From Alkalimonas sp. (GTDB lineage: Bacteria; Pseudomonadota; Gammaproteobacteria; Enterobacterales; Alteromonadaceae): DNA of 47,759 nucleotides. A model generated the notes under the pieces. That model saw only the letters and a program-made list of their open reading frames with translations. It did not search any database and was not told the DNA's origin. Positions 1 through 47,759 of the stretch are shown here, piece after piece. Position 1 is the first letter of the stretch; every line of letters begins with the position of its first letter. The DNA is taken from positions 1 to 47,759 of the forward strand of contig JAFIFR010000001.1 of NCBI GenBank assembly GCA_020831935.1. The letters run 5' to 3'. Made by a program: the position numbers and the translations under genes.

Positions 1-3
1 CGC

Positions 4-1731
4 TTAAGCGCTTTGCAGTTTGCTCTGCATTTCAGTGAGCACCTGATCCAGCTGCAACAGCGATTTGTCGCCACTGCGGCGGTGTTTGTATTCCACCTGC
101 TGTTGGTCGAGGTTTCGCTCACCAATCACGATTTGATGCGGAATGCCCATCAGCTCCATATCAGCAAACATCACACCGGGCCGCTCTTTGCGATCATCAA
201 ACAGTACCTCAAAACCGGCCTCGGTTAATTGCTGATACAGCTGCTCGGCCGCTTGCTGGATCCGCACGGACTTGTGCATGTTCATTGGAATAATGGCGAT
301 TTGGAATGGCGCAATGGCATCCGGCCAGATGATGCCATGCTCATCATGGTTCTGCTCAATGGCAGCGGCCATAATACGGGAGACACCGATGCCATAACAG
401 CCCATGGTCAGGATCTGATTCTTGCCTTCTTCGTTCAGCACACCCGCTTTCATGGCTTGAGAGTATTTGTCGCCCAACTGAAAAATATGGCCAACTTCGA
501 TGCCGCGGCGGATTTCGAGCACGCCCTGGCCGCAAGGGCTGGCGTCACCACTGACCACATTGCGCAAATCGCTGGTTTCAAAGTCAGCGATATCTCGCAA
601 CCAGTTGACACCTGTCAAGTGATGCTCATTCTGGTTGGCACCACAAACAAAGTCGCTTAAATGCGCAGCGCTGTGATCGACCACCAGCGGGATCTCAAGG
701 CCAACAGGGCCAATTGAGCCAGGTTGAGCGCCGGTTAAGGCTTCAATTTCGGCATCGGTGGCAAAGGTCAGCGGTTGGGCCACCCGAGGATGTTTTTCCG
801 CTTTGAGGGCATTGAGCTGGTGATCACCACGCAACATCAGAGCAACAAAGCCTGAATCTTCACCATCTTCGTTGCAGCCACGCACAATCAGGGTTTTGGC
901 AATTTGAGCAGGGGGGACGTTCAGCAAAGCTGCAACGTCCTCAACACTGCCAGCATTCGGGGTGCTGACTTTGGCCAGGGACTGCGATGGCGCCGGGCGC
1001 TCCCCTTGCGGGGGTAAGGCTGCGGCCATTTCGACATTGGCGGCGTAATCGCTGCTGTCTGAAAAGGCGATGGCGTCTTCGCCCGAGCTGGCCAAGACAT
1101 GGAACTCGTGCGAGACACTGCCACCAATGGCACCGCTATCGGCCAACACCGCTCGAAAATCCAGTCCCAGCCGGGTGAAAATATTGCTGTAGGCCTGGTA
1201 CATAGCATTGTACGTTTGTTGCAAACTTTCCTGCGACAGATGAAAAGAGTAGGCATCTTTCATCAGAAACTCGCGGGCACGCATCACGCCAAAGCGTGGG
1301 CGGCGCTCATCGCGGAATTTGGTTTGGATTTGGTACAGGTTCAGTGGCAACTGCTTGTAGCTGGTCACTTCCCGCCGGATCAAGTCGGTGATGACTTCCT
1401 CGTGAGTTGGACCCAGCACAAAGTCACGCTGGTGTCTGTCCTGAAAGCGCAACAATTCGGCATCCATCTGTTCCCAGCGACCACTCTCCTGCCAGAGCTC
1501 AGCATTTTGCACCATCGGCATCAAGACTTCGATGGCGCCAGCTTTGTTGAGCTCTTCGCGAACAATACGCTCCACTTTACGCAGGGTGCGAACGCCAGTT
1601 GGCAGATAGGTATAAAGACCGGAGGCCAACCGACGAACCAGGCCGGCACGGAGCATCAGCTTGTGGCTGATGATTTCAGCATCGGCCGGGTTTTCTTTCA
1701 TAGTGGCGAGTAAGTACTGACTGCTGCGCAT
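4..1731 (-). CDS. proS: Proline--tRNA ligase (bacterial type, with editing domain)
   Basis: N-terminus [30 protein letters not shown]; motifs [29 protein letters not shown] and [11 protein letters not shown]. Start moved from the ORF track's 1956 to ATG 1731. Confidence 0.98.
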
Positions 1732-1765
1732 GGGTGACCTTGTCTGCGGTTCGAAAAATTGCCGT

Positions 1766-1801
1766 ATTCTAGCAAGGGCATGGCAGCAACGCCATGCCCT
1801 T
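1766..1801 (-). promoter_or_regulatory. Extended -10 promoter (TGcTAGAAT) for proS, with an adjacent 11-bp hairpin
   Basis: Minus-strand TGCTAGAAT at 1774-1766. Inverted repeat AAGGGCATGGC-agcaac-GCCATGCCCTT at 1774-1801, just after the Kelch gene stop. Confidence 0.55.
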
Positions 1802-1808
1802 TCTGCAG

Positions 1809-2861
1809 CTATTTTACCCGTTCGATTGCATGGGGAATGACCTGAGGTGTCACTGCTTGATCGGCCAACATGCCGCCAATGGAATAAATTTGGTCGTTTA
1901 CCTTGACCAGACCCTGCAGGTCCATCACCGCAGTGGTCGGTTTGGCTTCCAGCCATTGCTGCTTTTTCGGCGCATACAGCCAGACATTGGCTTCAGGCTC
2001 GGCTTTGTTGCCTTGCTCATTGCTGCCATCAAAGTGGTAAAAGGTCTGGCTGCCACCGATAAAGGCGGCAACAGGTTCACCATCGACCTGGGTATCGATA
2101 CCTGCCATCCGAAAGCGTGCCTTCCCTGTAGGGTGGGGTATGGGTTGCCATTGAATGCGCAGTGCATTGCGTGAGTTAATTGTGCCTTGGTAGCAAGCCG
2201 GCTCGGTCGCCTTAACACGCTCACCACTTTGGTAGTTCAGGCCGACGCCATCGCAAAAAACAATGGTGTCCTCGACCAGAGCGCCAGCCAGGCCCCAGGT
2301 GGCTCGCCCAGGCATCGGACTGGCCTGGCTCCACTGCTGGGTAAAGTTATCAAACACCTGCACCAGATTGACGGCGCCATCATCACTCCAGCCTCCAATC
2401 AGATAAATGTAACGGTCCTGGTAGGTCAGGGCCAGGCTATCGTCCACCGGCACTGGAATTGGATTGACTCTGTTGTAGCGCTGGGTCACCGGGTTAAAAC
2501 GGTAACTCTCAGCCGAGGTCGTGCGGTTGCCCTGACGGTCAATGCTGTAACCGCCAAAAACAAAAAAGTTGTTGTTCAACGCCACTGCATTGGCCGCCAC
2601 TCGTCCGGCCAAGCGCGACTGACTGGGCACATCCGGCATGCTGCTCCAGCCAAACTCCCCGACGGTATGCACCCAGACTTTGTTGTGCAAATCCTGGCTA
2701 GTTTTACCGGGGCCTATGCCCATCATGCTGATCACATAGGTTTTACCACGCACCGTTGCACTGGCAACGGCGTTGTTGCTGACCGGTTCGGGCAGAGGGG
2801 GCAAGGCCAGTGCACTGCCACTAACCAGCAGGGTCACCAAGGGGAGTGATCGCATAGACAT
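1809..2861 (-). CDS. Secreted Kelch-repeat beta-propeller protein
   Basis: Signal peptide ([19 protein letters not shown]); repeated Kelch GG motifs FVFGGY, YLIGGW, AFIGGS, YSIGGM; AGGAG 9 nt upstream of the ATG. Confidence 0.85.
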
Positions 2862-3540
2862 AGTGATGATCTCCTGTCACTTTCCATTGAATGTTTAGAT
2901 TATAGAGTGTCATACCATAGCTCTGTTCGCCAGTCTGCTTCTTTTTGTAAGGTGGCCTTGGGTCTTGTTTTAACACCTTTTCAATCAATAGCTTTAGCTC
3001 AGGCTGGCTGATTTGACTCTGGCAATAGTGCTCTGCTTCAGCAGAGAAGCTAACGGTCATGCCGGTTTCCGGGGCACTGTCGGCAAAACTTGCTTGTGCA
3101 TCCGGGATGGCATCTGAATAAGGCAAGTAGGGCTTGATATCCAGGATGGGGGTACCATCCAGTAGGTCGATCCCTGCTAAATCCAACTGCCATTGCTTGT
3201 TGACACAGCGCGCACCTTCCAATTGTACGACCGACAGGCCAATTGGATTAGGCCGAAAGGTCGCTCGGGTGGCAAACACACCTTTGCGTTGGTTCCCCCC
3301 CAGCCGTGGTGGGCGTACCATGGGCGACCAGCCTTTGCCTGCTGTTTCGTGAAACACAAAGACCAGCCACAGATGGCTGAACTCTTCGATGCCACGAATA
3401 AAGGGCTCTGCGTTGAACTCCGGAGCAAATATCAACTGAGCCTTGGCTTCAGGAACCAGGCCCGGCTGCCTGGGGATGGCGAATTTCTGTTTGTAAGGGG
3501 ACTGGATTGTCGCGATAACATCAAAGGTACACTGCTGCAT
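2821..3540 (-). CDS. trmO: tRNA (N6-threonylcarbamoyladenosine(37)-N6)-methyltransferase TrmO (TsaA)
   Basis: Motifs SPYKQKFAIPRQPGLV, VRPPRLGGN, GVFATRATFRPNPIGLS and DLLDGTPILDIKPY; syntenic with proS. Start set at MQQCTF. Confidence 0.95.
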   Translation of the reverse strand: MQQCTFDVIATIQSPYKQKFAIPRQPGLVPEAKAQLIFAPEFNAEPFIRGIEEFSHLWLVFVFHETAGKGWSPMVRPPRLGGNQRKGVFATRATFRPNPIGLSVVQLEGARCVNKQWQLDLAGIDLLDGTPILDIKPYLPYSDAIPDAQASFADSAPETGMTVSFSAEAEHYCQSQISQPELKLLIEKVLKQDPRPPYKKKQTGEQSYGMTLYNLNIQWKVTGDHHYVYAITPLGDPAG

Positions 3541-3705
3541 GCTGTCGAAGGTCCGCACTAAACAATGACTTAGTATGCCAGTTAACGTCTTAAAGTACCA
3601 TTTCATTGAATGGTGCTGATTTAGACGTCTTTATTTCTGGATGGTTGCGTCGTACTATGTTCATCTGGACAATAGAAGTTTGCCCCCCTGAAACAGTGAG
3701 CAGCT

Positions 3706-4542
3706 ATGGAACGTAAAATTTTAAGAACAGAATGCCCGGATTCGAAAGGATTGATTGCTGGTATAACCGGTATCTGCTTTGAGCACCAGCTTAATATTAT
3801 TCGCAATACCGAGTACGTCGATCCGGTATCGGGCCAGTTTTACATGCGGACCGAACTGGAAGGCCAATTTAATGACGCTGCTCTGCTGCAGCAACTGGAC
3901 CAAATGCTGCCCGCAGGCAGTGAACGCAGTTTATTGCCGGTCAGTCGTCGCAAGCGCATGGTCATATTGGTCACACGTGAATCGCACTGCCTGGGCGATA
4001 TTTTAATGAAGGTGTTCGATGGTAGCTTGCAACTGGATATTGCTGCTGTGGTGGGCAATTACCCGGAGCTGGCGGATTTAGCAGAACGCTTTGGCATTCC
4101 TTTTCATCATGTCTGCCATCTGGATAAGAGCCGTCAGGCCCATGAGCAAGCCCTGCTGGAAGTGATTGAGTCGTATCAACCGGATTATTTGGTGCTGGCT
4201 AAATTTATGCGGATATTAACACCGGAATTCGTCGAACGTTACCCCGAGCGTATTATCAATATTCATCACAGTTTTTTACCGGCTTTTATTGGCGCCAAGC
4301 CTTATCAGCAAGCCTTTGAACGCGGTGTGAAAATCATTGGTGCAACGGCCCATTTTGTAAATAATGCACTGGATGAAGGGCCTATCATTGAACAAATGGT
4401 CAGCCGGGTCGATCACAATTACAGTGCGCAGGATATGGCAAAGGCCGGTCGTGATGTTGAAAAAGCGGCTTTAACCGAAGCGCTGAAACTTATTCAGGAA
4501 GATAGGGTCTTTGTCCACGGCAATAAAACAGTTCTGCTTTAA
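3706..4542 (+). CDS. purU: Formyltetrahydrofolate deformylase
   Basis: N-terminal ACT domain; HCLGD; LAKFMRILTP; INIHHSFLPAFIGAKPY; GVKIIGATAHFV; LDEGPII. Confidence 0.97.
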   Translation: MERKILRTECPDSKGLIAGITGICFEHQLNIIRNTEYVDPVSGQFYMRTELEGQFNDAALLQQLDQMLPAGSERSLLPVSRRKRMVILVTRESHCLGDILMKVFDGSLQLDIAAVVGNYPELADLAERFGIPFHHVCHLDKSRQAHEQALLEVIESYQPDYLVLAKFMRILTPEFVERYPERIINIHHSFLPAFIGAKPYQQAFERGVKIIGATAHFVNNALDEGPIIEQMVSRVDHNYSAQDMAKAGRDVEKAALTEALKLIQEDRVFVHGNKTVLL

Positions 4543-4628
4543 ACACATGACTGGAGTACAATAAGCTGGCTGTGCTAGGATAGTGTGTATTTTATTGTAT
4601 GTCTAAAGTGAATTGTTCAGGAGCGTTT

Positions 4629-5150
4629 ATGTCTGTATTAAGCGATAAAAAAGCTTTAAAAAAAGCAGCGGAAGAACTAACCGTTGTTAAGTTACAAGAA
4701 GTAATCCGGCAATTGAATGATGTACTGGAAAGCCGGCAACGTGAAGCCGAAGCTTTGGCCGAGGTCGAAGAGCTGGTTCGCCAAAAGGGCTTTACTCTTC
4801 AGCAGTTAGGCATATCCGTACAGCATGAGCTGGCGCCAGCAAGCACTGATGTTGTGACGGAAAAACGTCCGGTGAAACCTAAGCTAAAGTCCATCAATAA
4901 AGAAAAACAATACTTTTATGTGGAAGGCGGTAAGTTGCAGCTTTTAAAAACCCACACCATGAAGCAGGGACTGCGTGATCGTGGCATTTCAATTCTATCA
5001 TTTGCCGATGTCAGTAAAAAACATCAAAAAGAAGTCCAGGCTTTGTTGGCAGATGCTGAGCAGCAAGCCATTAAAAACTTCAATGCCAAAGTTCAAGTCT
5101 GGAATCAATGGGCTCAGCAACACGGTGGTGAAATTTTAGAGCCGAAGTAA
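4629..5150 (+). CDS. H-NS-like protein (H-NS N-terminal oligomerisation domain plus atypical C-terminus)
   Basis: VLSDKKALKKAAEELTVVKLQEVIRQLNDVLESRQRE follows the H-NS N-terminal helix pattern; linker KRPVKPK; AGGAG upstream of ATG 4629. Confidence 0.7.
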   Translation: MSVLSDKKALKKAAEELTVVKLQEVIRQLNDVLESRQREAEALAEVEELVRQKGFTLQQLGISVQHELAPASTDVVTEKRPVKPKLKSINKEKQYFYVEGGKLQLLKTHTMKQGLRDRGISILSFADVSKKHQKEVQALLADAEQQAIKNFNAKVQVWNQWAQQHGGEILEPK

Positions 5151-5176
5151 CGGCTTACTAAGTTGACTTCATCAAT

Positions 5177-5212
5177 AAAAGCCCTGCAGTCAATTGGCTG
5201 CAGGGCTTTTTT
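5177..5212. terminator. Bidirectional intrinsic terminator
   Basis: AAAAGCCCTGCAG-tcaattgg-CTGCAGGGCTTTTTT between convergent genes. Confidence 0.9.
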
Positions 5213-5224
5213 AATCAGTCGGTT

Positions 5225-5968
5225 TTATTTAGGCTGGGCGTCCAGCGACTGACCATTCACCTTCAGGCTGTCATCGGCCATCAGATACAGATACAACCAC
5301 ATCAGGTCGGCTGGTGTTTTAAGTTGTTGGGCATTTTCAGCCGGGTAGGCTCTGGCCCGCATGCTGGTGCGGGTTGCGCCCGGGTTAATGCAATTGACCC
5401 GAATATTGCTGCCAGCGTACTCGTCGGCCAGTGTTTGCATCAGGCCTTCGGTGGCAAACTTGGAAACCGCATAACTGCCCCAGTAGGCCCGGCCCTGACG
5501 CCCAACGCCGGATGAAGTAAAGACCACCGAGGCATGTGGCGCTTTGCGCAGAACCGGCATCAAGGCCTGGGTCATTAGCATGGGTCCTGTCAGGTTGACT
5601 TGCAGCACATCCTGCCAGATATCGGCTTTGATGTGCTCAAAGGGAGCTAAACCGCCTAAAATGCCGGCATTGTGCAGCAGGCCATCCAGTCGACCAAATT
5701 CACTGGCGATGGTGGCGGCCATATCCTGGTAGTTTTTTTGGCTGGCGCCTTTTAAATCCAACGGCACGATGGCAGGCTCGGGCCAGCCTTGTGCACAAAT
5801 GGCATCGTAGACTGCGGTCAGCTTTGCCGTGGTTTTTCCCAGCAAGATAACCGTTGCGCCATGACGGGCGAATGTCAACGCTGCTTCTTTACCAATGCCA
5901 TCACCGGCACCGGTCACTAAAATGACTTTATCCGCCAGGGCATTAGGCGGAGCCTGATAACTCTTCAT
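5225..5968 (-). CDS. yciK: YciK-family short-chain dehydrogenase/reductase
   Basis: ILVTGAGDGIG, LLHNAG, SSGVGRQGRAYWGSYAVSK (YxxxK) and INPGATRT; near sohB/topA as in enterobacteria. Start set at MKSYQAP. Confidence 0.92.
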   Translation of the reverse strand: MKSYQAPPNALADKVILVTGAGDGIGKEAALTFARHGATVILLGKTTAKLTAVYDAICAQGWPEPAIVPLDLKGASQKNYQDMAATIASEFGRLDGLLHNAGILGGLAPFEHIKADIWQDVLQVNLTGPMLMTQALMPVLRKAPHASVVFTSSGVGRQGRAYWGSYAVSKFATEGLMQTLADEYAGSNIRVNCINPGATRTSMRARAYPAENAQQLKTPADLMWLYLYLMADDSLKVNGQSLDAQPK

Positions 5969-6086
5969 TGCAGTCTGGGTCCTCGTTTGAAAGGCAGACA
6001 GCATACGCTTTTTGCACTTTTTTTTCATCTTTTGCGATAGAAGCCTTGTTTTCAGCTAGCGATTTCTGTGCGATTGGGTTAAGTTT

Positions 6087-6103
6087 AACTGGTCTAAGCT
6101 GTT
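6087..6103. promoter_or_regulatory. Possible FadR-type operator upstream of the lipase
   Basis: AACTGGTC-T-AAGCTGTT versus consensus AACTGGTCnGACCAGTT: left half 8/8, right half 5/8. Confidence 0.4.
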
Positions 6104-6185
6104 GCTCTAGGCAGCTCAAACTTGAAAAAGATCAGTCAACACGCGTTGTTGCAAAAAACAAAAAAGTGAGGACAGGGGAGAATCT

Positions 6186-8582
6186 ATGAAAAAGCTTGCG
6201 ATTAGTCTGGCTGTGGCTGCTGCATTGGGTCTGGCCGGTTGTGGTGATTCACTGGATGACATTAAGCAGGAGGTAGAGCAGCAGGGATCCCAGGTGATTC
6301 CCGCCGCACGCGTGGTGTTTGATCCAGGTGCGGGTCAAGTATCTGTGCCCAATGATTTGTTGTTTCTGGGCACGACCGATGGCACCTTGACGCTGGACGC
6401 TGATAGTCAGGACTACAGCAATCCGCAAACAGCCTTAGGCGTGCTGGATGGCTGGTCGACCCAAAACCCGTTTAGCATTGAATTGCGTTTTCCGGCGGAC
6501 GTTAGCCTGAACGCACAAAGTGCCAGTGATCCCCAAGCCGTTCGCATTTTTGAAGTGGTGATGGGGGGTCCAACATCCAGCATTGATGCCTGTCGTGAGC
6601 TGCCACAAGGCGTGGCTTGCCAAATGGTCGGTGAGCTGGCATTTGGCCAGGACTTTATTACTGTGCCCAGTGGCAACAACGTCGCTGTGATTCCATTGCG
6701 TCCACTCAAAGGCAAAACTACCTACATCGTAGCTCTGACTGATAGCCTGCGCGACTCCGAAGGACGCTCCATCAAGCCATCCACCACATACGAGCTGTTG
6801 CAGCAGGATTTAGCAACCTTGCCACTTGGTTCTCCGCAGCAACGTCAATTGCAGGGTGTGATCAATAGCTTTGAAGCTGCGGTGTCGTCGGGCGACCTGA
6901 ACCGCTCCAGCATTATTTACACTGCTGCCATCACCACCCAGTCGACAGCAGATGTATTGGCTACCACCAAGCAACTCCTGGCTGCAGGAATTGAGCATGG
7001 TACTCAGCCGGTAGTTCAAGTACAGGATACCGGCTTGCGTGTGTCCGAACTAAGTCCGCAGTTCCCTGCTGAGCAAGGCTTTGGCCTGGTGCGGCTGTTT
7101 CAAGGCAGCGTGACCTTGCCATACTATTCCGGTATTCCCACTGCGGAAAACCCTACCGGGCCACTTAATGAGAGCTGGAAAGCCCGATGTGACAGTGGCG
7201 CCATTATTGCCAGTCTAGGCCCAGAGCAAATTTCGGCGCTGGAGGCGAGCATCACAGACCCGGACCAGTTGCAAAATGATGTTTTTTGTAATGCGGCCTC
7301 AGGTGGTTCTTTACGCGACTTTGGTCTGGATGAGCGCCGTCACTTAACTAAGTTCAACACCATTCCAATGCCACGGATGCAAGCCACTCTGGATGTGCAG
7401 ATGACGCTGCCGGATGAGAATGCCTTTGATATGCCGGCCAATGGTTGGCCGGTGGTGATGTTGCAGCATGGGATCACATCCTGCAAAGAAAATATGCTGG
7501 CGGTCACCAGTGCCTTAACTCAGGCTGGTTTTGCGACTGTGGCCATTGACCACCCTCTGCATGGCAGTCGTGGCTTTGGTGCATTGAACACCTCTGGCGC
7601 CTCTTGCGGACAGCAAGGCAGTGCGACGGTGTACATGAACCTTGGCAATTTGCCAGTGACGCGTGACAACCTGCGGCAGAGTATGGCCGATATGCTGGGG
7701 CTGCGCTTAGCGCTTAACTTCACCCAAGGGGCGAATTTAGATACCAGTCAGGTGCATGTACTGGGGCACTCCTTAGGGGCCATTGCTGGTTCCGGCATGG
7801 TGGCTTTGGCCAATACGCCGACCGGTAATCCGCAACTGGATGCCCTTTATCAGGTGCGCTCTGTTGGCTTGGCAATGCCTGGTGGTGCAGTAGCCAACTT
7901 CTTGTTGGACTCGCCGCAATTTGGCGGTCTCATTAAAGCCAACGTCATTTTAGGAGCAGGCGATGCCAGCTCGGCCCGCTTTGCTGCGTTTGCCAATGAT
8001 GGCACCTGTGACGCGCCAACATCAGAAGAGCCAACTGCTGCCGAGCAAAATGCCTTTGCCGCTTGTGCGGCTCAGTACGTTGATGCATTCCTGACGCAGT
8101 TAACCCTTGATGGTGAAGCTGCGCTGCTGGCATCCATTCAAGGGAATTTAACGCGTTTTGCCTTTGCCGCTCAAACCATCACCGATGCCGGCGACCCGAA
8201 CAACTACCTGCATCAGCTGATGGCTTCCGAGACACCGGTGCACATGCTGATGGTGGCCGGCGATGGTGACGCTAACTTGCCAGATCAAGTGATTCCGAAC
8301 GGCTTCTTCTCGCCGATGGCTGCACTGCAAGCCGGCTCCATGCCTTTGGCCGGAACCGAGCCCATGGCCCGTTTACTGCAAGCGGATGCAGTTGTGGAGG
8401 CCGGCGTCAATTTTGTTGAGGGGGCCACCATCAGCCGCTTTAACGCCGGTGATCACGGTTCGATTTTGAGCCCAGCAGCCAGTCTGGAAGTGACTCTGGA
8501 GATGCAGCGGCAAATGGCCAGCTTCTTTGGCAGTGACGGTGCTGTGGTCAACGTGACTGACCCATCGGTGCTGCATGACTAA
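6186..8582 (+). CDS. VolA/Pla-1-family extracellular (phospho)lipase, lipoprotein
   Basis: Lipobox LGLAG-C; VPNDLLF and LDGWST N-terminal motifs; GWPVVMLQHGIT; AIDHPLHGSRG; RDNLRQS; nucleophile GHSLG; DQVIPN; GDHGSIL. Confidence 0.92.
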   Translation: MKKLAISLAVAAALGLAGCGDSLDDIKQEVEQQGSQVIPAARVVFDPGAGQVSVPNDLLFLGTTDGTLTLDADSQDYSNPQTALGVLDGWSTQNPFSIELRFPADVSLNAQSASDPQAVRIFEVVMGGPTSSIDACRELPQGVACQMVGELAFGQDFITVPSGNNVAVIPLRPLKGKTTYIVALTDSLRDSEGRSIKPSTTYELLQQDLATLPLGSPQQRQLQGVINSFEAAVSSGDLNRSSIIYTAAITTQSTADVLATTKQLLAAGIEHGTQPVVQVQDTGLRVSELSPQFPAEQGFGLVRLFQGSVTLPYYSGIPTAENPTGPLNESWKARCDSGAIIASLGPEQISALEASITDPDQLQNDVFCNAASGGSLRDFGLDERRHLTKFNTIPMPRMQATLDVQMTLPDENAFDMPANGWPVVMLQHGITSCKENMLAVTSALTQAGFATVAIDHPLHGSRGFGALNTSGASCGQQGSATVYMNLGNLPVTRDNLRQSMADMLGLRLALNFTQGANLDTSQVHVLGHSLGAIAGSGMVALANTPTGNPQLDALYQVRSVGLAMPGGAVANFLLDSPQFGGLIKANVILGAGDASSARFAAFANDGTCDAPTSEEPTAAEQNAFAACAAQYVDAFLTQLTLDGEAALLASIQGNLTRFAFAAQTITDAGDPNNYLHQLMASETPVHMLMVAGDGDANLPDQVIPNGFFSPMAALQAGSMPLAGTEPMARLLQADAVVEAGVNFVEGATISRFNAGDHGSILSPAASLEVTLEMQRQMASFFGSDGAVVNVTDPSVLHD

Positions 8583-8602
8583 TCTTTGATGCTGTATCTG
8601 CA

Positions 8603-8630
8603 AAAGCCCGGTTTTCCGGGCTTTATTTTT
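8603..8630 (+). terminator. Intrinsic terminator after the lipase
   Basis: AAAGCCCGG-tttt-CCGGGCTTT followed by ATTTTT. Confidence 0.8.
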
Positions 8631-8666
8631 AGGTACAATGCAAAAAAAAGTCAAAAGGAGAGACAC

Positions 8667-9659
8667 TTGGAATTTCTATACGACTATGGCTTGTTCTTAG
8701 CGAAAGCGGCGACCACCGTTTTTGCCATTGCCTTGGTAGCAGGCATTATTGCCAATACCGCCATTCGCCACAAACCGAAAAAAGGCGAGTTTCAGTTTAC
8801 CGATTTGTCGGATGATTTTGCTCAGCTCAAGCAGAACCTCAAGGCGGAACTGTTGGATAAAAAAGCCTTCAAACGCTGGCAAAAAGAGTACAAAAAGCTG
8901 CAAAGCGACGCTAAAAATACCACCTTTGTGATTGATTTTTATGGCAGTATGGGGGCATCCGAAGTGGAGGCCTTGCGCGAAGAGGTGACGGCCATCCTGG
9001 CGGTTGCCGAGCCTGATGACGACGTCCTGGTGCGACTGGAAAGCGGGGGCGGTGTGGTGCACGGCTATGGTCTTGGCGCTTCGCAGCTGGATCGCTTGCG
9101 TCAACACAACATCACGCTCACCGTGGCGGTGGACAAAGTGGCGGCCAGCGGTGGCTACATGATGGCCTGCATAGCCAACCGCATTATTGCGGCCCCCTTC
9201 GCCATTATTGGTTCCATAGGTGTTTTGGCCCAGTTGCCAAACTTTCATCGTTTGCTGCAAAAAAACGACATTGATTTTGAGCAATTCACTGCCGGTGAGT
9301 ACAAAAGAACCGTAACGCTCTTTGGCGAAAATACCGATAAAGGGCGCGAAAAGTTTCAGCAGGACCTGGAACAAACGCATCAGTTGTTCAAAGCCCATGT
9401 GGCGCAGCATCGCGATGTGCTCGATGTTGAGCAAGTTGCAACCGGCGAGTACTGGCTGGCCAGTCAGGCGCTGGAACTAAAGCTGGTGGATGCCTTGCAA
9501 ACCAGCGATGATTTCTTGTTGCAGCGGGTAGAGCAGCGCCGTTTGCTGCAGGTGAAGTTTCAGCCGAAGAAAAATTTGGCCGAGCGGGTAGGCGCTGGTG
9601 CCAGTATGGCCCTGCAACAATTGTGGCAGAAAATGCCCTTTGGGCTCTGGGGCCGCTGA
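8667..9659 (+). CDS. sohB: Inner-membrane S49 peptidase SohB
   Basis: TTG start 6 nt after AAGGAG gives (M)EFLYDYGLFLAK; motifs LESGGGVVHGYGL, VDKVAASGGYMMAC, GSIGV and TAGEYKRT. Confidence 0.95.
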   Translation: MEFLYDYGLFLAKAATTVFAIALVAGIIANTAIRHKPKKGEFQFTDLSDDFAQLKQNLKAELLDKKAFKRWQKEYKKLQSDAKNTTFVIDFYGSMGASEVEALREEVTAILAVAEPDDDVLVRLESGGGVVHGYGLGASQLDRLRQHNITLTVAVDKVAASGGYMMACIANRIIAAPFAIIGSIGVLAQLPNFHRLLQKNDIDFEQFTAGEYKRTVTLFGENTDKGREKFQQDLEQTHQLFKAHVAQHRDVLDVEQVATGEYWLASQALELKLVDALQTSDDFLLQRVEQRRLLQVKFQPKKNLAERVGAGASMALQQLWQKMPFGLWGR

Positions 9660-9661
9660 AG

Positions 9662-10309
9662 GTGGAAGCGGATTTTTGGCAGCAGTCTTGGCAGCACCCC
9701 ACTCCTGGATTTCAGCTGGATGCCGTGCATCCATTATTACCAGCTTGTTGGTCCAGGGTTTGTCAGCCGCAACATCAGCAGGTTTTGGTGCCTTTATGCG
9801 GCAAAAGCCCGGATCTGCTATGGCTAAGGCAGCAATGGCCTGTGCTTGGAGTGGAATTGGTTGAGCGGCCGTGCCGGGAGTTTTTTCATGAACATGGGCT
9901 TGCGGTCGAACAGCGGCGGCAATCCCCTTTCAGGGTGCATCAGGGCGATGGCATTGCGATTTTGCAAGGGGACTTTTTCCAGCTCACGGCAGACTGGTTG
10001 AATGGACCTGTTGTGGTTTATGACCGAGCAGCACTGATTGCCTTGCCCCCGCAGATGCGTCAGCAGTATGCAGAACACTTGCGCCAGCTGTTGCCCGCAG
10101 GCAGCAGCCTGTTACTCATTAGTTTGGAATACCCGCCAACTGAAAAGCAGGGGCCGCCTTTTGCTGTCACTGAGTTGGAGATACGTCGGTTGTTTTCAGC
10201 TGCAGACATTGCCCTGTTGGCTATTCGAAACTTAACCGGTCAGGGCTTTGCTCGCCGAAGCTTCACCACCAGTTACCTGATTGAAAAAGCCTGGTGCATT
10301 CAATTCTGA
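9662..10309 (+). CDS. tpm: Thiopurine S-methyltransferase
   Basis: GTG start gives (M)EADFWQQSW; motifs VLVPLCGKSPD, GVEL, QGDFF, YDRAALIALP and GPPFAV. Confidence 0.9.
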   Translation: MEADFWQQSWQHPTPGFQLDAVHPLLPACWSRVCQPQHQQVLVPLCGKSPDLLWLRQQWPVLGVELVERPCREFFHEHGLAVEQRRQSPFRVHQGDGIAILQGDFFQLTADWLNGPVVVYDRAALIALPPQMRQQYAEHLRQLLPAGSSLLLISLEYPPTEKQGPPFAVTELEIRRLFSAADIALLAIRNLTGQGFARRSFTTSYLIEKAWCIQF

Positions 10310-10314
10310 GGAGC

Positions 10315-10343
10315 TCCCAGAGCGTCCATATGCCGCTCTGGGG
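10315..10343. terminator. GC-rich hairpin between convergent tpm and transporter genes
   Basis: CCCAGAGCG-9nt-CGCTCTGGG; lacks a clean U-tract. Confidence 0.45.
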
Positions 10344-10362
10344 TGTTACTTGCTCTTCTGAG

Positions 10363-11706
10363 TTAGCCGTTGTGCAGATGGGTAAAGTCGACTGACTCTT
10401 CCTCTTTTCGACCTGCATCTGGATCATTGAAGACTTTTTCATCCAGCTGCTGTTCACTTTTTGCAATCACGCAGGATACCATGGAGTCGCCGGTGATATT
10501 GACGGCGGTTCGGGTCATGTCCAGCAAACGGTCCACCCCGATAATCAGCGCAATGCCTTCTACCGGCAGGCCCACTTGCTGCAACACCATGGCCAGCATA
10601 ATCAGACCCACGCCAGGCACGCCTGCCGTGCCAACCGAAGCCAAAGTTGCTGTTAACACCACCATCAGGTAATCGGTCAGCGTCAGGTCTACCATAAAGA
10701 CCTGGGCAATAAAGACAGTAGCGACTCCTTGCATAATGGCCGTGCCATCCATGTTGATGGTGGCGCCAAGGGGAACTGTGAAAGAGCCAATGCTATTTTT
10801 TACGCCCAGCTTTTTCGTGACTGTTTCCAGTGTTACCGGAATGGTGGCATTGCTGCTTGAGGTGCTAAAGGCAAAAAGGGCGGCATCGCGCATCTTGCGT
10901 AAGAAAATGACTGGATTAAGACCGGTCAGCACTTTGAGGAGCGCCGGGTAGGAAACAAAGCCGTGCAATAAGAGCACGCCAAGGACCACAAAGAAATAGG
11001 CTGCCAGACTGCTGAACATATCCAGTCCCATGGTGCTGAACACACGCACCATCAAACAGAACACGCCATAGGGCGCCAGGTTCATCAGTATGGTGACCAG
11101 TTTCATCACAATGGTGTTCAGATCCTGAAACAAGTCGGCGATGCGCTCACCGGTTTTGCCGCTCATGGCTGTGGCAATGCCAAAAAGCACGGCAAAGATA
11201 ATGATTTGCAGCATGTTGCCTTCAGCCATCGCATTGATAGGGTTGCGCGGGAACATGTTGATAATGACTTGTGCCAACCCCGGAGCTTCGGCGGTGCTGA
11301 AGCTGGCGTCTGTCTGCATTTCAACACCTTGACCAGGTCCGATCAGCAAGGCTGCCGATATCGCCAGGGTAATGGCTATGGCCGTGGTGACCAGGTAAAG
11401 ACCGACTGACTTGGCGCCTAATCTGCCTAAGGTGCTGGCATCGGACAGGGATGTGGTGCCGCAGACCAGAGAAATAAACACCAGCGGAACCACCAACATT
11501 TGCAAGCTGGCTATAAATATCTGGCCGCCAATGTGAAACAGGCCATCAATAAAAAATGCGCGGATGGGCAAATGAAATAAAACTAGCGGGATAAGGCGCT
11601 CGTCCTGGCCTGCCAAGAGCCACTGAAAGACGGTTCCCAGCAGTATGCCAGCCACCATCCCTATCACAATTTTACTGGTCAGGCTTAGTTTTTTATGGGT
11701 TTGCAT
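10363..11706 (-). CDS. Dicarboxylate/amino acid:cation symporter (DAACS, GltP/GltT family)
   Basis: MLVVPLVF, AFSTSSSNATIP, PLGATINMDGT, ASVGTAGVPG and GVDRLLDMTRTAVNITGD. Start set at MQTHKK. Confidence 0.95.
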   Translation of the reverse strand: MQTHKKLSLTSKIVIGMVAGILLGTVFQWLLAGQDERLIPLVLFHLPIRAFFIDGLFHIGGQIFIASLQMLVVPLVFISLVCGTTSLSDASTLGRLGAKSVGLYLVTTAIAITLAISAALLIGPGQGVEMQTDASFSTAEAPGLAQVIINMFPRNPINAMAEGNMLQIIIFAVLFGIATAMSGKTGERIADLFQDLNTIVMKLVTILMNLAPYGVFCLMVRVFSTMGLDMFSSLAAYFFVVLGVLLLHGFVSYPALLKVLTGLNPVIFLRKMRDAALFAFSTSSSNATIPVTLETVTKKLGVKNSIGSFTVPLGATINMDGTAIMQGVATVFIAQVFMVDLTLTDYLMVVLTATLASVGTAGVPGVGLIMLAMVLQQVGLPVEGIALIIGVDRLLDMTRTAVNITGDSMVSCVIAKSEQQLDEKVFNDPDAGRKEEESVDFTHLHNG

Positions 11707-11875
11707 AGCGAATTTGAAACGAGTTCTGAAGGTACTTAAGGGTATCAGGTTGCTTTTGTGCAACCAACTCCATTTAATTTTTTTTTAAAAAAAGCTGTGA
11801 CGGCTGGATAAATCGTGGGATAAGATACAGAATAGATATCAAACAATTAAAATTATAAAGGTTGGGAGTTTGTTG

Positions 11876-14101
11876 ATGCGTTCAATCCAGCTTATTTGCA
11901 CCTCAATACTATTGTCTGTTTTTCTGGTTGCTTGTCGTGGTGGTGGTACACTTGATAGTGGTGGTGGACCCGGCGGTACCGGAGGAACTTCTCCTCAGTA
12001 CTCACTTGCGTTGGTCTTGCTGAATGCTGAAGATGAGCAGACGACTGATCTCTCTGAGCAGCAACCATTGACAGCGCGTGCAACCTTGTCTGCGACCCAG
12101 GGGGCTTCTGTAGCAGGGAAGGTCATTCAATTCTCAATCGATCAAACCGGGTTGGCAGAGCTGTCCACATCAACAGGCTCCGTGTTGACCGATGCGAATG
12201 GCGTTGCGCAGATCAGCCTGACGGTGGGAGTCAGCAGTGGTGCGGGTGAGCTTAAAGCCGAACTTATCGATGATGAAACCATTCTGGCGACAGCAAGAGC
12301 AGGTTTTCAGTCGGCTGGTGACGGCGGAGGTGATACCGGAGTTTCCATTTCAAGTGTACGTTTGTTGGCAGACCGCACCCAGTTAGGTTCTGGTGCTTCG
12401 GATGTGGTCCAGCTCTCAGCCCTGGTTCGAGATAGCAATAACGTCTTATTGGAAGGGATCCCCGTCACCTTCTCATCCGATTCAGGTGAGCTGGTCGTCA
12501 GCTCACCCTTAACCGAGCAAGATGGTGTTGCAAAAGCAACGCTGAGCAGCCAAATCGATAAGACCATTCGTGATATCACCATAACTGCACGCGTGAATAA
12601 TGTTTTGGATGAGCTGGTCATTCGTGTCGTCGGTACCACATTGGAGGCCGTTGCACCTTCGGCTGTGGTGTTGGGTGACAGCGTCTCGCTGAACTTTTCA
12701 TTGCAAGATGCTGCTGGCCAGGGGATACCCAATGAAGTGCTTTCAGTGTCTTCCGAACTGGGTAACCCACTGAGTGAAACATCACCCGTTACAGGCAGCA
12801 ATGGGCAGGTCAGTATTAGTTACGATGCTGTAACCAGTGGTGATGACACCATTCTGGTCTCGGCTTTGGGCATCACTCAAACCATTGCCATTAGTGTTAA
12901 GGCGGATAGTTTTGTCTTTTTACCTTCTGACGATGCAGCCATTCCTGAAGTCGATTTAAATACACCTTCAGCAATGATACTTGAATGGTTGACCGACGGT
13001 GTTCCTAATGCCAGCCGCAATGTGTTGTTTTCTACCACCCGTGGGCAAATTGCCAGCACTGAAGCTGGTTTATCAAACGACAGTGTAGTGGCCGAAGCAA
13101 CAACTGACAGTGATGGTCAAGCTGAAGTTTTCATTCAATCCTCTTTTGCCGGCCTTGCCACTATTGCCGCTCGGGGTGGGGATAATGAAGTGACCACTCA
13201 GAAAGTCGTAGAATTTGTTGCTACCAACCCGACCAAAGTGGAGGTTCAGGCTTTTCCAGCGCAATTGGTTTCAGGCGACAGCAGCTCAGTTCGGGCTATT
13301 GTTCGTGATGCCAATAACAACCCGGTAAAAAATCAGCTGGTGGCTTTCTCATTGGACAACAGTGCTGGTGGCTCCATCAGCTCAGGTACAGCGACCACTA
13401 ATTCTCAGGGGGTTGCAACCACATCGTTCACCGCTGATTTATCAACCGGTGCAGGTGTCGAAGGGGAAAATCTAATCATTACTGCTTCTTTGGTCAGTGA
13501 TGCAAGCATCTCGGATGCCACCGATATTGCGGTGGGGGGGCGCACTTTATTCTTCCGCTTCGGTACCGGCAATATTGTTGAAAGCCCTTCGCCAAGCCTG
13601 TATCGCAAAGAGTTCTCAGTTATTGTCACGGACTCATCCGGCAATCCGGTTGCCAATCAACCACTGAACGTGGCAGCAGTCTCATTACGTTATCGCAAAG
13701 GGGTATGGATTAAAGACCCTCCACCACCAGAAAGCTTTAAGATCTGGGTGCCTTCAGTGGCCGCGCATTGTGAAAGTGAAGACGTTAACTTTAATGGTAT
13801 TCTGGATGATGGTGAAGACTTGAATGGCGATGGTCAGCTCACGCCCGGTAATTTGGCAACAGTACCATCCACTATTACCTCAAACAGTGATGGCATTGCG
13901 GTGTTCCATGTCACTTATCCAAGAGACGTAGCACCTTGGCTGGATGTACGTTTGCAAGTGTCTGGCTTTGCCGCTGGCACAGAAAACATCAGCTACCGTG
14001 AATTTGGATTACCAGTTGCGGCAGCCGATGTTTCGCAGGAAAACTCGCCACCACCAGCGAATCCGTTCGGATCTTCAGGCAGTTGTTTTGATACACTCTA
14101 A
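11876..14101 (+). CDS. Surface lipoprotein with tandem bacterial Ig-like (Big_1/invasin-type) domains
   Basis: Lipobox LVA-C followed by a Gly-rich linker; recurrent TDANGVA/TEQDGVA/TGSNGQV/TDSDGQA/TNSQGVA and VRDxNNNPV motifs; C-terminal EDVNFNGILDDGEDLNGDGQLTPGN; GGGAG 7 nt before ATG 11876. Confidence 0.85.
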   Translation: MRSIQLICTSILLSVFLVACRGGGTLDSGGGPGGTGGTSPQYSLALVLLNAEDEQTTDLSEQQPLTARATLSATQGASVAGKVIQFSIDQTGLAELSTSTGSVLTDANGVAQISLTVGVSSGAGELKAELIDDETILATARAGFQSAGDGGGDTGVSISSVRLLADRTQLGSGASDVVQLSALVRDSNNVLLEGIPVTFSSDSGELVVSSPLTEQDGVAKATLSSQIDKTIRDITITARVNNVLDELVIRVVGTTLEAVAPSAVVLGDSVSLNFSLQDAAGQGIPNEVLSVSSELGNPLSETSPVTGSNGQVSISYDAVTSGDDTILVSALGITQTIAISVKADSFVFLPSDDAAIPEVDLNTPSAMILEWLTDGVPNASRNVLFSTTRGQIASTEAGLSNDSVVAEATTDSDGQAEVFIQSSFAGLATIAARGGDNEVTTQKVVEFVATNPTKVEVQAFPAQLVSGDSSSVRAIVRDANNNPVKNQLVAFSLDNSAGGSISSGTATTNSQGVATTSFTADLSTGAGVEGENLIITASLVSDASISDATDIAVGGRTLFFRFGTGNIVESPSPSLYRKEFSVIVTDSSGNPVANQPLNVAAVSLRYRKGVWIKDPPPPESFKIWVPSVAAHCESEDVNFNGILDDGEDLNGDGQLTPGNLATVPSTITSNSDGIAVFHVTYPRDVAPWLDVRLQVSGFAAGTENISYREFGLPVAAADVSQENSPPPANPFGSSGSCFDTL

Positions 14102-14113
14102 ACGATGAGCATT

Positions 14114-14146
14114 AAAAAACCCGCGATTGATTCGCGGGTTTTTTTT
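14114..14146. terminator. Bidirectional intrinsic terminator
   Basis: AAAAAACCCGCGA-ttgat-TCGCGGGTTTTTTTT. Confidence 0.92.
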
Positions 14147-14174
14147 ACGCTAACGAGCTCACTGCATGCGTCTG

Positions 14175-15518
14175 TTAGCCGCGTTGAAAGGGGTAAACAG
14201 AGCCCAGGTGCAAAATCTGTGTCAGCTCATCCAGAGCTGCACGCGACTCCTGCAGCAATTGAGGATCGGCCAGATCGGCTTCGCTGATCTCGTCACGGTA
14301 GTGCTTGTCGACCCATTGGTTCAGGGTGTTGAACAAGTTGTCATCCAGCAGCACGTTTGGATTCACCGCCTGACGCTCCTGCTCGCTCATTGCAACGCGT
14401 AAACGTAAACAAGCCGGGCCACCGCCATTGCGCATGCTTTGCTTCACATCGTAGTAGTGAACCTGACGAATTGGAGTTCCACGGCCAGTCAGCTGCTCCA
14501 GATAACCAGCAACACGGTCGTTATCGCGGCATTCGGTTGGTGCAATAATGGCCATCTCACCATTTGGCAGGGTGATGACCTGGGTATTGAACAGGTAGGT
14601 CTTGATGGCATCATCCACCGCCACCTCTGAGCTCTTCACTTCGATTAGATGCAGCTCGCTGGCATTGCCGAATTTACGTTGCAGCTCGGCCAGTTTCTGC
14701 TCTTTTTCGACAAAAGCTTCCTCGTGGTAGAACAACACATTTTGGTTGCCAACGGCGATGACATCGTTGTGGAAAACCCCTTGGTCAATGACATCCGGGT
14801 TTTGCTGCATATAGACGACATGGTCATCGGATAATCCATGCAAGCGGGCAACGGCTTCGCATGCCTCTAACGTATGACGCGCCGGGAAGCGCTGTGGCGC
14901 CGGTTTGCTGGCATCAAAGGCATAGCGTCCAAACACAAAGAGTTCGACGCCCCTGGCGCCATACTCGCTGCATAAACGGGTATGGTTGGCTGCACCCTCG
15001 TCGCCAAAGTGATCATTGTCCGGCAAATGCCGGTGATGTGCGAAGTGGTTCGGGTCGGCAAACATGGCCTGCAAAATACGACCTGTGGTATCCGGCTCCA
15101 AAGAGCGGTGGAATTTATTGGTCAGGTTGGCCGGGGTAAAGTGAATTTTCCCATCGGCTGTATCTGCACTGGGCGAGATGGTGGCCGCATTCGCTGTCCA
15201 CATACTCGAGGCAGAGCAGACGGCTCGAAGCACGGCAGGTGCTTGTTTCGCTGCTTTGCTGATGATATCGTGATCGCTGCCGGTAAAGCCGAGACGGCGC
15301 AGGGTGTAGACGTCAGGCCGTTCTTGTGGTGCCAGCACGCCTTGCACCAGGCCCAGATCACGCAAAGCTTTCATTTTTTGCAAGCCTTGCTTTGCTGCCT
15401 GGCGTGGGCTGGAATTATTGCGAGCGTTGTTCAGCGAGGCAACATTGCCAACGGACAAACCGGCGTAGTTGTGCGTAGGGCCAACCAGCCCGTCAAAATT
15501 AGCTTCAAAGTACTTCAT
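14175..15518 (-). CDS. astB: N-succinylarginine dihydrolase
   Basis: [49 protein letters not shown] and [15 protein letters not shown]. Confidence 0.98.
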
Positions 15519-15588
15519 TTTTACTTGTATCCTTCCGTTTGGCTGGCTCTGTTGTTTTTATTTGGCCAGAGGGATTTGCTTTATTGAT

Positions 15589-15663
15589 TTGATGATTTAA
15601 TCATCAAGGAGCTCAAAAAACCGAGCTTGACAGCATAATAATGAGTTTATGGGCTTGTCACAA
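15589..15663 (-). promoter_or_regulatory. Putative astB promoter and a perfect 19-bp palindrome
   Basis: Minus-strand TTGTGA (15663-15658), 17 nt, TATTAT (15640-15635). Palindrome TTGATGATT-T-AATCATCAA at 15589-15607. Confidence 0.5.
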
Positions 15664-15734
15664 CTTCCGTTTGCAGATATACGTTAAAAAAGAAGGTTCC
15701 ATCAGCGCATTTTTCAAAGATTCTTAGGGTTGAG

Positions 15735-18329
15735 ATGGCGAAATCACTGGTTATAGTCGAGTCACCGGCAAAAGCGAAGACGATTAATAAGTATCTGGGC
15801 AACAATTTTGTTGTGAAGTCCAGCGTAGGACATATTCGGGATTTACCGACCAGCTCGAGCAAGGATAAGGACAAAAGCAAAAAAGCAACCAGCGCTTTAA
15901 GTAAAGAGCAAAAAGCCTATCAGGCATTGGTTGACCGCATGGGGATTGATCCAGCAAATGGCTGGCAGGCCCGCTATGAAATTTTGCCGGGCAAAGAAAA
16001 AGTCGTCAAAGAGTTAAAGACGCTGGCTGATAAAGCGGATACGGTCTATCTGGCAACGGATTTGGACCGCGAGGGAGAAGCCATTGCCTGGCACCTGCAG
16101 CAAATTATTGGTGGCGAGCCGCAAAAGTTTAAACGGGTGGTCTTTAACGAAATTACTAAAAACGCCATTCAGCAAGCTTTTGAAGAGCCAGGTGATGTCA
16201 ATGTCGATCGCGTCTATGCACAGCAAGCCCGGCGCTTTCTGGACCGGGTGGTGGGCTTTATGGTGTCCCCCCTGCTGTGGAAAAAAATTGCCCGAGGGTT
16301 ATCGGCGGGTCGGGTGCAGTCGGTGGCTGTTCGGCTGGTGGTTGAACGCGAGCGTGAAATCAAAGCCTTTAACCCGGAAGAATATTGGACGGTGCAGGCT
16401 GAGACGACCACGGCGTCCGCACAGGCTTTGCAGCTGGATGTGAGCAAGCAGCAGGGACAGGCATTTCGGCCGGTCAGCCAAGCGCAAACAGAACAAGCCT
16501 TAGCGGCACTGCAGCAGGCAGATTACCGGGTTGCAAAACGCGAAGATAAGCCGAGCAGCAGCAAGGCTCAGGCGCCTTTTATTACCTCGACTTTGCAGCA
16601 GGCTGCCAGTACGCGCCTGGGCTATGGCGTGAAAAAAACCATGATGTTGGCCCAGCGCTTGTACGAAGCTGGTCATATCACTTACATGCGAACCGACTCG
16701 ACCAACCTGAGTCAGGATGCGGTTCAGGCCTGCCGCGATTACATTGAACAAAACTTTGGCAGCAAGTACTTACCACCAGCGCCACTGCGCTATGGTAGCA
16801 AAGGCAATGCGCAAGAAGCGCACGAAGCCATTCGGCCCTCGGATGTGCAGGTTCAGGCGACAACACTGGGTGATATGGAAGCCGATGCCCGTAAACTGTA
16901 CGAACTGATTTGGCGTCAGTTTGTGGCTTGTCAGATGCCTGCGGCGCAATACGATGTCACCACCATTACCGTCGAGGCTGCAGACTTTGAGTTGAAAGCC
17001 AAAGGGCGTGTACTGCGCTTTGATGGTTGGACGAGAGTACAGCCTGCAGTGAAACGCAAAGGCGATGAAGACTCTGTGCTGCCTGATGTGAAAGCCGGTG
17101 AGACTCTGGCATTGCAGCAGCTGTTGCCACAACAGCACTTTACTAAGCCACCGGCTCGCTTTAGTGAAGCCAGTCTGGTGAAAGAGCTGGAGAAGCGGGG
17201 CATTGGGCGGCCGTCGACCTACGCTTCCATCATCTCCACCATTCAGGACCGTGGCTATGTTCGCATTGAAAACAAGCGCTTTTATGCTGAGAAAATGGGG
17301 GAGATCGTCACCGATCGTCTGCTGGATAACTTCAATGAGCTGATGAGCTTTGATTTTACCGCCAACATGGAATTAAAGCTGGATGACATTGCCCATGGAG
17401 AATTGTCCTGGCGTGAAGTGTTGGATAGCTTTTATCTGGGGTTCTCGGAGCAGTTAAAACAAGCCGAAGCCGACGAAACCGAAGGCGGCATGAAGGTCAA
17501 CCAGTTTGTTTTGACCGACATTGATTGCCCGACTTGTGGCCGTAAAATGGGCATTCGGACCGCTTCCACCGGGGTCTTTCTTGGTTGCTCAGGCTACCAG
17601 TTGCCACCAAAAGAACGCTGCACCACGACTTTGAATCTGGTGTCCGGTGATGAGGCTGTGGCGGATGTCGATGACGAGGAGCAGGAAACCGAAGCCTTGC
17701 GGCAGAAGCGTCGCTGTGCCAAGTGTGGGACCGCGATGGACTCTTACCTGATCGATGAACAGCGTAAATTGCATGTCTGTGGCAACAACCCCAGCTGCGA
17801 TGGCTTTGAAGTAGAGCAGGGCAGCTTTAAAATTAAGGGCTATGACGGCCCCGTGATTGAATGCGATAAATGCGGTTCGGACATGCAGTTAAAATCCGGC
17901 CGCTTTGGTAAGTATTTTGGCTGCACCAACAGCGACTGCAAAAATACCCGGAAATTGTTGCGCAATGGCGAAGCGGCCCCACCGAAAGAAGATCCGGTGC
18001 ATTTGCCTGAGTTGCCTTGCGAGAAATCCGATGCTTACTTTGTGCTTCGGGATGGCGCGGCAGGAATTTTCCTGGCGGCATCCACTTTTCCGAAGTCACG
18101 GGAAACCCGGGCGCCTTTGGTTGAAGAGCTGGTTCGTTTCCGTGAACGTTTGTCGCCAAAGTTCCTGTACTTAACGGAAGCTCCGGTCAAAGACGCCGCA
18201 GGCAATCCAGCCATTGTGCGCTGGAGCCGGAAAACCAAGCAGCAGTACGTGATGACCGAACACAATGGCAAAGCGACTGGCTGGTCTGCCTGGTACGAAA
18301 ATGGCCGTTGGAAAGTGACAGAAAAATAG
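15735..18329 (+). CDS. topA: DNA topoisomerase I
   Basis: [46 protein letters not shown]; C-terminal zinc ribbons. Confidence 0.99.
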
Positions 18330-18345
18330 TGGTTTCGCAGTCTCT

Positions 18346-18384
18346 GTGGTAAAAAAAACCAGCTTGCGCTGGTTTTTTTACCAC
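18346..18384. terminator. Bidirectional intrinsic terminator
   Basis: GTGGT-A8-CCAGC-ttgc-GCTGG-T7-ACCAC; overlaps the stop codon of the convergent gene. Confidence 0.9.
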
Positions 18385-19148
18385 TTGCGTTTGGGCGCAA
18401 ACAGCTCGTCCAAATCCTTGTTTTCCTGCTCTGCTTTTTTATCCCTGTCCCGCTGATTTGAGTTTTTCAACTCGTCAGAGATTTCTTGCAGCGATTGCAT
18501 CACCTCCGACTTCCGGGTAACGACGTACTCCGTCTGATGCGGTGAGCCATCAAGTGCGACCAGTGCTTTCTCGAAATATTGGCGAGCAGAGCCCAGCATC
18601 TGGGTTGAGCGAGCTTTCATCCCCCGTTTGATTTGGCTTTCAACGTTAATACGCAATTGCAAAGCCTCCAGACGGCGGTCTTCCTGAATCACGACATCCG
18701 TATCTACATTGCCCCTGGCGTGCTCTGAGCGCAAAATAATCCGTAACTTCTTAATGCCCTGAATCAGAGCGATCAAGACCTTGTCATCATCGGGCAAAGT
18801 AATGCCTTCGGAAACCTGTTGTTCATCCGAATTTGCTCCAAACTCCTTGAGTCGGTTTTGCGTTTCGTTCAACCGGTTCTTAATATCTTTTGAGCCCGGC
18901 TCTAGCTCTACCATGGCTTTTAGTGTAAAGGCGATGCGGCGCAGTAAGACCTGGCTAATAGCCGGCGTTAGCGGTACATTGGCAGAGTTCATCAGGATAT
19001 CTTCGGTATCTTCCAAAATAGTCCGTAGCTTACTGAATTCTGCACGTTTCAGAGCAGCCATCCGATTACGATGTTGTTGTATCGCATTGACGATCACCGC
19101 AATGATCACCAGAGCGATGACCAAAATAATAATCAGAGTTAGTAACAT
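18378..19148 (-). CDS. Membrane-anchored alpha-helical protein of unknown function
   Basis: N-terminal hydrophobic helix (LTLIIILVIALVIIAVIV), then a charged helical body and a C-terminal DELFAPKRKW; GAGG upstream of the ATG. Confidence 0.8.
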   Translation of the reverse strand: MLLTLIIILVIALVIIAVIVNAIQQHRNRMAALKRAEFSKLRTILEDTEDILMNSANVPLTPAISQVLLRRIAFTLKAMVELEPGSKDIKNRLNETQNRLKEFGANSDEQQVSEGITLPDDDKVLIALIQGIKKLRIILRSEHARGNVDTDVVIQEDRRLEALQLRINVESQIKRGMKARSTQMLGSARQYFEKALVALDGSPHQTEYVVTRKSEVMQSLQEISDELKNSNQRDRDKKAEQENKDLDELFAPKRKW

Positions 19149-19184
19149 CGATACCTCAAAGTCTGTTCAGGCGATACCTTGCCA

Positions 19185-19877
19185 TCAGGGTAACTGCAGT
19201 TGGAACAGGCCACCACCAAATTGACCGCCATTGCTGAGCTTGATTTGACCATGGTGCCCATGATGCTGGTGCGCTTGTGCAATGAGATTTGCAAAAAACA
19301 GGCCAAGACCTGTATGACCTCGGCTTAGCTCGGCTTTATTCAGCAATTGCTTGCTATCGGCCAGCATAAAATCCGGAAAGCCGGCACCATCATCATGCAC
19401 TTCGATAATCAGCATTGAATCGTGCTGATAGGCACGGACAAATAGCCTCTGCTGAGTATAGCGTATGGCATTGACAACAATGTCGTTGACCAAATTCAGG
19501 ATGAGATCACGGTCTAAAAACCAGTGCAGCTCATTCGGGCACTCGATTTGCAAATCAATTTGCTTTTGAGCGATGTAAAGCTCATTTTTAAGCTGAATTT
19601 CTTCAAGCAAATCCATCACGTAGTAGTCATCAATTTGCAGCGGCAGTTGATCGCGTTCCAAGCGATACAACGACAGCAATTGCAACAGGTTGGTGTTGAG
19701 CCGGTTGGCTTCGTAATGAATTTTGGCCAGCTCTTGCTGCGATTTTGGTGCCTGTTCGGCCAGTTCGTCGTGCATCAGTTCAATGGACTGCAACAGCATG
19801 CACAATGAGTTTTTCATATCATGCACGGACGAAGCCAGCACAGATGCAAAGTCGATAGGTAAGGGCGTTTTGCTCAT
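19185..19877 (-). CDS. Soluble histidine kinase without a sensor domain (DHp + HATPase only)
   Basis: H-box SVHDMKNSL about 20 residues from the start; N-box VVNAIRY; G1 VHDDGAGF; G2 GHTGLGL. Start set at MSKTPL. Confidence 0.88.
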   Translation of the reverse strand: MSKTPLPIDFASVLASSVHDMKNSLCMLLQSIELMHDELAEQAPKSQQELAKIHYEANRLNTNLLQLLSLYRLERDQLPLQIDDYYVMDLLEEIQLKNELYIAQKQIDLQIECPNELHWFLDRDLILNLVNDIVVNAIRYTQQRLFVRAYQHDSMLIIEVHDDGAGFPDFMLADSKQLLNKAELSRGHTGLGLFFANLIAQAHQHHGHHGQIKLSNGGQFGGGLFQLQLP

Positions 19878-20006
19878 AAGGTTCCAGTTCCGGCAACCAA
19901 GTCCCACTAAAGTAATCGAAAAAAGTCATTTCGTATAGCCAATGCCTACTCTTTCGCACTTTTTTTAGCTACTATTGGTTATAGAATTCCACAGTATCCT
20001 AAGTGA

Positions 20007-21035
<1,029 letters not shown>

Positions 21036-21054
21036 GTCTGCTTTTGGTTTTTTT

Positions 21055-21096
21055 AGAAGTCTAGACGTTGATGCGTCTTGTCTTGCCGGTTATGAT
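21055..21096 (+). promoter_or_regulatory. Three tandem MetJ boxes overlapping the metR sigma70 promoter
   Basis: AGAAGTCT, AGACGTTG and ATGCGTCT at 21055-21078 match AGACGTCT at 7/8, 6/8 and 6/8. Promoter TTGATG (21068), 17 nt, TATGAT (21091). Confidence 0.85.
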
Positions 21097-21135
21097 GGCG
21101 CTGGTAAAAACGACACCTTGTGAATACAGGTCATC

Positions 21136-22032
21136 ATGATTGAGTTAAAGCATTTAAAAGCAGTGCAAGCGCTTAGAGACTCCGGCTCGGTGAGTGGCGC
21201 TGCCACGCTGCTTTGTATCACCCAATCGGCTTTATCGCATCAACTCAAAGAGCTGGAGCATCGGATTGGGTGCAGCTTGTTTGAGCGTAAAACGGAGCCT
21301 TTAAAATTCTTGCCGGCGGGTGTGCTGCTGCTTGAGTTAGCCGAAAAGGTTTTGCCCGCTGTGCGGCAGGCTGAACAAGACCTTAAGTGCGATAAGGCGG
21401 TAACGAAACAACCGATCCGTTTTTGTGTGGAGTGCCATGCCTGCTATCACTGGTTGCTGCCTGCGTTGAAAGCATTTCAGGCGCAGGAGGATGGTTATGA
21501 GCTGGACCTGACGGCCAGTATTGAGCATCAGGCGGTTGAGGGCATGGTTCGCAATGAGCTGGACCTGGTGGTGACCAGCGATCAGCGTTTGCTGCCTCAG
21601 GTCCACTACCATTATTTGTATCCGATGGAATTGCGCTTGCTGGTGAGCCCGGATCATCCACTGGCCAAGGCTGCTTTCGTAAAGCCGGAAGACCTGGGAC
21701 GGGAAACTCTATTCAGTTATCCGGTACCAGCACAACGGCAAGATGTGTTTCGCTTTTTTCTGGCAGAGCAGCCGTTTCAGGGGCGACTGAAAACGGTGGC
21801 ACAGGGCAGCCAGATGGTGCAGCAGGTGGCTGCTGCTCAAGGGGTAGCCGTTTTGCCATCCTGGATGGCAGAGCCTTATGCTGGCCAAGGCTTGTTAGTC
21901 TCTTTGCCGCTGGGTGAGGCGGGACTCTGGCGACCGATGTATCTGGCCTGGCGTCAGCAAGACGCATCGGCGGATGCCTATCAGCGGTTAGCCGACCTGT
22001 TGCAGCACCATTTGCCACAACAGGACCATTAA
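21136..22032 (+). CDS. metR: LysR-family methionine regulator MetR
   Basis: MIELKHLK...TQSALSHQ, VECHACYHWLLP, DLVVTSD, GLWRPMY; MetJ boxes directly upstream. Confidence 0.88.
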   Translation: MIELKHLKAVQALRDSGSVSGAATLLCITQSALSHQLKELEHRIGCSLFERKTEPLKFLPAGVLLLELAEKVLPAVRQAEQDLKCDKAVTKQPIRFCVECHACYHWLLPALKAFQAQEDGYELDLTASIEHQAVEGMVRNELDLVVTSDQRLLPQVHYHYLYPMELRLLVSPDHPLAKAAFVKPEDLGRETLFSYPVPAQRQDVFRFFLAEQPFQGRLKTVAQGSQMVQQVAAAQGVAVLPSWMAEPYAGQGLLVSLPLGEAGLWRPMYLAWRQQDASADAYQRLADLLQHHLPQQDH

Positions 22033-22041
22033 GTCAGAAGC

Positions 22042-23355
22042 TTACAAACGTTGTGCCCAGAGATCATAAGCATCGGTGCGGGTGACTTCGACCGCTACCA
22101 GCATGCCTGGCTGCAGATCGGTGGCATCATCCAGGTAAACCACGCCATCAATTTCCGGTGCATCGGCAGCACTGCGACCAACTGCCCCTTGATCGTTTAC
22201 CTCATCAATCAGGATGGTCAGTTGTTTGCCGACTTTCCGCTCTAAGCGCGCGGCGCTGATTGCCTGTTGGGTTTGCATAAAACGATGAAAACGTTCTTCT
22301 TTCACATCTTCAGGAACCGGATCGGGCAGTTCATTGGCTTTGGCACCCTCAACCGGGCTGTACTTGAAGCAACCCACCCGATCAAGTTGTGCTTCTTGCA
22401 GCCAGTCGAGCAGCAACTGGAAATCTTCTTCAGTTTCGCCTGGAAAACCGACAATGAAGGTGGAACGAATGGTTAGGTCCGGACAGATTTCCCGCCATGC
22501 TTTGATCCGCTCCAGGGTTCGCTCGGCCTGGCCTGGTCGTTTCATCAATTTCAACATACGCGGGCTGGCGTGTTGAAAAGGAATGTCCAGATAAGGCAAT
22601 AACTTGCCTTCAGCCATCAGTGGAATCACCTTGTCCACATGCGGGTAGGGGTAAACGTAATGCAACCGCACCCAGATCCCCAGCTCCGTCAAAGCCTGAC
22701 ACAGTGCTAGCATATCGGTTTTCACTGGCTGACCATTCCAAAAGCCGGTGCGGTGTTTGGTGTCGACACCATAGGCGCTGGTATCTTGTGAAATCACCAG
22801 CAGTTCTTTGACGCCGGCATTTTTTAAGCGCTGAGCTTCATCCAGGACTTCACCAATGGGGCGGCTGACCAGATCGCCACGCATCGATGGAATGATGCAG
22901 AAGGTGCAACGATGATTGCAGCCCTCAGAAATTTTTAAGTAAGCATAATGCCGAGGCGTCAGTTTCACGCCTTGATCTGGTACCAGCATGGTAAAGGGGT
23001 CGTACTTGGGCTTGGGGATAAAGCTGTGCACTTGCTGCAATACGTTTTCATAGGCATGAGGGCCGGTGATCCCCAACACATTAGGGTGAACCTGGCGGAT
23101 TTCATCTTCCCGCGCGCCAAGGCAGCCGGTGACAATCACTTTGCCGTTCTCGGCCAGGGCTTCACCGATGGTATCCAGCGATTCCTGCACCGCACTGTCG
23201 ATAAAACCACAGGTGTTCACGATCACCAGCTCTGCATCCTGATAGGTTGGGACTATCTGGTAACCATCGCTTTTTAGTTGCGTCAGGATGCGCTCTGAAT
23301 CTACCAGGTTTTTCGGGCAGCCTAAACTGACAAATCCGACTTTGGGCTGTGACAT
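22042..23355 (-). CDS. rimO: Ribosomal protein S12 methylthiotransferase
   Basis: [21 protein letters not shown], radical-SAM motif [11 protein letters not shown], and a TRAM domain with DAPEIDG. Confidence 0.98.
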
Positions 23356-23554
23356 GAACTTGTACCATCAAAACAAAAGGGGGCGTATTTTACTTGAAAG
23401 CTGACGGAACCGCCAGTCAGCGGCATGGATTGATTTTGCTCACTTTGTTCATGTTTTGCATGGCTTTCATGGCTCGGAGGGCTATAATCACTTCATAACT
23501 ATCTTTGACTGGCCCCTGTTTGTGTGTCAGACCGTCCTCAGGAATTGACCAGCT

Positions 23555-25210
23555 ATGGAAAAAGCGGATTTAAGCAATCTGGAGTCTCTAAAAGTTCTGA
23601 TTGTGGATGATCAATACCTGGTGCATAACTTACTGAAGTCCACTTTTGATGAGCTGGGGATTCGTCATATCAAGTACGCTGAAAATGCCTATTATGCACT
23701 GCGGCTGTGTGAGCAGCAGCGTTTTCATATTGTTATTTGCGCTTTTAACGTTAAAAGCGACAAAGATGGCTTTCATTTGTTGGAAGAGCTCAAGTTTAAA
23801 GGCCACGTTAATAAACGCACGGTGCTGATTTTTTTAAGCGCCGAGACCGATGAAAGCCTGGTCAATAGCATTGTCGAATTGCAACCAGATGATTTTTGGG
23901 TCAAGCCTCTCGATAGTGCAAGGGTCAAACAACGCCTACCTCAGGTTCTCAACATTAAGCGCACTTTGTTTGATGTGTTTGAAGCTATTGATTTAAAAAA
24001 TTATAGTAAAGCCATCTACTTAGCCGACCGGCATCTGCTGAACCCTCAGCTTGCTCGTTTTCACTTGCAGCTTATGCGCATCAAAGGGGAAGCTTTGCTG
24101 AAGTTGCTTGAGTTTGAGGAGGCGGAGCGCTTTTACCAGCAACTGATGCAAAAACATCAGATGTCCTGGATGTACCTCGGTTATGTCACTGCGCTGCTAA
24201 AACAAGACAAAATGCAGCAGATTGAACAGCTATTGGCGGAGATGACCGACAGAGTCGACACCCGTTTCGCGACCTATGATTTATTGGCGCAGTATTACAT
24301 TGAGCAGCAAGACTTTGATAAAGCCTACGAAGAAATCAAAAAAGCGGTTGCGCTCTCTCCACGCAACATTGAGCGCAATAAAAAGGTCTGGGACTTAGCC
24401 CGACTGACGCATGATTTTGAAGGCCAGTACCTGGCAACACAAGCCATGGCGAAACACGCGAAAAACTCCTTGCACGATTCGCCTGTATTGGCTTTGAATG
24501 TGATTCGCGCCGGCCTGGACTTGGCTCAAACGCTTAACAATGAGCGCTCTAAAAAAATACTGCAACAAACCGACAAGCAGATTCAGTCGCTGGAAAAAGA
24601 CTACAAAGAAGCGGCCTTATTCAAAGAGCAGATCACCATTGCTAAAGCTCGGTTATTCCTGGCTACCGATGAACGAAAGAAAGCCGAGAGCCTGGTTGAT
24701 TTGCATGTGTCGGTTCGACCTATCGTATCGCTGGATGATAATTTGGATAAGGCCAAAATCTTTCATGAACTGGGGCGGCGGGAAGAGGCTGCGTTGATCA
24801 TGGATGCCGTGAAAAAGCAAATTTCGTCCGATAATCTGGCCGGCCTGGTGGTTAAAAAGTACGTCGAGCAGGAGTGTGACGAGCAAGAGCGGGTGCATTT
24901 TACGCCCAAGCAGTTACAAAGCATGGCGATTGAGTTTTTTAAAAAGAAAAAATACGGTGCTGCTTTGTCAGCGCTGGAGCAGGCAATGGAGCTCACGCCG
25001 AAAAATAACAAAGTGTCCATCAGCGTGCTGAAAGTATTGACCCTGATTTTTGAGGAGGGAGGCCTGTCGGCCGGACAAAAAGAGTTGGCGCTTCGAACGG
25101 TTTCCTTGCTGGATAAGAATCAGCTCAGCGATGAAGAGCTGCAGGTGGTCGGGCAGTTCAAAGAACGGTTGGCGCCGATTTTGGCGCAGGCCATGCTGCC
25201 GATGGATTAA
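23555..25210 (+). CDS. Atypical response regulator (pseudo-receiver plus TPR repeats)
   Basis: Receiver fold VLIVDD...IVICAFNV...FLSA...FWVKP, followed by TPR-like repeats (AYEEIKKAVALSPRN, ALSALEQAMELTPKN). Confidence 0.88.
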   Translation: MEKADLSNLESLKVLIVDDQYLVHNLLKSTFDELGIRHIKYAENAYYALRLCEQQRFHIVICAFNVKSDKDGFHLLEELKFKGHVNKRTVLIFLSAETDESLVNSIVELQPDDFWVKPLDSARVKQRLPQVLNIKRTLFDVFEAIDLKNYSKAIYLADRHLLNPQLARFHLQLMRIKGEALLKLLEFEEAERFYQQLMQKHQMSWMYLGYVTALLKQDKMQQIEQLLAEMTDRVDTRFATYDLLAQYYIEQQDFDKAYEEIKKAVALSPRNIERNKKVWDLARLTHDFEGQYLATQAMAKHAKNSLHDSPVLALNVIRAGLDLAQTLNNERSKKILQQTDKQIQSLEKDYKEAALFKEQITIAKARLFLATDERKKAESLVDLHVSVRPIVSLDDNLDKAKIFHELGRREEAALIMDAVKKQISSDNLAGLVVKKYVEQECDEQERVHFTPKQLQSMAIEFFKKKKYGAALSALEQAMELTPKNNKVSISVLKVLTLIFEEGGLSAGQKELALRTVSLLDKNQLSDEELQVVGQFKERLAPILAQAMLPMD

Positions 25211-25232
25211 AAAAAGGGGCCACAAGGGCCCC
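25209..25232 (-). terminator. Intrinsic terminator of the TonB-dependent receptor gene
   Basis: Minus strand GGGGCC-cttgt-GGCCCC-TTTTTTT. Confidence 0.8.
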
Positions 25233-25259
25233 AAAGTTACCAGGAAGTGTTGTCTTCGT

Positions 25260-27836
25260 TTAGAAGTTGAAGGTGTATCGGAGGGTGTAGGTCGCGCCCA
25301 GCCAGTCATGCACCGCGCTGGCATAACCATCCGTTGGTGATGACGCATAAGGGGGGTTCTTATCGGTCAGGTTACGTACCGCCAGTTGCACCCGGCCATA
25401 ATCACCAAAGTCATAGCCAGCACTGGCGTTCAACACCAACCAGGAGGAGACGGTCTCATTGCCACCCCAGCGGAAATCGCCATCGCCCATGCTGGCGATG
25501 TAGTTGGCCGTTAAACCCAGGTTCCAGTTGCCATGGCGCCAGTCTGTGCCAAAATCAGCGACCAGATCAGGACGCGCAATTTCATTGGCACCGCTTAAAC
25601 GCCCCAGCAAGTCTTGTGGCGGAGTGTCTGGTGTGATTTGGCGTTCATAGCTAAAGGTTTTGGTGGCATTGGCAAAGAAATTAAACTGACCATGTTGCTG
25701 GGTTGTCAGCCGGTAGTTCAGTTTGACATCCAGACCGTCGGTTTTTTGTTGGCCGACGTTAAAGAAGCCGGTGCGCAAGAACACCAGATCACCCTCGCTA
25801 CTGACGACACAGCCAAAGCCTGGCAAGTCGGCTTCATTGGTGACGGTTGGGGCGCTGCCACTTAAGCAGTTACGCAAGGTGGTGTTGGCGTCGACATCCA
25901 CAATGTCTTTATGGTCATAGCGCCAGTAATCTGCTGTGAATTGCAGGTTGTCGGTCAGGTTCCAGGAGAAACCAATGTTGATGGCTTCGGAGCTTTCAGC
26001 CCCCAGCTCTGGGTTGCCGCGGGTTTCTTGATCAAAGCTGACTTCATCATCGAAGCTGCCACAGAGCGCATCAAACTCTTCGCCTGGTCCGCAGTTGATG
26101 TAGCCTGTTGCCAGTGCCCGGCCCGCACCCAATTGAGACAGCGATGGGGCTCTGAAGCCGGTGCTCCAGGAAGCGCGCAGGATGAGAGCATCGGTGGCTC
26201 GCCAGCGCAGCGACAGCTTTGGATTGACATCGCCACCAAAATCGCTGTAGTGATCGTACCGAATGGCGGCAACCGCATCAATGTCATCGGTCAGTGGCAG
26301 GTTAAACTCGCCATAAAGCGCATACTGCGTCCGATCAGCTTGTGCATCGCGGGCACCCAAACCGTAAACGCCATCGGCCGCGGCAATGGCGGCGGGCGTA
26401 TCTTTAATGTCTTCGGAGCGGAACTCGCCACCAAAGACCGAGCTGACAAAGCCAGCTGGCAGCTCGAACAAGTCACCAGAGATGTTAAAGTCCAGGCTGT
26501 AGGTTTCTGAGCGGCCTCGGCGCGGTGCCAGACTACGAAGATTCGCCAGCGTTGCTTCACTGTTATCGCGACCCAGGTTGAATGGATTAAAACGCTCGTC
26601 GGCGATGGCGTTTAGTACGGCATCGCGATTAAAGTAGCCGCGGATATGGCGCACTTCATTTTCTGTCACGCCATAGGTTGCGGCCGCTTCCCAAAACCAG
26701 TCGCCAGCTTCCCCACGTAAGCCGGTCAGAATGCGGAATGACTCGGTATCATAGGCTTGTTGCCGGCGCTCGGGAAAACGGGTGCGAACGATAATGTCGC
26801 TGTCATTGGGGTTCAGCTCGCGCACATCGTCGGGCACCAGGCTGGAGTCTGGCGCAATGGTCACGGTGTAAGCCGTGGCTGAATCGTAGGCTGAGCCTTT
26901 GTTGCGCTGGTACATGCCCTCAGCAAAGAGTTCCATATTGTTATCCAGCTGCTGTAAGTGGCTTAGAGTGACTCCCAAACGCTCTGACTCGGGCTGAATC
27001 GCGCGTTCCATCACGTAGTCGTAACGGCACTCGGTGCCGCCGCGGACCGTATCATCCCCACACCAGGCTTCCGGGAAGTTTTGGCCATCGATGCCCAGGG
27101 AGGTCCGCAGGGCGAAAGTCACATCAATCGGGCGATCGGCATTGAACAATGCGTTGCGGTCAAAGTAATCGACCACCAGGGTGGTGTTGCTGTTGGCGGT
27201 GTTAAAACCACCGACATAGGTCAGGTTGTAGCGACTGAAGTCGCTGCTTTTGGTATCGTTGCCATACATCAGGGAGATTTCATGGCCTTCGACATCGTCC
27301 CGCAAAATAAAGTTAATGACACCGGCGATGGCATCGGAGCCATAAACGGAAGAGGCACCATCGGTCAGCACTTCGATGCGCTCAATCGCAGACATTGGAA
27401 TGGTATTGACGTTGACAAAAGAATCTGCGCCGTTGGCAAAGGAGTCGACCGCAACACGACGGCCATTGACCAACACTAGGGTAGAGCTGCTGCCTAACCC
27501 GCGCAAGCTGACGCCAGATGAACCAGCCGGCGCACCAGCGGCTGTTGCTGTAGCCCCGTTTTCGCTAAAAGTACCTGCGCTGGCTGCCTGAGGTAAATCC
27601 CGCAGAAAAGCACTGACGCTGTCATAACCGCGGTTGGTTAACTCATCCCGGCTAATAATTTGTACCGGATTGGCACCTTCCATATCGACACCACGCAGGC
27701 GGGAACCTGTAATGGCGATGCGCTCAACATCCTTAGCGGCGGCTTCGTCCTCAATGGCATAAGCGCCCTGGATCCCGAATAGGGCGGTTAGGGTTGCCAG
27801 GGCAACTTTACTAATACCTTTGTTGATGGTTTTCAT
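25260..27836 (-). CDS. TonB-dependent receptor
   Basis: Signal peptide; TonB box ERIAITGSR; plug motifs VSLRGLGSSSTLVLVNGRR, IERIEVLTDGASSVYGSDAIAGVINFI; C-terminal aromatic strand YTFNF. Confidence 0.97.
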   Translation of the reverse strand: MKTINKGISKVALATLTALFGIQGAYAIEDEAAAKDVERIAITGSRLRGVDMEGANPVQIISRDELTNRGYDSVSAFLRDLPQAASAGTFSENGATATAAGAPAGSSGVSLRGLGSSSTLVLVNGRRVAVDSFANGADSFVNVNTIPMSAIERIEVLTDGASSVYGSDAIAGVINFILRDDVEGHEISLMYGNDTKSSDFSRYNLTYVGGFNTANSNTTLVVDYFDRNALFNADRPIDVTFALRTSLGIDGQNFPEAWCGDDTVRGGTECRYDYVMERAIQPESERLGVTLSHLQQLDNNMELFAEGMYQRNKGSAYDSATAYTVTIAPDSSLVPDDVRELNPNDSDIIVRTRFPERRQQAYDTESFRILTGLRGEAGDWFWEAAATYGVTENEVRHIRGYFNRDAVLNAIADERFNPFNLGRDNSEATLANLRSLAPRRGRSETYSLDFNISGDLFELPAGFVSSVFGGEFRSEDIKDTPAAIAAADGVYGLGARDAQADRTQYALYGEFNLPLTDDIDAVAAIRYDHYSDFGGDVNPKLSLRWRATDALILRASWSTGFRAPSLSQLGAGRALATGYINCGPGEEFDALCGSFDDEVSFDQETRGNPELGAESSEAINIGFSWNLTDNLQFTADYWRYDHKDIVDVDANTTLRNCLSGSAPTVTNEADLPGFGCVVSSEGDLVFLRTGFFNVGQQKTDGLDVKLNYRLTTQQHGQFNFFANATKTFSYERQITPDTPPQDLLGRLSGANEIARPDLVADFGTDWRHGNWNLGLTANYIASMGDGDFRWGGNETVSSWLVLNASAGYDFGDYGRVQLAVRNLTDKNPPYASSPTDGYASAVHDWLGATYTLRYTFNF

Positions 27837-28012
27837 GCTTCTTCCTCACTTTGCTTAGGGTTGCCGTAGACGGCAATCTGATTGTAAATAGGTGACATCA
27901 TGGCTGTGCCAAAGCATGAGCAGATGCTGAAATTCAGCAACGGATGCAAGCGAGAGGTGGCGAAGAGCGTCGTGGTAACTTAAGGTAAGTTCAGGCTAAG
28001 ACAATAGACGAC

Positions 28013-28033
28013 ACCGCTGTCTGGCACAGCGGT
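28013..28033 (-). other. 8-bp RNA hairpin just downstream of the uORF stop
   Basis: Minus strand ACCGCTGT-gccag-ACAGCGGT, with no U-tract. Confidence 0.65.
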
Positions 28034-28037
28034 TGGG

Positions 28038-28124
28038 CTAGTTATTGAACCACTCGGATAGGTAGTAAGGGGGTACAAAAGGAGAGTTGCAGTAGCAGCG
28101 ACTTTGCGGTTGCGAAGCAGGCAT
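28038..28124 (-). CDS. Putative 28-aa leader peptide (uORF) of the TonB-dependent receptor: MPASQPQSRCYCNSPFVPPYYLSEWFNN
   Basis: AAGGAG, 7 nt, ATG (28124), open to TAG (28040-28038). Lies downstream of TATAAT and 201 nt upstream of the receptor start on the same strand. Too short for the ORF track. Confidence 0.6.
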   Translation of the reverse strand: MPASQPQSRCYCNSPFVPPYYLSEWFNN

Positions 28125-28157
28125 CGGGCATCTCCTTTTGGTTGATAACTAAACAGG

Positions 28158-28191
28158 ATTATAAGCTCGCTGAAAAGTCGTTGAGTGTCAA
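28158..28191 (-). promoter_or_regulatory. Promoter elements for the uORF-receptor transcript
   Basis: Perfect TATAAT at 28163-28158 and perfect TTGACA at 28191-28186, but 22 nt apart. Confidence 0.5.
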
Positions 28192-28239
28192 CCCTTTTTT
28201 GGAACTAAAGCCTGAGCAGCTCACTGATCGGATTAGTGC

Positions 28240-28288
28240 TTGACAGTTTTTAGGTTCAAACGTACATTTCAAACAGTTGTTTGAAATG
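28240..28288 (+). promoter_or_regulatory. Sigma70 promoter of psrA-fadE with an overlapping PsrA-type operator
   Basis: TTGACA (28240), 17 nt, TACATT (28263). Palindrome CATTTCAAACA-gt-TGTTTGAAATG (28265-28288) fits the PsrA motif CAAAC-N4-GTTTG. Confidence 0.85.
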
Positions 28289-28296
28289 GGGTGGGC

Positions 28297-28968
28297 ATGA
28301 GCCGAGTACAAACACAACAAAAAATTTTGGATGCTGCCGAGGGCTTGTTTGCCGAATCAGGTTTTAATGATACCTCATTGCGGCAAATTACCGGCCGGGC
28401 CGAAGTCAACCTGGCGGCGGTTAACTACCACTTTGGTTCGAAAAAAGCCTTGATCCAGGCGGTGCTGCAGCGCTACTTGCAAGTGGTGATGCCGCGGTTG
28501 GAGCAGCAGTTTGATGCCTTATTGGCACGACAGCAGCCATCGACTTTGTCTGAGGTGCTGGCTGTTTTCGTACAGCCTTTGTTGGAGTTAAAGCAGGTAA
28601 AACCACAGGGAACGACCTTATTCTTGCAACTGCTGGGACGGGGCTATACTGATGTACAGGGACACTTGCGTAAGTTTATCAGCCATCATTATGGCTCGGT
28701 GTTGAATAAGTTCGTGCTGTTGGTGCAGCAATCCTGTCCGTCATTAAGCAATGCAGAAATTTTCTGGCGCTTGCATTTTTCGTTGGGAACCGTGGTTTTT
28801 ACCATGGCATCCAGTGAGGCATTGTTTGATATCGCGGCTGCCGACTACCGGGAGCAAGCGGATATCGCCAGTGTGATCCGCCGGCTGTTGCCATATTTAG
28901 CGGCCGGCATTGCTGCGCCCACCATTGATTCTAAACAACTCGATTTGATGGCTCAGGCCACTTTTTAA
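28297..28968 (+). CDS. psrA: TetR-family regulator, PsrA-like (fatty-acid degradation)
   Basis: ILDAAEGLFAESGF..TSLRQIT..AEVNLAAVNYHFGSKKALIQAV; LLGRGY..QGHLR; FWRLHFSLG; upstream operator; co-transcribed with fadE. Confidence 0.85.
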   Translation: MSRVQTQQKILDAAEGLFAESGFNDTSLRQITGRAEVNLAAVNYHFGSKKALIQAVLQRYLQVVMPRLEQQFDALLARQQPSTLSEVLAVFVQPLLELKQVKPQGTTLFLQLLGRGYTDVQGHLRKFISHHYGSVLNKFVLLVQQSCPSLSNAEIFWRLHFSLGTVVFTMASSEALFDIAAADYREQADIASVIRRLLPYLAAGIAAPTIDSKQLDLMAQATF

Positions 28969-28978
28969 GGATATCACC

Positions 28979-31261
28979 ATGACCTTGTTACTCATCCTTG
29001 TCGTTACCCTTGTCGTATTGATTGGGGTTACCCCTATTCGTCGGGCGCTGATTTCTGCCCCGGTTTTTAAAGTATTTAAACGTATTTTGCCGCCCTTGTC
29101 GGAAACCGAGCAACAAGCGATGGAAGCGGGGGATGTCTGGTGGGACGGTGAGCTGTTTAAAGGCAAACCAGACTGGCAGCAACTTCATCAGTTTCCTAAG
29201 CCACAGCTGAATCAGGAAGAGCAGGTGTTTTTGGATGAACAGGTCGAAACGCTGCTTAAAATGCTGGACGATTACGACATTGTGCAGCACAAGCGTGATT
29301 TACCCCCGCAGGTGTGGGACTACCTGAAGCAGGAAGGCTTTTTTGCCATGATCATCCCAAAAAGTTACGGTGGTCGTGGTTTTTCAGCGATTGCCAACTC
29401 CACCATTGTATCGCGGATTGCCAGCCGGAGCCTGACGGCTGCGGTTACCGTGATGGTGCCAAACTCTTTGGGGCCTGGTGAGCTGTTGATGCACTATGGT
29501 ACCGACGAGCAAAAAGATTACTGGTTGCCCAGGCTGGCCGATGGCCGCGATGTGCCTTGTTTTGCTTTGACCGGGCCTGAGGCTGGCTCCGATGCCGGTG
29601 GTATTCCAGATACAGGTGTGATCTGCCGCGCAGAGCATGAAGGCAAGGAAGTGGTGGGTATTCGTCTTAACTGGGACAAGCGTTACATCACCCTTGCTCC
29701 CGTTGCTTCCGTGCTAGGGTTGGCATTCAAGCTGACGGATCCGGATGGCATTCTGGGGGATAAAAAAGACATTGGCATCACCTGTGCTTTGATCCCAACC
29801 TCGCACCCGGGCGTTGAAATCGGTGATCGTCACTTCCCGATGGGGATGGCCTTTATGAATGGCACCACCTATGGCAAGGATGTGTTTATTCCGCTGGAGT
29901 GGATCATCGGTGGTCCAGACTATGCTGGCCGAGGCTGGCGCATGCTGGTTGAGTGTTTATCTGCTGGCCGTGGCATTTCGCTGCCAGCCCTGGCTACAGC
30001 GACAGGGCACCTTGCTAGCCGGATGACCGGGGCTTACAGTTATGTGCGGCAGCAGTTTGGCTTGTCGATTGGGAAGTTTGAAGGCGTGCAGGAGTCTTTT
30101 GCCCGAATTGGCGGTTTGACCTATGGTCTTGAAGCGATGCGGGTGATGACAGCCGGTGCCATCGACTTAAAACTAAGCCCTGGTGTGGTTACGGCCATTG
30201 CCAAATACCACATGACAGAGATGTCCCGCACCATTTTAAACGATGCCTTTGACATTCATGCCGGGCGTGCCATTCAATTGGGGCCAAAAAATTACCTGGC
30301 GCATGGCTACATGGGGGTACCCATCTCCATTACGGTGGAGGGTGCCAACATCCTGACCCGCAACCTGATGATTTTTGGTCAGGGGGCGACCCGTTGTCAT
30401 CCTTATGTATTGGCAGAGCTGCAAGCGGCTGCCAACCCCGATGCTGACGAAGGTTTAAAACAGTTTGATGGCCTGCTGTTGCGTCATGTTGGCTTTGCAC
30501 TTGGCAATACCTTCAGCTGCTTGTGGCAGGGTCTGACTGCGGCTGCCTTTAACAAGAGCCCAATGGCCGGAGAAACCGCACGCTATTACAAGCAGTTAAG
30601 CCGGATGAGCCGGGCGTTGGCCTTAACGGCGGATGTTTCCATGTTGATGATGGGCGGCGACTTAAAGCGCAAAGAGATGTTGTCTGCCCGCCTGGGAGAC
30701 GTCTTAAGTCATTTGTATCTGGCATCTGCGGTGTTGAAATTTTACGAAGACAACGGTCGTCAACTGGCTGATCTGCCTTTCGTGCACTACAACTTGCAAC
30801 GTTCATTGGCTGAAATAGGGCGCGCCTTTGATGGCTTCTTTGCCAACTTCCCAGCCAGAGCAGTTGCTGTGGTATTAAAGCGCCTGATCTTTCCATTCGG
30901 GATTGGCTATAAGATGCCGGCTGATGATATTTGCATGGAGATATGTGATGCACTCTCCAAGCCTGGCGTGATCCGCGATCGCTTGACGCACTTGTGCTAC
31001 ATTGGCGAGGGTGAAAACGACCCGACCGGGTTGATGGAGCAAGCCTTTGTGGAGATGGTGCAGGCGCAGCCACAACTGAAAGCCATTTTGCTGGCTCAGC
31101 GCGAAGGCAAAATCAGCCGCAAGGTGCCGATGGAGCAAGCCATTACCGAAGCAGAAGCGGCAGACATAGTGACAGCAGAGCAGGCCGAGCAACTGCATCG
31201 TATGAACAAGCTGCGTTTTGAAGCCATCAGTGTGGACAGTTTTAAACCTGGTGAGTTGTAA
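28979..31261 (+). CDS. fadE: Acyl-CoA dehydrogenase, FadE type
   Basis: TVMVPNSLGPGELL, PCFALTGPEAGSDAG, GWRMLVECLSAGRGISLP, ITVEGANILTR; FadE-type C-terminal extension. Confidence 0.93.
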   Translation: MTLLLILVVTLVVLIGVTPIRRALISAPVFKVFKRILPPLSETEQQAMEAGDVWWDGELFKGKPDWQQLHQFPKPQLNQEEQVFLDEQVETLLKMLDDYDIVQHKRDLPPQVWDYLKQEGFFAMIIPKSYGGRGFSAIANSTIVSRIASRSLTAAVTVMVPNSLGPGELLMHYGTDEQKDYWLPRLADGRDVPCFALTGPEAGSDAGGIPDTGVICRAEHEGKEVVGIRLNWDKRYITLAPVASVLGLAFKLTDPDGILGDKKDIGITCALIPTSHPGVEIGDRHFPMGMAFMNGTTYGKDVFIPLEWIIGGPDYAGRGWRMLVECLSAGRGISLPALATATGHLASRMTGAYSYVRQQFGLSIGKFEGVQESFARIGGLTYGLEAMRVMTAGAIDLKLSPGVVTAIAKYHMTEMSRTILNDAFDIHAGRAIQLGPKNYLAHGYMGVPISITVEGANILTRNLMIFGQGATRCHPYVLAELQAAANPDADEGLKQFDGLLLRHVGFALGNTFSCLWQGLTAAAFNKSPMAGETARYYKQLSRMSRALALTADVSMLMMGGDLKRKEMLSARLGDVLSHLYLASAVLKFYEDNGRQLADLPFVHYNLQRSLAEIGRAFDGFFANFPARAVAVVLKRLIFPFGIGYKMPADDICMEICDALSKPGVIRDRLTHLCYIGEGENDPTGLMEQAFVEMVQAQPQLKAILLAQREGKISRKVPMEQAITEAEAADIVTAEQAEQLHRMNKLRFEAISVDSFKPGEL

Positions 31262-31269
31262 CATCCAGC

Positions 31270-31303
31270 CATTAAAAAAGGACCGCAAGGTCCTTTTTTA
31301 ATG
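31270..31303. terminator. Bidirectional intrinsic terminator
   Basis: CATTAAAAAAGGACC-gcaa-GGTCCTTTTTTAATG. Confidence 0.93.
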
Positions 31304-31317
31304 CAACAGTGTAAAGC

Positions 31318-32358
31318 TTAACGGCCTTTGGCAATAATTTCCTGGGCCATCAGATCGGCCACCAGGTGGGTGGATTGTTGCTCGGTTTCTGCGCGCTGGA
31401 AAATCTGCAGCAAGGTGTCGTAGATCCGATTGACTTTGACGGTGGCGTCATCGGCGTTGTAACCTTCCGGCCGCATTTCCATGTAGACATTGATAATACC
31501 GCCGGCATTGATCACGTAGTCAGGAGCGTACAGAATACCGCGCTCACGCAGCTGCTCACCATGGCGGGATTGCTGCAGCTGGTTGTTGGCACAACCTGCG
31601 ACCACTTTGGCCTTCAGTTGTGGGATGGTGTCATCATTCAAGGTTGCGCCTAAGGCGCAAGGCGCATAAATGTCGACATCCTGTGCATAGATGCCATCCA
31701 AGGCTACTGCAGTAGCTCCGAACTGACTCACGGCACGTTCAATGGCTTGCGCATTGATGTCGGTCACAAACAGCTCGGCCCCTTCACTGTGCAGGTGCTC
31801 ACACAGATAGAAACCCACACTGCCCAGACCCTGCACGGCCACTTTTAAGCCCTGCAATGAATCGACACCAAAGCGGTGTTTGGCGGCGGCTCGGATCCCT
31901 TGGTAGGTGCCAAGAGCAGTAAATGGGCCAGGATTGCCACTTTTACCTTCCAAGCCTGCGACGAAAGGGGTCTCCTGATTGACCTGCATAATATCACCGG
32001 TGGTGATATTGACGTCTTCGGCGCTGTAGTAGCTGCCACCCAAGCGGTGTAAGTGACGGCCAAAAGCCCGGAATAAAGCTTCTGATTTGATGGTTTTTGC
32101 ATCACCAATAATCACCGACTTACCACCACCAATCGGCAGGCCCGCCATGGCATTTTTGTAGGTCATGCCTTTGGACAAACGCAGCACATCACGAATGGCT
32201 TCTTCGTCGCTGGCATAATTCCATAAACGACAGCCGCCCACAGCGGGCCCTAAGGCGGTGCTGTGTACAGCAATAATGGCTTTTAAGCCGGTTGCCTCAT
32301 CACTGCAAAAGACGACTTGTTCATGTTGATCAAACTCTGGGTGATTGAATACGGCCAC
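31318..32358 (-). CDS. ldh: Leucine dehydrogenase (Glu/Leu/Phe/Val dehydrogenase family)
   Basis: HEQVVFC, LGPAVGGCR, LSKGMTYKNAMAGL, GGGKSVI, VQGLGSVG, AGCANNQL, PDYVINAGG; GTG start preceded by GGAG. Confidence 0.93.
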   Translation of the reverse strand: MAVFNHPEFDQHEQVVFCSDEATGLKAIIAVHSTALGPAVGGCRLWNYASDEEAIRDVLRLSKGMTYKNAMAGLPIGGGKSVIIGDAKTIKSEALFRAFGRHLHRLGGSYYSAEDVNITTGDIMQVNQETPFVAGLEGKSGNPGPFTALGTYQGIRAAAKHRFGVDSLQGLKVAVQGLGSVGFYLCEHLHSEGAELFVTDINAQAIERAVSQFGATAVALDGIYAQDVDIYAPCALGATLNDDTIPQLKAKVVAGCANNQLQQSRHGEQLRERGILYAPDYVINAGGIINVYMEMRPEGYNADDATVKVNRIYDTLLQIFQRAETEQQSTHLVADLMAQEIIAKGR

Positions 32359-32482
32359 TTTGACTCTCCGCTGGCATAAATAGGATGGTTCTTTGCATGG
32401 TTATGCCATGCAACAGACCGATTTTTGCGCTGCGCAATGTATCATTTCAGACTGGGTTACGCCAGTGCAGGCTAAATTTTTC

Positions 32483-32499
32483 CTTTGGTCTGACCAGAT
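32483..32499. promoter_or_regulatory. FadR/GntR-type operator palindrome between ldh and the DUF4826 gene
   Basis: CTTTGGTCTGACCAGAT, with perfect core TGGTC-T-GACCA. Confidence 0.55.
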
Positions 32500-32593
32500 G
32501 GCTGGCAATATGCTTATGACTGTACAGCATGCTTGATTGTCACCTCGGCCTGGCATAGAGTAGAGGCTGGTTTAATCAGACAGATATGCAGTA

Positions 32594-33010
32594 ATGAGTG
32601 AACAACTGACCGAGCAACAGCAAAGCGAGTGGGTGCGTACCCAGTTTCAAAAAGCCAATGAATATTTGGGTTCTAAAGGCATACTGCCTGATCAGGTATT
32701 GGTTAAAGAGTCCCGTTATCTGGTGCCACTGGTTGCGATTTGGCGGATAAAAAGTCAGGATCGTAAAGAGTATTGGGTGTTAACCGGGGATTTGCCCAGT
32801 GACCATATGCCGCTTGCTGCAGCAACTAGCCCTAAAGAAGCCATTCGAGCCTTTTCATTGCACTGGCAGCTGAAAGCACAGCAAATTTTAGATACTCAGC
32901 AGGGTGATAAAACTCAGCTTGATTTTGCTAACCTGCTGATAGGGCGAGCGCAAAGCCTGTACGAGCTTTTTAACAATGAAGCGATGTGGCAGAGCTCTCA
33001 GTCATCCTGA
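32594..33010 (+). CDS. DUF4826-family protein
   Basis: WVRTQFQKANEYL, ESRYLVPLVAIW, YWVLTGDLPSDH and FSLHWQLKA, recognised from the family pattern; TTGATT-17-TAGAGT upstream. Confidence 0.8.
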   Translation: MSEQLTEQQQSEWVRTQFQKANEYLGSKGILPDQVLVKESRYLVPLVAIWRIKSQDRKEYWVLTGDLPSDHMPLAAATSPKEAIRAFSLHWQLKAQQILDTQQGDKTQLDFANLLIGRAQSLYELFNNEAMWQSSQSS

Positions 33011-33026
33011 TTGTACAGCGAATAAT

Positions 33027-33052
33027 ACAAAGCCGCCGAAAGGCGGCTTTGT
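33027..33052. terminator. Bidirectional terminator hairpin (GAAA tetraloop)
   Basis: ACAAAGCCGCC-gaaa-GGCGGCTTTGT. Confidence 0.88.
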
Positions 33053-33061
33053 TGTATCGGC

Positions 33062-34216
33062 TTATTCGATAAAGTACCAGTACCCCTGGTTAATCAACTG
33101 AGTGATAAACCCCAGACGCTCAGGAGTTTGCACCAGGTGTCGGCAGGCCGCTTCGTCCAGCTGAGGATGGTCGGTTAACAGCCGAGCGGTGGTAAGTTCA
33201 GTCGCTGGCAACGGAAAGCGATCGCCATTGATAAAAAGCTGCACATCCGCGTTTGCATCCAACTGCTGATAACAGCAACGAAGCCCACCCAGACGGCCCA
33301 GCACCGAGCCTTCTTCCAGATACTCGGCAATTTCCTCTGCCTGATAATGCGGTTCGGGCTCCTGCAAGTCCAGTTCGCGCTTGGCCTGACTGATGTAGCT
33401 GCCAAACCAGTGGCTGATTAAGTCATCATCGCTCAGCATTGCTTGCATCAGCTGCCGGATTTCCGCCAGATCGCGTCCCTGAATGGCGCCGGGTGACTCG
33501 CAGGCCAAACGACCCGGATCGCTGAAGCGTTCTCCATCGATTTGAAAGTCCAGCAGGTAATCGGCCAGGCCACCGAAAAGATCTTTTTGTGCCGGTGCCC
33601 GAAAGCCAACGGAGTAATTCAGGCTGGGCTCCAGGGCGACGCCATCGTGTGGGCAGCCCGGTGGGATGTACAGTATATCGCCGGGTTCCATCACGGCATC
33701 AATGCACGCCTGAAAATCACTGACCTGCAGCAGCCTGGGGTGGGGACAGAACTGCTCCAGGCTGGCATCGGGCATGCCGACCCGCCAGCGCCGTTTGCCC
33801 ATGCCCTGAATGATAAAGACATCGTACTGATCCAAATGCGGGCCGACACCACCACCTGGTGCTGAAAAGCTGACCATCAGATCGTCGATACGCCAGTTAG
33901 GAATAAAACGAAAAGGCTCCAGCAAGGTAGCAGCAGCCGGATGCCAGTGATCCACTGCCTGCACCAGCAAGGTCCAGTCTTGCTCACCATAGCCTTCAAA
34001 GTGCTCAAAAGGACCTTCATCCAGTTGCCAGCTTCCTTCGCTGCGCTGAATTAAACGGGCATCGACCTGCTCATCCAAAGCCAGTCCGGCCAGCTCATCC
34101 GCCGAAAGCGGGTCCTGGAAGTTTTGAAAGCCGCCCTTGATCAGCAACGGCTTTTTTTGCCAGTACTCGGCCAGAAACTGCTCGAGGCTCAGGCTTGCTA
34201 AATCCAGCTGATACAT
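33062..34216 (-). CDS. roxA: Ribosomal protein uL16 3-hydroxylase (JmjC/cupin; RoxA/YcfD)
   Basis: FLAEYWQKKPLLI, WTLLVQAVDHW, WRIDDLM, GVGPHLDQYDVF, PGDILYIPPGCPH and YSVGFRAP; downstream of purB; GGAG 7 nt before ATG 34216. Confidence 0.92.
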   Translation of the reverse strand: MYQLDLASLSLEQFLAEYWQKKPLLIKGGFQNFQDPLSADELAGLALDEQVDARLIQRSEGSWQLDEGPFEHFEGYGEQDWTLLVQAVDHWHPAAATLLEPFRFIPNWRIDDLMVSFSAPGGGVGPHLDQYDVFIIQGMGKRRWRVGMPDASLEQFCPHPRLLQVSDFQACIDAVMEPGDILYIPPGCPHDGVALEPSLNYSVGFRAPAQKDLFGGLADYLLDFQIDGERFSDPGRLACESPGAIQGRDLAEIRQLMQAMLSDDDLISHWFGSYISQAKRELDLQEPEPHYQAEEIAEYLEEGSVLGRLGGLRCCYQQLDANADVQLFINGDRFPLPATELTTARLLTDHPQLDEAACRHLVQTPERLGFITQLINQGYWYFIE

Positions 34217-34230
34217 CGGTTGCTCCAGAC

Positions 34231-36251
<2,021 letters not shown>

Positions 36252-36254
36252 AGT

Positions 36255-37367
36255 TTAGTTCAGTGCCTTATCGATAATGCCGCCACCCAGGCAAACGTCG
36301 TCCAGATAAAATACAGCGGACTGGCCGGGCGTGACGGCCTTTTGCGGGCTGTCAAAATCAACCCTGAGCGCGCCATCCGGCAGCGGGGTCAGGGTGCAGG
36401 GGATATCGTGCTGGCGGTAACGGGTTTTCACCGTGCAGCGCAGTGGCTCGCTTGGCCCGGCTCTGTCCACCCAGTGCAATTGGCTGGCGAACAATCCTTT
36501 GGCAAACAGACTGGGATGCTCGGCGCCTTGTACCACCAGCAAGCGGTTGTGGCTCAGATCCTTGCCAGCGACGTACCAGGGCGCTTCACCGCTGTCTTTT
36601 AAACCGCCAATCCCCAGACCTTTGCGTTGTCCAAGGGTGTGGTACATCAGCCCTTCGTGTCGGCCAATCACAGTGCCATCCGGGGTGACGATATCACCCG
36701 GCTGGGCAGGCAGGTATTTTTGCAAAAAGTCTTTAAATTTGCGCTCACCAATAAAGCAAATGCCAGTGCTGTCTTTTTTGTCGTGAGTGATAAAGCCCTG
36801 TTGCTCGGCGATGGCACGAACTTCATGCTTTTCAAGCTCACCGACAGGAAACAGGGTTTGGGCAACATGCTGCTCGGCCAGAGTGTAGAGAAAATAGCTT
36901 TGGTCTTTGTTCTGGTCCAAACCCCGTAACAGCTGCCAATGACCTTGTTGTTGACGACGGCGGACGTAATGGCCAGTCGCGATGTAATCGGCTTGCAGAG
37001 CTTCGGCTGCGAACTCCAAAAAGGCTTTGAACTTGATTTCTTTGTTGCACATGATATCCGGGTTGGGGGTACGGCCCGCCTTGTATTCGGCTAGAAAGTA
37101 CTCGAATACCTGATCCCAGTACTCGGCGGCAAAGTTGACTTTGTGCAGCTTGATGCCAAGTCGATCGCAGACCTGCTGGGCGTCGGCCATATCTTCTGCC
37201 GCTGCGCAATAGTCATCATTGTCGTCCTCTTCCCAGTTTTTCATAAAGAGGCCTTCCACCTGATAGCCCTGTTGCAGCAGCAAATAGGCAGAAACAGACG
37301 AATCGACACCACCGGACATACCGACAATGACTTTTTTAGGGGCTGATGGAGAGGCTGAGACGGACAT
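36255..37367 (-). CDS. mnmA: tRNA-specific 2-thiouridylase
   Basis: [44 protein letters not shown] and AVTPGQ. Confidence 0.99.
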
Positions 37368-37399
37368 GAGGCCTTGTGCAGTGGAAAAAATTGGGCAGG

Positions 37400-37408
37400 A
37401 TTATAGCA
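37400..37408 (-). promoter_or_regulatory. Extended -10 promoter for mnmA-hflD-purB-roxA
   Basis: Minus-strand TGCTATAAT directly after the rluE stop codon. Confidence 0.65.
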
Positions 37409-38077
37409 TTATTTTTTGGCCTTCACACCCGAAAACCGTTGTCTTTGGCGAGGGCCGGCGCCAGCTTTCACAGAGGAGCCGTTAAAAAAATGGGCCGCCT
37501 CGGTCAGCTGCTGGTATTCGCCAGCAGCCAGGGGGGCCAGTTGCCAGGGGCCAATGGCAACGCGGATCAGTCGCAGGGTAGGGAAGCCAACCGCAGCCGT
37601 CATGCGCCGGACCTGCCGGTTTCGCCCTTCGGTAATGCTCAGCTCGAGCCAGCTGGTTGGGATCTGCTGGCGCTGACGGATCGGCGGCTGGCGTGGTCCG
37701 ACATCGGGCTCATCGAGCCGTCGGGTTTTAGCTGGCCGGGTCAGGCCATCTTTAAGCTGCACGCCGCGGGACAGCTGATGCAGGGCGGCATCGGTGATTG
37801 CGCCTTCGACTTGCACCCAATAGGTTTTGCTTAGTTTGTTGCTGGGGTTGGCAATTTGCTGCTGCCAGCGGCCGTTGTTGGTTAGCAGCAGCAAGCCTTC
37901 GCTGTCGTAATCCAGCCGACCGGCAGCGTAGATCCCGGGGATCGGGATGTAGTCGGCCAAGGTTTGACGTTGCTGCGGGCTTTGGTCGGTGAATTGACAC
38001 AGCACCTGGTAAGGCTTGTGAAACGCAATCAGCCGACTCGATTCGACTTTGGTCGGATTGTGGTTTTTTCGATTCAC
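37409..38077 (-). CDS. rluE: 23S rRNA pseudouridine synthase RluE (start uncertain)
   Basis: FHKPYQVLCQF, YAAGRLDYDSEGLLLLTN, KTYWVQVEG and ITEGRNRQVRRMTAAVGFPTLRLIR; lies between mnmA and icd. GTG 38077 chosen tentatively. Confidence 0.9.
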   Translation of the reverse strand: MNRKNHNPTKVESSRLIAFHKPYQVLCQFTDQSPQQRQTLADYIPIPGIYAAGRLDYDSEGLLLLTNNGRWQQQIANPSNKLSKTYWVQVEGAITDAALHQLSRGVQLKDGLTRPAKTRRLDEPDVGPRQPPIRQRQQIPTSWLELSITEGRNRQVRRMTAAVGFPTLRLIRVAIGPWQLAPLAAGEYQQLTEAAHFFNGSSVKAGAGPRQRQRFSGVKAKK

Positions 38078-38187
38078 TGTAGGGTTCTGTGTACAGTCTG
38101 GCCAGCCGGTGCGACAGTTTAGCATAAAATCAGGTTTGAAACAGGCTGCTGCATTTGAGTCATCGACTAGGCGGGGCCGGGTGGAGC

Positions 38188-40613
<2,426 letters not shown>

Positions 40614-40620
40614 TGGCATG

Positions 40621-40701
40621 AAAAACAGCCATCATGGCTTCATGATGGCTGAATCTGCAATAAAAAAGCTCAGGCACTGCATGCAGTGCCTGCTTGTTTT
40701 T
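40621..40701. terminator. Tandem terminator hairpins between convergent icd and cspD
   Basis: AAAAA-CAGCCATCATG-gctt-CATGATGGCTG (40621-40651), and a 22-bp palindrome CAGGCACTGCATGCAGTGCCTG (40671-40692) flanked by A and T tracts. Confidence 0.8.
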
Positions 40702-40727
40702 AGCTTTCGGTCAGGGCAGCCTTATCG

Positions 40728-40952
40728 TTAGCTGTCTGACTTTTCTTCTCCTGGCAGCACGATGTTGACTGCATGCAAGCCTTTCGGGCCTTCCGCTAGA
40801 TCAAATTGAACATCCTGCCCTGCTTTCAGGGTACGGTAACCATCCATAGCAATGGTGGAGTAGTGTGCAAAAATGTCTTCATCTCTGCCATCTTCCCGGA
40901 TAAATCCAAAGCCTTTGGCATTGTTGAACCATTTTACTTTACCGGTAGCCAT
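40728..40952 (-). CDS. cspD: Cold-shock domain protein CspD
   Basis: MATGKVKWFNNAKGFGFI, DIFAHYSTI.MDGYRTLKAGQ; divergent from clpS. Confidence 0.97.
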   Translation of the reverse strand: MATGKVKWFNNAKGFGFIREDGRDEDIFAHYSTIAMDGYRTLKAGQDVQFDLAEGPKGLHAVNIVLPGEEKSDS

Positions 40953-41034
40953 ACTACTTACATCCTTCTTTAAGTGAGCTAAATTCTGTGTGCAGGTATA
41001 ATAAAAACAGGGTAAATGCGTTACCCTAGTACTT

Positions 41035-41062
41035 AATGTAGATAATTTGCTCAGACAGTCAA
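41035..41062 (-). promoter_or_regulatory. Putative cspD promoter
   Basis: Minus strand TTGACT, 16 nt, TACATT; a small hairpin AGGGTAA/TTACCCT (41009-41027) at the start of the leader. Confidence 0.5.
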
Positions 41063-41144
41063 GTTTTTTGCAATTAAATCTCTGGATATTTACGAATCAT
41101 TAAACTGGTCTGGTCTGATCCAATGTAAGGCGCCTATAACAGCT

Positions 41145-41465
41145 ATGAGTTGGTTGAAAGAGTTTGCAAGTCAGCAGGAAGATACTGCGGAGTTAACCCG
41201 GCAGCAGGTGGTTCCCCCTTCGATGTATCGGGTTATTTTGCACAACGATGATTACACCCCAATGGACTTTGTCATTGATGTGCTGATCCGATTTTTTAAT
41301 ATGCAGTATGAACAAGCCAGCGAGGTGATGTTGCAGGTGCATCACAAGGGCAGCGCTACTTGCGGCATTTTTACCGCGGAAATCGCCGAAACCAAGGTGC
41401 AACAGGTCAGCGAATATGCAAAATCCCACGAACATCCATTGCTTTGTTCGATGGAACGAGCTTAA
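41145..41465 (+). CDS. clpS: Clp protease adaptor ClpS
   Basis: [35 protein letters not shown] and HPLLC. Confidence 0.98.
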
Positions 41466-41516
41466 CTTAAGGGAAGCACGCGACCAGCAAACTAAGATGC
41501 AGTCAGGAGTCCATCT

Positions 41517-43775
41517 ATGTTGAATAAAGATCTTGAATTGACGTTGAACCTGGCCTTTCGATTTGCCAGAGAGCGTCGTCATGAGTACATGACGGTGGAG
41601 CATTTACTGCTGGCCTTGTTGGACAACCCTGCGGCCGGAGAGGCCCTGAAGTCTTGCGGTGCCAATATTGAAAAATTGCGTCTGGAGTTGGCTACTTTTA
41701 TTGACTCGACCACCCCCCTGTTGCCGGATGACGATGCCGAGCGGGATACCCAACCCACGCTGGGTTTTCAGCGTGTGTTGCAGCGTGCCGTTTTTCATGT
41801 GCAGTCTTCGGGTAAAACTGAAGTGACCGGTGCCAATGTACTGGTAGCCATTTTCAGCGAGCAGGAGTCTCAGGCGGTGTACTTGCTGAAGAAAGTCGAT
41901 ATCAGCCGGCTGGATGTGGTCAATTACATCTCGCATGGTGTGATTAAAACCGAGAAGTTGGAACAGCATGACGAGCGGGTGCAGGATGATTTGACTGAAG
42001 CGCCGGCTGAAGAAGCCAGGTCGTTGGATAGTTTTACCAGCAACCTGAATACCTTAGCCAAACAAGGTCAAATCGACCCTTTGATTGGCCGCGATGAAGA
42101 GCTGGAACGCGCCATTCAGGTGTTGTGCCGCCGTAAAAAGAACAACCCCTTGCTGGTCGGCGAAGCCGGTGTTGGCAAAACCGCCATTGCCGAAGGGCTG
42201 GCATTTCGGATTGTGAAAAAGCAAGTGCCAACCGTGATTGAGAATGCCACCATTTACTCATTGGATATGGGCTCTTTGCTGGCGGGCACCAAGTACCGTG
42301 GTGACTTTGAAAAGCGCTTGAAGTCGCTGCTAAAGGAGCTGGAAAAAGAAGAGGGAGCTATCCTCTTTATTGACGAAATTCATACCGTTATTGGAGCAGG
42401 GGCCGCGTCTGGCGGTGTGATGGATGCCTCCAACCTGATTAAGCCTTTGCTGTCGAGCGGGCGCTTGCGTTGCATTGGCTCGACCACCTACCAGGAGTTT
42501 AAAAATATCTTTGAAAAAGATACCGCCCTGGTCCGGCGTTTTCAGAAGATCGACGTGACTGAGCCCAGCGTGGAAGATACCACCCGAATTCTGCAGGGGT
42601 TGAAAGAACGCTATGAAAAACACCACAGCGTGCGCTACACCCAAAAAGCGCTGCGTGCTGCCGCCGAGTTGTCAGCCAAATACATCAATGAACGCCACTT
42701 ACCGGACAAAGCCATCGACGTGATTGATGAAGCGGGGGCCAGTCAGCGCTTACTGCCGGAATCCCGGCGCAAAAAAGTGATCAATGTGCCGGATATCGAG
42801 CATGTGATTGCCAAAATGGCGCGGATCCCGGAAAAATCGGTGTCGGCTTCTGATCGGGACGTGCTAAGTAATCTGGATCGCAACCTGAAGCTGGTGGTCT
42901 ATGGTCAGGACTCGGCCATTGATGCCCTGACCGCAGCCATTCGACTGTCCCGCTCGGGCCTTGGCAATGAGGAAAAACCCATCGGCAGCTTCCTGTTTGC
43001 TGGTCCTACTGGCGTGGGGAAAACCGAAGTCACCAAGCAACTTGCCCGTGTGATGGGGGTGGAGCTGCTGCGCTTTGATATGTCGGAATACGTCGAGCGT
43101 CATGCCATCAGCCGCCTGATAGGGGCACCTCCGGGCTATGTTGGCTTTGAGCAAGGTGGCTTGTTGACCGATGCGGTCTCCAAGCATCCATACGCAGTGG
43201 TGCTGTTGGATGAGATTGAAAAAGCACACAGCGACATTTACAACATTTTGTTGCAAGTGATGGATCACGGCACCCTGACCGACAACAATGGCCGTAAGAT
43301 TGACTTTAGGAATGTGGTGCTGGTGATGACCACCAATGCCGGAGTGCAGGAAACCGTACGTAAGTCGATTGGTTTTCAACAGCAAGATCACAGCCACGAT
43401 GCGATGGCCGAAATCAACCGGACCTTTACACCGGAGTTCCGCAACCGATTGGACAGCATTATCTGGTTCGAGCATTTGGACAGCAGCATTATTTTGCAGG
43501 TGGTGGATAAATTTGTCTGCGAGCTGCAGGCGCAACTGGATAAAAAGCAAGTGTCGCTGGAGTTGTCATCCGAAGCACGGCAGTGGCTGGCTGAGCAAGG
43601 CTACGATAAAGCAATGGGTGCACGGCCTATGGCTCGTGTTATCCAGGAGCAGCTGAAAAAGCCGTTGGCCAATGAAATCCTGTTTGGGCGCTTGTTGCAA
43701 GGCGGTGATGTCCGGGTCGAGTTGGTTGGAAATAAACTCGACTTTGTCTTCCAGGAAGAGCCTGAGCCCGCCTAA
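41517..43775 (+). CDS. clpA: ATP-dependent Clp protease ATP-binding subunit ClpA
   Basis: [27 protein letters not shown], and two Walker A motifs ([16 protein letters not shown]). Confidence 0.99.
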
Positions 43776-43793
43776 GCGAAAGGAGCTGAACCA

Positions 43794-43825
43794 ACCAAAA
43801 AACCCGCTGCTGCGGGTTTTTTGGT
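43794..43825. terminator. Bidirectional intrinsic terminator
   Basis: ACCAAAAAACCCGC-tgct-GCGGGTTTTTTGGT. Confidence 0.93.
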
Positions 43826-43845
43826 GCCAGTCCTGAAAACAAGGA

Positions 43846-44064
<219 letters not shown>

Positions 44065-44152
44065 TCAGCGTACTCGCCTCTAATCGTGTGAAAATTAAAA
44101 CAGCGCAGATTGTGCCGAAAACAACCAGCCTTGTAAAGCTTGGCGGGCTCTT

Positions 44153-44851
44153 TTAGCCGAATGACAGCCATTTTTCAGCAGAAAAGCGCTGCTGTGGCAA
44201 AAAATCGGCTTTGTACGCCATTTTTCGGCAATCGGCGACATAGTATCCCAGGTAGAGAAACTCTTTACCAGCTTGCCGGCTTAACTCGGTTAACCAGAGG
44301 ATCGCCAGCTTGCCGGGTGAGAAACGCTGATAGTCCGGGTGATAGAAGGTATAGACGGCGGAGAACGCATTGTCCAGTTCGTCGACTACTGCCACGGCAA
44401 TCAAGCGCTGTTGATGGTAGATTTCCAGCGCTCTTACGGGCAACCAATCGCAGCGAAGCAAAGAGCCTAACTGTTCGGGGCAAGCCGGATGCATGGCCCC
44501 ATCAGTGTGGCGACTGTCGATATAAGCTTGGTACAGAGGAAAGTAGGCTTCACTGTCTGGCTGCACCAGCTGCGCTGTCAGACCGGCAGCTTTGGCTTTA
44601 CTCAGGATGCGACGCTGTTGTTTGTTCGGTTGAAAGTTGGCAGCATTCAGTCGTACCGACTGGCACTGTTGGCAAACCGGGCAGTGGGGCCGGTACAGAT
44701 CGTTGCCGGAGCGGCGAAAGTTGTGCTGCAGCAATTGCTGATACAAGCTGGCATCAACTGGGGTTTCGGGCAGCAAAAAAACCACCTGCTCCTGTTGCGA
44801 CGGCAGGTAGCTGCAGCTGGCCGGCGCCGTCAGGCCAAACTTAAGCTCCAT
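44153..44851 (-). CDS. bpt: Aspartate/glutamate leucyltransferase Bpt (ATE1-like)
   Basis: CSYLP, FRRSG..LYRPHCPVCQQC, SAVYTFYHP, FLYLGYYV..C.KMAYK; overlaps aat by 11 nt. Confidence 0.9.
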   Translation of the reverse strand: MELKFGLTAPASCSYLPSQQEQVVFLLPETPVDASLYQQLLQHNFRRSGNDLYRPHCPVCQQCQSVRLNAANFQPNKQQRRILSKAKAAGLTAQLVQPDSEAYFPLYQAYIDSRHTDGAMHPACPEQLGSLLRCDWLPVRALEIYHQQRLIAVAVVDELDNAFSAVYTFYHPDYQRFSPGKLAILWLTELSRQAGKEFLYLGYYVADCRKMAYKADFLPQQRFSAEKWLSFG

Positions 44852-45557
44852 CGCTGAGCTCCAGGGATTGCGGTTGCCAACAGGCGGCAGGAGTGTCTTC
44901 TGCTGCTAACCGATGCAGCAACTGGAGGTAGTCGGCTCTGGGCATTGGCATCACACCCAGTTGTTCAAGGTAAGGGTTGGGCAGCTGACAGTCGATCCAG
45001 CCTGCCTGATGGCGCTCCAGCTGCTGCTGCAGCACAACCAGCGCCAGTCTGGCGGTATTGGGTTGACGGTTAAACATCGACTCGCCACAAAAAAGCTGGC
45101 CAATTGCCAGGCCATACAAGCCTCCAACCAGTTCATCCTGCTGCCAGACCTCTATGCTGTGCGCCTGGCCTTGACGATGCAGCTCCAGGTAAGCCTGTTG
45201 CATGGCCGGAAGGATCCAGGTGTCTTGCTGTTTTACCCTGGGTGCTGCGCAGCCGGCAATCACCTCGGCAAAGGCTTGATTGACACTGAAGCGATAGCCC
45301 AGGCGCCGGCATTGTTTACGCAAGGTCCGGTTTAACGTCAGTTGCCCCGGCTGGAACAGTGCCCGTACCGAAGGGCTCCACCATAAGATAGGCTCACCAC
45401 GGGCAAACCAGGGGAAGATGCCTTGCTGATATGCAGCAAGAATCCGAGCCGGTGCCAGATCGCCCCCCATGGCCAAGAGACCATCGGGTTCCTGCAGTGC
45501 CTGCTGGGGGGGAGGGAACGCCAGACCCGGCCCCAGCTCGGGTAAATAGATTGGCAC
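44841..45557 (-). CDS. aat: Leucyl/phenylalanyl-tRNA--protein transferase
   Basis: PDGLLAMGGDL, AYQQGIFPWF, ILWWSP, AHSIEVW, LVGGLYG, FCGESMF, IDCQ. Confidence 0.97.
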   Translation of the reverse strand: MPIYLPELGPGLAFPPPQQALQEPDGLLAMGGDLAPARILAAYQQGIFPWFARGEPILWWSPSVRALFQPGQLTLNRTLRKQCRRLGYRFSVNQAFAEVIAGCAAPRVKQQDTWILPAMQQAYLELHRQGQAHSIEVWQQDELVGGLYGLAIGQLFCGESMFNRQPNTARLALVVLQQQLERHQAGWIDCQLPNPYLEQLGVMPMPRADYLQLLHRLAAEDTPAACWQPQSLELSDGA

Positions 45558-45563
45558 CTGCTA

Positions 45564-46580
<1,017 letters not shown>

Positions 46581-46678
46581 CTAAGCGAAAGACTTCGGCA
46601 GCAATTCAGTTTCAGGCAGGATTCTTTTGACGACCTTACTGCATCCGATTAAAGTGAACCTATTCGAGGTTTGAAAGG

Positions 46679-47759
46679 ATGCCCTCATTGAACCCGCTTA
46701 TCGCGCTACTTTTGCTCATCGGCAGTTTGTTACCGGCGCTGGCTGCACCGGCTGTCTATCGTATTGGCATTGATGATGGTTTGCCCAACGCGACCATCTA
46801 TTCGATTGCCCAGGATGAGCAGGGCTATATCTGGCTGGGAGCAACGGACTCTGGTTTATTGCGCTTTGATGGCTACCGTTTTATGTCGGTGCCGGTGTTA
46901 ACCCAAGAGGAAGCTAAAACCGAGCCTTTCACCGATGTCGGTGTCTTGCTGATTGACCGTCAGCAACGTGTCTGGGCAGGGCTCTGGGGACAAGGGTTGA
47001 GCCGGCTGGATTTTTCTGGTGACGGGCCAACTCGGTTTTTGCAACAGGGCTATCAGGTCCAGGCACTGCTGGAGGGGGATGATGGCAGCATCTGGGTGGG
47101 GACCACCCGGGGGCTGTTTCGCATCGGAGCCGATGATACACCACTGCGAATCGGTGGCAGCGACAGTGCCCAGCCGCTGCTGCATCAGCGGGTGTGGAGC
47201 CTGGCCAAAGGTGAGACCGGCAGCCTGTGGATAGGGACTAGCCAGGGAATTCATCTTTGGCATCCGGAGGATGGACTGCAGCCAGGTCGCCCGCTGTATG
47301 CTACCACCACCATGAGTCGACAAAACGAAGCTCGAGCCATGCATTATGCCCATCAGCGGCTTTGGGTGGGCTCCCGCCAGGGCTTGTTGTCGTTTGACCC
47401 CGACAGCTGGCAGCGGCAGGAACACCGGGTTCCGGGCGAGGGGGAAAGCGACTTTCCTCCAATTATCAACAACTTGTATCCTATAGGCGATGAGCAACTG
47501 CTGCTTGGCAGCTACGAAGGGGTGTTCCGTTTCGACTTCAATGCGCAAGGCTACCATTTGTTTCGTCAACAGACAGCTTTGCTGCCAAGCCTGAATGTGC
47601 GTAGTATTTTAGTCGATCGCAGCGGTCTGCTTTGGGCTGGGACCCGCGACAGTGGTTTATTTTATACCCGCTTTTCCCGCAGTGCTTTTAGTGAAGTCGC
47701 TTTGAGCTCATTGCCTGAATGGCAGCGCTGGTTTGAGTTGTCGGTCAGTAGCGTGGACG
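46679..47759 (+). CDS. Two-component regulator propeller (Reg_prop) ligand-binding sensor protein; 5' part, runs off the window
   Basis: Translated by hand: MPSLNPLIALLLLIGSLLPALAA (signal peptide), DDGLPNATIYSIAQDEQGYIWLGATDSGLLRFDGY, and repeated DxxGxxWxGT blades. The frame is open to the window end, so it is absent from the ORF track. Confidence 0.9.
   Translation, partial: MPSLNPLIALLLLIGSLLPALAAPAVYRIGIDDGLPNATIYSIAQDEQGYIWLGATDSGLLRFDGYRFMSVPVLTQEEAKTEPFTDVGVLLIDRQQRVWAGLWGQGLSRLDFSGDGPTRFLQQGYQVQALLEGDDGSIWVGTTRGLFRIGADDTPLRIGGSDSAQPLLHQRVWSLAKGETGSLWIGTSQGIHLWHPEDGLQPGRPLYATTTMSRQNEARAMHYAHQRLWVGSRQGLLSFDPDSWQRQEHRVPGEGESDFPPIINNLYPIGDEQLLLGSYEGVFRFDFNAQGYHLFRQQTALLPSLNVRSILVDRSGLLWAGTRDSGLFYTRFSRSAFSEVALSSLPEWQRWFELSVSSVD

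Follow-up and report, generated by a model that had tools for sequence, protein, structure and literature searches.

A conserved LSEWF leader peptide is a candidate termination-arrest regulator of predicted cyanophycin-scavenging genes in Gammaproteobacteria

A 28-codon leader ORF precedes a TonB-dependent receptor gene

A short open reading frame located upstream of a TonB-dependent receptor (TBDR) gene raises the question of whether it encodes a regulatory peptide and, if so, which signal this peptide would sense. Here, we addressed this question for a locus of Alkalimonas sp., within a stretch of 47,759 nucleotides analysed as a whole (hereafter, the window). The initial annotation had described, on the minus strand, an AAGGAG sequence 7 nt before an ATG, a 28-codon ORF ending with TAG, an 8-bp hairpin and a 201-nt spacer, and all of these were found where it had placed them. 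The leader ORF (28038..28124, minus strand, as are all features below unless indicated) starts with the ATG at 28124, encodes 28 amino acids and ends with the TAG at 28040-28038; it is a member of what we term the LSEWF leader family, and we suggest the name CphL or IadL for the leader. The AAGGAG Shine-Dalgarno (SD) sequence occupies 28132..28137, and a purine-rich SD precedes the leader in all seven loci of the genus. The receptor gene (25260..27836, ATG at 27836) encodes 858 amino acids with the Pfam plug and barrel domains.

The promoter is predicted from a -35 hexamer TTGACA (28186..28191), invariant in 7/7 genus loci. A TATAAT sequence had been proposed as well and is indeed present (28163-28158); however, it lies 22 nt from the invariant TTGACA and is intact in the window alone among the seven loci. 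The likelier -10 hexamer is at 28163..28168, 17 nt from TTGACA, in which the second position (A) and the sixth (T) do not vary across the seven loci. The neighbouring genes on the opposite strand are psrA and fadE. Just before psrA (28291) there is a palindrome, TTCAAAC-N4-GTTTGAA (28268-28285), with similar sequences in the seven genus loci; this is likely the PsrA operator for psrA-fadE, distinct from the leader promoter. A 29-aa ORF in another frame overlaps the leader (28042-28131, minus strand), its ATG overlapping the SD, and is found in 2/7 genus loci.

Within the leader ORF, RNA folding predicts that the segment 28077..28085 acts as an anti-SD by pairing with 28139-28131, which would limit ribosome loading on the leader, and this pairing is a consensus helix in the seven genus loci. 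At the peptide level, the same segment (28077-28085) is an extra, genus-specific Ser-Pro-Phe stretch, whose codons thus form the helix over the leader's own ribosome binding site (28131-28139). The 8-bp hairpin (28013..28033) begins 5 nt past the stop, has no U tract and is predicted to pause RNA polymerase; it is also predicted to fall inside the footprint of a stalled ribosome. The 201-nt spacer (27837..28037) is richer in C than in G (C about twice G in 78-nt windows) and constitutes a predicted rut/Rho-termination zone. No minus-strand intrinsic terminator was found in the window region.

Related leaders are patchily distributed

We collected 19 receptor homologues by protein search alone, with no motif used, and then read the DNA upstream of them. 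A related leader was present upstream of 11/19, namely the top 11, which come from four families, and in every case the small ORF ended with LSEW[FW][ND][NE]-stop; no such ORF was found upstream of the remaining eight (32-38% identical). Within the genus, start, frame, C-terminal motif and stop are kept in 7/7 loci, the window's own included, and the N-terminus varies freely. The proposal of a conserved leader peptide was thus borne out. Among the motifs suggested for a conservation check upstream of orthologous receptors (WFN, CxC and PPYY), the aromatic C-terminus was recovered, but CxC and Pro-Pro were not. The family consensus of the C-terminus is [YFH][YH]LSEW[FW][DN][EN], followed by UAG or UAA, which in the window corresponds to Y20-N28 and UAG (28038..28067), the arrest motif predicted from the codon table of 155 sites and from stop usage.

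The genome from which the window comes carries four leader copies, which score 40-49 in a matrix scan (the next-best match scores 13). The further copies stand before TBDR-yfcC (contig C4, 16392), before two cyanophycinase-like genes (C13, 8190-8213) and before a cyanophycinase-like gene with a PPC domain (C368, 2279-2302). When 401 genomes of the order were searched with the pattern, 61 matches were obtained from 43 genomes, versus 6 with the reversed control. Scanning of a species-genome collection gave at least 122 loci, out of an estimated 350 or so, and these belong to over 20 named genera, among them Rheinheimera, Alkalimonas, Pseudoalteromonas, Thalassotalea, Aeromonas, Halomonas and relatives, as well as Microbulbifer, Saccharospirillum, Permianibacter and Wenzhouxiangella, and a metagenome scan gave at least 123 stretches with the leader pattern. 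One viral match was discounted, as it lies on the same contig as a chance metagenome match. Judging from these matches, there are hundreds of leader copies across Gammaproteobacteria (Alteromonadaceae sensu lato, Aeromonas, Halomonadaceae, Microbulbifer and others). Their distribution is patchy, since an even, class-wide sample of 401 genomes yielded the window's own genome and three single matches, i.e., the control level. As related genomes are not independent, all counts given here are descriptions rather than significance tests.

Selection acts on the peptide, and stop-codon use is biased

Most core residues were imposed by the search patterns, thus the informative positions are those left free. 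An in-frame ATG lies 12-49 codons upstream in 153/155 unique sites, as compared to 21 and 6 in the other frames, and the chosen start gives 24 codons, the modal length, in 98 sites. Two sites, L045 and L095, are chance matches without an ATG and out of context, and were excluded from later counts. The WSN position of the pattern was open to Thr, Arg, Cys and Trp, but Ser is found there in 154/155 sites, encoded by both codon families (110 TCN, 44 AGY). At position -9, 153/155 sites have Y, F or H; the distance from motif to stop is fixed across the family, and the third codon positions of the leader ORF are free. On these codon patterns, the leader ORF is genuine and conserved as a peptide, with selection on its aromatic C-terminus, and it is very probably a functional, translated uORF.

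The choice of the stop codon is biased as well. A search allowing any stop in genomes of the order (n=61) gave 44 TAG, 15 TAA and 2 TGA; both TGA matches are out of context, in iadA-negative genomes, and are not genuine leaders. The same search in metagenomes (n=111) gave 82 TAG, 27 TAA, no TGA and 2 TGG. A UGA stop was thus found in no genuine leader copy. Among the long ORFs of the window's own genome, TGA ends 445/1495 and TAG 257/1495. The exclusion of UGA may reflect RF1-specific blocking or avoided read-through by Trp-tRNA, as in the leader PepNL.

Downstream genes form a predicted cyanophycin/isoaspartyl-dipeptide regulon

The downstream genes were counted at the 115/155 sites with at least 900 nt of downstream sequence (40 were too short and were left out). 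The first gene encodes a TBDR at 73 sites, an ABC binding protein at 17, a cyanophycinase-like S51 protein at 15, YfcC at 6 and IadA at one. Thus, 112/115 sites fit one regulon, and the three without an assigned gene are the two chance matches and L104. The latter (L104:8001-8027, also L168) comes from Microbulbifer, looks genuine and stands before a TonB receptor of 767 aa that is unrelated; it is the sole such exception and possibly represents a captured regulator. All four copies in the window's own genome match the regulon, as do 56/60 metagenomic sites with at least 600 nt downstream; the other four end in TGG or have no ATG.

The IadA proteins score over the TIGR01975 cut-off, and the YfcC proteins, annotated as basic amino-acid antiporters, over that of NF008611. 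The binding proteins are of the Lys/Arg/Orn type, with one of three tested scoring over the cut-off. The S51 proteins are below the TIGR02069 cut-off; among solved structures their S51 domains match cyanophycinase only, and the catalytic Ser and His motifs are kept. Two of the secreted cyanophycinase-like proteins (L120:6390-7781 and L196:2-1453) carry an N-terminal fusion to PPC domains, which resemble the collagen-binding domains of clostridial collagenases.

In the usual layout, the leader and TBDR-yfcC-iadA are divergent from a cyanophycinase-like gene, and second leader copies stand before secreted cyanophycinase-like genes or a receptor. In Aeromonas and Halomonadaceae the leader precedes a binding-protein gene and iadA; in Halomonadaceae it follows a run of astE, ABC transporter genes and a first binding-protein gene, so that the gene it precedes is a second one. 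Within one genus (L175-L179 versus L020-L024), the loci have either both the leader and the gene for the ABC binding protein or neither of them, in which case iadA lies directly behind the divergent gene. The leader was not found at the second cyanophycinase-like-yfcC-iadA clusters L185, L186 and L183, which have a different, longer upstream gene instead (receptor-like in L185 and L186).

In a sample of 134 genomes from six families picked because they bear the leader, iadA was present in 40/41 leader-positive genomes versus 9/93 leader-negative ones. In the single leader-positive genome without iadA, the operon runs off the contig. In the nine leader-negative genomes, iadA is either alone or accompanied only by yfcC, and these genomes yielded no variant leader. 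Furthermore, in a tree of 75 receptor sequences (FastTree, midpoint root), all 61 leader-preceded receptors form one clade (support 1.0). The window receptor belongs to a 22-member subclade (1.0) together with the receptors of complete clusters (L189, L190/L009) and cyanophycinase-adjacent ones; by this placement, the window TBDR belongs to the receptor clade found in cyanophycinase-yfcC-iadA clusters and has been relocated. The C4 receptor of the same genome groups with Alkalimonas sequences.

The initial annotation had missed that the leader is multi-copy, occurs in several families and is associated with cyanophycinase-like genes, iadA, yfcC and genes for ABC binding proteins. It is this gene context that suggests the likely ligand. 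As described in PMC9974463 and PMC10206079, beta-Asp-Arg is released by cyanophycinase; IadA splits it as well as further isoaspartyl dipeptides, and it can be imported by an ABC transporter of the Arg type. An extracellular cyanophycinase of Pseudomonas is reported to be induced by cyanophycin (PMC3235067). Taken together, the downstream genes form a predicted cyanophycin/isoaspartyl-dipeptide scavenging regulon. As IadA is described as promiscuous (PMC10206079), the regulon may serve dipeptides of damaged proteins generally.

RNA context after the stop resembles that of Rho-linked leaders

The spacer between the leader stop and the gene measures 59-431 nt (median 168, n=109); its length of around 170 nt exceeds what simple unmasking of the SD would allow. 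Folding of the first 50 nt past the stop is better than that of shuffled sequences (mean z -2.1, with 113/153 below -1), and in 20 leaders ending with NN or DN, double-sided changes are seen in 4/5 consensus pairs of the hairpin. A U tract follows the hairpin in 15/153 leaders only. Over the first 100 nt, there is more C than G at 144/152 family sites as compared to 304/653 control regions. Ribosome loading is expected to be limited, as the SD is weak in 111/153 leaders, and in 33 of the 42 with a strong SD (mostly from the window's clade) it is less accessible than in synonymous recodings. Scans of 151 upstream regions with ArgR, CRP, sigma-54, NtrC, TyrR and Fur consensus motifs gave no clear enrichment. 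In three raw RNA-seq runs for an Aeromonas homologue, coverage was thin, with depths of 1-4 in the leader and roughly 3-35 where the next gene begins; at such depth, neither a pile of 3' ends nor an attenuation step from a high leader to a low gene was seen.

Several features of metabolite-sensing termination-arrest leaders are thus found together at the level of sequence signatures: a short uORF with a peptide conserved next to its stop, a pause hairpin, a C-rich, rut-like spacer without an intrinsic terminator, and downstream genes which, as inferred from their families, share one substrate. Such an arrangement agrees with the models of Rho-linked arrest at termination for tna and speF, as presented in PMC8429421 and bioRxiv 604074.

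The leader may sense a beta-aspartyl dipeptide by arrest at its stop

The leader is likely a new arrest-type regulator, and the ribosome would probably arrest at or near its stop. We propose the following course of events. RNA polymerase would pause at the hairpin past the stop, while the leader is translated by a ribosome that loads only sparsely. If the ligand is absent, termination at UAG/UAA would let the ribosome depart, Rho would load on the C-rich spacer, and transcription would end ahead of the receptor gene. If it is present, the aromatic core YYLSEWF would sit in the exit tunnel and prevent release; the stalled ribosome would cover the 5' arm of the hairpin and the rut zone, thereby excluding Rho, and the receptor gene (or yfcC-iadA, the cyanophycinase or binding-protein gene) would be transcribed. 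A beta-aspartyl dipeptide, such as beta-Asp-Arg, is preferred as the ligand because it is the sole compound common to all regulated steps. To this complete reading, i.e., a ligand-induced termination-arrest leader which senses a beta-aspartyl dipeptide and induces the downstream genes, we give a probability of about 45%.

The same arrest-and-Rho mechanism could respond instead to a free product, L-Asp or L-Arg, which we consider rather unlikely. An extracellular cyanophycinase from Pseudomonas is reportedly weakly induced by aspartate, which counts for such a ligand, together with the Lys/Arg/Orn type of the regulated binding proteins and the annotation of YfcC as a basic amino-acid antiporter. 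The fungal arginine attenuator peptide (AAP) is described as a 24-aa, Arg-sensing uORF, and the LSEWF leader may bear a short resemblance to the AAP core. Both amino acids are also released by IadA (PMC9974463). However, none of the 112 assigned sites precedes a gene of Arg or Asp catabolism or biosynthesis; moreover, an isoaspartyl ligand is favoured over Arg because the astE-ABC run of Halomonadaceae sits upstream of the leader and the second binding protein and iadA follow it. About as improbable is a starvation sensor, in which the ribosome stalls by default, or on Tyr, Phe and Trp codons when charged tRNA is low, and is relieved by plenty, so that scavenging genes are on under amino-acid or nitrogen limitation, in the manner of CruR or PepNL. 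This relief-type logic has a precedent in these two leaders, the targets are indeed scavenging genes, the mean content of the 24-aa leaders is 3.6 Tyr, 2.2 Phe and one Trp, and avoidance of UGA could block Trp read-through as in PepNL. Counting of codons, however, requires neither the invariant L, S and E nor the fixed motif-to-stop distance; the rarity of U tracts speaks against an intrinsic terminator, the regulon is limited to one substrate class, and in the 151 upstream regions sigma-54 sites were not enriched and NtrC matches were marginal at most.

The remaining explanations are far less probable. That the invariant residues terminate at a free C-terminus would suit a released peptide acting in trans, e.g., on IadA or a transporter, but this quite improbable reading leaves unexplained the UGA exclusion, the post-stop hairpin, the C-rich spacer and the weak or occluded SD, as well as the separate copies before each transcription unit. 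Could the conserved element be an RNA structure or a protein-binding site, with the ORF incidental? The hairpin past the stop is conserved, and the 3' end of the ORF is able to pair with the bases that follow; however, such a hairpin spanning the ORF end and the stop was discarded as the cause of the conservation, since this pairing is no better than in shuffled C-rich sequence (-5.7 vs -5.2 kcal/mol). Ser from both codon families, the free third positions, the in-frame ATG and the lack of an Rfam match make this a very slim chance. Slimmer still is a metal sensor (CxC) or an EF-P sensor (Pro-Pro), as the initial annotation had envisaged from C10-Y-C12 and P18-P19 of the window peptide. Some Cys occurs in 70/153 members, but C12 is lost in 3/7 genus orthologues and Pro-Pro is found in just one of the seven; family-wide, CxC is present in 5/153, CxxC in 4/153 and PP in 3/153 leaders, RAPP in none. 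No Fur-box matches were found in the 151 upstream regions, and the gene context is that of peptide scavenging. As neither CxC nor Pro-Pro is conserved, we reject a role in metal or EF-P sensing.

LSEWF leaders differ from known arrest peptides

That the leader is not TnaC, SpeFL or CruR, as had been stated at the outset, applies to the whole family, in which W-x3-D, HIRR and RAPP each occur in 0/153 leaders. TnaC of E. coli tnaCAB is similar in its 24 aa, the modal length of LSEWF leaders, in a catabolic and uptake operon downstream, in a C-rich region past the stop and in arrest at termination, which is predicted for LSEWF (PMC8429421). However, TnaC is described as requiring W12, D16, Pro24, a UGA stop and RF2 (PMC8429421), whereas in LSEWF leaders W is fourth from the end, the last residue is E, N or D, and the stop is UAG or UAA; they are also not upstream of tnaA/tnaB. 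SpeFL of speF-potE shares an aromatic-rich C-terminal segment, UAG in E. coli, a pause hairpin near the stop, limited ribosome loading and a non-proteinogenic substrate that induces an enzyme and an antiporter, according to bioRxiv 604074. LSEWF leaders are shorter, have neither the HIRRxxH sensor nor Arg-Arg (0/153 in the last 24 codons), and are not upstream of speF-potE; their hairpin is past the stop, whereas that of SpeFL is over the ORF end (bioRxiv 604074). Since SpeFL is reported to accept all stop codons (bioRxiv 604074), UGA exclusion is not general for arrest leaders of this kind.

CruR (DUF2946) is likewise a uORF before a TonB-dependent transporter, with a C>G bubble and Rho-dependent control, but is described as a predicted exported protein of 145 aa that bears CxxC and RAPP and is switched off by copper (PMC9426467). 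CxxC is rare in LSEWF leaders, as given above, and the window peptide has no Pfam match. Unlike classical trpL/pheL-type attenuators, defined by a terminator hairpin with a U tract, LSEWF leaders mostly have no such tract. PepNL is found upstream of a peptidase gene (pepN). It resembles LSEWF leaders as a short leader arresting at its own stop; however, it has 14 aa and its arrest is relieved by UGA read-through by Trp-tRNA, while the LSEWF family avoids UGA (PMC11890864). As for the downstream genes, the described cyanophycin-scavenging clusters and the aot operon similarly combine cyanophycinase, isoaspartyl dipeptidase and transporters; in the accessible parts of these papers, regulation by ArgR is suggested or regulation is not addressed, and no leader peptide is mentioned (PMC10206079, PMC9974463).

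Novelty and significance of the LSEWF family

No published description of the LSEWF leader family was found in the openly searchable literature, and this widespread family is apparently undescribed. To our knowledge, few bacterial leader peptides sense a metabolite directly, TnaC and SpeFL being the worked-out cases, and the search for new ones is hampered when the ligand is not known. For the LSEWF family, the 9-residue motif, the coherent regulon and over 250 natural sites narrow the candidate ligands to a list short enough for one toeprinting panel. As a tentative joint reading of this analysis, LSEWF leaders would be the third family of bacterial arrest peptides that sense a metabolite, and the first for which the ribosome tunnel reads an isopeptide-bonded dipeptide (beta-Asp-Arg or another isoaspartyl dipeptide). 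They would block RF1-type termination and, with up to four copies in one genome, take the place of a transcription factor in the control of a dispersed cyanophycin-scavenging regulon. If true, the proposal would reveal how cyanophycin, a major store of fixed nitrogen, is detected by aquatic heterotrophs, would indicate the likely substrate class of an uncharacterised TonB-receptor clade and of YfcC, and could offer a genetic sensor for isoaspartyl dipeptides.

In Rfam, the window had no match at gathering scores, nor did ten homologous loci at E<=0.1, and Pfam and NCBIfam hold no family for the window peptide or eight other leaders. By exact peptide look-up, one of eight leaders is on record, as a hypothetical protein.
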